IMG/VR virus record: IMGVR_UViG_3300028048_000127
Reading direction: 5' to 3' (one strand)
DNA from: an uncultured virus (IMG/VR IMGVR_UViG_3300028048_000127)
Lineage: Duplodnaviria > Heunggongvirae > Uroviricota > Caudoviricetes
DNA: 64,000 bases
Shown here: positions 1 to 64,000 of the stretch, in pieces
Position numbering within the stretch: the first letter of the stretch is position 1
Layout of the letters: each line of letters opens with the position of its first letter
Notes under the pieces: generated by a model
Database searches by the model: none
Seen by the model: the letters and a program-made list of their open reading frames with translations, nothing else
Told to the model about the DNA's origin: nothing
Translations under genes and position numbers: made by a program

Positions 1-126
1 TCATTATTTCTTCCTCCTATTTACAAATATATTATATCATATATATTATTGCAAAGCAAGTTTTCCCAGAGCTAACCGTTCCAGCTTGCATTAGCACGGA
101 TCGGCGGACGCTGGATTAACGGGTGT

Positions 127-312
127 AAAAAAAGAGAGGACTGTTTGTGCCCTCTCTTTCGGTAAATCAATTAGTCTGCCTAACCTAGAGACTTTTCGTT
201 ATTAGGGGTTTTGGGTTTTCCTTCCGCACTTTTTGTACCATTTAGTTGATACTCACTGCGACACTAGGACTGGTGTAATGTCGCCTAACCATAAGAGTTT
301 TCTTATCTCTTA
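127..312 (-). ncRNA. Putative ~185-nt non-coding RNA cassette
   Basis: Own promoter (TTGACT at 342-347, TATAAT at 320-325, minus strand), no ORF, internal 9-bp hairpin (258-284), ends in hairpin + T-run terminator (127-157). Confidence 0.55.
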
Positions 313-349
313 CACTTATATTATAGCATATATGCGATATAAGTCAAGT

Positions 350-574
350 TTAACCAAGTATGACGATTTTGTTTGGGTTGACTGTACCTTCTCTACAACC
401 ATTTGAGAACTCGATACATTCTCTAACGGTCTTTGGGTCGCTAGTGAAGGAATAGTAACAACCATGATAACCATTACCTTCCTCGTCGTCAGATAAGTAT
501 ATTTCCTTGTCCAAGAACGACTTATCTGCTTGAGCTAATTTCTTAATGTCTAACAATAATTCTTTTACGGTCAT
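350..574 (-). CDS. Hypothetical early phage protein (SDDEEGNGYH motif)
   Basis: ORF with AGGAG SD inside a cassette. Confidence 0.75.
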   Translation of the reverse strand: MTVKELLLDIKKLAQADKSFLDKEIYLSDDEEGNGYHGCYYSFTSDPKTVRECIEFSNGCREGTVNPNKIVILG

Positions 575-678
575 TTTACGATGCTCCTTTTCATTTTATG
601 AAGTCTTGTTCGTTTGCATTGTTTTGTTAAGTAAATCTTAGAAAATCTACCTTTTGCTGAACCTAAATCATAAATCAT
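571..678 (-). CDS. Small basic hypothetical protein (35 aa)
   Basis: AAGGAG SD directly after a promoter; ATGA overlap with the next ORF. Confidence 0.5.
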   Translation of the reverse strand: MIYDLGSAKGRFSKIYLTKQCKRTRLHKMKRSIVK

Positions 679-833
679 TTTCTTTCTCCTTTACCTTTTC
701 TATATTATATCATATATGATAACGATACACAAGTCTGCTGTCCGCCCAGCTACAGCACGGTACGCAGCGGATCGACGGTTTCCACAACAAAAAAACCGCC
801 ATTGAATTGACGGCCTTTTTGTATTCCTTCTCG

Positions 834-998
834 TTAGAATATTGGTATTTCTTTAATTTGCTCTACCTTAACAAAGTAATAGTTTGCATCCACCATTCGC
901 TTTGCTATTTTAACGGCTCTTGCTTTACTATCAGCATAACATTCACCATTATCGGTATCACCTTTATCTACGATATAAAGTATTCTATAACTAATCAT
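834..998 (-). CDS. Small hypothetical protein (54 aa, MISYRILYIV...)
   Basis: Read by hand; SD-like GAGGG; followed by terminator at 786-817. Confidence 0.6.
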   Translation of the reverse strand: MISYRILYIVDKGDTDNGECYADSKARAVKIAKRMVDANYYFVKVEQIKEIPIF

Positions 999-1131
999 TT
1001 TCCCTCACCTCGTATTTTATAATCTCATAACCATTCACCTCAGCAAAGTAAATGGCTTGTTCGTAATAGTCAAAGTCACTTATGACATCAACATTACCAT
1101 TCTTATCTTTGTAAGTTAATATGTACCTCAT
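991..1131 (-). CDS. Small hypothetical protein (46 aa, MRYILTYKDK...)
   Basis: GAGG SD directly after the cassette promoter. Confidence 0.6.
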   Translation of the reverse strand: MRYILTYKDKNGNVDVISDFDYYEQAIYFAEVNGYEIIKYEVREND

Positions 1132-1236
1132 TCTTTTTACCTCACACATATATTATAGCATATAGAGTATGGAACGCAAGTCCGCTGGCGATGGAATCCA
1201 AAAGCACGGCCATCGGCGATCCGGCTGTTCCTGTAA

Positions 1237-1302
1237 CAAAAAAAGATGTTCCGCAGAACACCTTTTAGCAAAACATTCATAGGGGGTTTTAATTAGGTTT
1301 GT
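1237..1302 (-). ncRNA. Putative small RNA cassette
   Basis: Promoter TTGACT(1331-1336)/TACAAT(1309-1314), then a terminator within ~65 nt; no SD-led ORF. Confidence 0.4.
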
Positions 1303-1342
1303 AGATATATTGTAGCATATCTTACCATTAAGTCAAGTCCGA

Positions 1343-1422
1343 TAAAAAAAGTATTCCATTCGGAATACCCTGAGCAACGAGTAATGTATGAAAGTTTTTT
1401 AAAGGAGCCCATTACTGTTGTA
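1343..1422 (-). ncRNA. Putative small RNA cassette with CTCCTTT in a hairpin loop
   Basis: Promoter TTGACA(1451-1456)-17-TAAAAT(1428-1433); AGTAATG/CATTACT stem; terminator at 1343-1370. Confidence 0.45.
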
Positions 1423-1533
1423 AATAAATTTTATCCAATCCTGATCCAGCTGTCAAGCACGGCGATCAGATGATTTACTGTATCCAATAAAAAAATCAGG
1501 ATTGCTCCTGATTGTTTTACCACCATTGCTTTT

Positions 1534-1881
1534 TTAGAATGTTTCGGGAATATCAAACTCCATTTCAGCATAGGTGTTCCAACCTGATGTAGCACCTCTA
1601 CCTGTTCGTTTCGCTGCACCCTGTTGTTCTAACCATTCGATATAATTTGTTCCGTTTACGATACCTACTTGAACCAATGCACATTTCTTATTTAATGGTC
1701 TATATTGACTACCACAACAAGTTGTGATGTCGTCCCAGTACTCTCTTGTTGAGTTAACCATTATACCGACATACAACGAGTTATCAAATGTGTAATGGTC
1801 AAATGTTAATCGCATACGATATCTACCTAATTTAAATGTTTCTTTTGAAACTTTTAAGTCGCCTTTAATTTGAATTTCCAT
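1534..1881 (-). CDS. DUF4313-like phage protein
   Basis: C-terminal WLEQQG..KRTGR..SGWNTY.E.EF pattern; own promoter and terminator. Confidence 0.5.
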   Translation of the reverse strand: MEIQIKGDLKVSKETFKLGRYRMRLTFDHYTFDNSLYVGIMVNSTREYWDDITTCCGSQYRPLNKKCALVQVGIVNGTNYIEWLEQQGAAKRTGRGATSGWNTYAEMEFDIPETF

Positions 1882-2026
1882 TTCTTCCTACCTCTTGATT
1901 ATATTATAACATATACGGAATAATCGGTCAAGTCCGCATCGGCCCAATCCTCAAAGCACGGTCCGATACCCAACGCAATAAAAAAAGGTGGCTCTTACGA
2001 ACCACCATTGTTTTGTTGCTTTGCGA

Positions 2027-2437
2027 TTAACCTAATTGAACGATATTTCTAAACTTGATGTTATAGACATCAGCGGAATGACTTTCAAGTTTCTTTTCGC
2101 CAATTAACGATACCACCATTGACTTTGAGATTTCTTTTCCATCTTTGATGTACCAAGACTTTGTATTCTTTGTATATGCACTCGCAACTCTTAAGTACAA
2201 CTCTCCTTTGTGTTCAATTACCAAGTTCTCTATTTTCCATTGTCCCCAAGGTAATTTACCACCATCGGTTTTACCTACTCTTTTCATATGCGAGTATGCA
2301 ACTCCTAATCTAATAGTCATTTGAGTATATTTTTTAATACCTTCTCCAAGGTCTTTTACTTTGATAAGATTAGTCCAAGTTCCTTTTTTGATAACTAATA
2401 CTTTATCAAGTATTTCATTTGTAGTCATAGGTTCCAT
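2027..2437 (-). CDS. Hypothetical early phage protein
   Basis: ORF with AAGGAG SD, own promoter and terminator. Confidence 0.8.
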   Translation of the reverse strand: MEPMTTNEILDKVLVIKKGTWTNLIKVKDLGEGIKKYTQMTIRLGVAYSHMKRVGKTDGGKLPWGQWKIENLVIEHKGELYLRVASAYTKNTKSWYIKDGKEISKSMVVSLIGEKKLESHSADVYNIKFRNIVQLG

Positions 2438-2590
2438 TGATTTCAGTTCTCCTTTCCTATCTACACATATAATATATCATATAAGTAATAGTAAGTCAAG
2501 TTTACGCCAGACGCCAGATGAATCAGCACGGCTTGCCAGACGCCAAAATAAAAACGCCCTATTTAGAGCGTCTTATTTTTACCATTTGAT

Positions 2591-2908
2591 TTAGTCGGTA
2601 GTTCTTAGGAAGTATTGCAATTCCTCGCCTTTTAGCGTTTCATTGCATCTCTTATCACAATTCAACCATAACTCGTTATAGAGTCTTGCGAAGTCTTGCA
2701 AATCGGTTTTTCTATACCATTCCCAAATCTTATGATTAAGCACCATTGTTAATTCGGTCATCATCTTATAGTCGGTATTAAGCAATGCCCTTTTATAAGT
2801 ATCTACGATCGCTTTTGCACCAAATCTCTCAGCGATTGAGAAGTCTTCCCAGTAAGTAGTTATTACATCATAACCAAATTCACTTTTGCAGTATTCTTTG
2901 TAAGTCAT
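2591..2908 (-). CDS. Hypothetical phage protein (start MTYKEY)
   Basis: GGGGAG SD before ATG at 2908; promoter at 2932-2961. Confidence 0.8.
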   Translation of the reverse strand: MTYKEYCKSEFGYDVITTYWEDFSIAERFGAKAIVDTYKRALLNTDYKMMTELTMVLNHKIWEWYRKTDLQDFARLYNELWLNCDKRCNETLKGEELQYFLRTTD

Positions 2909-3000
2909 TTTCTTTCTCCCCCTTACACTAATAATATAACATATATGCAATAATAAGTCAAGTTTCGTCAAACCTCAGGGCCAAGCACGGCAACCGGATT

Positions 3001-3260
3001 CCTCAGGTGTCCCTCTACGGTTTCCTCTACAGGTCTTTACCTCTACGTTATTCCTCCTAATAGTCCTCTAAGCAACCTCACTAGTTCCTCATAGTCCTAT
3101 AGTTAGTTAGTACACACTAACTCTTTACGCTACGAGGCAGGACACCCCGGGGGGAGGGGTGGCGAAGAGGTCGGAGGTGGCTATCGTATATGGGTATAGT
3201 CCCCGTCCGATTTTTTTCGAAGTTGAATATATAATACACTACCCGTCCCGTTGCGTCCCG
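3001..3260. other. Candidate genome terminus / packaging initiation region
   Basis: ~8 CCTC units at ~11-13 bp spacing (3001-3100), then ACCCCGGGGGGAGGGGT (3144-3160); non-coding. Confidence 0.4.
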
Positions 3261-3275
3261 TATCGATATAATACA

Positions 3276-3797
3276 CTATATTGCGCGACGTTCCGACCGC
3301 CACGTTCCGACAACCTTAAAATCTTTTTCGATCCGGCCGTTCTGCTTGAGGCAGAATGGGCCTAAATCGGAAAGGGATTTGCTGTTATGTAAAAGATGAG
3401 CGAATACACTTCTAATGTGGTTAAAATCTAAATCTTCGTATTTTATATCTTGAACAAGAGTGATTGAAATAGGATGGAAGAAAGTAAAAGTCACCTTGGT
3501 TTTGTATCCTGAGGTTATTAGATGTCTAAATTCTTCTGGAATCTCATATACCGTAGTCGGTTTTGGATTAGAAGAATTAAACACAAATATCCATTGGCGG
3601 TAAACTTTTATTTTCTTACCGGTATGTTGCTTTCTTTCTAGGAACGCTAAGAAATCCTGAGCTAGAGGATTATCCTGATAGAAAGACGGAGAATGCCCGA
3701 AACGGCGGGCATTAGAAGCGAACTTATTTGCATTATCTATGCTGGAAATTGATGCGCGCTGATATGCTCGTCTGTGATAGTGGGTTTTACTAGACAT
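3276..3797 (-). CDS. Hypothetical protein
   Basis: 173-aa ORF in leftward operon. Confidence 0.7.
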   Translation of the reverse strand: MSSKTHYHRRAYQRASISSIDNANKFASNARRFGHSPSFYQDNPLAQDFLAFLERKQHTGKKIKVYRQWIFVFNSSNPKPTTVYEIPEEFRHLITSGYKTKVTFTFFHPISITLVQDIKYEDLDFNHIRSVFAHLLHNSKSLSDLGPFCLKQNGRIEKDFKVVGTWRSERRAI

Positions 3798-3801
3798 AAA
3801 C

Positions 3802-4371
3802 TTATTTCTTTCTTTTATAATCTGATAATCCTGAGAATTTTATTTTTTGTATTTTTACTGTTTTAGATCCTAAATTAAAATCAGTCGAGGGTTCTTCTTT
3901 GAGGCTTCCAGAATATACTTCTTCTACTACTTTTTCGATGATCGGAGAAAAATGTTCTTCAAGCCACTTTTGTCTTTTCTCTCTTTCTTTGATGATTTGT
4001 TTCTTGCTATCTACGAACCAGTGCGTTTTGTACTCATCAAGCCAAGCGATAAAACCGTCTACTTCACACCACACACCAATACGGATTGCTTCGGAATCTA
4101 CGCAGACATAATCAAACTCGGAATAGACCTTTTTGCTTCTAGAAGTTAGTGGCGTATCGTATCCACCAAATTCTTGGTGATAGAATATACCATAAAAACG
4201 ATCTAGTATATCTAAAACAAATTGATAAGGAAGATCTAAACTCTCTAGGTAAGTTAAAAATAAATTTTGGTCTTCTAAATCATTAAATTGTTTTATATCT
4301 TTGGTGTTTTGACAAAATGGATTTATTAACGCTAACTTTCCTAAAATTGCTAGAGCGTCTTTCTCGTTCAT
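3802..4371 (-). CDS. Hypothetical protein
   Basis: 189-aa ORF with AAGGAAG SD. Confidence 0.75.
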   Translation of the reverse strand: MNEKDALAILGKLALINPFCQNTKDIKQFNDLEDQNLFLTYLESLDLPYQFVLDILDRFYGIFYHQEFGGYDTPLTSRSKKVYSEFDYVCVDSEAIRIGVWCEVDGFIAWLDEYKTHWFVDSKKQIIKEREKRQKWLEEHFSPIIEKVVEEVYSGSLKEEPSTDFNLGSKTVKIQKIKFSGLSDYKRKK

Positions 4372-4528
4372 TCTTCTCTTCCTTTCATATCAGATTTTCT
4401 TTTTTTGTATTTGACTTTACCTTGGCAACAAGGACAAGATCCATGATTGCGACAAGTTGCATCTACTGCCTTTGCTCCTCTATAAGGTTTTCTATGTTCT
4501 TTACCATATTTTATTGCTTTGTCTAGGC

Positions 4529-4888
4529 TCATTGTAAGACCTCTTTCAATAAGTCAAATTCTTCTTGTGTGTAACAAGTGTTTCCTTTTACTTCATTCCA
4601 CTCTCCATATTCTTTAATGTATTCTTCATAGTTTTCGTGCATAAATATGCAGGGAATCAAAAACGGTTTTTCTTTAATAATATCTAATGCCTTATCTAAC
4701 TTATCGGCTTGTTCTAATACGTCGAGAGCAATAGACAAATTGAATGTATCGTCATTTTGAAAATATTGTTCTACATCTTCTATTGCTATTTCTTCTTGGT
4801 CTAAATCATCAAGTTTATCAAACAATTCATTTAATCGTTCTCTTAAATCATCTAATCGGTTAATTAAACCTTGCATATTTACTTTCAT
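4529..4888 (-). CDS. Member of the 'KALE/DIIKEK...TQEEFDLLKEVL' paralog family
   Basis: C-terminus shared with 34279, 36626, 46509 and 46886. Confidence 0.8.
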   Translation of the reverse strand: MKVNMQGLINRLDDLRERLNELFDKLDDLDQEEIAIEDVEQYFQNDDTFNLSIALDVLEQADKLDKALDIIKEKPFLIPCIFMHENYEEYIKEYGEWNEVKGNTCYTQEEFDLLKEVLQ

Positions 4889-5469
4889 TATTCTTCCTCC
4901 ACGTAACCCCATGATTGAGGGGACTTGGTCAATTTATGCTTAAATGTTAAAGGTTTTGTTTTTGGCATAAAGGTTTTACTTACAGTGAATTCGCTCAACT
5001 CTTTTGGTTCATCAAAGATTACGAGATTTGAGATGTGCCAAGCATAACCAAAAGGCGTATAGTCTTTCAAATATTCTGATAATTCAAAATAATCTAGTTG
5101 TGATTTGTTTAATAATTCATTAGTTGATAATGTTTTAGTTCTATAACTTTCGCTATAACCACCAAATTCATTTTCTTGGCTATAAACAATTTCTATTTCT
5201 TCTACCTTATTAAGTGTGAATTTTGCGACTACTCCGCCACTACAAGAATAACCACTTTTATATTGTGAATTGCCACCGACTTCTAATGTATTCGCTACAA
5301 CACAACCTTTGTCGGTCATAATTGCTCTTGGTTTACCTTTCGTACAGTAAATATACACATCAATCGGTAAGTCGCAGTTCGGCGCGGTCTTTCTTATTTC
5401 GATGGTTTTCTTTCCGTTAAGAATATCAGCGACATATTTCGGTTTAATGCTGATTAAAATCGCTTTCAT
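4888..5469 (-). CDS. ASCH/PUA-like domain protein
   Basis: N-terminal ISIKPKY..ILNGKKTIEIRK ASCH motif; C-terminal PQSWGYV. Confidence 0.8.
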   Translation of the reverse strand: MKAILISIKPKYVADILNGKKTIEIRKTAPNCDLPIDVYIYCTKGKPRAIMTDKGCVVANTLEVGGNSQYKSGYSCSGGVVAKFTLNKVEEIEIVYSQENEFGGYSESYRTKTLSTNELLNKSQLDYFELSEYLKDYTPFGYAWHISNLVIFDEPKELSEFTVSKTFMPKTKPLTFKHKLTKSPQSWGYVEEE

Positions 5470-5621
5470 TTTTGTTCTCCTTTGATAATAAAACCACTAT
5501 TGTATTATTGTTGAGTTTCCAATTTTCGATAACAAAACCTTTTTTAATATGTTTATTTACTTCTTTTGTTAACACATTTGGAAGGGAATTAAAAATAAAC
5601 TTATATTCTTTCATATCAATT

Positions 5622-5816
5622 CTAATTCTCCTTCTCCTTATAATTTTTGCAATAGATCTCAGTTTCGCATTTAGGATGGTTTTCAAATATTACTTTTTCT
5701 TTATTTGAACAATAACTTTCATCAATTATACCAAACCATAAACTAAGAAATTTTTTCTCAATAATATTACGGTTTGCGCATTTAGAACAATTATATTTGT
5801 ATACCGATTTAATCAT
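5622..5816 (-). CDS. Small Cys-rich hypothetical protein
   Basis: CxxC plus further Cys residues. Confidence 0.55.
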   Translation of the reverse strand: MIKSVYKYNCSKCANRNIIEKKFLSLWFGIIDESYCSNKEKVIFENHPKCETEIYCKNYKEKEN

Positions 5817-5818
5817 TA

Positions 5819-6067
5819 TTATTTATCCTTCTTTCCGTTAAGTTGCTTATCGATCTCTTTGATGATTTCTAAATCTTCGCGGTTCGATACTTTGCGATAT
5901 ATAATATAGAAGATAATCGCGAGCGCAGCGCATGTGAACGCTAAAGCAATAGACCAAAAGGTTAGAGCCGATTCGTTAATAAAATACGCTATGAACCCAG
6001 GGATGAGATTGATCCAAGAAGCTAACACAAAAATCTTTGTGAATGCTAGATAAAAATTACTCGGCAT
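5819..6067 (-). CDS. Two-TM membrane protein
   Basis: Two hydrophobic segments. Confidence 0.6.
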   Translation of the reverse strand: MPSNFYLAFTKIFVLASWINLIPGFIAYFINESALTFWSIALAFTCAALAIIFYIIYRKVSNREDLEIIKEIDKQLNGKKDK

Positions 6068-6269
6068 TATTGTCTCTCCCGAAAATTTCTTTTGCAGTGA
6101 GTTCTAAACTAAGAGCATTAAGATATTTATTCACAAACTTTAATGTTGGGCAGAACTTACCTTTTTCCATGCGAGAAATTGAAGGTTGAGGAATGCCCAT
6201 ACGTCTTGCGATTTCTACTTGTGAGACTCCTCTTTGCTTTCTTAAATTTGCTAAATCTGTTGTTGTCAT
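6057..6269 (-). CDS. XRE-family helix-turn-helix regulator
   Basis: LRKQRGVSQVEIARRMGIPQPSISRMEKG; SD and promoter upstream. Confidence 0.9.
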   Translation of the reverse strand: MTTTDLANLRKQRGVSQVEIARRMGIPQPSISRMEKGKFCPTLKFVNKYLNALSLELTAKEIFGRDNNAE

Positions 6270-6346
6270 ATTTATTTTTCTCCTTTCAGATTCGGTACGC
6301 TGATATGATAACATATACGGCGCGTTATGTCAAGTTTGTTATATTA

Positions 6347-6580
6347 GCGTGTATGGTTGTGTATGGTTGTGAACGGTTGGTGTATAGTTACGCATCTACA
6401 CTATACACTACGTTGTATAGTTACGATGCGTGAACAGTTTACTCTAAAATTAGTTGTCTTGTATGTGTGTATATGTATATGTACGCGCCCCTAAAGAAAA
6501 ACTATACACATTTTATAACCCTACAACAAGTGTAGGGTGTAAAAATGTAAACTATACACAACTATACACAAACTATGCAC
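6347..6580. repeat. Origin-like element A: convergent arrays of AACTATACAC/GTGTATAGTT iterons
   Basis: GTGTAT(G/A)GTT copies at 6349-6422 and (A)ACTAT(A/G)CAC copies at 6499-6580, at the divergence point of transcription. Confidence 0.65.
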
Positions 6581-6754
6581 TTCTTTTCTGGGGATATAAT
6601 CCCTCTTTTCTATTTCTCCCTTAATAAACCATACACCAAGATATATTTAAAAAAAGTGCTTTGCATTTTTTCGCGTATATGTTTACAATAATAGTAGATA
6701 AAGTTATCGGCGACTTTTTCACCGAGCAATACTCATATAAGCGAGGTAAGACTT

Positions 6755-7507
6755 ATGGACAAAGAAAAAATCTTAGAAGAGGTAAAAGAAGAATCTGATG
6801 TTACTCTTCCATCAGAAGAACCTGCGTTAAGTAGCGAACCGGTACCAACCGAAGAGCAACAGGAAGAAGCGGGACTAGTAGGAGAATCTACATCCGAAAC
6901 ATCCGAAGCGGAACCTGAAGTTATTGAAGAAAGTACTGAAGCGAGCGTTACTGAACCAGTCAGTGAAGAACCACTAACTCCCGAACAAGAAAGCGTCGAA
7001 AAGATGTTAACTCAAAGCCAAGTAGACGAAATAGTGGGCCGTACAAGAACTGAAACTCGAGAAAAGACTTGTAAGGATTTCTACTCTCGTTATGGTGTTA
7101 ACGACGAAGCTGGAATGGACGAAGTTGTTGGAAGATCACAAAAGTACGATTTACTCAGAGAAGACTTTGATCGTGTATCAAGTGAATTAGCTGATGTAAA
7201 AGTACGACTCGCTCTTATGGATAGTGGTATTGCTCCTGAAAGATTCGAAGATGCGAAGTTAATCCTTTCCGGAAAAGGTCTCGAAATCACTCCTGAAAAT
7301 ATTGCAGTTGAAGTCGAAACTCACCCAGAATGGAAGAAAGCGTATGTTGCTGAACCAGAATCAGAAGTAGCTGAAGTATTCAAGAAAATTGAAGATGCTC
7401 CTTCTGCTCCTGTTAGCAAAATCTCAATCTTAGGAAACGAAACTACTCCAAATCAAGTGGAAACTCCGTCAGAACGCGAATCCACAATGAAAATGTTTAG
7501 ATACTAA
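6755..7507 (+). CDS. Capsid scaffolding protein
   Basis: Acidic N-terminus, KMLTQSQVDEIV..R motif, coiled coil, ETHPEW; lies upstream of the capsid gene. Confidence 0.8.
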   Translation: MDKEKILEEVKEESDVTLPSEEPALSSEPVPTEEQQEEAGLVGESTSETSEAEPEVIEESTEASVTEPVSEEPLTPEQESVEKMLTQSQVDEIVGRTRTETREKTCKDFYSRYGVNDEAGMDEVVGRSQKYDLLREDFDRVSSELADVKVRLALMDSGIAPERFEDAKLILSGKGLEITPENIAVEVETHPEWKKAYVAEPESEVAEVFKKIEDAPSAPVSKISILGNETTPNQVETPSERESTMKMFRY

Positions 7508-7525
7508 TTGAAAGGAACAACGTGT

Positions 7526-7930
7526 ATGACACAAGAAGAATTCACAAAACTCGTTGAGTCTCTCAAGGCACAAGGAATGAGCGAAGAAGATATTCTCGGA
7601 ACACTTCTTGATATGTTCAAGGAAGGCAAAGTAGGTCCTGAAGATGTTGAAAAACTAGCTGGATCTATGGGCTACGAAGTTACCGAAGAATTCAAGAAAA
7701 TGGCTTCATCTGAAGAAGAAGGCGCTCCTGAAGGCGAAATCTCCGAAGAAGAAGTTGAAGAAGCTCAAGAAATTCCAGAGTCCAGAGAAGAATCATCTGA
7801 ATCTGAAGAATCTGAAGAAGAGGAAACTGAAGAAGAGTCATCCGAAAGCGAAGGCTCTGAAGAAGAATCCGAAGAATCAGAAACCGAAGAAAAAGAAGAA
7901 GCTCGTAAGTTATACGGACTTGGCGAATAA
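7526..7930 (+). CDS. Highly acidic head-associated protein
   Basis: E/S-rich; ends EEARKLYGLGE; between scaffold and capsid. Confidence 0.7.
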   Translation: MTQEEFTKLVESLKAQGMSEEDILGTLLDMFKEGKVGPEDVEKLAGSMGYEVTEEFKKMASSEEEGAPEGEISEEEVEEAQEIPESREESSESEESEEEETEEESSESEGSEEESEESETEEKEEARKLYGLGE

Positions 7931-8001
7931 TAAACGGAAAAAGAATAAAACAGAGCAGACATAATCGTTACGACCCAGTTTAAAAGAAAGGTTTAATAAT
8001 T

Positions 8002-9312
8002 ATGTCAAACAAAATTGAATTAATTACTAAGTATTCAGAAGAAGCCTTCGACGAAGTCTATCGTTCTGAATCTCGTATTGCCTTACTCGATGGCAATATG
8101 AAAGGAATGACATTTGTCGGTGCAAAAACCGTCAAGATTCCAAAGTGGACCGGTGGTGGTCTCTTCGACTATCAACGTGCCAATACTCCTGCTTCTGGTG
8201 ATTTCTCACACGGAACTGGCTTAGGCAATGGTTACGGATATCAACGTTCCGATATGGGTTATGAATGGGAAACCTTCGAACTCGCTATCGATCGTGGTGT
8301 TCAATACAATGTCGATATGTTCGATGATGAGGAAACCGCAAAGACTTTAGTCGCACGTGGTACTACTCAAGTCAACAAACAAGTCGTTATTCCAGAAATG
8401 GATGCTTACGGCTTTGCTAAAATCGCTTCTGCCGCTACCCTTGGCAACCACGAATCAAGTGATGCTATCGGTGATGGTGCTGGCGAAATTGGTCCAATCG
8501 CGGCCATCAACAAAGGCTTACTTTGGTTAGAAGAAAACGAAGTTGATGCTCTTGACAGCAACCAAATCATCTTCTGCTCACCAAAAATGTTACAAGCCAT
8601 TCGTAACACCTCTGCTAATGGTTTAGTCAAACCATTACTCCAAGGCGAATTCGAAAAGAACATTAAGTTCACCATCGAAGAATATGAAGGACGTAGAATC
8701 GTTTCCGTTCCTCCAAAACGCTTCATGACAAACGTTGTCCTTGGTGCTGGTTTCTATCGTCCAGCAGTCGCTGCTGACGTCGGCGTCGTCCCAACCAGAG
8801 GTTCTGGTTCACACGCTTACACCATTACTGGTGCTTCCGAAGCTATCGACTTCATGATCGTTGACAAATCTGCTGTTGCATTCATTAAGAAATACAACAA
8901 GATCAAAGTCTTTGGTCCAGATGTTGTCCAAGATTATGATGGTTACAAAATCAATGCTCACGTCTATTACGATTTATTCGTCCCAGACAACAAGAGAGTT
9001 GCTCTCTACGTTAAGACCGGTGGATTCGCTGGTACTGTCGCTGCTTCTACACAACTTATCGTTGCCGTTGATGCCGCTAACAAAGCTACTGGCTTTGCAG
9101 TCTTACCAGGTTCAACCTTAACCGATGGCAAACTCTATAAGAGCTCTTCAGCCGTTGCTCTTGGTGCTGACAAATCTGCTTCGCTCGCAAGCGATCTCGT
9201 CACTCTCAACAGCACAGTCCTCGGCGACAACACCACTGTTTACTGCTATGCAGTCAACAACAAAGGTATCGTCGTTGCGGTTCAATCAATCGTCTTACCA
9301 GACATTGCTTAA
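8002..9312 (+). CDS. Major capsid protein with C-terminal extension
   Basis: GAKTVKIPK, DRG..YNVDMFDDEET, V.PEMDAY.FAK, YYDLFVPDNK motifs of Firmicutes phage capsids; high-expression codon bias; terminator follows. Confidence 0.9.
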   Translation: MSNKIELITKYSEEAFDEVYRSESRIALLDGNMKGMTFVGAKTVKIPKWTGGGLFDYQRANTPASGDFSHGTGLGNGYGYQRSDMGYEWETFELAIDRGVQYNVDMFDDEETAKTLVARGTTQVNKQVVIPEMDAYGFAKIASAATLGNHESSDAIGDGAGEIGPIAAINKGLLWLEENEVDALDSNQIIFCSPKMLQAIRNTSANGLVKPLLQGEFEKNIKFTIEEYEGRRIVSVPPKRFMTNVVLGAGFYRPAVAADVGVVPTRGSGSHAYTITGASEAIDFMIVDKSAVAFIKKYNKIKVFGPDVVQDYDGYKINAHVYYDLFVPDNKRVALYVKTGGFAGTVAASTQLIVAVDAANKATGFAVLPGSTLTDGKLYKSSSAVALGADKSASLASDLVTLNSTVLGDNTTVYCYAVNNKGIVVAVQSIVLPDIA

Positions 9313-9326
9313 TCGAAATGCTGATT

Positions 9327-9357
9327 ACAAGGCCCGTTGTAAAACGGGTCTTTTTTT
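9327..9357 (+). terminator. Rho-independent terminator after the capsid gene
   Basis: AAGGCCCGTT-GTAA-AACGGGTCTT followed by a T-run. Confidence 0.85.
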
Positions 9358-9426
9358 ATAATTAACGTTGCGAAACGTTACGCTATGTTTTAAAATAAAA
9401 TTAGCAAAATATTCGGAGGCTAAATT

Positions 9427-10722
9427 ATGGCTACAAAAAAATATGTTAAAGACGTCCAAAAAGAAGAAGGAAAATTTGGACATTATAAAACCGGTACAGG
9501 TGGTGGAGAACCAATTCCTGCCGGTAAGAAAATGACTAATGAAAAACGTGATCCTGCCCAACCCAGAGATTCGGAAGGCCACTTTACGTACAATGCGGTT
9601 AACGGCAAACCGTTAAAAGACATTTCAAAAGTCCACGGTCACAGTAGAGGAACGACAATTCCACCAACATTAACGGGTGGAGACGGTACAATTCACTACT
9701 ATTCCGATTCGTCTCATGACCATATCGTTAAGGGCGGTCAAGATGCGTTAGAAAAATATACGTCACTTACCGTATCGGAAGCATATCGTAAAGGTGACAA
9801 ATTGATTGGCTTTGATGGCAAAGTCGCTATTGCTCCAAAAGATTTTATGGAATCTGCAATGGAATATGTGGCTAACAAAGGCAAAGAAAAAGACTTAACC
9901 GGTGCTTTAAAAGAAGCCGCCGAAGCTCGCGCCTCTGGCGATAAGAAAGCATTAGGCGAAGCTATTGATAAAGTCTTAGCATCCGGACATTATGAAGGTG
10001 AACCAACAGGTTCTTGGGAAAGAAAAGAAGTTGAAACTCCTGAAGAAAAACGTGCATTTGAAAAGGCTAAAGAAGAAAAAACTAAAGGACACGAACTTCT
10101 CGAAAGAAAACGCGAAGAAGAAGTTGCCGCCGCTCCTAAATATAAAAAGATGGCTTCTTGGTTTAGTTCTTACAAACCAAGCGTTGCTCCTTCTACTCCA
10201 ACAGAAGCAAAAGAAGAAGTCAGAGAATCTGCTCCTGCTAGTGCTACCGCATCATTAAGTGATGAACAAATCTCAAAATTTGCTGAAAAGATTAAAACTC
10301 CAGGACTTACTAGAGGAATGATTGAAGAAGCACTTGCTGATCCAGAAAGTGGATTAAGCTCTGTTGATGATATTTTATCTGCTATTGAAGAAAAACCAGA
10401 AGAAAGTAAGACTGAAGAACTTACACCAAAAGAAGCGGACAAGATCGAAGAAGCATCCGAAGAAGCGACTGAAGACGAATTAGTTAAAGTTATGCAAGGT
10501 ATCGGAAAGAAAGCACTTATCGATGTGTTCCGTTCCGGTTCGGAAGAAGGTAAAGCCGCGATGAGCGATATCTTACCATTTGCTAAAGAATGGTCAAAAG
10601 GCAAATCCGAAATGGAAGGTAAAGAAGATATGGAACTAGTTATTTCTTACATCAACGAAAAACTCGGTAAAACCGAAGATGAAGAAAAAGAAGAAACCTT
10701 GAAAGAGTTTAGAGGTGAATAA
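9427..10722 (+). CDS. Putative capsid-internal protein
   Basis: QPRDSEGHF motif; ends EETLKEFRGE, resembling the scaffold C-terminus. Confidence 0.6.
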   Translation: MATKKYVKDVQKEEGKFGHYKTGTGGGEPIPAGKKMTNEKRDPAQPRDSEGHFTYNAVNGKPLKDISKVHGHSRGTTIPPTLTGGDGTIHYYSDSSHDHIVKGGQDALEKYTSLTVSEAYRKGDKLIGFDGKVAIAPKDFMESAMEYVANKGKEKDLTGALKEAAEARASGDKKALGEAIDKVLASGHYEGEPTGSWERKEVETPEEKRAFEKAKEEKTKGHELLERKREEEVAAAPKYKKMASWFSSYKPSVAPSTPTEAKEEVRESAPASATASLSDEQISKFAEKIKTPGLTRGMIEEALADPESGLSSVDDILSAIEEKPEESKTEELTPKEADKIEEASEEATEDELVKVMQGIGKKALIDVFRSGSEEGKAAMSDILPFAKEWSKGKSEMEGKEDMELVISYINEKLGKTEDEEKEETLKEFRGE

Positions 10723-10723
10723 A

Positions 10724-11503
10724 ATGGCATTCGATAATTTAAAAGGTTTTTTAGGAAAAGCGCCATCTGCTGAGCCAAAGGTCGAAGAACCTAAGGCTAT
10801 TTCTCCTGAACACAAAGCAAACTTGGAGAAGATGAGTGAATTCCAAAAAATTCACGAAATTAATCCAGCTAAATCATCTTATCAACTTCCTGGCGATTTT
10901 GAAAAAGATGAAAAAGGCGAAGTTATTAAAACTCTCGATCCAAAAACTGGAACAATGAAAGCGAAACCTCATTTTACTCCATATTCTGAAATTGCTGAAG
11001 ATCCAGAAAAGTTAAAATCGGTTATGGGTAAATATCATCAGCCCGAAGCGATTGAACTTGCTAAGAGTCGTAAAGCATATGCCGAAGAGGAAATGAAACT
11101 TCCGGAAAATATCGGTCCCGTTACGAAACGTGTCTTATCGCATCCAAGTTATGAAGAAATGGACGCTAAAGACAAGAATATGTTTAACACGTTCTATAAA
11201 GAGGCGACAAAACAAAGTTTTATCCCTAATTTTAAAGAAGATGTGCTTGATTATAAGGGTGAAGGCGATATCGGTTTATTCATTAGCGATTGGTCCGATG
11301 CGATTCGCAGTAATCCAAACTTTAAAGATGCGCTTATGCAACATATTCCTGCTGATATGATTTCTAACGTCGCAGAAGAAGATGAACCAGAAGCGTTGGC
11401 TAAATATCTTTATCAAACAAGCGATAAGACATTAGATAAAATTCAAGATACATATTACAAAAACGCATTAAGAGAAATTATCAAACATAAGAAAGGTAAA
11501 TAA
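10724..11503 (+). CDS. Putative capsid-internal protein
   Basis: N-terminus MAFDNLKGFLG resembles the next gene's MAFEGLKKLSG; contains DPKTG. Confidence 0.6.
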   Translation: MAFDNLKGFLGKAPSAEPKVEEPKAISPEHKANLEKMSEFQKIHEINPAKSSYQLPGDFEKDEKGEVIKTLDPKTGTMKAKPHFTPYSEIAEDPEKLKSVMGKYHQPEAIELAKSRKAYAEEEMKLPENIGPVTKRVLSHPSYEEMDAKDKNMFNTFYKEATKQSFIPNFKEDVLDYKGEGDIGLFISDWSDAIRSNPNFKDALMQHIPADMISNVAEEDEPEALAKYLYQTSDKTLDKIQDTYYKNALREIIKHKKGK

Positions 11504-12624
11504 TGGCTTTTGAAGGTTTAAAGAAGTTAAGTGGCGGTGCGGGCGTCATTGTTTCGCCAACAAAAGGTGATGGACGAGGCAATGATTTGCACGACGCTAA
11601 AACTGGAGAATTTGTAGAAAAAGGCGCTACTGGTAGTGTTGGAGAAACAAAACCAGAAGCCCCTATTGAAACAAAATCTCGAGATTTTACTAATGTCTCT
11701 AACTTTTTTAATAAACTCGCCAATGTTTACGAAGCTCCTACGATGAAGAACTTCATTCTCAATCGTCAGAAATTCATAAGTAAAGAGCGTTATATCACGC
11801 CTCAAGAAAAGAAAAACGCAGAATTAATGAGACCTTATGTGAAAGAAATGTTAGATAATTCGAACTTCACAATTTGTATTCAATTCGATCATTTCTTATC
11901 ATTCCTTAAAGACGGTAGATATAAAAACCAATTTGAGACCGGAAAGTCACACGGATTATTATCATCTCACGTTAGGTTTAATTCTTCTAGACAAATGTTT
12001 GGACACGATTTAGATGATATTACATTAGGCAAGAGCCTAGAAAAATACGGATGCTTGCAAGCTAAGAACATTAAAGATTATTTTGAAGAAAAATCCGGTG
12101 CGAAATACGGCGGATACGGAGCATCTGGATATTCGGGCAACGACGGATTGCATTGCGCTATGATATTAAAGAAAGCAAATTTGCGCGATAGAACGACATA
12201 TTGCATGGGCGATTCGCTCAATACCGGAGTATATCCACAAAAATATTCGCAACCGTTCGATGTTTATGTTTCGAATCGTCACGGAAAATTTGACAATTTA
12301 GAAAGTATTACAGCGTTGTTCAAAGACAACCTTCGCACTCCTTGTAGATTAGGTGGTGCATTAGGTTCTGGTTATTTTATTGAAGCACAATACCATGGAG
12401 ATGTTACGGACAAAGATGTTTCTAAATTAGTTATTGGTGGAAGAACAGTTTTTAACAATATGGACATTTCTAGAAAGAAAGAATTGTTAGAAGGATGTAA
12501 TGCTAGAGGTATTAAAGTATTTGTGAACAACGGAAAAGACGACGGCCTCGAAGAGGTCAAACTTGACCAAGACGGCAATATATATTACACTATATATGAA
12601 AGCGAGGTTATCGACGATGATTAA
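11503..12624 (+). CDS. DUF3626-like protein, putative ADP-ribosyltransferase-fold effector
   Basis: GRYKNQFETG.S.G, KYG, RTTYCMGDS and FIEAQYHG motifs as recalled for DUF3626; N-terminal HDAKTGEF. Confidence 0.65.
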   Translation: MAFEGLKKLSGGAGVIVSPTKGDGRGNDLHDAKTGEFVEKGATGSVGETKPEAPIETKSRDFTNVSNFFNKLANVYEAPTMKNFILNRQKFISKERYITPQEKKNAELMRPYVKEMLDNSNFTICIQFDHFLSFLKDGRYKNQFETGKSHGLLSSHVRFNSSRQMFGHDLDDITLGKSLEKYGCLQAKNIKDYFEEKSGAKYGGYGASGYSGNDGLHCAMILKKANLRDRTTYCMGDSLNTGVYPQKYSQPFDVYVSNRHGKFDNLESITALFKDNLRTPCRLGGALGSGYFIEAQYHGDVTDKDVSKLVIGGRTVFNNMDISRKKELLEGCNARGIKVFVNNGKDDGLEEVKLDQDGNIYYTIYESEVIDDD

Positions 12625-12928
12625 AATTATTGGCGGTTATAAAGAAAGCGAAATAATGCCTTTAAACATTATTGTAGAATATAAAGACCTGTATTGGCTT
12701 TTGTATAGAGATCACGATTCTGATTTTATTTACGGCGATTTAGAACCTTATAAATCGTTAGAAGAATTAGAAATTGTTCCAAATGTTGAAGTTGATGAAG
12801 ATACAAAAATGAAAGTATTATCTATGCTTCTTAAAAATAAAGAAAACATCGATAGAAACATTAGAACTTATATTCTAGATGAGACTTACGATCCAATTAC
12901 AAGAGAATGGATAAAACCTGAAAAATAA
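12617..12928 (+). CDS. Small acidic protein, possible immunity partner of the upstream effector
   Basis: Overlaps the end of 11503-12624; GAGG SD. Confidence 0.5.
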   Translation: MIKIIGGYKESEIMPLNIIVEYKDLYWLLYRDHDSDFIYGDLEPYKSLEELEIVPNVEVDEDTKMKVLSMLLKNKENIDRNIRTYILDETYDPITREWIKPEK

Positions 12929-12998
12929 TCAGGTTTTTTTCTTGACTTCTTTCTAATATATGCTATCATATAGACACAAAAAGGAAGGAGTTGCGTTT

Positions 12999-13787
12999 AT
13001 GATCGGGGCAATTATTGGCGATATAGTCGGTTCGGAATATGAATTTCACAATACGAACCGTTACGATTTTAAAATGTTCGGTCCGGAATCGAGATTTACG
13101 GACGATTCGGTTTGTTCTTTAGCAATCGCTTATTCATTACTAATGAACGGAACCAAATCAGAGGATTTTAAAAGAAATTTAGTAGAAATATGTAAGAGGT
13201 ATCCTTATGCCGGATACGGACAAATGTTTTTTGATTGGTTATTTTTTGATGTAGAAAAGAAACCTTATGGTTCTTTTGGAAATGGCGCCGCTATGAGAAT
13301 TAGTGCTATCGGTTGGTATGCTCAAAGTGCCAAAGAAGTCAAAAGATTGGCCATTGATGCTACGCGTATCACACACAACCATAAAGAAGGATTAAAAGGC
13401 GCGGGCGTAATTGCAATGATGATCTACCTTATTAGAAAAGGCAAAAGCAAAGCGTTCTTATGGCAATATGTGTCTAAATATTATGATATGAATCCGATGA
13501 GAGACATATTTAGCAAAACCAAAGAACACGGAATGGAAATTTGCCAAATAACTGTTCCACAAGCCATTCACTGCTTCTTCCAGTCTGATAACTTTGAGGA
13601 TTGTATCAGAAAGGCCGTTTCTTTAGGCGGCGATTCGGATACAATCGCTTGTATCGCTGGGTCTCTTGCCGAAGCGTATTATGGCGTACCGGAATGGATG
13701 GTTACGAAATGTTACGAAAAGTTAACGCCTCAGTTACGCGATATATTAAAAAGTTTCGAACGACAATATTGTGTTGCAAAAAAATAG
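12999..13787 (+). CDS. ADP-ribosylglycohydrolase (ARH/DraG family)
   Basis: GAIIGDIVGS.YEF, FTDDS, SFGNGAAMR, ITHNH, GGDSDTIACIAG motifs; own promoter at 12943-12969. Confidence 0.95.
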   Translation: MIGAIIGDIVGSEYEFHNTNRYDFKMFGPESRFTDDSVCSLAIAYSLLMNGTKSEDFKRNLVEICKRYPYAGYGQMFFDWLFFDVEKKPYGSFGNGAAMRISAIGWYAQSAKEVKRLAIDATRITHNHKEGLKGAGVIAMMIYLIRKGKSKAFLWQYVSKYYDMNPMRDIFSKTKEHGMEICQITVPQAIHCFFQSDNFEDCIRKAVSLGGDSDTIACIAGSLAEAYYGVPEWMVTKCYEKLTPQLRDILKSFERQYCVAKK

Positions 13788-13808
13788 GATTATTTTTATA
13801 ATAATCTT

Positions 13809-14381
13809 ATGGAAGGCAATAACATTCAAACAATTACCAAAATGGGTAGCCCTTCAAAACCGTCTTTTTTCTCCAAGAACAAAGGCAAGATTTTGAAAGG
13901 TGCTGCTGGATTACTCGGAGCCGCTGCTACTATCGGTATCGGTTCTGCTATGGGGGCGCCAGGTGCTGCCGCTCCTGTTTTTGGTATGAAAGGTTATAGA
14001 ACCGGACGTTCTTTATTAGGAACCGGACAAAGTTTATTTAAAAAACTAAATCCTGAAGCTAAACCAATGAAAGTTAAACTTCCTAAGCAAAAAGAAATCA
14101 AAACTGCTAAACCTCCAATGATCAAACCTAAGAAAGTCGAAGTTTCTCCGGAAGAGAAAGCGCAAGTAATGAATTGGTATGGTGTTAGTGGATTTAAACC
14201 AGGTGCTTCCTTAAAGAAAGAAAAGGATATAACTCCAAAACTTAGACCATCTGCTAAAGCTAAAGCGACCAAGTATGGTAAGAAGATGGCTGCCAAGGAC
14301 CCTGGCGCAGTTATGTTTAATTATCCAGGAAAAGTTAAAGAAGATTTAGATAAGGAAAATACCTTAAAATTATTTAGATAA
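13809..14381 (+). CDS. Lys-rich basic protein with Gly/Ala hydrophobic segment; probably leaderless
   Basis: ATG 6 nt after TATAAT; ends KENTLKLFR. Confidence 0.7.
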   Translation: MEGNNIQTITKMGSPSKPSFFSKNKGKILKGAAGLLGAAATIGIGSAMGAPGAAAPVFGMKGYRTGRSLLGTGQSLFKKLNPEAKPMKVKLPKQKEIKTAKPPMIKPKKVEVSPEEKAQVMNWYGVSGFKPGASLKKEKDITPKLRPSAKAKATKYGKKMAAKDPGAVMFNYPGKVKEDLDKENTLKLFR

Positions 14382-14392
14382 AGGAGACGCGT

Positions 14393-14944
14393 ATGTATAT
14401 AGATAGTAAAAAATTTGCTCAGTTAAGAGAAGCGTCACGTAACGGTGATGTAAAAGCATCTGAAATTCTTAAATCGTTTAGAGATGGTGGTGAACACGTC
14501 TCTGAAATGATTGAAGAATATTTTGCTCCTAAACCAGAAGTGAAAGAAGAAGTTATTGAAGAAGACAGAAAAGATATGTCTCGCTTAGATAAGTTCCTTG
14601 CAGATAATGATGTGAGCAAAGATTCTCCAGAATATAAAGAATATGTTGAAGAATTTAACAATATGTTCCCTGAAGAAAAAGTCGAACCTGAAGAAAAGGT
14701 CGAAGAGGAAAAAGTTGAACCTGAAGACGAAACATTCAGTATGCAAAAACTTATCGAAGACGAATCCGAAGCTATCGAAGGCTACGACAAGAAAATTCTT
14801 GAAATTACAAATCTTGATATGGATTCTACATTAAAGATGGGCATCATTGCCGAACTTACTCAAATCAAGAATGAGGAAATCAGACATTTGAACTCTTTAC
14901 AAGAATTAGAAAATAAACTTCACAGTAAGGAGAAACAATTGTGA
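14393..14944 (+). CDS. Protein with C-terminal ferritin-like helical hairpin
   Basis: EDESEAIEGY ... KNEEIRH motif pair. Confidence 0.55.
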   Translation: MYIDSKKFAQLREASRNGDVKASEILKSFRDGGEHVSEMIEEYFAPKPEVKEEVIEEDRKDMSRLDKFLADNDVSKDSPEYKEYVEEFNNMFPEEKVEPEEKVEEEKVEPEDETFSMQKLIEDESEAIEGYDKKILEITNLDMDSTLKMGIIAELTQIKNEEIRHLNSLQELENKLHSKEKQL

Positions 14945-16170
14945 GTATTTTAAGAAAAAAACCTTTTATTGAAGAATTGCTTGGTGAATTAAGTGTTGCC
15001 GAAATTGAAAGATTGACAACCGTTATCAACCAAAAGGGAACTCCAGAGACTGTTAGTCTCCCTTTAAATTTACCAAATGCAATTCCTTTTTCTGCTCCAG
15101 AATTGGTCGATGATAAGATTAAATTAGTCAATTTATTCATTGGCTCTAATTCTGGATATACCGGAATTTTGGTATATCATTCTACAAGTTATTGTGCTTT
15201 TATTGGTACAGTACCTTTCGAAAACGATATTATCAAGTTGTTTAAACTTGACGTTACGAACCGTAAGGCTGAACCGATTAACGAAAAGTTAACCGCCGAT
15301 GAGCTACGTAGAGTTATTGATGATACGGTTGAGGCGACACAAGGCGAAGTGACGCAAGCAGATTTGGCAGACAAAGTTAAGTTTATCGAAGTCTCTAACA
15401 TTACCGCTTTAACCGATGCACAAATTGACGGATTAAAAGTTGGTGATGTTGTTCAAAAAATTACTGGCAGTATGAAGCATTGTTATACTGTTACTTATAA
15501 ACAAGAGCATCACGGTATTTGCTTATCCTACTTTGATTGTGGTTATTTAGAAACTATTTCTTATGACTATACAGAAGGACATTGGGTGTTTAATTCCAAA
15601 GATGTATGTGAAGTTCAAGGAAATATCAAACTTGGAACTTATATCCTTAGTGGTGAAACATTAAAGTGGGTTGAAGAATTTCCATCTGATTATAGTGGAA
15701 CTGCATATAGTTTTGGTGATGATGGACTATACATTGAGAATTATGCTGATGGTAGTTTTGAGAATTCTATTTTTATTGCCTCAGGAAGTGCTGAAGTTTC
15801 TTCAGCCGATGGTTCATACGCTTATTATAATGTTGATGGTGCAAATAAACTCAACTTCGCAGAACTCACTCATTCACTTGCCGAACTTGATTCTACATTA
15901 AGACAACTCGTTGAAGATGCTATTGATGATAGTTCTCAAGGTGTCGCTTGCACACAAGCACAATGGGATGTTATCAAAGCATTATTAGATAAATCACTAT
16001 ATTTTAATTATGAGAATGTTTCAATGATAAAGACATTCACTAATGGAATAAATATGTATACTTTCGGTGGACTTTCATATACAGGAGAAAGCGTGTATAC
16101 TGAATACACATTAGGTTTTTATTATGATAGTGGAAATGAAAACTTAAGTTGTAAATTCATTGAAATCTAA
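14941..16170 (+). CDS. Putative virion structural protein
   Basis: 409 aa, beta-rich, in the structural operon. Confidence 0.55.
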   Translation: MSILRKKPFIEELLGELSVAEIERLTTVINQKGTPETVSLPLNLPNAIPFSAPELVDDKIKLVNLFIGSNSGYTGILVYHSTSYCAFIGTVPFENDIIKLFKLDVTNRKAEPINEKLTADELRRVIDDTVEATQGEVTQADLADKVKFIEVSNITALTDAQIDGLKVGDVVQKITGSMKHCYTVTYKQEHHGICLSYFDCGYLETISYDYTEGHWVFNSKDVCEVQGNIKLGTYILSGETLKWVEEFPSDYSGTAYSFGDDGLYIENYADGSFENSIFIASGSAEVSSADGSYAYYNVDGANKLNFAELTHSLAELDSTLRQLVEDAIDDSSQGVACTQAQWDVIKALLDKSLYFNYENVSMIKTFTNGINMYTFGGLSYTGESVYTEYTLGFYYDSGNENLSCKFIEI

Positions 16171-16235
16171 TCTATGAACAATTTAGTTGCTAAATAATAA
16201 ACAAACATACATTTAATTTATAGGAGAAATAAATT

Positions 16236-16532
16236 ATGACACACGAAGAAATAAAAGCTAGAAGAGAAGCAGCTCGTGCTGCTGAAGCAGCGAGAATTGC
16301 TGCAATGCAACCGAAACCTCTAACTCCAGAAGAACAAGCGTTAAGAGCGAAAAAAAGAGAAATCAATCGTCTCAAATCAAAACTTTCCGCTACGGATTAT
16401 GTCGCTTTAAAACTTGCCGAAGCGTTAGCGAAAGGAAACGCTGATGCAATTTTAGAAGAATACGCAGCAGTATTATCTAATAGAGAAACCTGGAGAACCA
16501 GGATTAACGAATTAGAAGCAGAACTTCAATAG
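16236..16532 (+). CDS. Tail-fibre chaperone-like small helical protein
   Basis: L..TDY...K..E...R..WR..IN.LE pattern. Confidence 0.5.
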   Translation: MTHEEIKARREAARAAEAARIAAMQPKPLTPEEQALRAKKREINRLKSKLSATDYVALKLAEALAKGNADAILEEYAAVLSNRETWRTRINELEAELQ

Positions 16533-16604
16533 CCGTAACAAAAAGAGGGACAACAATCCCTCTTTTTTTATTGCTTTTTTATATTCCTTATTTTAATATA
16601 ATAT

Positions 16605-16680
16605 TTGGGTTAATGGTATGACTGTTCCGTTAATCTTTTTCCGGGGAGTTTAGTCCTAAAGACTATGCTCCTTTTTTTTA
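16605..16680 (+). ncRNA. Putative small RNA
   Basis: Promoter-like TTGCTT/TATAAT after a terminator; ends in GGAG...CTCC hairpin + T-run. Confidence 0.35.
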
Positions 16681-16733
16681 TCTTGTTTTTTATCTACTGG
16701 GAATTTATAATAAATTCAAGAGGTAAAACAAGT

Positions 16734-17009
16734 ATGAAAATTGTTATTGATGTTAAGAATGGCTCAAAAACTCAAAATTTCGGCAAAAACGATTTAATCG
16801 TTTATGATGGCAAACAATGGTATGTTACTACCGTTGAAGATCTTTATTCGCACTTAGAAAAAAGATATAACGATATGATAGCCAAAATGGATCAAAAAAT
16901 AAACGACATCAAAACAAGTTATGCTGAGTTTTTGCTCGCTTATAATGAGCAAAATTCTAAATTGTTACCGATAATCGAGAATTTACTCGAGAAGGATGAA
17001 GAAAAATGA
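16734..17009 (+). CDS. Hypothetical coiled-coil protein
   Basis: GAGG SD before ATG at 16734. Confidence 0.7.
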   Translation: MKIVIDVKNGSKTQNFGKNDLIVYDGKQWYVTTVEDLYSHLEKRYNDMIAKMDQKINDIKTSYAEFLLAYNEQNSKLLPIIENLLEKDEEK

Positions 17010-17956
17010 AAAGAAAAATTTTAGTTCTATTAAGCTGTTTATTCTGCGCCGGTGCGTTATGTAGCGCTCCGTTACTTATCGCTTCGTCTCATAGCGTTCC
17101 AGTAATGGCCGAAGAAGCAGCGCCAAGTGTCGTTATTGAAAGTAGCGAACACGGCAAAGTATCGATTCGAGACGCTAAGGAAAGCTACGTTGCGGGAGAA
17201 ATCGTCACATTAGACATCGCTCCATCACATTTCTATATGTTAAGCAGCGTTTCGGTCAACGGCGTTTCGGTTGTCGCCGATGAGAATGGCGAGTACAAAT
17301 TCGCATTAGCAAGTGGCGAAAACAAAATCTCCGCATCATTTGTTGTGGACGAAAAATTGCTTGGCGAATTTGCTGATATATATGTCGCCGCGCAAAACAA
17401 AGACTGGAAATCATTATTTTCACCACAAACACTCTTTATCTTAATTAACTTCATTGTTAATAGTGGAATTGGATTCACTCTTGTTAGCGTATTTGTTAAA
17501 TATAAGAAGAGCGGTTCTACCGATAGAGAAGAAATCATTTCTACAATTAAAGAAGTTGTTCCAGCGGAAAGCAAAGCAATCATTGCTGATATTACACAGA
17601 ATTTATTAGCGCCGATTGGAAAAGAAATCGATGAGATGAACGAAGCGCTTAAAAAATTCCTTCAAGCATTCTTGTATTCGTTAGATGGAACAATGGAAAG
17701 CAAAGAAAAAATCATTTCTCTCATCTCTGGATTAGATCTCTCCGAAAAGAATTCGATTGACGAAATGAAACAATGGTTCAAAAACGAATCAACTCGCATC
17801 GAAGAGAAAACAAACGAATATAAACGTATCATTGCGGAAATGAAAGAAGCAAACGCGAAGGCTCTTAGCGAAACTAAACCTATCGCATTAGAAAAAACGG
17901 AAAAAGATGAAATAACAGAAGAAAAGGAACAAACATACGATGGCACAAGTATCTAA
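17006..17956 (+). CDS. Membrane-anchored protein: signal peptide, InlB-B-repeat-like beta domain, TM helix, coiled coil
   Basis: HGKVS...GEIVTL...P..Y.LSSVSVNG...Y.F....KISASF pattern. Confidence 0.6.
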   Translation: MKRKILVLLSCLFCAGALCSAPLLIASSHSVPVMAEEAAPSVVIESSEHGKVSIRDAKESYVAGEIVTLDIAPSHFYMLSSVSVNGVSVVADENGEYKFALASGENKISASFVVDEKLLGEFADIYVAAQNKDWKSLFSPQTLFILINFIVNSGIGFTLVSVFVKYKKSGSTDREEIISTIKEVVPAESKAIIADITQNLLAPIGKEIDEMNEALKKFLQAFLYSLDGTMESKEKIISLISGLDLSEKNSIDEMKQWFKNESTRIEEKTNEYKRIIAEMKEANAKALSETKPIALEKTEKDEITEEKEQTYDGTSI

Positions 17957-18170
17957 GTACAAAAAACCCAAAATATTTATTCTTACTGTTGGTGTCGCCA
18001 TAATTATAGGCATCATAGCATTCGTCCTTGCCTATGGAATTGGACAAGGATGGGACGTAGTTGCTGCTTGGTTCGGTAGCAGATACGCCTTCCTATTATA
18101 TGTAGGATTAGGTCTTTACGGTTTATTAGTTGCATTTATATTTGTAATGGATTGGTATAAGAAATTATGA
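17940..18170 (+). CDS. Small two-TM membrane protein (holin-like topology)
   Basis: Two hydrophobic helices with basic termini. Confidence 0.55.
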   Translation: MAQVSKYKKPKIFILTVGVAIIIGIIAFVLAYGIGQGWDVVAAWFGSRYAFLLYVGLGLYGLLVAFIFVMDWYKKL

Positions 18171-19177
18171 AAAAGTTTACAGAAAACGAAACATTTCGAA
18201 AATTAATGAACCGTAAAATAATTCTTGGTGTGGCGGCAATTGTTATGGCGATTGCCTTCATCGGCATTACATCATTTGTCCCGTTTATTATTACAGGAGA
18301 TAAATTGTCTTCTGAGAAATTCTGGACAGATGAATTAATCATCATTGCAATTACTATCTTTGCATTAGTGGCGGTTATGTTCGTAGGACAAGCTAGTAAT
18401 GCACAAAACAAAGACAGTGAAATTGCAAAATCCAAAGTCGAGTTTATGAGTAGTGTGAAAAACATTACTAACATTAATGCCTTCTCGCAATGGGTTAAGA
18501 AAGTTCTCCAACCTTCTGATATTCAATGTATCAAAGAAAGAGAATTAAGAAAAATAGGTATAGACGATTACACGATTCTTTACTTAGAAGATGAACAAAT
18601 CAAGTCTCTAGCCGACGGCCCTCAATATTATGAGTGGCATAATAAAAACGAAAAAGGCAAACATTACTACAGTAAAATCACTCTAGAACAAGCCGAATTT
18701 GTTGTATCACTAAAATTAGGTGTTAAGAAAATCAGACTTGTCGAACCTGGGTACTACTTGAGTTTCTCTTCAATGGATGTCGATAAGACCGATTCTGAAA
18801 AATCCGGAAGAGAATCCTTTAAGAAAACGATGCGCTTGATTATATCAATAGTCAGTAAAATCGTTATTACATTATTACCAGCAATGATTCTCGCTGCGTT
18901 AGCACGTGACTTAACTCAAGATAGCGTTGATGTAGCAGAAGCCTGGGCAACATTCTTCGCTAGAATGTTCGCGCTTCTATCCTCAGCGTTTATGGGATAC
19001 ATGGTCGGATGTCAAACAAATGACATTGATGCGGACTACATTAGATTAAGAGTTCGTGTTCACAATCGTTATTTGCAAGATCCAGACTTCAAACCATTAA
19101 CGCAACAAGAAGAAGCCAAAAAAGAATACTTAGAAAACGAAGATCTTAAGAAAAAACTCGAAACAAGTAAAGCGTAA
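18167..19177 (+). CDS. Four-TM membrane protein with central soluble domain
   Basis: Hydrophobicity pattern. Confidence 0.7.
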   Translation: MKKFTENETFRKLMNRKIILGVAAIVMAIAFIGITSFVPFIITGDKLSSEKFWTDELIIIAITIFALVAVMFVGQASNAQNKDSEIAKSKVEFMSSVKNITNINAFSQWVKKVLQPSDIQCIKERELRKIGIDDYTILYLEDEQIKSLADGPQYYEWHNKNEKGKHYYSKITLEQAEFVVSLKLGVKKIRLVEPGYYLSFSSMDVDKTDSEKSGRESFKKTMRLIISIVSKIVITLLPAMILAALARDLTQDSVDVAEAWATFFARMFALLSSAFMGYMVGCQTNDIDADYIRLRVRVHNRYLQDPDFKPLTQQEEAKKEYLENEDLKKKLETSKA

Positions 19178-19197
19178 CTAATATGGGAGGTATCGTT

Positions 19198-19725
19198 ATG
19201 GAAGAAGAAGTCAAAGTAACTGAAACTGAAGAAAAAGAAAGTTGGTTAACTCCTAGAAAAAAATTCTGGGCCAGACTATCCGCATGGATAGTTTTCGCCT
19301 TAATCGTTCCGGTTCTCTTCATTTTGTTCCGTTTCGATATTTTCCATAAAGAAACGCATATTGCTATTGGGTTCTGGGGACTTGTTGTTTTGCTAATTAT
19401 CTTCTCGTTTGTCGTCTCTATGTTGCGCTACGTTGTAAAGGCTATGCCTTATTCAATGATAGCTCAATGTATCAGCGGCTTTGCGAAAATTATCTTACCT
19501 TTAGGTATTATTTGGCTTATAGCATTCTATATTAGAAATAACCTCGATGTCTTTTTACAAGCGTTGGGAGTTATTATTTTTAGTGAAGCAGTCGCAATTC
19601 CTATAAATCCTATGCCAAAATGGATTCATGACAATTTAACCGAAGAACAACAAAAGAAAATCTCAAATATTTCAGACCTCGTTTTAGATAAATACTTCAC
19701 AAGAAAGAAAAAAGAAGGCGAATAA
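19198..19725 (+). CDS. Four-TM membrane protein
   Basis: Hydrophobicity pattern; GGGAGG SD. Confidence 0.7.
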   Translation: MEEEVKVTETEEKESWLTPRKKFWARLSAWIVFALIVPVLFILFRFDIFHKETHIAIGFWGLVVLLIIFSFVVSMLRYVVKAMPYSMIAQCISGFAKIILPLGIIWLIAFYIRNNLDVFLQALGVIIFSEAVAIPINPMPKWIHDNLTEEQQKKISNISDLVLDKYFTRKKKEGE

Positions 19726-19728
19726 AAT

Positions 19729-20247
19729 ATGATTTCAAACGAATGGGTTTCTAGAAGAGACTACCACGAAAAATGTAAATGGTGGTCAAGAGATGAATCG
19801 TTTATAAAGGCTAATCCTTATAACAATACTTTTACATACAAAATCGGAGACCTTGTTGAATACAACGGCCTTGTTTATCAATGTGTTGTGAATATTGACA
19901 TCCCAGAAGTTTTTCACGAAAATAAATGGTTGAGTTTCGATGACGCTAATAGTAGTGATGAATTAGTTATGAAAAGACAACCATCTGGATATTTTTGTGC
20001 AAAAGAATATTCTCCAGAATATTATGATAACAGTGTTGTTGGTGGCGCTTTTATGGTAGATAGAGCCACTATAACAATTCGCACACCAGATGATGTAGAA
20101 GGACTAAAAAACAATTGCATCGTAGAATATCAAGACGATAAGTGGATTGTTGTTTCGGTGCAAAGAAAAAATGTTCGTAACGGAATGACTGAATTCGCAA
20201 GAGAAAAAAACGTTCCGCACTTTTTTATAATTCAAATGAGGAGATAA
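19729..20247 (+). CDS. Head-closure-like protein with inserted CBM5/12-like module
   Basis: TITIRT.DD...LK....VEY....W.VVSV core; inserted YNNTFTYKIGDLVEYNG..Y.C...W. Confidence 0.5.
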   Translation: MISNEWVSRRDYHEKCKWWSRDESFIKANPYNNTFTYKIGDLVEYNGLVYQCVVNIDIPEVFHENKWLSFDDANSSDELVMKRQPSGYFCAKEYSPEYYDNSVVGGAFMVDRATITIRTPDDVEGLKNNCIVEYQDDKWIVVSVQRKNVRNGMTEFAREKNVPHFFIIQMRR

Positions 20248-20252
20248 TCAAT

Positions 20253-20600
20253 ATGGTTAAAGACGGAGATATGCGTTTATTAGCCATGTTGATCGAAGAT
20301 GAAATAAAGAAAGAGTTTTCCCTCACTTATTTATCAGGTAATTTAAAAAATACAATAAAAATAGAGAAAAACGATAGGAACGGTTATAATGTAATTATAG
20401 CCGCGCCTCTATACGATGTAAATGAGTGGAGAAAAACTGGAACAAAAGTTTATCGTCCGGGAAGTTACGCGGCAAAAGTTGACAAAACAGGTGGTTTCTC
20501 TGGTCAACACAAAGATTATGCTATGAGATGTGTCGAAAAGGCTATCTATAGATGGGAATCTTTGAAAAGAAACGATTATGCTACAATAAGGAGAATGTAA
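20253..20600 (+). CDS. Putative neck/tail-completion protein
   Basis: SGNLKNTI motif; position in the module. Confidence 0.5.
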   Translation: MVKDGDMRLLAMLIEDEIKKEFSLTYLSGNLKNTIKIEKNDRNGYNVIIAAPLYDVNEWRKTGTKVYRPGSYAAKVDKTGGFSGQHKDYAMRCVEKAIYRWESLKRNDYATIRRM

Positions 20601-20601
20601 A

Positions 20602-21516
20602 ATGCCTAACGCTCAAATTGATTATATTGCAGTAGTAAATAGCATTAGAAAGCAAATTAAAGATTTGCAAAAATACATCATTGATAACGATGAGTATGAT
20701 AGCAATCCTTATTTTAGCAAGATTTCTCCTTTAATTAAGGATATTAACTTTTATGTAAATGATGAACAATCAATGATTAAGTCTAAAGATAAATTAGACA
20801 ATAATGGTGTTTATGTTGCAGTGCGTTTCGGAAGAGCATCGATTAACTTCGGTTCTTCTTTATGCGCGGTTTCCTTAATTATATTAGGTACCGCTAATAA
20901 AATTAAGCCAACTCAGCTCTTCTTTGCTGCGTTTGCTTCTAGATATACCACTACGACATTTGATGGTACGAATACTCAACAAATTTGGGTGACGCCAAGT
21001 GTCCAAACGAACTTTAACGAATTTGCCGATGAATTCCGCAACTTATTAGAAATTTCCGGCACATTAATTGTCGGAAACGAAACAGTTGCAATCACTGGCG
21101 GAAAAATTATTTATTTATTTGACGAAGACGGTACGCCAAGTTCCGAAGAGGTGCCAGTGCTTACATGGCAAGACAATTATGTAAATAACTTATCGCCTCA
21201 GCCATTCGGCAATACAGAAGGTTTTTCAAAAAGCGAAACCAACTTTTCTACTTACACTTTTACTATTTCTACATACTTATTAAATTCACAATTAGTTGCT
21301 GATTGTATGAAAATTAGAGGATTTGAACAAGAGAATCCAAGCGGAATACAAAGCGTTGCATTCCCTAACTCTAATTTTAAATTTGCGGTTGCTTTTTCTA
21401 ACGGATTTGCAAATATCAATAGCAAAGAATTTTTCAAAACTTTTAAATTAGTAAGTTGTGGAATTTCTTATCAATTAGGCGAAATACCAACCTTTACTGC
21501 GAGCTTCACTCACTAG
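20602..21516 (+). CDS. Putative tail terminator / tail tube-like structural protein
   Basis: Beta-rich; lies between the neck gene and the hub gene. Confidence 0.45.
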   Translation: MPNAQIDYIAVVNSIRKQIKDLQKYIIDNDEYDSNPYFSKISPLIKDINFYVNDEQSMIKSKDKLDNNGVYVAVRFGRASINFGSSLCAVSLIILGTANKIKPTQLFFAAFASRYTTTTFDGTNTQQIWVTPSVQTNFNEFADEFRNLLEISGTLIVGNETVAITGGKIIYLFDEDGTPSSEEVPVLTWQDNYVNNLSPQPFGNTEGFSKSETNFSTYTFTISTYLLNSQLVADCMKIRGFEQENPSGIQSVAFPNSNFKFAVAFSNGFANINSKEFFKTFKLVSCGISYQLGEIPTFTASFTH

Positions 21517-21525
21517 GAGAATACT

Positions 21526-22077
21526 ATGGGCGATACAAAAGAAATCAAAATTGTATTGGAAACTAGAGATGGGGGAAGCGCTAGTTCTGGTGAAGAAGGT
21601 GCCAGAGCGGACCAAAGCGTTGCGGCGCAAAACTCAGCGTCAAGTTCGAAAAGTTCCGGTTCGAAAAGTTCCGGTACGGCTGCGGCCGTAGCGTTAGGAT
21701 CCATGGCGGCACAGACCGTTTTGAGCGAAGTTTCATCGTGGGCAATGTATTATGTCAATAAAGAATTAGTCTTAAACGATGATTATATTGGTCAAAGAGA
21801 GCTAGGTATCGCTATGCAGGCAGTCAACTGGGGTATCAATTCTGCTTCCACGATTGCTTCTATGACTGCTACTGGTGCAATGGCCGGTGGGGCTGTGGGC
21901 GCTGTTTTTGGCGCCGTTATTGGTACAGGAACCGTTATTGCTAGAACAGTTAGAGACAATATTCAAGCTCAGGATCAACAAAATATAAGATTAAGACAAT
22001 TACAAGTTCAATTAGATTACACAAGAAATAGAGCCGGATGGTCAACAAACGCTGCTAGTATAGGAGAAGATTTATGA
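21526..22077 (+). CDS. Very short tape-measure-like protein
   Basis: Ala/Gly-rich GAMAGGAVGAVFGAVIG segment; position before the large tail gene. Confidence 0.45.
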   Translation: MGDTKEIKIVLETRDGGSASSGEEGARADQSVAAQNSASSSKSSGSKSSGTAAAVALGSMAAQTVLSEVSSWAMYYVNKELVLNDDYIGQRELGIAMQAVNWGINSASTIASMTATGAMAGGAVGAVFGAVIGTGTVIARTVRDNIQAQDQQNIRLRQLQVQLDYTRNRAGWSTNAASIGEDL

Positions 22078-25000
22078 ACGATATACGCATAAAATTTTCA
22101 AGTAGTATGAATTCTAGCGGAAATCTAAAAGAATATCCGGTTGTTTCTGGTTCTGTTTTTTCTGATGAATATAACGAAACATTAGATAGCGCTACGATTC
22201 TTTTAGATCACATCAGGATAGAAGATAGACTTACCGATTTACAACCATATGAATATGTTTATGTCTTCGATAAAAATAACGAAAGCAACTTCCGTAGAAC
22301 TTATTTAATCGATAACTATTCTGAACAAGAAAAAAACATTCACGAACATTTGTTTTCTTATACAATTAACTTAATGTCCGAAACAAAGTTGTTAGAAAAG
22401 ATTCAATGTCCAAACTTAGCAATTACTCACGAAGTAATAAATGGAACAATGAACAAAAAAACTATTTATCAGCACATTGTACAATATATCGAACTTTATT
22501 CTCCTGTTATAAAAACAAAATCAGGCAATAACTGGATATACCAAAGAATTATTAGTGTGCCCGGAACTGGTACGGCATTTTATAATAAATTTAATGTTCC
22601 TTGCGCAGACCTAAGTTTTAATATGCCGACATTACGCCAACTTCTCACAACGTTAATGCAACAAGCCGGTTGTATCCCAACGTTAAGTGGCGGAACGTTA
22701 GGGTTCTTAGATTTGCGCAAAGAAGCGATTAGTTTTAGTCGTGGCGAAACACCAGATTATACTGCTAATTACACGGTATCTAGAATACAAAGATCACTAA
22801 GTAGTGATAGTTATGCAAACTCTTTGGTCAATATATCTGACAATGTTTTAGATAGCGGCAACGTTGTTATATCGGAACGATTAGGTTTTAGAGACAGCAG
22901 TAATGTTTTGCTTAAGCAAACTGAAAATCTGCATCTCGAAACGAAATTTCCGATATACAAAGTTAATAAATTCTCGATACATAGCGCGGCGAGCATAGAC
23001 GGCATAACAAAAGGCAATCAAACAATGGAGTTGTATTTTGTCCGAGACAATCAAGAGTATGTTGTGACTTGCTCTAGAGGGAATCCTACTTTTGGTGGCA
23101 CTTATGATGATACAATAACGACTAGGTTGACCTTTTCTCCTGGTGCGGGAATCGACGAAATAATGCTGGAAGGCCATCTTTGGGTTTATAATCCTTTTTT
23201 AGATATTGTTGGTCACCAAAGAAAAAGAGTTCTTATTCCTTTAAGTGGGATTACTGATTATGATTTCAGTATTACTTTTGGTAGTCCATTGACCAATCCA
23301 GGTTATTATGTTGCTGTTAGGTTTACTCCTTTATTCGTTCATTCAACCGTTTATGATGAAGATATAATTTATCTAGACGGTTTAAATCTACGCGGTAGTT
23401 ATGTGATTGAATATTGCAATATCGATAATTTTCTCAATGATCAACAAATAGATTGTTATGCTGATATAACGCCTCTTGCGGTCGAAAATAGCGTTAGACA
23501 ATGTTTGGAAACAAACTTTAAATTGATGGACGAAGCTCATTCGATTAATGATTTGTCTAAATATTTATACGGTACAGTAGGCTATTCAATAGGGTCTAAA
23601 ATAATTACTGGTTTTTCATCCACTTATTCTCAAGCATATTCTAAAATATTTGGTTCTATTACGGTAACAGAAACTTATTTTGAAAATATGTGGAATTTTG
23701 CTTTTAATAATGCAGAACAAAGTTTTGTCTATGATTCAATAAGTGTTAATATTCCAGAACTTCCTAAATCGATTTTTGCAAGTGCTGGAGTAGCGCCTGT
23801 AACTGGCGATAACGTAATCAATTTTTCAACCGTTACATTCGATATAGAATATCAACCGCTCAATAGTTTCAATCTTTCCTTTGCGAAGCAGAACAAAGAC
23901 ATTCCGTTCGCAATAGAACAATTAGATACAAACATTTCGGGCGTTACCGATTTTGACCGTCTCGCAACGCACGAACAAGAAACGGTCGATCGTATCGGTA
24001 ATGAAGTTCTCGGTATATCACAACGCGTTACGGACTTATCGGAAATTCGCGGAACGGATAGTAGCGGTAATTTCATTCCCGTTTATTTCCGCGACGATAA
24101 GAACCGCGACGGAGATTGGGATGACGATGGCGAAAATAGAGAATATATCTTATTTAGACGCCAAATTTCGGTACACGACTATTATTACGATGTGTCCTAC
24201 ACCGGAATGGAAAACGCTATACTAAAAAATTATTTTACGTCAATTAGAACAAAGTATCGTGCGTACGAAAATGTTGACTATAATCAATCTACATTAAGAA
24301 AAGAAAGAGACACAATATACGTTTGTTTAGGTATGAACGGATATTTCAATGGAACAGATAATTTGCATTTCCCATTCTATAATTGCCACACTCAATTTAT
24401 CGACGGATTTACCCCCGAAACAAAAACGGGCGGTTCTGTAAAAACAATTTGTGAAATAGGAGAAGCAACCCATCCTTGGGCAGCTCAACCGACAACTAGT
24501 ACAATGGTTTGTGTTATAAAAAATGATGTATCTATCATATCCACAAAAGATATATTAGCATTTGTTTATGAAAATCAAGACAACGTTGCTGGCGGTATTG
24601 TCATTGGTTCTATAAATTATTCTACTTTCTACGATGGAAGCGGATCTACTTCTCCAGAAGCGCAAGGAAAAGTTGGTGGCATTCCTCAACGTTGGGAACT
24701 TTGGAACAAAACTCTTTATCCAGAATCTCACCACGTTTTGTTTACAGGAAGTTTGGAAGCCGGTATTGCTGGCGACGATTTAGAGTTTTTTAACAATACA
24801 AAAGGTGAAAATATCGCAAGCCGTAGTGCTTTTCTACCAGTAGTTAATGCTTCTGTCGGTTACGCTAATAGTGAAGCATATGCTCGTATGAGTAGATATT
24901 TTTCTGTAGGAAAAGTCGGCCACTCTTATGGTATTTACAACGATTTAGGCGGAGATTATTATCGTCTTTTCTACAAAGATAATGCAGAGAGAATAAATCA

Positions 25001-25514
25001 TACTGTTCAATTTGTTTACTATACTGATGCTCCTAAAAATATTGCCTGGACGGAACATTTTATTGCTAATTGTTCTATTGCGGATAAAAGTGATGTCAAA
25101 CCTAATTGTTTGGTTTTCAAAGAATCCGAAGATGCAACATTAGATACTAATCCAGAATGGCATTCTGCTCCATCAGGTTCTATTCAAGTGACATTTTCTT
25201 CTTTAGAAACGCAAGGACAAAGTTATAAAAATTATGTAAAATTAGTAGACGCTGGCTATCATCCTTATATTGAAGTTACCTGGCATAATTTTCAAGTTAT
25301 TACAGTTGCAGCACAATACCAAGGACAATTAAAAGATATTATTTCTTTCAAAAGACCAAAATCGCAACCAGCAAAATCATATTTCCACTTATCGTTTAAT
25401 GACACAAAATCTGAAGCTGTTTGGGTCCGAGACGCTGCGAATGGCAACGTTTTAAAGAAAGTTGGTAAGATTGCAAAGAACGATAATGATAATAGACTAA
25501 TAGATTTGTTGTAA
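22074..25514 (+). CDS. Large tail/baseplate hub protein
   Basis: 1146 aa; N-terminal ETLDSATI.L hub-like pattern; tail module context. Confidence 0.6.
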   Translation: MNDIRIKFSSSMNSSGNLKEYPVVSGSVFSDEYNETLDSATILLDHIRIEDRLTDLQPYEYVYVFDKNNESNFRRTYLIDNYSEQEKNIHEHLFSYTINLMSETKLLEKIQCPNLAITHEVINGTMNKKTIYQHIVQYIELYSPVIKTKSGNNWIYQRIISVPGTGTAFYNKFNVPCADLSFNMPTLRQLLTTLMQQAGCIPTLSGGTLGFLDLRKEAISFSRGETPDYTANYTVSRIQRSLSSDSYANSLVNISDNVLDSGNVVISERLGFRDSSNVLLKQTENLHLETKFPIYKVNKFSIHSAASIDGITKGNQTMELYFVRDNQEYVVTCSRGNPTFGGTYDDTITTRLTFSPGAGIDEIMLEGHLWVYNPFLDIVGHQRKRVLIPLSGITDYDFSITFGSPLTNPGYYVAVRFTPLFVHSTVYDEDIIYLDGLNLRGSYVIEYCNIDNFLNDQQIDCYADITPLAVENSVRQCLETNFKLMDEAHSINDLSKYLYGTVGYSIGSKIITGFSSTYSQAYSKIFGSITVTETYFENMWNFAFNNAEQSFVYDSISVNIPELPKSIFASAGVAPVTGDNVINFSTVTFDIEYQPLNSFNLSFAKQNKDIPFAIEQLDTNISGVTDFDRLATHEQETVDRIGNEVLGISQRVTDLSEIRGTDSSGNFIPVYFRDDKNRDGDWDDDGENREYILFRRQISVHDYYYDVSYTGMENAILKNYFTSIRTKYRAYENVDYNQSTLRKERDTIYVCLGMNGYFNGTDNLHFPFYNCHTQFIDGFTPETKTGGSVKTICEIGEATHPWAAQPTTSTMVCVIKNDVSIISTKDILAFVYENQDNVAGGIVIGSINYSTFYDGSGSTSPEAQGKVGGIPQRWELWNKTLYPESHHVLFTGSLEAGIAGDDLEFFNNTKGENIASRSAFLPVVNASVGYANSEAYARMSRYFSVGKVGHSYGIYNDLGGDYYRLFYKDNAERINHTVQFVYYTDAPKNIAWTEHFIANCSIADKSDVKPNCLVFKESEDATLDTNPEWHSAPSGSIQVTFSSLETQGQSYKNYVKLVDAGYHPYIEVTWHNFQVITVAAQYQGQLKDIISFKRPKSQPAKSYFHLSFNDTKSEAVWVRDAANGNVLKKVGKIAKNDNDNRLIDLL

Positions 25515-25556
25515 TTTTATTAGGAATAAAATAAAATAATAGAGAGGTAAAACATT

Positions 25557-26960
25557 ATGTGGATTGCATTTAACAAAGATACTGGTGTTGTTGAACGCCA
25601 ATTAAATTATGGTCCTAAAGCCAGACAAGGAGTTGTCGGCAGTTTTAGTATATTTTGCTATTTTGGAAATTTGGAAATAGCGAATACAACTGCTACAATT
25701 ACATTTCAAAGACCAGATGGAACAAATATCGATGTAAATTATGTGATGGATTTTGTTTCTAGAACAGAAAACATCTTTGATAAAAATAATGTTTCATCCA
25801 TAGATGCAGATACTTATCCTTTCGTAAACGGTTTCGGATACGAAGGTTTTGTTTTTACTCCTCAAGATCCAGCGATTTTATCAATGGCTGGTCAATATAA
25901 AGCGGCCGTTAGAATTTATAGACAAAACGACATTCTTGTTCAAGGTGAGATTGTCTTTAATGTTGAAAACACAGTCTTCAATGAACAAGTTAGTATTTCC
26001 GCTACGGATTATACCGAATTGGTTCGTAGATTATTTGGAAAAGCAAATAGTTCTATTGTTGCTGATCCATATAATAGTGAAAGCACATATGAAAATGGCG
26101 ATGTAGTTATTTACGATGATTTTTTATGGTTTTGTACTTCCGACATTTCTGTTCCGGAAGTTTGGAATTCTAGTCACTGGAATAAAACGACAATAATTCA
26201 CACCATAGATGAAAAAATTACAAGAGCGCAAATTCCAGAATATGAAGGTGGTTTTGATGACGAAGTTTTAGAAGATTCACCAAATTTGGTTAGAAACAGT
26301 GCGGTTTATAACGCTATTCAAACTGCTGCGCAAGAAGTTAGAACAGATTTTACTAGTGGGACTCTTGTGGCAGCTGAAGCAGTCAACGTCACAGATTCTA
26401 TTGGCGGTCATTCTTTATCATCTATTTTTGAAGAAGACGGAACGACTGTTCAAGAAGCAACACACGCTGTATCTGCCGATTCCGCAACAGACGCAACGAA
26501 CGCAACGAATACATTTATTACTAATACAGAATGGCGAGTTGCTCAATGGGAAGCTGCTGGTAATTATTATAATGCACATTGTCCTGGCGATGTTCCAAGC
26601 AACATAAATACACCATTTACCATGCAATTTAAATTAAAAGCTGGCGGTAGATGGTATGATTTAGGCACACACGAATTTGTCGCTGGAGAAATAGGACACA
26701 GCGATGGTACAAACGCTCACCACTCTTCTGCTACATATGCGTCTGGACCATCTGGAGGTTGGTGCAATTTATATTCTTTTAATCTTCAAGCATACCGAGC
26801 GGATCCGTCAGTGGAGGTTGCTATAATAGTACAAATAATGCACGCGCATTTTGAAATCTACGGAGCCGATCGATGCGGTGCGTCTTGCCAATGGGTTTGG
26901 CCAAATGGTGATTCGAGCTATTATACTAACGCAACATTATATTATAGAGTAATCAAATAA
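25557..26960 (+). CDS. BppU-like baseplate/fibre protein with CBM-like module
   Basis: ATITFQRPDG...AGQYKAAVRIY...F.VE N-terminal pattern; YNSESTYENGDVVIYD...W module. Confidence 0.6.
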   Translation: MWIAFNKDTGVVERQLNYGPKARQGVVGSFSIFCYFGNLEIANTTATITFQRPDGTNIDVNYVMDFVSRTENIFDKNNVSSIDADTYPFVNGFGYEGFVFTPQDPAILSMAGQYKAAVRIYRQNDILVQGEIVFNVENTVFNEQVSISATDYTELVRRLFGKANSSIVADPYNSESTYENGDVVIYDDFLWFCTSDISVPEVWNSSHWNKTTIIHTIDEKITRAQIPEYEGGFDDEVLEDSPNLVRNSAVYNAIQTAAQEVRTDFTSGTLVAAEAVNVTDSIGGHSLSSIFEEDGTTVQEATHAVSADSATDATNATNTFITNTEWRVAQWEAAGNYYNAHCPGDVPSNINTPFTMQFKLKAGGRWYDLGTHEFVAGEIGHSDGTNAHHSSATYASGPSGGWCNLYSFNLQAYRADPSVEVAIIVQIMHAHFEIYGADRCGASCQWVWPNGDSSYYTNATLYYRVIK

Positions 26961-26973
26961 GGAGCGTATTGAT

Positions 26974-28767
26974 ATGAAGCCAAGATTTATAGATGCGAAT
27001 ATGTTCCTTGACTATACAGGGATTGATCTTTCTGCTGAGTTAAAGAACAATGATAATCCTTCCGCTAAGGTGGAATCGTTTTTAGGACGTGTCGAACTTC
27101 GCGTTATGTCGTGGGTCGATAAGAATACATTCCGTGTTAGAGATTGGAATAGTCTCACAAATTATCAAATCAGAATGTTTCGTTACGCTTTGTTAGAGCA
27201 AGCAGCGTATATGTATCGTAATGGAGACATTGCGCAAGATTCCGGATACGACCAAGAAAGAGGCGTCGTAGCCGATAAAAGAGCATTACAAGAAATTGTC
27301 GTGTGTCAACCTTGTATTGATTTCTTAATTCAAGCTGGTTTATTTAATTCAACAATCAAAAATAGACGTCGTTTTATGTATGAAAACGTAATGATCGGCG
27401 ATGGTTTACCAGGTTCTGCTTCTGATAGCATGATTGCTCCTGTTAGACCAGGTGGCGATCCGATTCCTGGTTATTATACAAAAGAACAAATCGATAGAAT
27501 GCTTGAAGCGTATGAACTTTTAAGCAATAAAGTTACGACACTTTCCGGTGCAAACAACATAACATATCCGACGACCGAAGCGGTTAAGGACTTTGCGGAA
27601 CATCTAATAGCCGTAACGTATAGCGACTTAAAAAATCTTCGCGATACGTCACAGCTTATGCCGGGTCGTTACTATCGCATTACGGATTATACCTGTACGA
27701 CAACGACCACTAATACAAGTAGCGCTGGTAACGTTTTTGATATTATCGTACGCGCAGATGCGGTAAATATATTAAATGAACAGGCATGGGCGATACATCA
27801 CGAAGGTGATACTTACTTTGCGAATTGTAACTTAGCGGCCTGGGAATTAAAGTATTGTTTAGACAACGATAAGGACCGATTCGGTTGGGCTGATGCTACA
27901 AACGGAAAAGGCGTTATTTATTATATGAAGGACGAATTCTTTAACGAATGTCCCTATGATTTTAAGAATATTTTATTTACAAAATCTGAGCAATATACTA
28001 ATGCTTATACTTTTAATTATAGAGGAAGCGACGGCAATAAAGATGCTTCAATATGGAAAAATTCAAACTGCTTTGCGAACATTATTAAAAGGAGAGGTTC
28101 TATAGGTCATTGGGAACTCAATTTTAATGTTATTTATACCAATACTAGTGGTTTCTCTAGTTTTTGTAATTTCTTCGGCCGTAGATCTTATGACAACACT
28201 TTATCTTCAGAATGCTCCTTTAATATAATATCTGAAGAATGCAACAATAATTTTCTTGGAACATACTGTACCAATAATTTTTTTGGCGCTGCCTGTCGTA
28301 CAAATACTTTTACTTCATTTTGCAGTTATAATACATTAGGAGCGAACTGTTCATTCAATTTATTTGACACAGAAACTAATAATAATGTTTTAGAATATGG
28401 CGCGAACAATAATACAATTGCTAGAAATTCACGGTATAACGTATTAGGGAAATATTGTTCTTTTAATAGTCTTGGTCGATTTAGCAGACATAATATATTT
28501 GGAAACAATTGCAGTTACATCAGTTTTGGTAATCCGACTTTAATTCAATACGTCCGTTACGTTAAGATTGATAGCGGTTGTTCATATATCAATATTTATA
28601 GTGATGATATATCCGCTTCATCAAGTAACTATTTGCAAAACATTCACATCTGTCTTGGCGTTTCGGGAAGTTCTTCTACGAATCCGCTCAACATTTCCGT
28701 TGCGGATCGTAACTTAGAGTACGAAACGACATATAAATCTAACAATTCAGTGGAGATTATTTTATGA
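26974..28767 (+). CDS. Head-tail adaptor-like N-terminal domain fused to a fibre/beta-helix region
   Basis: YI...F..YTG...A.LEQA.Y.Y.NGD adaptor-like N-terminus; C-terminal C.xN.xG..C.xN repeats. Confidence 0.55.
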   Translation: MKPRFIDANMFLDYTGIDLSAELKNNDNPSAKVESFLGRVELRVMSWVDKNTFRVRDWNSLTNYQIRMFRYALLEQAAYMYRNGDIAQDSGYDQERGVVADKRALQEIVVCQPCIDFLIQAGLFNSTIKNRRRFMYENVMIGDGLPGSASDSMIAPVRPGGDPIPGYYTKEQIDRMLEAYELLSNKVTTLSGANNITYPTTEAVKDFAEHLIAVTYSDLKNLRDTSQLMPGRYYRITDYTCTTTTTNTSSAGNVFDIIVRADAVNILNEQAWAIHHEGDTYFANCNLAAWELKYCLDNDKDRFGWADATNGKGVIYYMKDEFFNECPYDFKNILFTKSEQYTNAYTFNYRGSDGNKDASIWKNSNCFANIIKRRGSIGHWELNFNVIYTNTSGFSSFCNFFGRRSYDNTLSSECSFNIISEECNNNFLGTYCTNNFFGAACRTNTFTSFCSYNTLGANCSFNLFDTETNNNVLEYGANNNTIARNSRYNVLGKYCSFNSLGRFSRHNIFGNNCSYISFGNPTLIQYVRYVKIDSGCSYINIYSDDISASSSNYLQNIHICLGVSGSSSTNPLNISVADRNLEYETTYKSNNSVEIIL

Positions 28768-29501
28768 AATATATAGATTCTTGTAAAACGTTCGAAATTT
28801 TACTCCAAGATTCGGGACTTACCCAAAAGCCACGCGAAGATTGGAATGTTTTCGTCCCGCAAATTGGCGATATAGCCCATGTTGATGAAAACGATACAGA
28901 TTATATGTATAACGGAACGGAATGGGTTGAGTGTATCGAACCTGTAAAACCGGAAGAAAATTTAGAATTCGAAACTGAAGTTTATGAAGGTCCTTCAGAA
29001 TCTACTGATAATTTAGAACCTGAAGAACCTTTAGAAGAATATATTGAGGAAGGGCCTATTGAGGAACCTGTAGAACCTCAAGAATCTACAGAAGAAGAAA
29101 CTATTGAGGAACCTATAGAACCTCAAGAATCTACAGACGAAGAAACTATTGAGGAACCTATAGAACCTCAAGAATCTGAAGAATCAATTCCTGAAGATGA
29201 GTTAGAAGAACCTTCTAATGAAGAACCTATAGAAGAATCTTCGGAATCAAGTATTGAAGAAGAATCAACCGATTCTGAAGAACCTCAAGAATCAGAAGAA
29301 CCTATAGAAGAACCTCAAGAGTCAACTGAGTCCGAAAGCAACGAAGAAGAGCCTTTAGATGAAGAACCAGAAGAAACCGATGAATCTATAGAATCTCAAG
29401 AAGAGCCTACAGAAGAACCGGTTATTCTAGATGAGCAAAGCGAATCTAGCGAACCTGTTATAAACGAGGAGGAAGTAAACCATGGCGAAGAAGAAAATTG
29501 A
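28764..29501 (+). CDS. Protein with long Glu/Pro/Ser-rich repeat tail
   Basis: Low-complexity acidic C-terminus. Confidence 0.7.
   Translation: MKYIDSCKTFEILLQDSGLTQKPREDWNVFVPQIGDIAHVDENDTDYMYNGTEWVECIEPVKPEENLEFETEVYEGPSESTDNLEPEEPLEEYIEEGPIEEPVEPQESTEEETIEEPIEPQESTDEETIEEPIEPQESEESIPEDELEEPSNEEPIEESSESSIEEESTDSEEPQESEEPIEEPQESTESESNEEEPLDEEPEETDESIESQEEPTEEPVILDEQSESSEPVINEEEVNHGEEEN
29056..29180 (+). repeat. In-frame 45-bp tandem repeat (~2.7 copies, TIEEPIEPQESTEEE)
   Basis: CTATTGAGGAACCT(G/A)TAGAACCTCAAGAATCT recurs three times at 45-bp spacing. Confidence 0.85.
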
Positions 29502-31491
29502 TGGACAGCTCGAAGTAACCGGGCAAGTAACTATACCGGAAACTCCTGTAGCGGATACTGACGCAGCGTCTAAAAAATACGTTGACGATACGGCCGGTAG
29601 CATAGATTTAAGCGAATATGCGAAAAAAATCGGACCGTTACCACTCTACGAAGTTAAAAAAACGGATAATGTATATAGCTTTGCACGAGACCATGGATCA
29701 ATTCCTTTAATATTACACGTTGTCGCTGGTAATAATTACATAGGAACATTGGCTGTTAATGGACCGTCTTCAGTTGCTTTTGAACTTGAGGAGTTATCTG
29801 GCAAAAATAGATACTATAATCATGGAGATACTCCAGCAGGTCTTACATTTAATGATATTTTTGGTCCATATAGTTCATATAGAGAAAATTATGAAATTTC
29901 TAATAACAAAGTAACATCTCTTTCAGCTTCTTCCACCGATACACAGTATCCATCAGCAAAATTAGTTTACGATAAATTACAAACAAAAGAAAATGTTAGT
30001 AACAAAGTCACCGCATTAAGTGGTTCTTCTACTGATACACAATATCCTTCAGCAAAAGTAGTTTTTGATAATATTCAAAATATCAGAGAAGTAGCGGAAG
30101 GTAAATGTAATACATATGTGTTAAGCAATAGAATCACAAGGATTGCAAATGGAACAATTTATTATTTGAACGATTCCGATGTTGAAATACCTATGACACT
30201 ATCTGCTGGCACGACTTTTTATATTTACAATAATTCTACAAAAAAATGGGAAGATAAGCTTTCAAACTTGATTGCTGGAGATTACGATAATTTACCAATA
30301 GCAAATAGAGATTTTGATTCTAATGCAAATTCTATCGTTTGTTCTGGAACTTATGGTTATATAATAGACGGCTTGTATGTCGGAGGTGGCAGCAGCTTTC
30401 GTTTAGTTAGAACAATAACTGGTCCAGGAGGAAGCGTTAGTTCAAATCCTCTCCACAAGGGGGATATATTCCTTGTAGTTGAAACGGATGTTCCTGATAG
30501 ATGGTCTGTAGTTCCAAGTTATGGAACTTTAAGTAAGCTCGAGACCTCCAAGATCGATCTCACTCAATATTACACCAAGGACCAAATCGCAGCGTTATTC
30601 AGCAGTTATATTACTTCACCATACGATAATACATCTACCTACGCAGTAGGTAAATACGTTACGTATAATGGCGTATTATACCGCTGCGTTACGGCTATTG
30701 ACGTAGCGGAAGACTTTGATTCTAGTAAGTGGACTGCCGTAACGGTCGGTAGCGAACTAGAACGAATGGTAACGACCGATACGGAACAGACTATTCAAGT
30801 GTTTAAGACTTTTCTTAACGGAATAGGAATAGGAACTGATGCTCAATGTAAAATAGAAAGAGTGTTAAATAATCTTGTTATTACTTCTTATGGAAACCTT
30901 ATTTTGGCTGTTCAACCCAGCGGACACATATCTCCGTCAAGAAGCAGTATAGATTTAGGAAGAGATACATCGTTTAGAGATATTTATGTATCTAGGTATT
31001 TAACCGATAGAACAAACTCTGTCACTGTTGCAGAAATTGCAAATGGCATTTTCAATGTTATAAATGCAAGTGATATTGCAAGTGGTGGTGTTTTGACTGA
31101 CGAACAAATAGCAAAGATAATTAATGGAAAACCAACTAAAATATTTGGCACATATTTAGAAGTTTCAAATCCATTTATAATATCAGTTCAAGACGCAGGA
31201 ACATTTTATAGAGGTTGGTATGCTGGGGATAATAAATTATGTGTATTTACTTTAAACAAAACAAGTAAAGTTATTTCTAAACAAGCAGGTTATACGCAAA
31301 CTCAAAATCTTGAATGTATTTATTCTATTAACGGTAAAACTCTCCCAGCATATCCTAGTAATACAGGCACATTTGTCAATAAAATGATAAATGGCACTTG
31401 GTCTTGGGCGGAAGAAAAAGTTATGACACAAGCGGACTATGACGCACTCGCAACAAAAGACGCAAACACAACTTACTATATTGAGGAATAG
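29482..31491 (+). CDS. Tail fibre protein
   Basis: DAASKKYVD, two NKVT.LS.SSTDTQYPSAK.V repeats, CBM-like module, C-terminal TQADYDAL..KDANTTYYI. Confidence 0.75.
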   Translation: MAKKKIDGQLEVTGQVTIPETPVADTDAASKKYVDDTAGSIDLSEYAKKIGPLPLYEVKKTDNVYSFARDHGSIPLILHVVAGNNYIGTLAVNGPSSVAFELEELSGKNRYYNHGDTPAGLTFNDIFGPYSSYRENYEISNNKVTSLSASSTDTQYPSAKLVYDKLQTKENVSNKVTALSGSSTDTQYPSAKVVFDNIQNIREVAEGKCNTYVLSNRITRIANGTIYYLNDSDVEIPMTLSAGTTFYIYNNSTKKWEDKLSNLIAGDYDNLPIANRDFDSNANSIVCSGTYGYIIDGLYVGGGSSFRLVRTITGPGGSVSSNPLHKGDIFLVVETDVPDRWSVVPSYGTLSKLETSKIDLTQYYTKDQIAALFSSYITSPYDNTSTYAVGKYVTYNGVLYRCVTAIDVAEDFDSSKWTAVTVGSELERMVTTDTEQTIQVFKTFLNGIGIGTDAQCKIERVLNNLVITSYGNLILAVQPSGHISPSRSSIDLGRDTSFRDIYVSRYLTDRTNSVTVAEIANGIFNVINASDIASGGVLTDEQIAKIINGKPTKIFGTYLEVSNPFIISVQDAGTFYRGWYAGDNKLCVFTLNKTSKVISKQAGYTQTQNLECIYSINGKTLPAYPSNTGTFVNKMINGTWSWAEEKVMTQADYDALATKDANTTYYIEE

Positions 31492-31494
31492 GTT

Positions 31495-33309
31495 ATGGCG
31501 ATTTATAAAAGTAGATTACCAAATGCGTATCAAGAAGTTGAGTATATCGAGAGTAGTGGGACGCAGTATATTGATAGTAATGTTATCCCTGATAACTCAA
31601 CGGGTTTGAAAGTAAAGTTTAGTCAAACATCATCAAGCGATGATATTGTAGTTGGCTGTATTTCACAAACAAATGGTCGTTTTTGGATAAGTGTTTACAA
31701 TAATGCAAAACAATATATATCCTTTAATATAAATAGCAACCCATTTGATTGTAATTTGAATGAAATTTACAATACCGAAAATAACTTTTTAAATAGTAGA
31801 AAAGGCAAAATAAATGGCATTGATGTAGTCAATATAAACGAAACATTAAAGACAACGACCAATTCTATTTATGTTTTTGGTGCTAATTATTATCAACAAG
31901 GTTTTAATTTAGGTTGCTCTTGCAAAATATACAATTTAATGATTTCACAAGGCTCGAATGTTATTAGAAACTTCATACCTTGCTATCGTAAAAGCGACAA
32001 CGAAATCGGTTTATACGACCTTGTTAATAATGTTTTTTACACTAATCAAGGCACAGGCACATTCACAAAAGGCAAAGATGTTTTAATAAAAATTGCAAGT
32101 GTTTATCAAGGCACAACACGAATGACTAAAATATACAAAGGTGAACAATGTGTTTTTAACGATTTGCCAAAAGGTTATACGAAATGCGAATATATTGAAA
32201 GTAGCGGAACGGAATATATAAACAGCGAAATAAAAGGAAAAGATATAATAAGATACAAAATGTCTTTTGAATATGTTTCTAAAAGTTCAAGTTCAGCAAA
32301 TGTTTTAATTGGAAGTTCAAATCCTTACAATATGCCAATTATGTTATGGCAAGATAAACTTCAATATATTGTCGGAAACAGCGGTTCGTTCCATGAATAT
32401 TATTCAAATGCGGATATAAATATTAAGTACGATGTCAATTTTGAAATTAATTCTGGAAATATTAATGCTATAATTAATAATCAAACTTTTACATCAACAT
32501 ACGAAGGAACTGCAGAAAATAATTACAATATAACAATTTTTGCTTTTAGGATTGGAGGAGCTATTTTTAACTATTCTTCCGCAAAACTATACTCCTGTCA
32601 AATCTACGACAATTCCACATTAGTCCGTAATTTCATACCTTATTTAGATACAAACGGAACACCTTGCCTTTACGATACCGTTTCAAAACAACCATTTTAT
32701 AATCAAGGAAGCGGAACATTTAAGTATAAGGTAAAGTTGCCTAGCGGTTATCAACAAGTTGAGTATATTGAGAGTAGTGGGACGCAGTATATTAATAGTG
32801 GAATTTTATGTTCTAGTGATTTAATTATAAAAGTAAAGTTTATGAACACAAGCACAAACACGGTTAGTGATGTTTTTGGCAATTTTGTAAGTGAAAATGA
32901 TAGTTTTAGATTATTTTGCTATACAACTCAATTTTATTTAGATTATGGTAGTGGAAACGGAACTGCAAATAGACATTTTGAAAATAATTACCCAACAGTA
33001 AATGTTTTGCAAGAGTTAGAAATTGGAAATGGTTATGTAAAGAATTTAACATCTCAAACTAATATTATTACTTTCTCTACAACATCTTTTTCTAAAAATT
33101 ATAATTTGTTTATTACAAAATCTCTCGCTAATGCAACATCTAAAAATCGTATTTATTACTTCGAACTCTACGACAATGGCGCATTAGTCCGCAACTTCAT
33201 TCCTTGCTACCGAATTAGCGATAATGTAATTGGACTTTACGATATGATAAACAAAAAATTCTATACAAATGCAGGAACAGGAACGTTCCTCAAAGGAGCA
33301 GATGTATGA
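31495..33309 (+). CDS. Putative receptor-binding protein with three tandem ConA/LamG-like domains
   Basis: Three repeats from Y..VEYIESSGTQYI to RNFIP...GLYD....FY.N.G.GTF. Confidence 0.7.
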   Translation: MAIYKSRLPNAYQEVEYIESSGTQYIDSNVIPDNSTGLKVKFSQTSSSDDIVVGCISQTNGRFWISVYNNAKQYISFNINSNPFDCNLNEIYNTENNFLNSRKGKINGIDVVNINETLKTTTNSIYVFGANYYQQGFNLGCSCKIYNLMISQGSNVIRNFIPCYRKSDNEIGLYDLVNNVFYTNQGTGTFTKGKDVLIKIASVYQGTTRMTKIYKGEQCVFNDLPKGYTKCEYIESSGTEYINSEIKGKDIIRYKMSFEYVSKSSSSANVLIGSSNPYNMPIMLWQDKLQYIVGNSGSFHEYYSNADINIKYDVNFEINSGNINAIINNQTFTSTYEGTAENNYNITIFAFRIGGAIFNYSSAKLYSCQIYDNSTLVRNFIPYLDTNGTPCLYDTVSKQPFYNQGSGTFKYKVKLPSGYQQVEYIESSGTQYINSGILCSSDLIIKVKFMNTSTNTVSDVFGNFVSENDSFRLFCYTTQFYLDYGSGNGTANRHFENNYPTVNVLQELEIGNGYVKNLTSQTNIITFSTTSFSKNYNLFITKSLANATSKNRIYYFELYDNGALVRNFIPCYRISDNVIGLYDMINKKFYTNAGTGTFLKGADV

Positions 33310-33440
33310 TCAAACAAACAAGCCAGGGCTATCAGGTCCGTAGCGAATCGGGACGTAACTTATCGAAACCGAACTTAACGAAGGCTCAAGCCAAGAAACG
33401 CCTTGCCGAAATCCATTACTTCAAACGCAAAGGTAAGTAA
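33306..33440 (+). CDS. Small basic phage protein (44 aa, MIKQTSQGYQVRSESGRNL...KRLAEIHYFK)
   Basis: AAGGAG SD and ATGA overlap; not in the ORF track. Confidence 0.65.
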   Translation: MIKQTSQGYQVRSESGRNLSKPNLTKAQAKKRLAEIHYFKRKGK

Positions 33441-33732
33441 CGCATCGAAACGAGATGTTAAGCACAGACTTGACATCTTTTTTTATATATGATACTATAC
33501 CGTTGCAAGTTATGAAGAACAAATCATATGTAGAAGATCTCTGGAGCAGACTAGAGCATTACAAAAAGGAACGTAACAAAACGTTTTGTACTGTGAAGTA
33601 CATCGCCTTTCCGAGTCTTAACGTTCGCTACGTATTGCCACGCGACATTAAGATACCTAACGGACTGGATGAAACGGAGTACAATTATTATTTACTTTGC
33701 GAACTGCTCGGACTAAAAAAGGAGAAAATAAA

Positions 33733-34125
33733 ATGAAACGATACGTTAGAACAAGCGAAGGACAGATATTTGATACAGAGTATGAACCAAAAGCATTTAA
33801 GTATAATTGGCATGCAAAATTTATTATTGATGATAACAATTTAATTGTTTATGATACTGTTTTCAAAGACAGAATTGCTAATCATGGACAAATATTAAAA
33901 CAATCCGACACTATTGAAGAATTGTGTGATAAATACATTTTAATAAACCGAAAAGAAGAGCTCGAACCATATATTTGCGATACATATAGAGAAGCCGTAG
34001 AACTAAAAGGCGATGATGAAGATTTATTTGGTGCAATTTGGACCACAGGAGAACATAGCGAACCTATCTTAAAATCAGTAGCAAAATATAATAAAGGAAA
34101 ATTTACATTAGAATTATGGTTATAG
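33733..34125 (+). CDS. Hypothetical protein, paralog of 45518
   Basis: Shares Y.RT..G, ILKQ.DTIEELCD, GAIWT and VAK.N motifs. Confidence 0.8.
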   Translation: MKRYVRTSEGQIFDTEYEPKAFKYNWHAKFIIDDNNLIVYDTVFKDRIANHGQILKQSDTIEELCDKYILINRKEELEPYICDTYREAVELKGDDEDLFGAIWTTGEHSEPILKSVAKYNKGKFTLELWL

Positions 34126-34278
34126 AAGGAAGAGTAATAGCAGTTATTCTCATTTATATATCCACTTTTGTTGGTTATCTTTTAGGTAGGGAACTGCCTG
34201 ATAAAGAAAGAGAAGAACTAGAATTTAAAAGAAAATGTTTAGAAATATTCAAGAGATATTTAAACAAGGAGAACAAAG

Positions 34279-34695
34279 ATGAGTAAAGAATTAGAACTAT
34301 GGTATAGAATTGTCGAATACCTGGAATCAACATCACAAGACATAAGAGTAAAAGAAACTCAAGAATGCGATGGTTACATTGCACAATTTGAGGGTTATCC
34401 TATTTCTATCATTGAAACTGCACTTAAAGATTATGAAAATCTGCAATATATCTTTAAATTACTTAATGAATATAATAATAAAAATTATAGTTTAGAAGAT
34501 TTGATAAAAAAAGCAAAAGCATTAGAAGTTATTAAAGAGAAAGGGTTATCTTTGCTTCATAAAAGTTTAATCATAAGTTCAACGAGCTATGAAGAATATA
34601 GGCAAGAATTTCAATTAGTAAGATCAAGAGAATTTAAAAACGAATATTTTTATACCAAAGAAGAATTTGATTTATTAAAGGAGGTATTGTTATGA
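34279..34695 (+). CDS. 'MSKEL...EEFDLLKEVLL' paralog family member
   Basis: Shared termini with family members. Confidence 0.8.
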   Translation: MSKELELWYRIVEYLESTSQDIRVKETQECDGYIAQFEGYPISIIETALKDYENLQYIFKLLNEYNNKNYSLEDLIKKAKALEVIKEKGLSLLHKSLIISSTSYEEYRQEFQLVRSREFKNEYFYTKEEFDLLKEVLL

Positions 34696-35033
34696 GATTA
34701 ACAAGATACGAACCAAGCGATGAAAGTATGTTTCCTTACAGATTAAAAGATGAAGAATTATCAACTGAATTAGACAGTATTCATAAGCTCGGTCAATTAG
34801 AAGATTTTGAAGAAGAGTTAGGTATTGATTTGATTACTTTATTTAAGGCATTGAGGAATGGAGTTTATTATAAACTTAATTTAGGTCAAGCCGAAAAAGT
34901 AGATGATGTCTCATTAAATTGTTGTGTTTCAACTGGCTACTTTATACATTTTGAATATTTGAATTATGATATTTGTTTAGATACCAAAGACTACGGCAAA
35001 ACCTGGGCATTAACAAAGGAGGAATTAGAATGA
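34692..35033 (+). CDS. Hypothetical phage protein (KLGQLED.EE...DYGKTWALTKEE)
   Basis: ORF with SD and ATGA overlap. Confidence 0.75.
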   Translation: MRLTRYEPSDESMFPYRLKDEELSTELDSIHKLGQLEDFEEELGIDLITLFKALRNGVYYKLNLGQAEKVDDVSLNCCVSTGYFIHFEYLNYDICLDTKDYGKTWALTKEELE

Positions 35034-35241
35034 CAGTTTTTAGTAATATTAAAATTTATGAAGTTGATAATAGACAGGTAAAAAATAACGATGAATACGA
35101 TTGTTTAATTGCATCTCACAAAGATACAGATAAGGTAATGATTATTTTTGAAGACACCGGTACATCATTTAATTTTACTGTAGATGTTAAAGAATTAATC
35201 AAAGCAATTCAAAACGCTACTAATCATTAAGGAGACATAAA

Positions 35242-35568
35242 ATGACCAAGAAAGAAAAGGAACTGATCGATAAGTCAGTAAAATATGACGGTTCGCCAGT
35301 TGACGGACTATACATTATCTCAAGGCACAGATTATATCGTGGCTTTTGGGGAAAGAACGGTTACAATGCGATGATTATCTTAGCGTATAGTTACGCGACG
35401 GATAAGATATATCACTTCGATTTAGATTATGAGAAGGATGTAATCTGGTGTTTTGCAAAAATCGATTTTTCTATCGATGTTCCTGCAAACAATGATTGCA
35501 TTAGACTATGTTTTAGAGAATCGAGAGTTCTTGATACAGATCAATTATCAGCATTTACTATTTATTAA
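35242..35568 (+). CDS. Hypothetical protein
   Basis: AAGGAG SD. Confidence 0.7.
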   Translation: MTKKEKELIDKSVKYDGSPVDGLYIISRHRLYRGFWGKNGYNAMIILAYSYATDKIYHFDLDYEKDVIWCFAKIDFSIDVPANNDCIRLCFRESRVLDTDQLSAFTIY

Positions 35569-36238
35569 AGGAGAAGAAATATGACTAAGAAAATAACACC
35601 AGCAGACAGAGACACGAATTTATTCGATTTCCATCTAAAAATCAAAGGTGTCGGAAAATTATCGGTTACTTTTGATGCAAGAAGTAGAATCGAAAAGATG
35701 TTTCTAAAAATTGTTGATATTTTAGCTGATCAAGCCGAAGAGGCAATTAAGGAAATATAGACGACAATGAACGAAGAACAATTAAAAATATTATTAGAGG
35801 CCGCATCTAAGTTGGCGGAATTAAACACTTTAGTCACTATCCAGGTTATACTCAATCAATTACTCAAAAGAGAAATAAAAGTTAGTGAAGATAGTGTTAG
35901 AAAATTAGATGCTAGAGAAATTTTAGAGATTTTCTCAGCATCTTTAGATTCATATATTATAGGAGAAAAGAAAAAATGAACATTATTAGAAAATACGTCA
36001 TTGATCGTATCGAAGATTTAGAAGAAGCAAATAAAGAACTTTGTTTAAGAGCAAATAGTGCAGAGTTTGAATCTAAAGCGTTTGATTTATTTTGCAAATA
36101 TCTGAATCCAGAAATAGTGACGAATGGAGAAGATTTGGTTTTAAAAACACTTGTTGGTGGGGTCAAAATTAGCAGCAAAGACGCAATAGACATTAAAATA
36201 GCAATGGAAAAATGTAATTGGAGGAGATTATTTGAGAG

Positions 36239-36490
36239 ATGAATAATCTAAAACACTACCGAGCGTCCCGTAACGTTACGCAACTTGACTTAGCGCAACG
36301 CTGCGGAGTGTCGCGTACATCAATATTTAATGCCGAGAATGGTAAATTATCGCTTGATCTAGCTGAGAAATGTTCTAAGGCGTTAGGAGTCAATAGATAT
36401 GTTTTGTTAGGTCTCGATGCGGTTGTTGGTAAACCACATCAAGACGAACTAAAACTTATCGTGGAGGAACTAAATAAATATGATAAATGA
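36239..36490 (+). CDS. XRE-family HTH protein
   Basis: NLKHYR....TQ.DLA..CGVSR.SI..AENG. Confidence 0.85.
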   Translation: MNNLKHYRASRNVTQLDLAQRCGVSRTSIFNAENGKLSLDLAEKCSKALGVNRYVLLGLDAVVGKPHQDELKLIVEELNKYDK

Positions 36491-36625
36491 AGTAAAGGAA
36501 CTAATCGATAATCTCAACAATTTTTCTTGCGCTACGTTCTGGATCGAAACGGACAGTAAGAAAAAGAAACGATTCGATCGGGAAATAGCGAAAATTAAAA
36601 AGATGCTTATTAAGGAAGGGCTATT

Positions 36626-36973
36626 ATGAGTAAAGAATTAGAAGCGTTAAAAAGATTATATGAACATTTAGATGCTGAAGACCTAAGTGGGGATAACTAT
36701 TATATAAATGATAATGCTAGTAAAGATTTTGATATTATTGAAAACGCGCTTAAAAGATTAGATGAACTAGACACTTGGATAAATCAAAGCAATACAACTA
36801 AAATTAAGGCACTGAATAATAAACTCAAAGCGTTAGAGGTTATTAAAGAGAAAAAGGTTAATTTAGAATATATAAAGTGTTGTGAAAACTACGAGCAATA
36901 TAAAACCGTTTGTAGTTATTGGAATGAAATAACTCAAGAAGAATTTGATTTATTAAAGGAGACATTAGAATAA
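36626..36973 (+). CDS. 'MSKEL...TQEEFDLLKE' paralog family member
   Basis: Shared termini with family members. Confidence 0.8.
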   Translation: MSKELEALKRLYEHLDAEDLSGDNYYINDNASKDFDIIENALKRLDELDTWINQSNTTKIKALNNKLKALEVIKEKKVNLEYIKCCENYEQYKTVCSYWNEITQEEFDLLKETLE

Positions 36974-37253
36974 TGGGAGCAAGCGGAGCAGTTTATAAAA
37001 TGGGACCCGATTATCATTTATCATCAGAAGTAATAATAGAAAATGATAAATGGGGATTCTTGACAACTAAAAAATTTGATGAATTAGCAGACAAAGGAAG
37101 AATCGTTTCAACAAACGGTGATAGTTGCGAATTTGCTATGGTAGTCAATATGAAAGAATTAAACGCTATGTTTGAAGAATGCGGAGATTACCGAAGAGTA
37201 AAGGATGAATATAGTTTTTATCTCATCGTTTGGGATGTATAGGAGAATAAAAT

Positions 37254-37625
37254 ATGGCCGGATCAAAATTAAAAAAGCAAATTGAGTTTATGCAGTTTAC
37301 AATAGATGAACTCAAGAAAACAATCGAGACGCAAGAACTACAACGTTTGCGTACTATGCAAAAAGAGTATAACCAAGAAAAAGAAGCTCTTAAGAACGTG
37401 CGTATTAAATTAAAAGATATAAGAGAAGTATTGTGCGAGGACGGATATTCGCGTATAGAAGTGAAATATGAAGTTCCGACAATATACCTTAATCTAGATG
37501 GTGATGGCAAAGTGTTACGTAACGAAACGTTCCGCGCCATCAATATTCTGGACTTATTGCCACGTGAAGATACGTTACGCATCGCAAAGGTTCTTGACGA
37601 AACGGAAAGGAAATATAGCAAGTAA
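37254..37625 (+). CDS. Hypothetical protein
   Basis: AGGAG SD. Confidence 0.7.
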   Translation: MAGSKLKKQIEFMQFTIDELKKTIETQELQRLRTMQKEYNQEKEALKNVRIKLKDIREVLCEDGYSRIEVKYEVPTIYLNLDGDGKVLRNETFRAINILDLLPREDTLRIAKVLDETERKYSK

Positions 37626-37715
37626 AATATAAATAAGTTCAACAACAAACTTGACACAACTAATAAAAAGCATTACAATAGAGACACAAAGTTGAGGAAG
37701 AGAAAGGAACAGTCA

Positions 37716-37919
37716 ATGACATTCGGAGAAAGAATTAACGAATTAAGAAAAGAAAAAAACTATACTCTCAATCAACTTTCTATCTTAACAGGCTTAAACG
37801 TAATGACATTATCCAAAATCGAAAACGATCGCCATAGACCAAGCGTCTTAACGGTCGGCAAGTTAGCAAATGTGTTTGAAGTAGATTTTGATTCATTATG
37901 GAAACTAGCAAGAAAATAA
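37716..37919 (+). CDS. XRE-family HTH regulator heading the replication operon
   Basis: FGERINELRKEK.YTL.QLS...LSKIEND..RPS; promoter TTGACA/TACAAT upstream. Confidence 0.9.
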   Translation: MTFGERINELRKEKNYTLNQLSILTGLNVMTLSKIENDRHRPSVLTVGKLANVFEVDFDSLWKLARK

Positions 37920-37931
37920 GGAGAAAGATTA

Positions 37932-38750
37932 ATGGAACTAACAAATGAGAATTATCACTCTTCAGAAGCCTCTATGGCTTACTGCGGTGCGTCTCAATAC
38001 AAATCTTTCAAGAAATGTATGTCCCGAGCCTTAGCGAAAATCAAAGGTGAGTACGTAGAGGACCAAACCGAAGCGTTACTTATCGGTTCGTATATCGACG
38101 CTTATTTCTCTAACGAAATGGAAGAGTTCAAAACGAAAAATGGCGAACAGATGTTTACTAAGGGCGGACAGCTCCGTTCCGAATATAAAAAAGCGGACGA
38201 TATAATCAAATTCATTGAGGCTGACCCCGTAATGAAGAAATCGTTATCGGGCGAGCATCAAGTAATTATGACGGGAGAAATCGCGGGCGTTCCATTTAAA
38301 ATTAAAATAGACAGTTACTTTCCAGGAAAAGCCATTATCGATCAAAAAGTTATGAGAGATATGGAACCAATCTGGAACGAAGAGGAACATTGTTTAGAGA
38401 ACTTTGTTACTCACTGGGGATATGACATTCAGGGTGCTATTTATAGGGAGATTGTGAGACAAAATACAGGTCAAACACTTCCGTTCTTCTTATCGGTAGT
38501 AACGAAAGAAAAAGTGCCTTCAAAAGCCTTATTATCTATCGATGCAGAAGACTTAGACTTAGCGCTTGACGAAGTAAAACGTCTAGCTCCTATCTTCCAC
38601 AAATATAAACAAACCGGAAAGATAGACGAAGCGGACAAAGAAGTATTAGAAGCATATAATGTTAAAGAAAAATGCGGTAAATGCGATTATTGTAAAGAAA
38701 CGTATATGGTAAAAAATATCGTTTCTTACCACGAACTAGATCCGAAATAG
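37932..38750 (+). CDS. PD-(D/E)XK exonuclease (RecE/DUF3799-like)
   Basis: LT.ENY.S, FKIKIDSY, I.D.K, GYDIQGAIY, CGKCDYC. Confidence 0.8.
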   Translation: MELTNENYHSSEASMAYCGASQYKSFKKCMSRALAKIKGEYVEDQTEALLIGSYIDAYFSNEMEEFKTKNGEQMFTKGGQLRSEYKKADDIIKFIEADPVMKKSLSGEHQVIMTGEIAGVPFKIKIDSYFPGKAIIDQKVMRDMEPIWNEEEHCLENFVTHWGYDIQGAIYREIVRQNTGQTLPFFLSVVTKEKVPSKALLSIDAEDLDLALDEVKRLAPIFHKYKQTGKIDEADKEVLEAYNVKEKCGKCDYCKETYMVKNIVSYHELDPK

Positions 38751-38768
38751 AGAAAGGAGGAAGAAACT

Positions 38769-39281
38769 ATGGCGGAACATCTATCATACAAGAGCATCCT
38801 AAAAAAGGATTCTCCGTATCTTGGCGAATGGGATTTGCCAACTGAAGGCGAAGGAGATATTATCCTTACCATCAGAGACGTCAAAGAAGGCGTTATTGTA
38901 GGTGAAAACGGAAGACAATCAGTTAAGGCTATTATCTTCTTCGAAGAAGACGTTAAGCCTCTTGCCTGCAACAAAACGAACGGAGACGCAATATCGCGAG
39001 CTCTCAAGACACGCTACATGGATGAATGGGTCGGAAAGAAAATTCAACTATATCGTTCCAAGAACATTAAGTTCGGTAGCGAAACAGGGATTTGGGGTAT
39101 TCGTGTCCGTAACGAAGCGCCAAAAGCCGTTGGAGCCGAGTATCATTGTGCCGTTTGCGGAAAAACGATTTCCAAAGAAACGCACGATACTACTGTGGCA
39201 AAATTCGGCAAACCGTTATGTGGATCTAAATGCCTAAAAACAATGCAAGAAGGCGTAAGTTTAGATTCAGTATTGAAGTAA
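38769..39281 (+). CDS. Recombination-associated protein (NKTN motif) with C-terminal Zn ribbon
   Basis: NKTN...I....W.GKKI.L; CAVC...C...C; lies between exonuclease and SSB. Confidence 0.55.
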   Translation: MAEHLSYKSILKKDSPYLGEWDLPTEGEGDIILTIRDVKEGVIVGENGRQSVKAIIFFEEDVKPLACNKTNGDAISRALKTRYMDEWVGKKIQLYRSKNIKFGSETGIWGIRVRNEAPKAVGAEYHCAVCGKTISKETHDTTVAKFGKPLCGSKCLKTMQEGVSLDSVLK

Positions 39282-39322
39282 AAGTGTTTATAATTTAAAA
39301 TACAGAAAGGAAAAAAATAAAC

Positions 39323-39820
39323 ATGGAAAATTCAGAGAGAAAAGTTTTCTCAGCAACTATCGATGAAGTCATCGATGAAAATGATTATGAAGTTGTTTTA
39401 GAAACAGCAACTCCATCAGTCACCCAATCAGGAAAGGAATGTTTAGTCTTAGATTTCGTTATTCGTGAAGACGTTGACCAAGCATTTAAGAAATGGCACG
39501 TTCGCGAATACTTATTCAGAGATGTAGACGATCCAAGATGGTATGATTCCCGCAAATTACACAGAATCATCCTTACTCAACCAAATCCAAAACTCGAATT
39601 TATGAGTTGTGATGAATGTGTCCAATATATCAATGGACTAAAAATGAAAATCGGTATCGGTATCAGAGAATACACTGATGCAAGCGGTAATCTCAAAAAG
39701 ACTAACGAAGTAAAACGTTATTCTTATGCTAAATCCGAAGCTAAACCAATCGTTAAATCGGCTGATGTCCCAACTGTTGATTTACCAGATGGCATCGATG
39801 ATGCAGACGTCCCGTTTTAA
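39323..39820 (+). CDS. Single-stranded DNA-binding protein (DUF669-like)
   Basis: Acidic C-terminal DDADVPF tail; OB-like pattern. Confidence 0.75.
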   Translation: MENSERKVFSATIDEVIDENDYEVVLETATPSVTQSGKECLVLDFVIREDVDQAFKKWHVREYLFRDVDDPRWYDSRKLHRIILTQPNPKLEFMSCDECVQYINGLKMKIGIGIREYTDASGNLKKTNEVKRYSYAKSEAKPIVKSADVPTVDLPDGIDDADVPF

Positions 39821-39824
39821 ATAA

Positions 39825-39951
39825 TAAGCCTCGCGCATCGGCTTAATAGATGCGCTCTAATATGGGTCTTTGATGCAGAGCATTTTCTTCCTCAATTCAA
39901 ATATATCATACAAAATCTGCAATCATGCTCGGTGAAAATCCGAAAAGACCC
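39825..39951 (+). ncRNA. Structured intergenic RNA: H-type pseudoknot plus tRNA-like domain
   Basis: TAAGCC/GGCTTA crossed with GCGCATC/GATGCGC; GGGTCTTT/AAAGACCC stem stacked on a TCGG-TGAAAAT-CCGA T-arm. Confidence 0.6.
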
Positions 39952-39985
39952 TCTTAAAAAAGGAAGAAATAGAAGGGTATAAAAG

Positions 39986-42547
39986 ATGGAAACGAAGTTA
40001 GAAAGTATGAGGCGACAATACTCTAGGTTGCCCAAAGAACTTAGAGAATTGAAACGCTGGGTAGGTTTTTGGAAAACCGACCATAAAATTTACGCATTTG
40101 ACAAAGAAATAACCATCCCTGCGAAATGTCCTTTAAACGCATTAACAGGGAAGACAGCATCTTCAACAAATCCACTTTCTTGGACCAGTTTTGAAGTAGC
40201 TTTAAACGGTTGCATTAAATACGATTTTGACGGCCTTGGCTTTATGTTAGGCAATGGTATTTTTGGTGTTGATTTAGATAATCACCCTGATCAAAACGGC
40301 AGCAAACCGATGTCAGATTCCGACTTTTCTAATCTCGCTAACGAATTCATCAAAACCCTAAATTCTTATTCGGAACGTTCTCAATCCGGAGATGGCGTGC
40401 ATATTTTGTGTAAAGGTAAATTACCATCCGGAGCGCGACGTAAAGAAGGAACTGGTGTTGAAATGTACGATGATAAGCGCTACTTTGCGATGACCGGAAA
40501 TGTTATTAATGATAAACCTATAGAATTTAGAGAAAATGAAATAAAAACTCTATGGGAAAAATATTTAAAAACTGAAGTACCAGTGAGAACTAGAACGCAA
40601 TTCTTTGAAGATGGTTCTGTTCGTTTTGGTAATTTTTATGATAGAGATATGTCAGAATCATCATTCCAAACAATGATTAGTGACAATGATTTAATAGAAA
40701 GAATTAAAAGTAGCAAGAATGCTCAAGATTTTATGTCTTTATATTTTGATGGAGACTTAAATGGTAATAAAGGAGATCATTCTGCTGCCGATTTGTCTTT
40801 ATGCACAATTCTTGCTTTCTGGACAAATAAGAATAGAGACCAAATGGATAGAATTTTCCGTACCAGCGCTCTTATGAGACCAAAATGGGATAGAAAATTA
40901 GGAGAATCCACTTATGGCGCAGCGACTATTGACAAAGCTATCAATACAACTGTCGATACTTATACTCCGCCAAAGAAAAAAGAGGTTTCCGTTTATTTTA
41001 AACCAGTTCAAGCAAACAATATTGTGTCTAATAATAATGAGACTGAATCAAATATCGATGAAAACGGAGATCCAATTGTCGGAGAAGTCAAAAAATCTTT
41101 TAAAAAGTATTCTTTAGATGATACCGGAAATGCCGAAAGATATTATTCTTATTTTGGCCATTTGTTCAAATACGATAGCAAGAATAAGGCTTATCTTTTT
41201 TGGAATAATAAAACTTGGGTTTACGATAGCGCCGGATATGCTAAAAAATACGCGGATGAACTTATTAAATTATTAAAAAGTGAAGCAGAAGCGTATGAAA
41301 AAAGTTTAGAAGAAGTTACCGATCCGGACGTTTTAAAAAAGAAAAATGCGATTCTTAAAGAAATGCGCAGTAACGTTTCGCGACTTTCCAATAAGGCCGG
41401 AAAAGAAGCGATGCTTAGCGAATTGCAACATTTACATAAGATGCCTTGCGAACCGAAACATTTTAATACACAACCTTATCTTCTCAATACTTTAAGTGGA
41501 GTTGTGGATTTAAGAACTGGCGAAATAATGCCTTTCGATCCGAAACTTATGTTATCAAAAAATACAAATTGCAAAGTAAGTTATGAAGAACCGAAAGTTT
41601 TCTTAAAGTTCTTGCATGATATATTCCAGGGATTTCCTGAAAACGATATTGAAGAAATTATTGAATATTTGCAAAAATTTTATGGCAAATCCATTACGGG
41701 CCGTAGTGATAAAGATATCGGTATTTTCTGGGGAGAAGGTAGCAATGGTAAATCTACATTAGTCCAAACAATGAAGGTGATTTTTGGCGATTATGGCCAA
41801 GTTGCTAACCCAGATATGCTTATGCAAGACAAGAAAGGCGGCGGACAAGCTACTGAATTCTCTCTTGCTTTATTAGCAGGCGCACGTTATGTTACGATGT
41901 CCGAAACTGGCGAAACTGATGTCTTAAAAGAACAACAAATCAAACGAATTTTATCGGATGAAGAAATTACTGCTCAATTTAAAGGCAAAGACGGATTTCA
42001 GTTCTTACCAACTTGGATGACAGTTATTACAACTAACCATAAACCACTTATTAGAGCAACTGACCATGGTACTTGGAGACGTATTCACTTTATTCCATTC
42101 CAACACATCTTTACTGATGCAGAAAAAGATATTCATATGAAGGAAAAATTGTTAGCAGAAGCTCCAAAAATCTTAGGTTGGATCATTCAGGGAAGTGTTA
42201 AACTAATCAACCAAGAAAAAGAACCAGAAGTACTTAAAAAACCAAAATGTTTAGAAGAGGCGCTTGCCGATTATAAAAACGAAATGGACGTTCTTAATTC
42301 TTATTTATCAGAGAGAACACAAAATTTTGCTGGTTACGAAACTAGCGCAAAGAAGCTCTTTGATGATTATAAAGAATGGGCTAAGGACGGAAATGAGTAC
42401 CTTATGTCTAGTACAAAATTTGGCAGAGAAATCGCCAAGCATGGATATACAAAGAAACGCACACGTAACGGTTATGTGTATGTTGGTGTTAAATTATTAA
42501 CTGATACCAAAGGCAAAATCTTCAGTATCGATCCATTGGAGGACTAA
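39986..42547 (+). CDS. Primase-polymerase / D5-like SF3 helicase fusion (NrS-1-like architecture)
   Basis: GVDLD, ERSQSG.G.H, EMYD..RYF..TG, D.S.AD..L...LAFWT, DTGNAER, GEGSNGKST Walker A, D.G.WRR, C-terminal winged helix. Confidence 0.9.
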   Translation: METKLESMRRQYSRLPKELRELKRWVGFWKTDHKIYAFDKEITIPAKCPLNALTGKTASSTNPLSWTSFEVALNGCIKYDFDGLGFMLGNGIFGVDLDNHPDQNGSKPMSDSDFSNLANEFIKTLNSYSERSQSGDGVHILCKGKLPSGARRKEGTGVEMYDDKRYFAMTGNVINDKPIEFRENEIKTLWEKYLKTEVPVRTRTQFFEDGSVRFGNFYDRDMSESSFQTMISDNDLIERIKSSKNAQDFMSLYFDGDLNGNKGDHSAADLSLCTILAFWTNKNRDQMDRIFRTSALMRPKWDRKLGESTYGAATIDKAINTTVDTYTPPKKKEVSVYFKPVQANNIVSNNNETESNIDENGDPIVGEVKKSFKKYSLDDTGNAERYYSYFGHLFKYDSKNKAYLFWNNKTWVYDSAGYAKKYADELIKLLKSEAEAYEKSLEEVTDPDVLKKKNAILKEMRSNVSRLSNKAGKEAMLSELQHLHKMPCEPKHFNTQPYLLNTLSGVVDLRTGEIMPFDPKLMLSKNTNCKVSYEEPKVFLKFLHDIFQGFPENDIEEIIEYLQKFYGKSITGRSDKDIGIFWGEGSNGKSTLVQTMKVIFGDYGQVANPDMLMQDKKGGGQATEFSLALLAGARYVTMSETGETDVLKEQQIKRILSDEEITAQFKGKDGFQFLPTWMTVITTNHKPLIRATDHGTWRRIHFIPFQHIFTDAEKDIHMKEKLLAEAPKILGWIIQGSVKLINQEKEPEVLKKPKCLEEALADYKNEMDVLNSYLSERTQNFAGYETSAKKLFDDYKEWAKDGNEYLMSSTKFGREIAKHGYTKKRTRNGYVYVGVKLLTDTKGKIFSIDPLED

Positions 42548-42549
42548 TT

Positions 42550-42957
42550 ATGACAAACAGCAAAATTGGTTCTACTTACGAAGAATTAGCAGCGCAAATC
42601 CTAAATAAACACGGATATTGGGCATATGTGACACAAAAGAAGGTTGACGGTCAACCAGTTGATGTTATTGCTGCCAAAAAAAAGGACAATAGCGACATTG
42701 TTTATCTCTTAGATGTAAAACATGTACGTGAAAGTGTACCTAGTTTCACTTTGTCCAGAATTGAACCAAATCAATTTTCCAGTTTAGAATTCTGCCATGT
42801 ATTTGCCCATTTAGATCGTTTAGGTTTTGCAATCTACTTTGAAAGAACAGAAAATTGGTATTGGCTACCATTTGAAAAAGCCTATGATGCTTATAAAAAT
42901 AATGTTAAGAGTATCCATCTTAATTTATTAGAAAAATTCGAGGATATATTAGAATGA
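42550..42957 (+). CDS. Holliday junction resolvase-like PD-(D/E)XK nuclease
   Basis: G..YE......L...GY; P.DVIA; L.DVK. Confidence 0.7.
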   Translation: MTNSKIGSTYEELAAQILNKHGYWAYVTQKKVDGQPVDVIAAKKKDNSDIVYLLDVKHVRESVPSFTLSRIEPNQFSSLEFCHVFAHLDRLGFAIYFERTENWYWLPFEKAYDAYKNNVKSIHLNLLEKFEDILE

Positions 42958-44366
42958 GAACGATAATCAGCAACGAAATCACAATTTATGATCCGACTCA
43001 AGATGTCTTATCGTTTTGTGAATCTCATTTAACGATAGTCAATCCTCTTTATGAACAACTAATGCGTCTCGGTAAGGAAGACCAAGTTCGTAGACGTCGA
43101 GTTCCAAAAGAAATGGCGCTATATTCAAGAGGATTTGGTTATGTTACGATTCCGTTCGGTTGTCTATATGCGATTTGGAAATATATCAAAGATTATCCTT
43201 TCGAAACGCATTTCAACGATAACGGAACGGTAATGCCTAGAAATTTAGTTATCTCAAAGCCACTTTACGATTATCAACAAGACGCAGCGGACGCTATGTT
43301 AAAGAACCGCGGCGGAGTGCTTATTGGCGGATGTGGATCAGGTAAAACTAATATAGGTATCTACATTGCTTATACATTAGGTAAAAAAACTTTATGGTTA
43401 TGTCATACTTCTGATTTGCTTAATCAAACTAAAAATAGAATTCACGATTTATACCCAGAATTAGAAGTTGGCACAATTACTGATGGAAAAATCAACATTG
43501 GTAGAGATATTACCATAGCCACCGTTCAAACAATGGCTAAGATTAGTTCCGATATATATAAAAATATATTTGATGTTGTAATCGTAGATGAAGCACATCA
43601 TTGCGTTTCGAGCCCAACCCTAATGAAACAGTTCGGTACAGTTTTAAACCGTATTGGAGCGAGATATAAATTTGGATTAACTGCCTCAGAGAAACGAAAT
43701 GATACGTTAACAAAATCAATTTACGTTTATATTGGTTCTGATCCAAGAGGCAATTTTATTCCAACATATAAGATTGCAAGAGAAGACGCAAATACACTAA
43801 CTGCAAAACACGTTCGTTATAATCTCTATACAAAAATGTACACATATGATGAGAATGGACTAATTCATTATCCATTCCTTAATACAGATGGTACATTCAA
43901 TTACGCAAAGCTCATTGACTTCTTGTCCGAAGATAAAACAAGAAACTTCAAGATTTGCGATAGTATCGAGTCTTATAAAGGAAGAAAACAATTAGTATTG
44001 TGCGCAAGAATAAAACATTGCGAACTTATATATAATGAACTTATCGCAAGAGGAATAAAGGCGGTTATCTTAACCGGCAAATTAACCGATAAGAAACGCA
44101 AACAAATTCTCAATAAAGAAATAGATTGGGATGTAATTGTTGCAACCACTTCTCTTGCAAAAGAAGGTTTAGATGTTCCAGAACTCTCCGTTCTTCATCT
44201 TGCTTCACCAATATCTAACAAATCCGATACGGTTCAGTCCGTTGGTAGAATAGAACGTGTTTATCCAGGAAAACCAGAACCGATCGCCGTTGATTATGTT
44301 GATGATAATCCTTATTGTATAAATAGATTTAATAAAAGAGCGGCTTGGCTCAAAAGGAGATACTAA
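42954..44366 (+). CDS. SF2 DEAD/DEAH-box helicase
   Basis: YQQ.A, CGSGKT, DEAHH, GLTAS, EGLDVP, QSVGRIER. Confidence 0.95.
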   Translation: MRTIISNEITIYDPTQDVLSFCESHLTIVNPLYEQLMRLGKEDQVRRRRVPKEMALYSRGFGYVTIPFGCLYAIWKYIKDYPFETHFNDNGTVMPRNLVISKPLYDYQQDAADAMLKNRGGVLIGGCGSGKTNIGIYIAYTLGKKTLWLCHTSDLLNQTKNRIHDLYPELEVGTITDGKINIGRDITIATVQTMAKISSDIYKNIFDVVIVDEAHHCVSSPTLMKQFGTVLNRIGARYKFGLTASEKRNDTLTKSIYVYIGSDPRGNFIPTYKIAREDANTLTAKHVRYNLYTKMYTYDENGLIHYPFLNTDGTFNYAKLIDFLSEDKTRNFKICDSIESYKGRKQLVLCARIKHCELIYNELIARGIKAVILTGKLTDKKRKQILNKEIDWDVIVATTSLAKEGLDVPELSVLHLASPISNKSDTVQSVGRIERVYPGKPEPIAVDYVDDNPYCINRFNKRAAWLKRRY

Positions 44367-44545
44367 TGGACTACACGTTTACCTATACTCATAAATGTCA
44401 ACATTGCGGTGAGGTATTTAAAGTTACCGAAACGCCGCAAAAAGCAGGGTTCCGCGACTTAGAGTACGAAATCTGTCCGTATTGTGGCGCAATGAATCGC
44501 AAAAGTATGGAAATAGAATTCTTTACGGAGAAAATCGAACAATGA
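44366..44545 (+). CDS. Zinc-ribbon protein
   Basis: CQHC...CPYC. Confidence 0.7.
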   Translation: MDYTFTYTHKCQHCGEVFKVTETPQKAGFRDLEYEICPYCGAMNRKSMEIEFFTEKIEQ

Positions 44546-45021
44546 AAGGTTTATACGGATACGAAATATTCTATCTCTATTATTACGGCGTAAATGTATT
44601 CCTGTGCGTAGGAGATATAGAAGAACCGTATGTATATGTGTATGAAGTAGAAACCTTCTTCCACAATGATCTAGGAGTCGAAACTCTAGAGTGGGACACA
44701 ACTAACAGAGTGTTCAAAGGAAAAGGTTCATTCGATTGTTATATAATTCCAGATGGAGCAGATAACTCATATTCTGGAAAAGCGTTAAAGCTCAAACCGG
44801 TAGTTATCGACAAGGAACTATTATTACCAGTAACGGTTCGTGTCGATAGCAAACTCTACGCTGCGGCTAGTAAAATAAATAACCGCTCCTTACCGGTCGG
44901 TGTGTACTATGCCAAAAAGATATGCGACGGATCTAACAAACAAATTGACGAATTGTTAGAAACCGGCTTTGAAACAAAGGTTATTCCCTGGGAGTCTTAT
45001 AAAGGGATTCCACAGGCTTAA
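44542..45021 (+). CDS. Hypothetical protein
   Basis: GGAG SD and ATGA overlap. Confidence 0.7.
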   Translation: MKGLYGYEIFYLYYYGVNVFLCVGDIEEPYVYVYEVETFFHNDLGVETLEWDTTNRVFKGKGSFDCYIIPDGADNSYSGKALKLKPVVIDKELLLPVTVRVDSKLYAAASKINNRSLPVGVYYAKKICDGSNKQIDELLETGFETKVIPWESYKGIPQA

Positions 45022-45140
45022 CAGTGCGGTCCGTTTCGAGACACCCAAAATCGTTTCCATCAAAATCGGAACGGACCGTATCTTAACGAAACTTGACGAA
45101 ATAGAACGTATATGATATTATATAAACGAGGAGAAAGAAA

Positions 45141-45521
45141 ATGAACGAAAAAAGAATAGTGATGATTAACGAATATGGGGATATCGCATATTTCAATAGC
45201 GGAATATTCTATGACGTTAACGAAGAAACGTATTGCGTCTTAACTTGCCTAAGCGATGCGGACGATAATATCGGAAGAATTGATTATTTAAAACCGAAAG
45301 ACGAAGGCAAAACTTGGTCTTGGGATATTTTGTCTTTCTTTGATTACTTCGTAGATATGATGACCAAAGAAAAGGTCGATCCATCTAATTTGAAACCAAA
45401 GGCAATGTATTATGGAGTCAAAGGCGATAAAGTCTGGTGGAAAATTCGCACAGACTATAATGGTGAAATTGTTTCAGGATACACTTTTGGTAAAAGCGAT
45501 TATAAGGCGAAACAATTATGA
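45141..45521 (+). CDS. Hypothetical protein
   Basis: Own promoter (TTGACG at 45093) and SD; KDEGKTW resembles the 34692 gene. Confidence 0.7.
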   Translation: MNEKRIVMINEYGDIAYFNSGIFYDVNEETYCVLTCLSDADDNIGRIDYLKPKDEGKTWSWDILSFFDYFVDMMTKEKVDPSNLKPKAMYYGVKGDKVWWKIRTDYNGEIVSGYTFGKSDYKAKQL

Positions 45522-45964
45522 AATACATTAGAACGAAAGACGGAAGAATACTTGAAGAAGGCAAATTAGAATCTGGATTGAAGCAAACTTCTATTATTAT
45601 AATAAGAAAAAACGACAATAAAGTATTAAGACAAATAATTTGTGATGATTTAGATGATTATCTTGAAATGGTTGTTGTTGGTGAATATTGTAAATGTCAT
45701 AAGATTAATCCAAAAGATATAAAATATGAAACAACTACTTTATTTAATGAAATCCTCAAACAAGCCGACACTATTGAAGAATTGTGTGATGAGTTTGTAT
45801 TTGTTAGACCAGACAATTATCACGATAATTTTAAAGTATTAGATAAAGACGACAAAGAATATTGCATTCAAAAAGATTATAAAATCTACGGTGCTATCTG
45901 GACCGATGAAGGACTTATCTATGTGGCAAAGATGAATGAAAAAGGAGACTTGGAATTGATATGA
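45518..45964 (+). CDS. Hypothetical protein, paralog of 33733
   Basis: Shared motifs. Confidence 0.8.
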   Translation: MKYIRTKDGRILEEGKLESGLKQTSIIIIRKNDNKVLRQIICDDLDDYLEMVVVGEYCKCHKINPKDIKYETTTLFNEILKQADTIEELCDEFVFVRPDNYHDNFKVLDKDDKEYCIQKDYKIYGAIWTDEGLIYVAKMNEKGDLELI

Positions 45965-46311
45965 TAGTTAAAATGAAAAGCTACTTTCTAAAAGAAAACG
46001 TTCCCTATAAAAAGCTAGAAGAGTTTGGATTCAAAAATAGCGGCAATGGAAATTATTGCAAGGATGCAGAATGGTATGCATGGATCTGCTGTTACAAAGA
46101 TACAAGAAGATTCGTGTATGCAGATATTCCTTATAAGAACGCCAAAGTTAAAAAAGTCAAAAAATATATTGCTCGTTTAATTGATCATGAGTTAGTTGAA
46201 ATAAAAACAAACTACGAATGGTGGGCAATTATCGGAAGATGGCAAAATTATTCTCAAAAAAAGAAAGATCGTATCCAAGACAAATTAGACAAATTAAATA
46301 AAGGAAATTAG
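45961..46311 (+). CDS. Hypothetical protein
   Basis: ORF within operon. Confidence 0.7.
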   Translation: MIVKMKSYFLKENVPYKKLEEFGFKNSGNGNYCKDAEWYAWICCYKDTRRFVYADIPYKNAKVKKVKKYIARLIDHELVEIKTNYEWWAIIGRWQNYSQKKKDRIQDKLDKLNKGN

Positions 46312-46508
46312 AATTATTATGAAAAAATACTGGTTCAGTATAATAATGTTTATATTTGCATCAATCGTTTTTATTTATGGAATAGTAATGTTGTGTCTTG
46401 GAGAAATTGAATTATTTTATCAAGGTGGTATATTAGCAACTTATAGTATTATGGCACTTATTATTTTATTATTTGGTTTTGTTAATATGCCTAAAAAGGA
46501 GAACAAAG

Positions 46509-46889
46509 ATGAGTAAAGAACTAACACCATTAGAGGCATTAAATGAGATTAAAGATAAATTTTTTGTAAAAGACGGTAATAGCACTATTGGAGACTTTGG
46601 TTTATTAAGAAGATTAGATATTATTGAAACTGCACTTAAAGATTATGAAAAACAGCATCAAATAGATATTGATTTATTAGGTTCTGCTTATAAAACAAAT
46701 GTTCAAAACGAAAAGAAACTCAAAGCATTAGAGATTATTAAAAAAGGATGCCCTTATATAAGTTTAGAAAAGCAAAAATGTATAAATTATGACAAACCTT
46801 ATGAGTTAATTATTGGTGGTGGTTATGAAACAGCATATATTGAATTAACTCAAGAAGAATACGACTTATTAAAGGAGGTATTGTTATGA
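46509..46889 (+). CDS. 'MSKEL...TQEEYDLLKEVLL' paralog family member
   Basis: DNA-identical boundaries with the 34279 gene. Confidence 0.8.
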   Translation: MSKELTPLEALNEIKDKFFVKDGNSTIGDFGLLRRLDIIETALKDYEKQHQIDIDLLGSAYKTNVQNEKKLKALEIIKKGCPYISLEKQKCINYDKPYELIIGGGYETAYIELTQEEYDLLKEVLL

Positions 46890-47488
46890 AATGGCATTTA
46901 ACCAAAGACAAATTGCCTGAAGAAAATAGACTAGTAATAATTTATATACCAGATGAGCCTTGGTCATGGCATGGAAAAGGCGATATTCATTATAAAATCG
47001 CTTGGCTAGTAAGAGGCTTATCAAAAGAAGATAGAAAAAAACTAGCAAAAAATGATCCGAGAAAAGATTCATATTGTAATGCCGACGAACACGGAAATAA
47101 TCTTGTTCCTTATTGTTGGGAAGAGTTTGGTCCAGATTGTTATTTTGGTCAAGAAGTAAAAGCGTGGGCTTATTTTGAAGAATTTGAAGGAAAGACGGAT
47201 AAAGAACCATCGCCATTAGAAGCGCTAGGTTATTTAGATGATATAGCGCATGGTAGAAAAATGGATTTTGATCCGCATTATCTTAAAAATATTGTTGAAA
47301 AATCATTAAAAGCATTAGAAATTATTAGAAAGAAAGAAGTAAATGTCGGTAATTTCATAGCCGATTACAAAACTTTTATTATCGAATCACAAGCATTGGA
47401 CAATTATAATGAGATGTGTGAATTTCAAAACGATGATTCGAAACCGTTAACAAAAGAAGAATTTAATTTATTAGTGGAGGAATTGTAA
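46886..47488 (+). CDS. DUF551-like N-domain fused to the same paralog-family C-domain
   Basis: MKW....DKLPE...VKAW followed by LEAL...KALEIIRKK...TKEEFNLL. Confidence 0.6.
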   Translation: MKWHLTKDKLPEENRLVIIYIPDEPWSWHGKGDIHYKIAWLVRGLSKEDRKKLAKNDPRKDSYCNADEHGNNLVPYCWEEFGPDCYFGQEVKAWAYFEEFEGKTDKEPSPLEALGYLDDIAHGRKMDFDPHYLKNIVEKSLKALEIIRKKEVNVGNFIADYKTFIIESQALDNYNEMCEFQNDDSKPLTKEEFNLLVEEL

Positions 47489-47629
47489 TGATTTGCGAAA
47501 GTTGCGCAAAGAAAAATTTCTGCCCGTACGCAAATAACTTCAATGTAGAGAATTGCTACGAATATGAACAGGAAGATGAATCAATCCCCGTTGTACAGAT
47601 AAATGAAATATTATAAAGGAGATTAAAAA

Positions 47630-48058
47630 ATGATTACATTGATTATGTTAGGAGTCACAGTAGTGATTGGTATAGGATTAATAATTCTTGGTCATCGTTT
47701 TGATTGGGATGTTGTTTTTGGACTTGGAATACTCGCATTTTTGGTTTCTTTCATTTGCCTTATCGTGGGCATTCCTTGGGCTATTATTGGCAATTCTCAT
47801 TTTATTGCTATGAGAACAACTATTGAGCTTCAAGAAAGAATTGAATCGATCAACAGTTCAAGAAAAGCGTTAGAAAATAAAATAGAATCTAATACTTATA
47901 CTGTTTTAGAAATCAACACTTATAATAATGAGGTTAGAGAATATAAAACCGAGGTTACTTCAAACCAATTAGTATTAAACAATCCTTGGATCAACGTTTT
48001 TGTTTGCTATGTCTATAACGAATTCGATGCAAACGCCGTAGAATATTTAAGTTTTTAG
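47630..48058 (+). CDS. Membrane protein
   Basis: Two N-terminal TM helices plus a coiled coil. Confidence 0.7.
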   Translation: MITLIMLGVTVVIGIGLIILGHRFDWDVVFGLGILAFLVSFICLIVGIPWAIIGNSHFIAMRTTIELQERIESINSSRKALENKIESNTYTVLEINTYNNEVREYKTEVTSNQLVLNNPWINVFVCYVYNEFDANAVEYLSF

Positions 48059-48638
48059 GAGATGAGAAATGATTATTGTCTTAGCGTTACTTCTCGTTGC
48101 GTTTTTTATCTTATTGATTTGGTCCGGTATAAATCTTTTCTTTAATATAGGAGAGCTTATCGGAGCGATCGCTAAGAGACAAAAAGGACAAATTATAGTC
48201 CATGCGATTCAACTCGGTTTAACCGTTACGGTAATAATCGTTGCGCTTTTGTTTTTTATAGGAGGATTAAATCAATGACAATTTATGAATACATGGATCA
48301 ATTAGGATACACAAAGCATCAACAGTATCCAAACGGCTTTGAGCGCGTACACAATGACGTACGTCTCCTTATTATATTTAATTATAGAGCGCATACCGCA
48401 AAGGGACGCATCGTTCCGATACATCTTATTAAAAACCAAAACGACATCGATAGTTTGCAAAAAGCGTATTATCTATTAATTGATGACTTGAAAAAAATTT
48501 CAGATGTCGGTATTATAATAGACAAGTGAAAATACCTCACTTAACCGTTACGATTCCTCTAGTTCCATTGCGTAGCGGTTTTTTTATACTTTTTTTTATC
48601 TTTTAATATGCTATAATATATCTACGGAGAAAGATTAT

Positions 48639-49190
48639 ATGACAAATTACGTATTTAAAGTAAAACACAAATATCTTAAAGAAAGAGAAGATGGTTCTAG
48701 AGAAATAGAAGATTATTTTCATAAAGCAGAGGGCCACGATGACGAAGGCTATGAAGAAACGCTTTATTACATCAATTATCGTCTCACTCCAGATTCCAAG
48801 ATGGTCAGACGCTGGGTCAATATGTGCAACGATCCAGAATGGCAAAAGATTTCTCTTTTAAAAGAAGGTCAACTTCAAAAGTTAGAAGAAGAAGGTTTGT
48901 TCTTCGATTATGATCCAGATACAAAATTGTACGTATTGAATGAAGAAAAGACAGATATGACTGATTTTGAAATGATTAAAGTTGGATTCACAATGAATGA
49001 ACCAATGACTAAATTCATTCTCTTTATCACAACTTCTGGCAATACCGAATACTATTACAACTCAAAAACATTAGAAGAGAACTGTCCGGATATTATCGCT
49101 AAGCTAATGGAAGACGGCATTATTTATAAGGCCCTCTCGCCACGTGACGCATATAAACGCAAACATCCGGAACAAGTCGGAAAGGCATAA
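48639..49190 (+). CDS. Hypothetical protein co-transcribed with terminase
   Basis: TGCTATAAT promoter upstream; TAATG overlap with TerL. Confidence 0.75.
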   Translation: MTNYVFKVKHKYLKEREDGSREIEDYFHKAEGHDDEGYEETLYYINYRLTPDSKMVRRWVNMCNDPEWQKISLLKEGQLQKLEEEGLFFDYDPDTKLYVLNEEKTDMTDFEMIKVGFTMNEPMTKFILFITTSGNTEYYYNSKTLEENCPDIIAKLMEDGIIYKALSPRDAYKRKHPEQVGKA

Positions 49191-50755
49191 TGCGTCAAGA
49201 TATAGTTGTTAAAGAAACGAACGGTTCCGTAACGCTATCTTTAAAAAAAGCAATAGGGAAAGGTTACGGCCGTTTTTGGTTTACACACAATAAATGCCGT
49301 TACCGCTTCTTAAAGGGAAGTCGTAACTCGAAAAAATCCGTAACGGTAAGCTACGAAATAGTTATTAAGATAATGTCCGATTCTAGGCGCAATATTTTAA
49401 TTTGCCGCCAAAATTACGTAGATATTCGTGATTCAATCTTCAAATCTATCCTTAGAGCCTTTAATGATTTAGGTTTTAAAGAAAATGAAGATTATTCTTA
49501 TACAATGCAACCTTTAGAAATTACTATTCTAGCGACGGGACAAAAGATTTTGTTCCGCGGCTTAAATAATCCTACATCTATCACATCTATCGTTCCTCAG
49601 TTTGGTTACTTAACGGACTGCTATATAGAAGAGTTCTACGAAGTGCAAAATAAAGCAGACTTTGAAGTTCTTGACGGTTCATTCCGTGGAAAATTACCAG
49701 AGGGACTTAACTTCCAAATTACATGTATGTTTAATGCGTGGAGCAAAGAACACTGGTCTTATAACGAATTCTTTAAAGGTAATATGGAAGACGATTATGA
49801 ATATCTTGATACTCATGACTATATGGACTTCAAAAATGAAAATTATATCTATGGCTTCGGCAAAGGCTTATATCTTCATAATTCAACGTTCAAAATTAAT
49901 GAATTCAGGGATCAAGAAACCTACGATTTAGCTATGTCTGAAATGAAAGAAAAAGATCCAGAGCGCTATAAAGTAGAAGGTTTAGGTATGTGGGGTGTGG
50001 CCACCGCTGCCTGTTATCCAGCTTTTAATGATTCTCTATGTAAACCAATTCAAGAATTGTTACAAGAACAATATATGTACTATGCAATCGGTATTGATAC
50101 TGGCTTAACTCAAAGTGACGGTCATAAGCATGCTGTTTTAAAAAATCAAGATCCGTTACAACGCGTTCGTTCTGCTACGACTATGACTTTAGGAGCAGTT
50201 ACAACCGGTTATCAAAAGATTGTTATCTTGGACGAATATTATCACACAAATATCCAACAAAATTTTTCTTATAATACCGATAAAGATATTCATCCTGGAG
50301 CAATGACTCAACCAGAATTGGCGTCTTACCTAATCATTGTTATTAAACAATGGATTGATAAGTACGCGAATTATATCGGAAAGCCCCGTCACTCTTCGCT
50401 TATGAACGGAATGATCGATGTGTACGTTGACGGAGCGGACATCGGATTTAGACAAACGTTAGAATTCGAAGCGCGAAAAGCTGGAATGTACAATGTTCGA
50501 TTCTATGGTTCCGGACAGAAAATGTCTATACAGGCCCGCGTTGATCTTGAAAACCACATGCAACACTATGGTAATTTCTTAGTGTGTAAAGAAAACTGCC
50601 CTAATACGATGCGTGAATTTAAGAACGCGCGTAGAGGTGAAAAAGGCGAAGCTAGGGCTGATACGGACGACCACATACTAACTTCGATAGAGTACGAATT
50701 ACAACCTATCTGGAACGAGATAATTCAACGACATAATTTCAAGTTGCAAGGATGA
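49190..50755 (+). CDS. terL: Terminase large subunit (PBSX-like)
   Basis: GY..FW, R.R.LKGSRNSKKS Walker A, GQKILFRGL, IEE Walker B, FN.W, GLG.WG, GIDTG, DDH nuclease motifs. Confidence 0.9.
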   Translation: MRQDIVVKETNGSVTLSLKKAIGKGYGRFWFTHNKCRYRFLKGSRNSKKSVTVSYEIVIKIMSDSRRNILICRQNYVDIRDSIFKSILRAFNDLGFKENEDYSYTMQPLEITILATGQKILFRGLNNPTSITSIVPQFGYLTDCYIEEFYEVQNKADFEVLDGSFRGKLPEGLNFQITCMFNAWSKEHWSYNEFFKGNMEDDYEYLDTHDYMDFKNENYIYGFGKGLYLHNSTFKINEFRDQETYDLAMSEMKEKDPERYKVEGLGMWGVATAACYPAFNDSLCKPIQELLQEQYMYYAIGIDTGLTQSDGHKHAVLKNQDPLQRVRSATTMTLGAVTTGYQKIVILDEYYHTNIQQNFSYNTDKDIHPGAMTQPELASYLIIVIKQWIDKYANYIGKPRHSSLMNGMIDVYVDGADIGFRQTLEFEARKAGMYNVRFYGSGQKMSIQARVDLENHMQHYGNFLVCKENCPNTMREFKNARRGEKGEARADTDDHILTSIEYELQPIWNEIIQRHNFKLQG

Positions 50756-50880
50756 AAATAACATCTTATAATATTAATGGCTGATATCAACATATCACTT
50801 AAAGGCTCGCTAATTAGCGGGCTTTTTGTAAACTTGACATTATTTGTATATATTGTATCATATAAAGAAAGGAGAACTTT

Positions 50881-51294
50881 ATGAAAGTTAATAATTATGA
50901 ATTAAAAGTAAATAATGTTGGTTCAGGAGAATTATATGCCTTTAGAAACGGCGATAAAATTCTCATTGATGTCCTTGACATTAAAGACAAAAATTCTGTT
51001 CAAGTCGAACAATTAATCAAAGAAACTCTTGAAAAACACCAGATTGAAGTTGTTGATGTGGAAGAAACTATTCTTGAAAAGTCAGATTTGACCGATCGTA
51101 AATCCGATTTGTCTTTAGTTAGACATTCCATGAGAAAAATTCTCAAAAATTTCGGAAGCACAAAAGTTTCTTTAGACGAAAAGAAAGAATTATTAGAAGT
51201 GTATGAAACAATGTGCAAAGCATCTAGTGTTATTACAAAGGCTTGTACTGTTGAATTAGCATACGATAGATTTGAAAAAGAAATTGATGAATAG
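50881..51294 (+). CDS. Hypothetical protein
   Basis: Own promoter and AAAGGAG SD. Confidence 0.75.
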   Translation: MKVNNYELKVNNVGSGELYAFRNGDKILIDVLDIKDKNSVQVEQLIKETLEKHQIEVVDVEETILEKSDLTDRKSDLSLVRHSMRKILKNFGSTKVSLDEKKELLEVYETMCKASSVITKACTVELAYDRFEKEIDE

Positions 51295-52015
51295 ATATAC
51301 CGATTTAGAAATAAAATGGATTAAAGAAAATTTTCCTTGCGATGAATCTCGAAAAGAAACTTATGATAGATTTTGTAAGGAATTTGGGAAAACCCATACA
51401 TACAATAGTTTTTTGTGTGAATCTAAAAAGTTTAAATTAAGAAAACCAGAAGCTAGAAAATGTTATCAAAAAGGTAATCGTACCTGGTCGACTGGCTTAA
51501 GTAAAGAAGAGCATCGATCACATTTTACAAAGGAAAGTTACGAGAGAATGACAAATACAAAAATTCGTAATTTTCCTCATATTCTAAATCGAATTAAATA
51601 CAACGTTCCGGACGGCTACGTTTTAACCGATTTAGGAGATGGCGAAATGATGCAGGTCGAAGAGCCTATTTACAAATGTATGGAATATTTTAAATGTTTA
51701 GGCAAAGGCGATTTAACCAAAGCCGTTTATGAAACATATCGTGTAAAAAGAGAATTAGAAAAGGTAAAAGGTAAACAAATTCGTATTGGTACACAATATA
51801 ATACCAGAGAATATATGAGTTCGATTCGTAAAATAGCGAACTATAAAAGGAAAATTTGCATTGTAGCGAAACGCGATAACGAGGTTCGTGAATTTGCTTC
51901 TATTAGCGAAGCAAGTCGAGAACTAGGCATATCGATCGGTTGCATATCTAGAGTTGTAAATGGGCTTAGAAATCATACTCATCATTATAAATTTTATATT
52001 AAAGAACACGCATAA
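51287..52015 (+). CDS. Protein with C-terminal NUMOD1-like HTH (homing-endonuclease-type DNA-binding module)
   Basis: REFASISEASRELGI..GCISRV..G.R.....YKF; no HNH or GIY-YIG catalytic motif seen. Confidence 0.65.
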   Translation: MNRYTDLEIKWIKENFPCDESRKETYDRFCKEFGKTHTYNSFLCESKKFKLRKPEARKCYQKGNRTWSTGLSKEEHRSHFTKESYERMTNTKIRNFPHILNRIKYNVPDGYVLTDLGDGEMMQVEEPIYKCMEYFKCLGKGDLTKAVYETYRVKRELEKVKGKQIRIGTQYNTREYMSSIRKIANYKRKICIVAKRDNEVREFASISEASRELGISIGCISRVVNGLRNHTHHYKFYIKEHA

Positions 52016-52075
52016 AAACAAACTTGACATTTCGTCTTATTATGCTAACATATATAGCGTAAGGAGACAAAACGC

Positions 52076-52148
52076 AATGAATAGAATACATTGGTCAAGT
52101 TATCAAAATAACGAATCGATTATGGATTCTATTTTCCGTTGCGACTAG
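52076..52148 (+). CDS. 23-aa peptide heading the tRNA transcript
   Basis: Promoter TTGACA(52024), AAGGAG SD, hairpin terminator at 52177-52208. Confidence 0.35.
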
Positions 52149-52213
52149 TTTCTTTGCTATCTGTACCCCTTTCGTGAAGAAGCGTGTCACAACGATACGC
52201 TTCTTTTATTTAT

Positions 52214-52289
52214 GTTGAGACGAATCTGACAGTTTAGATGATAGTCTGTGAAACTATATTACTCAGTGCAACTCTGAGGTCTCAACCCA
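52214..52289 (+). tRNA. tRNA-His(GTG)
   Basis: 8-bp acceptor including G-1; ATAGT-CTGTGAA-ACTAT; encoded CCA. Confidence 0.85.
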
Positions 52290-52292
52290 AAC

Positions 52293-52367
52293 GGCCCTAT
52301 AGAATATCGGTCAGTTCACGACACTTTCAATGTCGATAGCCCAGTTCGACTCTGGGTAGGGTCACCA
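52293..52367 (+). tRNA. tRNA-Glu(TTC)
   Basis: CGACA-CTTTCAA-TGTCG; TTCGA T-loop; CCA. Confidence 0.9.
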
Positions 52368-52371
52368 AAAT

Positions 52372-52457
52372 GGAGAGTTCGTCAAATTGGTATGACATCT
52401 GTCCTGAAAACAGACGTGGCAAAACACATTAGAGTTCGAGTCTCTAACTCTCCGCCA
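52372..52457 (+). tRNA. tRNA-Ser(TGA) with C33
   Basis: TCTGT-CCTGAAA-ACAGA; long variable arm; G73; CCA. Confidence 0.8.
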
Positions 52458-52462
52458 ATTTT

Positions 52463-52537
52463 ACTCCCGTAGCTCAAAGGTAAGAGCGCTCGTCTTATAA
52501 ACGAGATATAATAGTTCAAGTCTATTCAGGAGTACCA
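52463..52537 (+). tRNA. tRNA-Ile(TAT)
   Basis: CTCGT-CTTATAA-ACGAG; A73; CCA. Confidence 0.85.
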
Positions 52538-52538
52538 T

Positions 52539-52614
52539 GGACCGGTAGTGCAAAGGTTACCATGCCACACTGTCAATGTGGAGATTGCGAGTTCGATTCT
52601 CGTCCGGTCCGCCA
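52539..52614 (+). tRNA. tRNA-Asp(GTC)
   Basis: CCACA-CTGTCAA-TGTGG; G73; CCA. Confidence 0.9.
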
Positions 52615-52620
52615 CGAAAC

Positions 52621-52708
52621 GGAAGGTTACTCAAGGGGTTAAGAGGTTCGTTTGCTAAACGAATAGGTCCGTAGCGATGCGTAGGTTCAAATCCTACACC
52701 TTCCGCCA
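52621..52708 (+). tRNA. tRNA-Ser(GCT)
   Basis: TTCGT-TTGCTAA-ACGAA; long variable arm; CCA. Confidence 0.9.
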
Positions 52709-52712
52709 ATAA

Positions 52713-52790
52713 GGGTCTCTAGCTCAATTTGGTCAGAGCCGTCGGCTGTTAACCGAAAGGTTAGAGGTTCAAGTCCTCTGAGACCCGCCA
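52713..52790 (+). tRNA. tRNA-Asn(GTT)
   Basis: TCGG-CTGTTAA-CCGA; CCA. Confidence 0.9.
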
Positions 52791-52793
52791 TAT

Positions 52794-52864
52794 TGCTGTA
52801 TAGTCTGGGACAAAGTTCGGCTCATACCCGAATCAGTCTGGTTCGATTCCAGATGCGGCAACCA
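52794..52864 (+). tRNA. tRNA-Met(CAT)-like with reduced D-arm
   Basis: TTCGG-CTCATAC-CCGAA; D-arm only GTC-TGG-GAC; CCA. Confidence 0.7.
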
Positions 52865-52869
52865 AATAT

Positions 52870-52954
52870 GGGCAGATAGCCAAGCGGCAACGGCAACTGA
52901 CTGTAAATCAGTCTTCGATCGAATTCGTAGGTTCGAGTCCTACTCTGCCCACCA
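52870..52954 (+). tRNA. tRNA-Tyr(GTA)
   Basis: ACTGA-CTGTAAA-TCAGT; variable arm; CCA. Confidence 0.9.
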
Positions 52955-52955
52955 T

Positions 52956-53029
52956 ATCAGTCTCGTCTAATAGTAGGACTACGGTCTCCAAAACCGTCTA
53001 TCTGGGTGCAATTCCTAGGGCTGGTGCCA
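52956..53029 (+). tRNA. tRNA-Trp(CCA)
   Basis: ACGGT-CTCCAAA-ACCGT; CCA end. Confidence 0.85.
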
Positions 53030-53030
53030 T

Positions 53031-53107
53031 CGGGAAGTAAACGAATTGGTAGAGTTATGAGGCCTTGACCCTCAGTTGTGTAGGTTCGATCCCTACCTTC
53101 CCGTCCA
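53031..53107 (+). tRNA. tRNA-Gln(TTG) with C33
   Basis: TGAGG-CCTTGAC-CCTCA; CCA. Confidence 0.85.
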
Positions 53108-53154
53108 TCAAAAAAATCAGACTTGACAAAAGTTTTATATATGCTATCATATTA

Positions 53155-53778
53155 GTGCAGTCGAAAGATTGCACACAATTTACAACCAGGTGAAGTCATC
53201 TTGATGATGGCCTGGGTCCAACCGAGAATAACTAACTAATCGGGATACTGATTAGAAGGGAAGACCGTTAGGAAACAAAACGGTATTCGAGCAATCGCTT
53301 CGGTTGGTGGCGCATTATGGCAGTCGATGTAAATATTTGTGTGTCAGCAATCTACAAGAGGCTCTGTAGCAATACATCCCACCAAGGCAACTAGATATGA
53401 GAAATCTGGTACACCGGTACTCAAAGAAAGATTGGCGACTTGATGTCTAGCAATAGACTATAACTGATACACAAGAATAAGTAGCCGAACGTCGGACAAA
53501 ATCCCAGTAACGGATTAGGTCAGTGGCTAGACCGTTAGTCTTCTAAACTAAAAGTCGTGGGTTCGAATCCCACATTCGTGTCAATGCTGAACCTCGGTGA
53601 ACATTGGAAGATAATTGAAGTTCTTCCCATCGTCCGTCGCAAGACTATTCTAGAAGCCGAAAGGTAGCTCCTCTCGTCTCAGCCTAGAGTAGATGTGTAT
53701 GAATAACAGATTCTGCTAAGTGATGTAAGACGAAAGTCTGTAAATTGTAAAAGGACCATCAGCAATGATGGTTTTTTT
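53155..53778 (+). ncRNA. Large (~620 nt) structured ncRNA, GOLLD/ROOL class candidate
   Basis: Own promoter (TTGACA 53123, TATCAT 53145); no ORF; 5' ACAATTTACA pairs with 3' TGTAAATTGT; several GAAA/GCAA tetraloop hairpins; terminator at 53750-53778. Confidence 0.75.
53509..53581 (+). tRNA. tRNA-Arg(TCT)-like domain embedded in the large ncRNA
   Basis: D-arm GGTC/GACC; TTAGT-CTTCTAA-ACTAA; GTGGG-TTCGAAT-CCCAC; 6-bp acceptor; no CCA. Confidence 0.75.
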
Positions 53779-53832
53779 CTTAACTTGACTCAATAATATA
53801 TATATGATATTATATAAAATAAGGAGAAAGAT

Positions 53833-54180
53833 ATGATAAAAGAAATTAAAAATTACCAAACCACTTTATTGTTTTTTGCAGATATAATCTATAACTCTGA
53901 CATTTCGGAACAAACCAAAATGCAAGTACTTAATCTATTTAAAAAAACTAATGAATCATTAGAAAATGAACGTCAATTTTACTTAGCGGCTCGTAAATGC
54001 AAAAACTTAATCGAACGTAACGGTAATAAAATAATTATTACGATACCAGACGTTAAGAAACGCAATATTAATGTTCACACCGTTGCGGCATACGAATTCG
54101 CACAAGGGGTTGAGAAAAGATACAAAACTGTTGTAAAAAAAAGCAAAAAACTAAAAGTTGTACCTCTAAAAAGAATTTAA
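53833..54180 (+). CDS. Hypothetical protein
   Basis: Own promoter and AAGGAG SD. Confidence 0.75.
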   Translation: MIKEIKNYQTTLLFFADIIYNSDISEQTKMQVLNLFKKTNESLENERQFYLAARKCKNLIERNGNKIIITIPDVKKRNINVHTVAAYEFAQGVEKRYKTVVKKSKKLKVVPLKRI

Positions 54181-54192
54181 TATAATATATTT

Positions 54193-54340
54193 AATCTAGA
54201 AATTTGAAGAACAGCACTAGGCCAAGGGGTTATTGGTGTGAATTCACTAGATTGCAAAATAAGACTAGAGATGAAACTGCGGTAAAATCTAGTCTAAGTT
54301 ATCCTGTCCCTAGATGTGCTTCGGCCTCTAGGGCTTTTTT
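54193..54340 (+). ncRNA. Putative ~150-nt ncRNA
   Basis: TTGTAC-17-TATAAT promoter; AGACTAGA/TCTAGTCT stem; CCCTAGA/TCTAGGG + T-run terminator. Confidence 0.5.
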
Positions 54341-54431
54341 TATACGTACGTACGCGCGTTTCCTCTTATTATATACAAACTTGACATTTGTTAAGATATA
54401 TACTATCATATATAGCAGAGGAAAGAAATAT

Positions 54432-54773
54432 ATGAAATTTGATGAAAATTGGTGCGATAAGAACGGAGATTTAATTCTCAAGAAAGTTCCGTACGATAGA
54501 CCAAAGGATTGGCCCGAGATTGATTATAAAGTTCTGAAAGAACGTTTCGAATATCTCGATGGCGTTGAGTCTCTGATGGTAAATAATACGTGTCGAACCA
54601 CAGAGGTTGCTATCAAAGCGATCGAACGGAAACGAAAAGCTGACGATGATTCATTTTCGTTCCTATCGCATTACGCCAAAGAAAAAGCCAAAGATCATTA
54701 TATTAGAACGCACTATAACGATCTGGAAGCAGACAACTACGAACGTCAAGAAGAAAGACAATTAAACGGATAA
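54432..54773 (+). CDS. Hypothetical protein
   Basis: Promoter TTGACA(54381) and GAGG SD place the start at 54432. Confidence 0.7.
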   Translation: MKFDENWCDKNGDLILKKVPYDRPKDWPEIDYKVLKERFEYLDGVESLMVNNTCRTTEVAIKAIERKRKADDDSFSFLSHYAKEKAKDHYIRTHYNDLEADNYERQEERQLNG

Positions 54774-54786
54774 AGGAGAAATAGTT

Positions 54787-55443
54787 ATGGAAAAAGAATA
54801 TCAAAAAATCGGAAATGTATTTAAGTTTGATGAAAAATTCAGAACTATCGTTGGGTTGAATGAACCTTATGAAACTTTAAAGAATATTATTTGGCAAGGC
54901 ACTGAAAAGATTGACGGCACAAATATTCGTATTCATTGGGACGGTCATAACATTGAGTTCGCTGGCCATACTGACAAAGCACAAATTCCACCAAAACTTC
55001 AAACTTATTTAGAGTCTGTGTTCAAAGTCCCAGAGATGGAATATATTTTTGAACAAGTCTTTGGTGAGTCTGAAGCATATATCTTTGGTGAAGGTTTTGG
55101 TGCTGGAATTCAAAAGTCTGGTGGAGACTATATAGAAAACGGAACTGATGTTTCTTTCATTGTCTTTGATGTTCAAATCGATGGCTGGGATCTTGATAGA
55201 AAAAACACTACCAACGTCGCTACTAAACTTGGTTTACCATCTGTCCCTGTTTGCTTTGAAGGAACTTTAGATGAAGCTAAGGCTTATGTTGCTGAACACC
55301 ACATGTCTACTCTTAATGGCGGAAAGCATGAAATGGAAGGTTTAGTTTTAGTACCAAGAGACATCCAACTTTATGACAAGAAGCATAAACTCATCAAGTG
55401 CAAATGCAAATACAGAGATATGGTTAGAGCAGGATTGGTATGA
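54787..55443 (+). CDS. RNA ligase (Rnl2-like nucleotidyltransferase)
   Basis: EKIDGTN motif I, IFGEGFG, FIVFDV, EGLVL, K.K. Confidence 0.85.
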   Translation: MEKEYQKIGNVFKFDEKFRTIVGLNEPYETLKNIIWQGTEKIDGTNIRIHWDGHNIEFAGHTDKAQIPPKLQTYLESVFKVPEMEYIFEQVFGESEAYIFGEGFGAGIQKSGGDYIENGTDVSFIVFDVQIDGWDLDRKNTTNVATKLGLPSVPVCFEGTLDEAKAYVAEHHMSTLNGGKHEMEGLVLVPRDIQLYDKKHKLIKCKCKYRDMVRAGLV

Positions 55444-56156
55444 GAAATTACAACGTCTATTTATCACTAATGGAAAAGTCTCTTGATGAGAAACTTTTCT
55501 TTACAAAGGAACTCAACCTTAGTAAGTTCAAACGCATCATTGATTTCGGTTGCGGAAAGGGCGATATTTTAAAAGCCGTTTCTCAACAAACTAATGCAAA
55601 ACTTATCGGTATAGATCACGACAAAACGATGCGAGACATAGCGCAACTTAACGTACCGAACGCGACGTTTCATGACGAACTGAAGCGCGATATGATAAAA
55701 CGCGACACTTTGATCATTTTCTCTTCGGTTCTTCATGAAGTCGAAGATTACTGGTTTAAATTGAAACATATCGTAGAAAAAACTGGCGCAACGTTAGCGA
55801 TCCGCGACATGAGGTTTTCTGCACATATTATGAAGATTTCTAGGCAGAATTTAGCGAAACTAATAAAGCATGCAAATCCCCAACATTTATCGGAATTCAC
55901 CGCAAAATACGGATTATTTACTGATAAGGATATGTATCATTTCTTACTTAAATATTCATATGTGGACAACTGGGAACTAGAGTTAGAAGAAGATTACTTT
56001 GGCTTTAATTATCAAAGTTTGCTATCATTAGGTAAGGTTATTTATCAAAAGAATTACACATTAAAATATAAGAAAGAACGCGTAAAGGAAGACTTCGATA
56101 TTAACTTAACAAAACCAACACACACTATGTTAATTATTAAGGTGAAAGACAAATGA
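55440..56156 (+). CDS. Class I SAM-dependent methyltransferase
   Basis: IIDFGCGKG, LIGID, FSSVLHE. Confidence 0.85.
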   Translation: MRNYNVYLSLMEKSLDEKLFFTKELNLSKFKRIIDFGCGKGDILKAVSQQTNAKLIGIDHDKTMRDIAQLNVPNATFHDELKRDMIKRDTLIIFSSVLHEVEDYWFKLKHIVEKTGATLAIRDMRFSAHIMKISRQNLAKLIKHANPQHLSEFTAKYGLFTDKDMYHFLLKYSYVDNWELELEEDYFGFNYQSLLSLGKVIYQKNYTLKYKKERVKEDFDINLTKPTHTMLIIKVKDK

Positions 56157-56932
56157 AAAAATTCTTAAGAAAATACAAGAAACAATTATTGCAAATTTTA
56201 TTAGTAGTAGGCATTGGCATAGTAATTAGCGCAATCTTCCTTTTAATATTTTTCTTAACAGGAGTTTTTTACATCGATGGAGGCGTCAAGTTTAACGCCG
56301 AACTTTTCGCAGCGCTCCGCAACAATCCGCTTCTTTATGTTGTGTATATTGCCGTAGAGGCTATTGGCGCAACTTTGCTTTGTATGAATCCGATCGGTAG
56401 TGGTGTGTTTGTGTGGCTTGGTATCGCACTGTTCGGTCCTACTTGGAAATGTTTCTTAGCGGCCTTTGCCGGTTGCTTCTTATCTTATATTTTGATTGAT
56501 GCGCTAGGAAGATTCGGTGGCGCGAAACTTATTATCAAGATCCTGGGCGAAGAAGATTACAAAAAGGTAGAAGATCTCATCAATAAAAAAGGATACACAT
56601 ATATACCTATTATTTACTTATTGCCCGTTTTTCCAGATGATTTAACTTGTTTAGTTGTAGGAACTATGAAGTTCAAGTGGTGGTACCATATGCTATCAGC
56701 ATTTATAGGAAAAGCGGTAGGCATCGCAACTGTTGTATTTGGTGTCTCTTTGATACCAACGCAACTGTTCTTGCCGATAACTTTTGATAAATTATATAAC
56801 TGGTTTGTTCTTATCGCTTGCCTTATCGTCTATATCGTTTTAATCTTTAAAGCATCGAAATGGATCGATAAGAAAATTAGCGCTTGGTTAGAAAAACGCC
56901 AGGCAGAAAGGAAACAAAATGAAGAAATTTAA
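56153..56932 (+). CDS. DedA/VTT (TVP38/TMEM64-like) membrane protein
   Basis: LFG..., LGRFGG, YLLPVFPDDL.C.V.G motif; multiple TM helices. Confidence 0.8.
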   Translation: MKKFLRKYKKQLLQILLVVGIGIVISAIFLLIFFLTGVFYIDGGVKFNAELFAALRNNPLLYVVYIAVEAIGATLLCMNPIGSGVFVWLGIALFGPTWKCFLAAFAGCFLSYILIDALGRFGGAKLIIKILGEEDYKKVEDLINKKGYTYIPIIYLLPVFPDDLTCLVVGTMKFKWWYHMLSAFIGKAVGIATVVFGVSLIPTQLFLPITFDKLYNWFVLIACLIVYIVLIFKASKWIDKKISAWLEKRQAERKQNEEI

Positions 56933-57215
56933 AGCACTCTTAGCATTATTACCTCTTCTTTTAACTTCCTGTACAACAACAACAAAGTACACAAAAGAAG
57001 ATATTTCTAGACTAACAGTTTATTACATAATGGAGATGTATGGAGAACAACACGATACTTATTATACCGATGGTTATGAGACTTTCGAAGTCGAGATCAA
57101 AGAGAACGAAGGTAAGATAGAATCTCTAATCGTAACTTATAAAAAGAAAAATAAAGATGCAAAGACTAGAGACTATTCTAATCAATATCCAAGATACATC
57201 ATTACTAAAAGATAA
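56919..57215 (+). CDS. Lipoprotein
   Basis: MKKFK-hydrophobic-LTSC lipobox. Confidence 0.75.
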   Translation: MKKFKALLALLPLLLTSCTTTTKYTKEDISRLTVYYIMEMYGEQHDTYYTDGYETFEVEIKENEGKIESLIVTYKKKNKDAKTRDYSNQYPRYIITKR

Positions 57216-57265
57216 AACTCATTGTAAATTACATTTTATATTTATAAGGCGGTGTATTTAATTAT

Positions 57266-57469
57266 ATGGTAAACGATATCTTAAAACATACTTGGGGCTT
57301 ATCTATTATTACTTTAACAATCCTAATACTTGTCGCAGCGCCGTTATACATAGCAGGACAACCAATTAAGTTTCTGTTAGCATTAGCTGCGTTTCTTAGC
57401 GCATATGTGCTTCTAGGTATTTTAATAAACGCTATTACATATCTTGTAATCCGCAATAAAAAACGATAA
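57266..57469 (+). CDS. Small two-TM protein
   Basis: Hydrophobicity pattern. Confidence 0.6.
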   Translation: MVNDILKHTWGLSIITLTILILVAAPLYIAGQPIKFLLALAAFLSAYVLLGILINAITYLVIRNKKR

Positions 57470-57478
57470 AATAACGTT

Positions 57479-57847
57479 ATGGATTACGAAGCAAAGAAAC
57501 TTTATGGGTTAGATTCTAATAAGGATTTCGAAATGTCAGATGATAAAATTTCTTACATCACCTCCAATCCTTATTTCAAAAACCATCAGTTCAAGAAGGT
57601 TCCTATCTCTCAACTTGTAAGAGATAACGACCTTGATAATCCTATCTCTTTATCTAATAGAAGAGAAATGTGGGGAGAAAATCCTATCTACCAAAAGCAG
57701 AAGGATACAAATTCTAGAGACGTAATCTACGCAACGCTCCGTAACGGAACGTATCGTCTCGCAAACGGACGCCACAGAATTAAAGCTCTCCAAAACTCCG
57801 GATACGAAAATATTTGGATTCCGGTACTAGAAGAAAAGGGAATTTAA
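57479..57847 (+). CDS. ParB/Srx-like domain protein; probably leaderless
   Basis: VPISQL...YRLANGRHRIKAL...GY..I.I.V; N-terminal EAKKLYGL. Confidence 0.7.
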   Translation: MDYEAKKLYGLDSNKDFEMSDDKISYITSNPYFKNHQFKKVPISQLVRDNDLDNPISLSNRREMWGENPIYQKQKDTNSRDVIYATLRNGTYRLANGRHRIKALQNSGYENIWIPVLEEKGI

Positions 57848-57919
57848 CGATTCCTAGCGTCTTCGTTTATACATAAAAATTACTTAACAGTAATTCCCAT
57901 GTAAGAAAGGAACATCAAT

Positions 57920-58450
57920 ATGCCAACAAAAACAGGAATGGGCGGTAATGCCCCAGAAGCATACGATTCAAAAACAGGAAAATTCATTGAGGACGGTACA
58001 CCAAATGTTCGCCACGATAATCCCGTCGAAGCGAATAAAATAAAGAACCATATCTCACCAGAAAAGATCCAAGAACAATCCGCAGCGAAACAAACCGCTC
58101 CGACATCAAACTTAGGGAAATATGCCAAACCGCATAGTTCAGAAAGAGAAACGGTTCTTAAAGAAGATTTCGGCGTAGAACCAAACGAAACCAAAATGAC
58201 TCGCGCCGAATTTAAAGAACATGCGAACAAAGTGTTAAGAGACTATCTTAGGATGGGTCTTGATAGAGAAGATATTGAAGATATCACACCAGAAAGTGAA
58301 GGTATCCGCATTACTGATCCTATCCATATCAGAACAAAAGATGGTGAATTTAGCGCGTTCGATGAATTAGAACTCGCCGGAGGAAAACGCTACGTAGCGT
58401 ATAAAGACGGCAAGGTACATCTAATTCCAGAAGAAGAAGTAATAAAATAA
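57920..58450 (+). CDS. Putative capsid-internal protein
   Basis: N-terminal PTKTGMGGN..AYDSKTGKF resembles the 11503 gene. Confidence 0.6.
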   Translation: MPTKTGMGGNAPEAYDSKTGKFIEDGTPNVRHDNPVEANKIKNHISPEKIQEQSAAKQTAPTSNLGKYAKPHSSERETVLKEDFGVEPNETKMTRAEFKEHANKVLRDYLRMGLDREDIEDITPESEGIRITDPIHIRTKDGEFSAFDELELAGGKRYVAYKDGKVHLIPEEEVIK

Positions 58451-58653
58451 AACAAAAAGAGATACCGATCAACAGGGTATCTTTTTTTCTTGCCTTCATC
58501 CTGCCGGTAAACTTGACTTATTTAATAAATGTGTATATAATATCATATGCAAAGGACAACAACGGAATTTTATAAAAAATTACTAGCGTCTTCGTTTTAT
58601 GTATAATAGTTGCTAACGCAACCATCATATAGGAAAGGAACATCAACATCAGT

Positions 58654-58950
58654 ATGCTTAATAAAATAGATGTACATAATTTAAAATTAATAAAACTCGA
58701 CTTGAAGGACAAAGAATATAATGATTTAGATTTCGCAAGAAATCCAAACTTTAAATTTGTATTCTCAACATATAATTATAATAAGGATGTGTATAAGAAG
58801 AATTATTTCTTTAAGTATCATCTAGCTACTGGAAAGAAATTTTACGGTAGCAAAGAAGTGATTTGCATTCTTTATGATAAGGATGAGAAATACGTTAATA
58901 TCGTCTTAGAAGAAAGAAGAGAATCGAAATGCAAATTTGCGCAAAGATAA
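58654..58950 (+). CDS. Hypothetical protein
   Basis: Leader homologous to that of the 57920 gene. Confidence 0.6.
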   Translation: MLNKIDVHNLKLIKLDLKDKEYNDLDFARNPNFKFVFSTYNYNKDVYKKNYFFKYHLATGKKFYGSKEVICILYDKDEKYVNIVLEERRESKCKFAQR

Positions 58951-59404
58951 TTCTTACGCCGTTTCTTTTCGTTATTGGCGTAGCGCTCGGAATCGCAACG
59001 TTACTTATCGTACCGATCGAGTTCGTAATAGACTATTGGAAAGGTAATATGTATTAAAAGAAAGGAATAAAACTATGAGCAATTTAGGAAAAGTTATTAG
59101 AGCAGTGCTTTGTTTTATTGCAGAAGCATGGCTTTGCGTTTGTTTCGTAATTATTGTACGACATATTAATTTAGAAAATCCTGTATTAGAAACTTTTATG
59201 TATATCGGATTCGCTCTCGCAATCGGCTCTTTATATGCTCCCATCATAAACGAAATTTTTAGTATTTCAAAAAAATAAAAAACAAAAAATACTTTTCTAA
59301 GAGATACTACTACTATCTTAAAGAAAGGTATTTTTCTTTTGTAAAGTTTCCTATTGACTTATATTAAGAAATATATTAAAGTATATACAAAGGAGGATCA
59401 AATT

Positions 59405-59797
59405 ATGATCGATTTAAAACATAAGTACTTTTTAATGAGCGATGGAACAATTCTTTATTTTAAAGGTGGAATTAATCCTGCAAGTGTAATAGAAGTAGCC
59501 GAACGTAATTCTACTTCTACGACTTTTTATCTTAGCTATTTTCCTCATTGGAAAAAGATTATATTCAGTTCCGATTATTTAACTGATATTGAAGAAGCAG
59601 AAGATGAATTATTCGAAAGCAACCCTTCATTAATAAATGATTTCTACATTGCTTTAACCAAGAAGAAGCATACCTTCCCTTGTTCAAAGTGGAAAACCAC
59701 TCCAAGAGAACATATTAAAGCTCTAATTAATTTAAATAGAATCAGCTTGGTAGAGCAACTAATAGCAGCAGAAGAAGATGAAAAAGAAAAATGTTAA
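59405..59797 (+). CDS. Hypothetical protein, tandem paralog of 59778
   Basis: YFLMSDG.ILY / EHIKALINLNRI. Confidence 0.75.
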   Translation: MIDLKHKYFLMSDGTILYFKGGINPASVIEVAERNSTSTTFYLSYFPHWKKIIFSSDYLTDIEEAEDELFESNPSLINDFYIALTKKKHTFPCSKWKTTPREHIKALINLNRISLVEQLIAAEEDEKEKC

Positions 59798-60203
59798 TTT
59801 AGCGAACCGTTTCTTTTTGCTTAGTAACGGTGATTTAGTTTACGTTCCGAACGGATTAAAACAAAAAGATTTGATAAAATACGAAACGAACGCAAAAGTT
59901 TTGGCCTTTGAAATAGATGAAAAGGGCAATCTGAAAATTAACGTTCCGATCGATATTGTCGCAACGGCTGATTCTATAGAGATGATAGAAGAAAAAGAGA
60001 AGAACTATTTCATCAATTCAAGAAAGAAAATTAACTATTATTTTAGGAATCTATTAAAGGTAGATCATAACTATCAGCCAGTAGATATGTACGAGCATGT
60101 TCAGGAACTAATTAATGCGAACAGAATCAGGATAATTAGACGCTGGAAGATAGCAGAAAACAAAGAATTGCAAGAAATATATACTAATATATTCATTATA
60201 TAA
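59778..60203 (+). CDS. Hypothetical protein, tandem paralog of 59405
   Basis: FFLLSNG.LVY / EHVQELINANRI. Confidence 0.75.
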   Translation: MKKKNVNLANRFFLLSNGDLVYVPNGLKQKDLIKYETNAKVLAFEIDEKGNLKINVPIDIVATADSIEMIEEKEKNYFINSRKKINYYFRNLLKVDHNYQPVDMYEHVQELINANRIRIIRRWKIAENKELQEIYTNIFII

Positions 60204-60287
60204 TATATGATATAGTGAGAGGAGAGGAAACCTTAAAAGGAAGAAGAGAAGAGTGTGAAGAAGGAAAACCTCAAAAATCCTAAAAAA

Positions 60288-60620
60288 CGTGTATAGTTGT
60301 GTACGGTTTGTGCATAGTTGTGTATAGTTTGAGAAAAAACTGTTCATTATTATTAATAAGGTTATTAATAATAGTGAATACATCAAAATAAAAATCACTT
60401 TTTGGAACTGTTCATAGAATAACGTACCTTATATTAAATAATATAAGTACGTATTCTGTGAGGTTTGAAAGTATGTATAAAAAGGGTCGCGTACGCGCAT
60501 ATATGAAACAACATTTTTTTAAAAACTGAGCGGAAAACGCGCGCGCATGAAGCCTACATTCAAACTATTCAACATAGTGAATAGTATAGAATGTAAACTA
60601 TACACCAACTATACACACCA
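60288..60620. repeat. Origin-like element B (inverted homolog of element A)
   Basis: Four GTG(T/C)A(T/C)(A/G)GTT units at 60289-60330, AACTATACAC x2 at 60596-60617, central palindrome at 60413-60460. Confidence 0.65.
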
Positions 60621-60778
60621 CTAAAAACGAGACTTTTATATCTTTAGATATAACAATTTTCCAAAAATGAGAGAAGAAACCTTTTTAGGAAGATGTAAGG
60701 GAAGATTAAGAGAGTTGTAGAGAACATAAAGAAACTAAAATTCTTGTAAACGGGGATATGATATGCTATAATGTGGAT

Positions 60779-61051
60779 ATGAGTAAATATACCGGACTAC
60801 CAACAATTAGATATATTGCCTACAAGGATGAATTTCAGTTGAAAGACGACAAGGAAAATATAAGGATTCCAAACAAACTTTTTTTAACGACATTAGAGAA
60901 TAAAGGATGGCCCCCTTATTATCACGTCCAGGCAACAACTTTAAAATATTTTTGTGATACGTATGTCGTCACGAAAACTTTAGCAAAAAGACTCAAGATG
61001 GCGCATCGGAAAGAAAATACGCGCATAATTATACTTGCGAAAAGAAAATAA
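60779..61051 (+). CDS. Hypothetical basic protein; probably leaderless
   Basis: TTGTAA-17-TATAAT, then ATG 6 nt later. Confidence 0.6.
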   Translation: MSKYTGLPTIRYIAYKDEFQLKDDKENIRIPNKLFLTTLENKGWPPYYHVQATTLKYFCDTYVVTKTLAKRLKMAHRKENTRIIILAKRK

Positions 61052-61083
61052 AGATAATAAAATGTGTGTGAGGTAAAAGACCG

Positions 61084-61440
61084 ATGAGTTGGCTAGATCA
61101 GCGTTCAAATACAGTAGAAGATATGAGTGCCTTGAACAGGCACAATTTTGAACTTTATGTATCGGTCGGAACCGACATCGATAAACTTCCAATTATTTTC
61201 AGAAAAAAGAAAACTGATTTAGATATATGGTGCAGAAAAGAGTACGGCTTTGGCTTTGAGGATACTTATGCTTGGTTACTTAATGTAGCAGCTGGACAAT
61301 ATGCTGACGTGATTGCAGCGTTTGCTGCCGAAGGTCTCAAAACGGCTATGTCCACGATGAATGAGGTCCTGCTTAAAACAAAGACCAACAATACTATGAA
61401 AGTGCAAATTGTATCGGATATGGATGAAAACGATGATTAA
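61084..61440 (+). CDS. Putative terminase small subunit
   Basis: FE......L..WC...YG..F HTH-like N-terminus, A..G...A helix, C-terminal VQIVSD strand; near the portal. Confidence 0.5.
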   Translation: MSWLDQRSNTVEDMSALNRHNFELYVSVGTDIDKLPIIFRKKKTDLDIWCRKEYGFGFEDTYAWLLNVAAGQYADVIAAFAAEGLKTAMSTMNEVLLKTKTNNTMKVQIVSDMDENDD

Positions 61441-62065
61441 TGAAACGAATCTTGAAGGAATAAAACGAGTAAAACAGTACGCGACTATCGAGAAAATGTT
61501 AGTCAAGACTAACTCATCGCGCTTTATTGTTTCTTTGCGTGACGAACCGCTTCTGGCCAGTGATGTTTTAGATCCGAAACGTAGAGATGAGATTCGTTGT
61601 ACCACGGGCAGCTATTTTATCAAATATTCGCCAAGTGGAGACAAATTTTTTAATCCCAAATATCCTTATACAATTAAGACTTCCGATATGTTGGGGTGGA
61701 ATCTTTGCGTATCTGGACCACAGCATTTAGCGAAAATCAAAATGGTTTTCCCCGAAGTTGCTTGGATTTTACGCAACTCAACGTTCGACGACACCTTATT
61801 TGCTATCGCTAAGTCGTGTCCCGGAGCGATCATTCCGTTCAGTCTCGATGCGGTGCGATACTCTAATATGATCATAGCAAAAATGAATAAAGCAGGAATT
61901 GATCCAACAGAAAATAAAGTATTTGTCACGTTTAAGTTCGCAGACAAAATTCCACATGTTACTGTGGATGAAAAAGACTTCTGGCCGAATAAAGATGAAG
62001 CAAGAGCAAAATATTTCGCGGTATCTAATAGTTTAGATCATAGTACCGTGCTTGCACACAAGTAA
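61433..62065 (+). CDS. Hypothetical protein
   Basis: ORF overlapping the previous gene. Confidence 0.7.
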   Translation: MINETNLEGIKRVKQYATIEKMLVKTNSSRFIVSLRDEPLLASDVLDPKRRDEIRCTTGSYFIKYSPSGDKFFNPKYPYTIKTSDMLGWNLCVSGPQHLAKIKMVFPEVAWILRNSTFDDTLFAIAKSCPGAIIPFSLDAVRYSNMIIAKMNKAGIDPTENKVFVTFKFADKIPHVTVDEKDFWPNKDEARAKYFAVSNSLDHSTVLAHK

Positions 62066-62094
62066 TATACGTACATAATAAGGAGAAATAGAAT

Positions 62095-63747
62095 ATGAAT
62101 TGGCGTGAGTACATGCGTAAGAAGGTATTTGGTATCTTAGGTCTAGTATCGACACAAGAAAATCCAAACACTCCTCGCAAAACATTTGTAAATAACTTTC
62201 AGAACATTGAGAACCTTAAGCTCAGAGAATACAACATCTGGTATGCTGGAGATTCCGATGAGCTTTTGAATTTCTATACCGAAGCGAACCAAATCGAATA
62301 TAACTATGAGCCTTATTACGATCGTAACAAAACGTCCTACTTCTGGGCGATAAGTTCTACCGAGAACGACATCAAGCGTACTCACTCGGGTCAGCCAAGA
62401 AACATAGTGGATACACTTGTGAACATTGTCGGCTATCCGAAGATAAAAGTGTCTGATTCTGATACCGAAAAACTTCAAGCCGTGCTTGCGCGTATATTAA
62501 AAGAGAACAGATTTAAGAAGATGTTTCTACAGGAGCAACTCCCACTTACCCTCGTAGAGGGTTGGGGCGGTTATAAGATTAACTGGGACAAATCTATATC
62601 CGATTATCCTATAATCGTATATTATCGCGCCGATGCGGTAGATTTCATTTTAAGATCGAATCGGGTCGTTGCGATGGTGTTCAGAGATTACTATTACGGC
62701 GACGATGATAAACGATATGTCCTAATCGAAACGAGACGTACCGCGTTGGACACTGACGGCAGTAGATGTCTAATTATCGAAAAGGAATTATTCGCTTGGG
62801 GCGCAGACGATTCCATGATGCCTGTCCCTCTAAAGGATTTAAAACAACTAAAAGATGTTGAACCAGTTATTAAAGTTTCTAATTACTCAGGGCTCCTAGC
62901 AGTTCCTTGTGTTATATACGAAGACAACGAAACCGATAATTGCGGTAGATCTATCTTTACCGGCAAAATCGATTTATTTGATGATCTAGACCAATGCTTG
63001 TCGCAATCATCCAATACGGTTCGAAGAAGTACGACCCGCGAATACTTCAACTCTCAATATCTAGAACGTAACGAAGAGACTGGTATGCCAATACAACCAA
63101 AAGCATATGATCGTAAATATACGTTATACGCTGGTGCGAGAGATGCGAACGGAGCGGTAAGTGGCGAACCGGTTACAGTTACCCAACCTGCACTAAACTT
63201 TGTGCAATATGATCAAGAAGCTACACACATCCTTCTTGAATTAATATCCGGAATCATGTCACCAGCTACATTAGGATTAGATTTGGCTAAGAAAGACAAC
63301 GCTGATGCACAAAGAGAAAAAGAGAAGGTTACAATCTTTACTAGAAACACCATCATTGCTGAAGAGATGGACATTCTAGAAAAGCTAGGTGTTGAACTTA
63401 TGTGTGCTAATGAACTTATGCACAAAGGTGAGATTACCCACAAAGACTACGATGTTGCTGTAGAATTCAATGAGCTCACCGATGCTTCGATGGAATCCAG
63501 GATGGAAGTTGCACTCACTGCTTATAACGGCGATGTAATGACACCTGAGATGACCGTTGAGTACATGTACCAAGATTCCTTATCTCCTGATGAGAAGAAA
63601 AAACTCGTTGCGTACATGAAAGAACAAAAAGCAAATGCAATGAACGGTGGAATGTCACCAGAGATGATGGCCGCTATGGGCGCATCGATGGGCGGCGACA
63701 ATGAATATGATCAAGCCGTTGCGGAACAAGCCGCACTAAACGAATAG
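62095..63747 (+). CDS. Portal protein (SPP1/A118-like)
   Basis: 550 aa; L...LKEN.F, G.G..K, GRSIF...DL.D.LD...S, .SPATLG, V.V.F patterns. Confidence 0.85.
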   Translation: MNWREYMRKKVFGILGLVSTQENPNTPRKTFVNNFQNIENLKLREYNIWYAGDSDELLNFYTEANQIEYNYEPYYDRNKTSYFWAISSTENDIKRTHSGQPRNIVDTLVNIVGYPKIKVSDSDTEKLQAVLARILKENRFKKMFLQEQLPLTLVEGWGGYKINWDKSISDYPIIVYYRADAVDFILRSNRVVAMVFRDYYYGDDDKRYVLIETRRTALDTDGSRCLIIEKELFAWGADDSMMPVPLKDLKQLKDVEPVIKVSNYSGLLAVPCVIYEDNETDNCGRSIFTGKIDLFDDLDQCLSQSSNTVRRSTTREYFNSQYLERNEETGMPIQPKAYDRKYTLYAGARDANGAVSGEPVTVTQPALNFVQYDQEATHILLELISGIMSPATLGLDLAKKDNADAQREKEKVTIFTRNTIIAEEMDILEKLGVELMCANELMHKGEITHKDYDVAVEFNELTDASMESRMEVALTAYNGDVMTPEMTVEYMYQDSLSPDEKKKLVAYMKEQKANAMNGGMSPEMMAAMGASMGGDNEYDQAVAEQAALNE

Positions 63748-63806
63748 GGACTCTTCAATGAGTTCCTTTTTGTTGCGCTTGGGTGCATATATGCTATAAT
63801 ACGTGT

Positions 63807-64000
63807 ATGGAAAGATTTAGTAAGGACCGCAGTAAGTCCGCTGCGAAACGATTCAGAACGGATATTACCGCGATAGTATATAACGGATTGGTCCATGACG
63901 TCCCGAAACACAAGGTTTACGGACAAATCAAGGCCGAAATCAATTATTTTACGTCGAAAACACCTGGAATGACCTATAGAGAACGCGGATATTTGTGGGC
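63807..64000 (+). CDS. Partial ORF after the portal (possibly a minor head protein), truncated by the window edge; probably leaderless
   Basis: ATG 6 nt after TGCTATAAT; open to the window end. Confidence 0.5.
   Translation, partial: MERFSKDRSKSAAKRFRTDITAIVYNGLVHDVPKHKVYGQIKAEINYFTSKTPGMTYRERGYLW

Follow-up and report, generated by a model that had tools for sequence, protein, structure and literature searches.

A near-canonical tRNA-Arg(UCU) in the linker of a divergent ROOL RNA from an uncultured bovine-gut phage

The DNA analysed here, a single stretch of 64,000 nucleotides referred to throughout as the window, comes from an uncultured phage in which genes for a major head protein, primase, helicase, large terminase, and portal protein are found, and the labels of the sequencing runs that contain window sequence read bovine gut or gut metagenome. 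Toward its right-hand end an array of ten tRNA genes stops 60 nt upstream of one large noncoding RNA, a setting typical of the ROOL family. An RNA ligase-like open reading frame (PF09414, E 1.5e-15) lies 1 kb downstream of this RNA and has no sequence match in the PDB; a nearby methyltransferase reading frame gave weak and generic matches only. The features with which this account is concerned are as follows, numbered from the first letter of the window.

52293..53107, + strand: array of 10 tRNA genes (Glu, Ser, Ile-UAU, Asp, Ser, Asn, Met, Tyr, Trp, Gln), from ARAGORN and Rfam
53123..53150, + strand: sigma-70-type promoter of the ROOL gene, -35 TTGACA at 53123-53128, 16-nt spacer, TG-extended -10 TATCAT at 53145-53150
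53167..53753, + strand: ROOL RNA (Rfam RF03087), full length, a divergent member, from the covariance-model match
53173..53184, + strand: outer closing helix of ROOL, 5' strand, aligned to the outermost model helix and also present in the minimum free energy (MFE) fold
53489..53596, + strand: ROOL linker, flanked by the motifs AAGUAGCC and GGUGAA and forming the end loop of the hairpin that spans model positions ~341-412
53509..53581, + strand: embedded tRNA-Arg(UCU), from ARAGORN and the Rfam tRNA model, a full cloverleaf with an A1.G72 mismatch, U at -1, and discriminator U followed by CAA
53739..53750, + strand: outer closing helix of ROOL, 3' strand, from model alignment, exact complementarity, and the MFE fold
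53749..53778, + strand: intrinsic terminator, 13-bp stem, GCAA loop, U7 tail, -13.9 kcal/mol

Searched against the 64-kb window, the Rfam ROOL model RF03087 gave a match of 179.1 bits (gathering score 99.1, E 1.6e-38), 80 bits over the curated threshold, with model positions 1-574 of 574 aligned and the match thus complete at both ends; the covariance model scores nested pairs, the crossing pairs of the three published pseudoknots lying outside its score. The conserved ROOL blocks are all present in the alignment (AACC..GUGAAG, GGGAUAC, UAUAAC, AAGUAGC, GGUGAA, GAAG..GGU.GCUCC..UCAG, and GAAUA), and the span of 587 nt is close to the family mean of 581 nt (PMC5737381). The Rfam GOLLD model found nothing at its gathering score in the 64-kb window and nothing at E <= 1 in 53100-53850 (751 nt). 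Given a full-length ROOL match and the absence of GOLLD, the RNA is therefore a ROOL member, neither GOLLD nor a new class. A preliminary description made from the letters alone had offered a compact GOLLD/ROOL variant or a new class, and had named a search with these two models as the way to tell a known class from a novel one; the outcome is a known class, and the ROOL part of that proposal stands while GOLLD, novelty, and compactness all fall away. It is close to certain that the RNA is the ROOL gene of an uncultured bovine-gut (rumen-type) phage, transcribed as a discrete RNA of ~590-620 nt that has a promoter and a terminator to itself.

The score of 179 bits is nevertheless well under the 225-340 bits of the other ROOLs fetched (Rfam), and no close sequence relative was found, both of which would be in keeping with something other than ROOL: a new ornate RNA class, a GOLLD relative, or an assembly chimera of a tRNA with an unrelated RNA. 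Such an origin is very improbable. The end-to-end match far above threshold, the complete set of conserved motifs, the placement of the linker at the family position, and the lack of any GOLLD match at E <= 1 all speak against it. Assembly chimerism in particular was rejected, since identical junctions recur in contigs of three RNA runs and of DNA run X2, and a further DNA run, X1, contains all sampled words of the stretch; the same junctions across RNA and DNA runs rule a chimera out.

The stand-alone promoter and terminator noted in the preliminary description are both borne out. The promoter matches the consensus at 11 of 12 positions in addition to its extended -10 TG, the joint top score (11/12) in a 2.5-kb scan, and the RNA contigs of three studies start at 53164-53166, which is 14-16 nt downstream of the -10 element. 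The terminator hairpin at 53749-53778 is missing from the list of a simple terminator scan, and the longest RNA contig ends at 53756, inside the terminator region. Likewise, the 10-bp long-range closing helix that had been proposed is real: 53739-53748 is the exact reverse complement of 53175-53184 (ACAATTTACA) and coincides with the outermost Rfam ROOL helix. The abundance of GNRA hairpins also survives scrutiny, with nine GNRA-capped stems of at least 3 bp in 53155-53778 as compared with 1.34 +/- 1.17 (maximum 7) in 500 shuffles and a mean of 1.26 (maximum 5) in 98 other 624-nt tiles of the window. For the 622-nt transcript as a whole the folding energy is -188.1 kcal/mol, which corresponds to z = -4.55 relative to 20 dinucleotide-shuffled versions.

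Rumen RNA contains a discrete RNA of ROOL size that retains the tRNA. Metatranscriptome runs X3, X6, and X7, each from a different bovine-gut study, and the DNA run X2 were compared with 52200-54200 as contigs only, a form of data that gives no levels, strand, molecule ends, or rare forms. In X3 one 572-nt contig corresponds to 53166-53737 with zero differences; in X6 the contigs cover 53164-53384 and 53355-53756, and in X7 53165-53383 and 53355-53707. In each of the three runs the contigs bridge the tRNA and extend well over 31 nt to either side of it. The preliminary description had taken the lack of any transcript spanning the region as grounds for abandoning its proposal, and these contigs contradict it. 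Contig starts that agree within 3 nt in three studies, with no loose end there, are a weak hint of the 5' end of the molecule. Cover from the RNA runs is absent over the tRNA array (52200-53137) and over 53875-54200, so that essentially the ROOL alone is covered; one other piece from the RNA runs is a 33-nt match, ~90% alike, at 53828-53860 that continues into unlike sequence. Run X2, in contrast, covers 52364-54200, and since the RNA contigs are confined to the ROOL while this DNA run spans its flanks, DNA contamination does not explain the pattern. Missing contig cover proves nothing about the array tRNA genes or the downstream reading frames.

The tRNA occupies the one ROOL loop that is not conserved. 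It aligns to unpaired, unconserved loop columns of the ROOL model, with a 50-nt insert after model position 393; no other long stretch of the model lacks conservation, and this one is flanked by the conserved AAGUAGCC stem and by CUGAA/GGUGAA. The linker consists of a 5' tether of ~20 nt, the tRNA, and a 3' tether of ~14 nt containing the conserved CUGAA. Measured from after AGTAGC to GGTGAA it is 111 nt, the longest among 55 distinct linkers compared (median 73, range 7-111), and its position is the same as theirs. ROOL cages, homo-hexameric or homo-octameric, are known for env-120, E. faecalis, and L. salivarius (PMC12286853, PMC12990946). For env-120, PMC12286853 describes a linker (its nt 414-464) that is disordered, is assigned to the cage interior on the strength of where its flanks lie, and has little or no similarity between homologues. 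By homology with the solved ROOLs, the window RNA, divergent as it is at 179 bits, should form a flat monomer and a hollow homo-oligomeric cage with the linker in its lumen, and since the homologous env-120 linker is placed inside the cage, the tRNA of the window ROOL would face the lumen as well.

The embedded tRNA is itself well formed. ARAGORN calls tRNA-Arg(tct) at 53509-53582, and the Rfam tRNA model (RF00005) gives 64.3 bits, against a gathering score of 29, at 53509-53581, the second highest score among the window tRNAs. The D, anticodon, and T arms are regular, the anticodon loop has 7 nt, the sequence folds alone as a cloverleaf at -18.0 kcal/mol, and A.G at 1:72 is the only non-standard pair marked in the Rfam alignment. 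The preliminary description of a tRNA-Arg domain lacking CCA and carrying a 1:72 mismatch was thus accurate, the 3' end reading discriminator U and then CAA. In both respects it differs from its neighbours: all ten array tRNAs encode CCA, leaving the embedded one the sole member of the eleven without it, and all ten have a standard 1:72 pair (ends read by eye). The array tRNAs are not uniformly strong, the tRNA-Met at 52794-52861 being weak at 31.4 bits. ARAGORN found no second Arg tRNA in the 64-kb window. The anticodon UCU supplies what the array, without an Arg tRNA, lacks, and it fits the commonest Arg codon of the phage, AGA, which accounts for 326 of 646 Arg codons (50%) in 66 ORFs. CCA can be added to a tRNA after RNase Z cleavage, and the missing CCA and the A1.G72 mismatch do not, for that reason, exclude tRNA function.

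How unusual such a linker is was assessed among other ROOLs. A linker-blind scan of viral contigs with a motif of the ROOL 3' domain returned at least 97 loci, and a profile built from 15 confirmed ROOLs recognised 91 ROOLs among the 97 listed; of 20 loci tested with Rfam, 14 were confirmed and the other 6 were rejected by both Rfam and the profile. Among these listed matches ARAGORN found a tRNA in the linker of just one ROOL of the 91, L009, whose ROOL match is 326.5 bits and whose linker tRNA (53.1 bits) resembles Phe(GAA), its acceptor stem being weak, with 4-5 of 7 pairs counted by eye. Targeted scans, which demanded a T-loop beside the linker flank, gave 5 ROOLs at 16 loci in viral contigs, 2 at 5 loci in genomes (both uncultured Clostridia MAGs), and 3 at 10 loci in metagenome contigs, all of them repeating viral ones. 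They added one more match to the tRNA model, L111 (ROOL 326 bits; tRNA 51.0 bits, Rfam), with an 8-nt anticodon loop, and four further sequences at five loci (L100 and L119, on the same contig, with L112, L152, and L153) in which a T-arm and one hairpin alone are left. The T-stems of these non-decoding tRNA-like pieces differ by two-sided changes (TTAGG/CCTAA, ATAGG/CCTAT, TAAGG/CCTTA). When the clade of these cases was sampled by flank alone (35 loci), a T-arm was found in 4 of 23 distinct linkers and no tRNA-like element in the other 19. Sequence of tRNA origin thus gets into the ROOL linker on occasion and is met there in every state of preservation, and by this comparison the best-preserved linker tRNA is that of the window, in a distant ROOL lineage. 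Outside the linker, a tRNA starts ~0-33 nt from the ROOL 3' end in 26 of 87 distinct near-full ROOLs among the loci collected. A family-wide link between ROOL and tRNA-Arg was considered and rejected, all 16 of the 16 tRNA-Arg(CCU) genes that abut ROOL 3' ends belonging to one clade.

Close relatives that would allow covariation to be judged were looked for, and none was found. No match was found in annotated phages by blastn with either the RNA or the primase-helicase region, no close relative was found among viral contigs by a terminase-based search, and a 22-mer of the window gave 0 matches to sister contigs in the RNA runs. Among 163 loci there was no close relative of the window ROOL, and blastn of its two halves gave two short matches only. 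Conservation of the tRNA within the lineage is consequently judged from a single variant, that in DNA run X2, which is ~96% alike. It has ~6% differences in the flanks, 17 of them listed in 53807-54093, and some in the ROOL 5' half; among the differences listed (9 more exist) none falls in 53398-53806, the tRNA included. Because the identical block also spans unconserved tethers, it may reflect recent shared descent, and the identity over the tRNA is weak evidence of constraint. With respect to origin, the closest sequences to the embedded tRNA in annotated phages are unrelated tRNAs of ~78-80% over 60-64 nt, with no close homologue among them, and comparison with the array rejected a recent copy of any array tRNA. 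The matches of the array, in turn, were all generic tRNA ones and held no clue to the host. Position A20 is an ArgRS identity position; as a test of arginine identity it was dropped, being variable as well in the free-standing tRNA-Arg genes that phages carry at the loci.

What the tRNA does within the ROOL is a matter of weighing several readings. The most likely mechanism, one held tentatively and at somewhat below an even chance, is that the ROOL is a protected precursor or reservoir of its tRNA-Arg(UCU); ROOL identity and mechanism taken jointly, as a whole explanation, are given about an even chance. Full-length RNA accumulates with the tRNA still inside, the step seen in the RNA contigs. 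RNase P, acting on the 5' side, and the endonuclease RNase Z, acting on the 3' side where CCA is lacking, would then excise some of the tRNA, either prior to cage closure or upon cage opening; CCA would be added to the excised tRNA; and the outcome would be the sole Arg tRNA of the phage set, decoding AGA and hence half of the Arg codons of the phage. Both ROOL pieces could remain together after the cut, as the linker is dispensable for the fold. RNase Z cuts precursors that lack CCA and is inhibited by CCA, and exonucleolytic 3' trimming would be blocked by a long structured 3' trailer. As ~170 nt of structured ROOL follow the tRNA, 3' processing would plausibly go through endonucleolytic RNase Z, whose need for a CCA-less 3' side would make sense of the missing CCA. 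The canonical tRNA body (64.3 bits), its standing as the only Arg tRNA in the window, the heavy use of AGA, the U at -1, and the absence of CCA are all consistent with a reservoir, and a tRNA is useful in translation only once it is cut out, which supports the same reading. Against it, the uncut form is what all three RNA runs show, the linker tRNA sequences of other ROOLs (L009, L111, and the four remnants) are unfit for decoding, and a Pfam search of 63 of the 79 window ORFs of at least 100 aa, plus one shorter ORF, found no CCA-adding enzyme, RNase, or PNK. Further, the CCA and the 1:72 pair are features needed in processing and charging, and their loss may mean that these features are decaying.

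Alternatively, the tRNA may never be released, and instead act as a permanently tethered cargo in or on the ROOL assembly, whether as a tRNA-shaped, multivalent decoy or bait that attracts host factors binding or cutting tRNA-Arg (anticodon nucleases, for example) or as a structural module. The preliminary description had already suggested display of the tRNA or a decoy role. This reading is unlikely, although observation of the RNA only in its uncut form in the three RNA studies is what it would predict, as is a tRNA whose D, anticodon, and T arms are intact while features of release and charging (the CCA of its array neighbours and the 1:72 pair) are missing. The RNA ligase-like reading frame downstream would suit a phage that faces tRNA damage; no anticodon nuclease or defence system was identified, however, and a closed lumen such as that of env-120 would hardly be reachable by protein nucleases, so that a decoy would need an open or monomeric form. 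Related ROOLs keep non-decoding tRNA-like pieces with two-sided changes in their T-stems, but their persistence is partly due to a search pattern that required a T-loop, and in the unbiased clade sample the 19 of 23 distinct linkers without any tRNA-like element indicate that the family needs none.

A further reading is that the tRNA is a tolerated passenger, a gene from a neighbouring array that recombined into a linker open to almost any sequence, has no function, and has begun to decay. Both the length (7-111 nt) and the sequence of the linker are hypervariable, and according to a commentary (PMC12515178) the cage reportedly can do without it; ROOL genes are found inside tRNA arrays, and 26 of 87 have a tRNA directly past the 3' end; linker tRNAs are rare (1 of 91 among the matches listed in the linker-blind scan) and range from nearly whole to remnant; and the window tRNA is already without CCA and a 1:72 pair. 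Its body is nonetheless intact at 64.3 bits, its anticodon is that of the Arg reader missing from the array and fits the commonest Arg codon, it is no recent copy of any array tRNA, and X2, with ~6% flank differences, has none listed over it, recent shared descent again being possible. A passenger without function is put down as rather improbable. A more novel reading, and a doubtful one, is that the cage is a natural container, in which six or eight tethered tRNA-Arg(UCU) would be held in the lumen, away from host tRNA-cleaving defences and processing enzymes, and would be freed, or exposed as bait, only when the cage opens in infection.

Compared with the ROOL family as described (RF03087; Weinberg et al. 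2017, PMC5737381; Kretsch et al. 2025, PMC12286853), the window RNA is alike in its full-length model match, its motifs, its outer helix, and the place of its linker, as well as in its phage location beside a tRNA array and its occurrence as a discrete RNA in RNA libraries. Proximity of ROOL to tRNA islands is in print (PMC5737381 and PMC12286853), and the latter cites an abundance of L. salivarius ROOL at the level of 16S rRNA. The window ROOL differs in that its sequence is far off those of the others fetched (179 vs 225-340 bits), in that it has its own promoter and terminator whereas a tRNA abuts the 3' end in 26 of 87 others, and above all in that its linker contains a whole tRNA. A natural tRNA inside a ROOL finds no mention in the ROOL papers searched, and an earlier mention may exist in others. 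As far as was found, a near-canonical tRNA in a ROOL linker predicted to face the lumen is a rare, unreported feature of a known class. L009 and L111, both on viral contigs, come closest in that the same linker has, in each of them, an Rfam tRNA match that stops right ahead of the conserved CUGAA, but they belong to another ROOL lineage, and their tRNAs differ and look unfit for decoding, whereas that of the window is near-canonical.

Beyond ROOL, tRNAs in GOLLD linkers are reported (PMC12286853 and PMC12990946), including a tRNA-Phe in J13/15 of the Mycolicibacterium GOLLD, and the latter paper raises an idea of 'inhibited storage' for the GOLLD tRNA. Both are ornate cage RNAs of phage with a tRNA held covalently in a disordered, lumen-facing linker, a placement predicted for the window RNA, and the question of storage or release is common to the two; the families are unrelated in sequence and fold, and GOLLD finds no match in the window. 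Fusions of ROOL with cargo engineered by Ling et al. (as presented in the commentary PMC12515178) are similar in joining a tRNA precursor covalently to ROOL, with the octamer reportedly undisturbed, and the same commentary on Ling et al. reports that the cage forms even with disordered internal loops deleted. Those fusions are man-made, at the 3' end, and radially outside, whereas the tRNA of the window is natural, internal, and predicted to point inward.

Among bacterial and phage RNAs without a known function ROOL and GOLLD rank with the largest, and their cage structures, solved in 2024-25, have empty lumens; the window ROOL bears on what the cages contain. A natural ROOL with a whole tRNA in a linker expected to face the lumen, and with its full-length RNA demonstrably in rumen RNA samples, provides a ready test case. 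With it, the theme of linker tRNAs known from GOLLD reaches another cage RNA that is unrelated to GOLLD, and the occurrence of tRNAs in the linkers of two unrelated cage RNAs argues that their association with tRNA exceeds gene neighbourhood. Even if the tRNA is merely a passenger, the linker is still shown to be permissive for insertion, a property of use in engineering. If the container reading were true, ROOL, and by analogy GOLLD, would gain a first concrete function, that of a tRNA vault.

Among the matches listed, the ROOL comparison set comprises 112 distinct loci (L001-L163), and in 26 of the 87 near-full-length distinct ROOLs among these matches a tRNA starts approximately 0-33 nt past the ROOL 3' end, mostly at a distance of only 0-10 nt. 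tRNA-Arg(CCU) accounts for 16 of these 26 abutting tRNAs, and a single clade holds all 16. Given this spacing, an RNase P cut at the tRNA would make the ROOL 3' end in such loci, whereas the window's ROOL has a terminator at that place. Some tRNA-like genes at ROOL loci have four-letter anticodons in ARAGORN predictions, that is, 8-nt anticodon loops, and the window itself holds a tRNA with a reduced arm:

L100/L102, 1115-1196 (oriented), just 3' of a ROOL: tRNA-like gene, anticodon ttct (ARAGORN)
L111, within the ROOL linker: tRNA-like gene, anticodon gtag (ARAGORN)
Window 52794-52861, + strand: tRNA(CAU), weak (Rfam, 31.4 bits), D-arm shortened

The Rfam match for this tRNA(CAU) is present in the small local search only, and the ARAGORN bounds (52786-52864) overlap the end of a tRNA-Asn.

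tRNA-like content also occurs in reduced form in the linker, the non-conserved loop of ROOL, where in four sequences (292-319 bits as ROOL, two of the four from uncultured Clostridia MAGs) it consists only of a tRNA-type T-arm and one 6-bp hairpin:

T-arm-bearing ROOL linkers: L100/L119 (one contig); L102/L125 (second contig, identical sequence); L112/L148; L152; L153

Their T-loops are TTCGAAT, TTCGACT or TTCAAGT, the linkers having been retrieved by a pattern that required the T-loop, and both sides of the T-stem are changed between them. These T-arms represent either tRNA remnants or a retained T-arm module.

The window carries several further ORFs:

Window 11503-13787, + strand: ADP-ribosylglycohydrolase (PF03747, E 6e-37; phrog_6572) and adjoining DUF3626 ORFs, amid structural genes
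Window 51272-52015, + strand: ORF whose product has a homing-endonuclease-type (I-HmuI/NUMOD-like) DNA-binding domain, directly 5' of the tRNA array
Window 54787-56156, + strand: RNA ligase-like ORF (PF09414, E 1.5e-15; phrog_548), about 1 kb downstream of ROOL, directly followed by a SAM-methyltransferase-like ORF

The ADP-ribosylglycohydrolase may have a counter-defence role. The ligase-like and methyltransferase-like ORFs could act together in RNA repair; Pfam, applied to 63 of the 79 window ORFs of at least 100 aa plus one shorter ORF, revealed neither a kinase nor a phosphatase to go with them, and the ligase-like ORF has no sequence match in the PDB.

Within the window's own ROOL lineage, the variant in DNA run X2 differs from the window at 53289-53296 by about 14 additional letters and three substitutions in one small hairpin, so the length of this hairpin is variable; the ROOL 3' half has no listed difference. 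Sister variants were not found in viral contigs. Other contigs from the bovine-gut RNA runs X6 and X7 share, exactly or nearly so, a 30-32-nt ROOL stretch (window 53354-53385) and then run on into unlike sequence with a similar UGAGAAA-loop hairpin, a pattern of shared and diverging sequence that suggests expression of sister ROOL variants in those samples.
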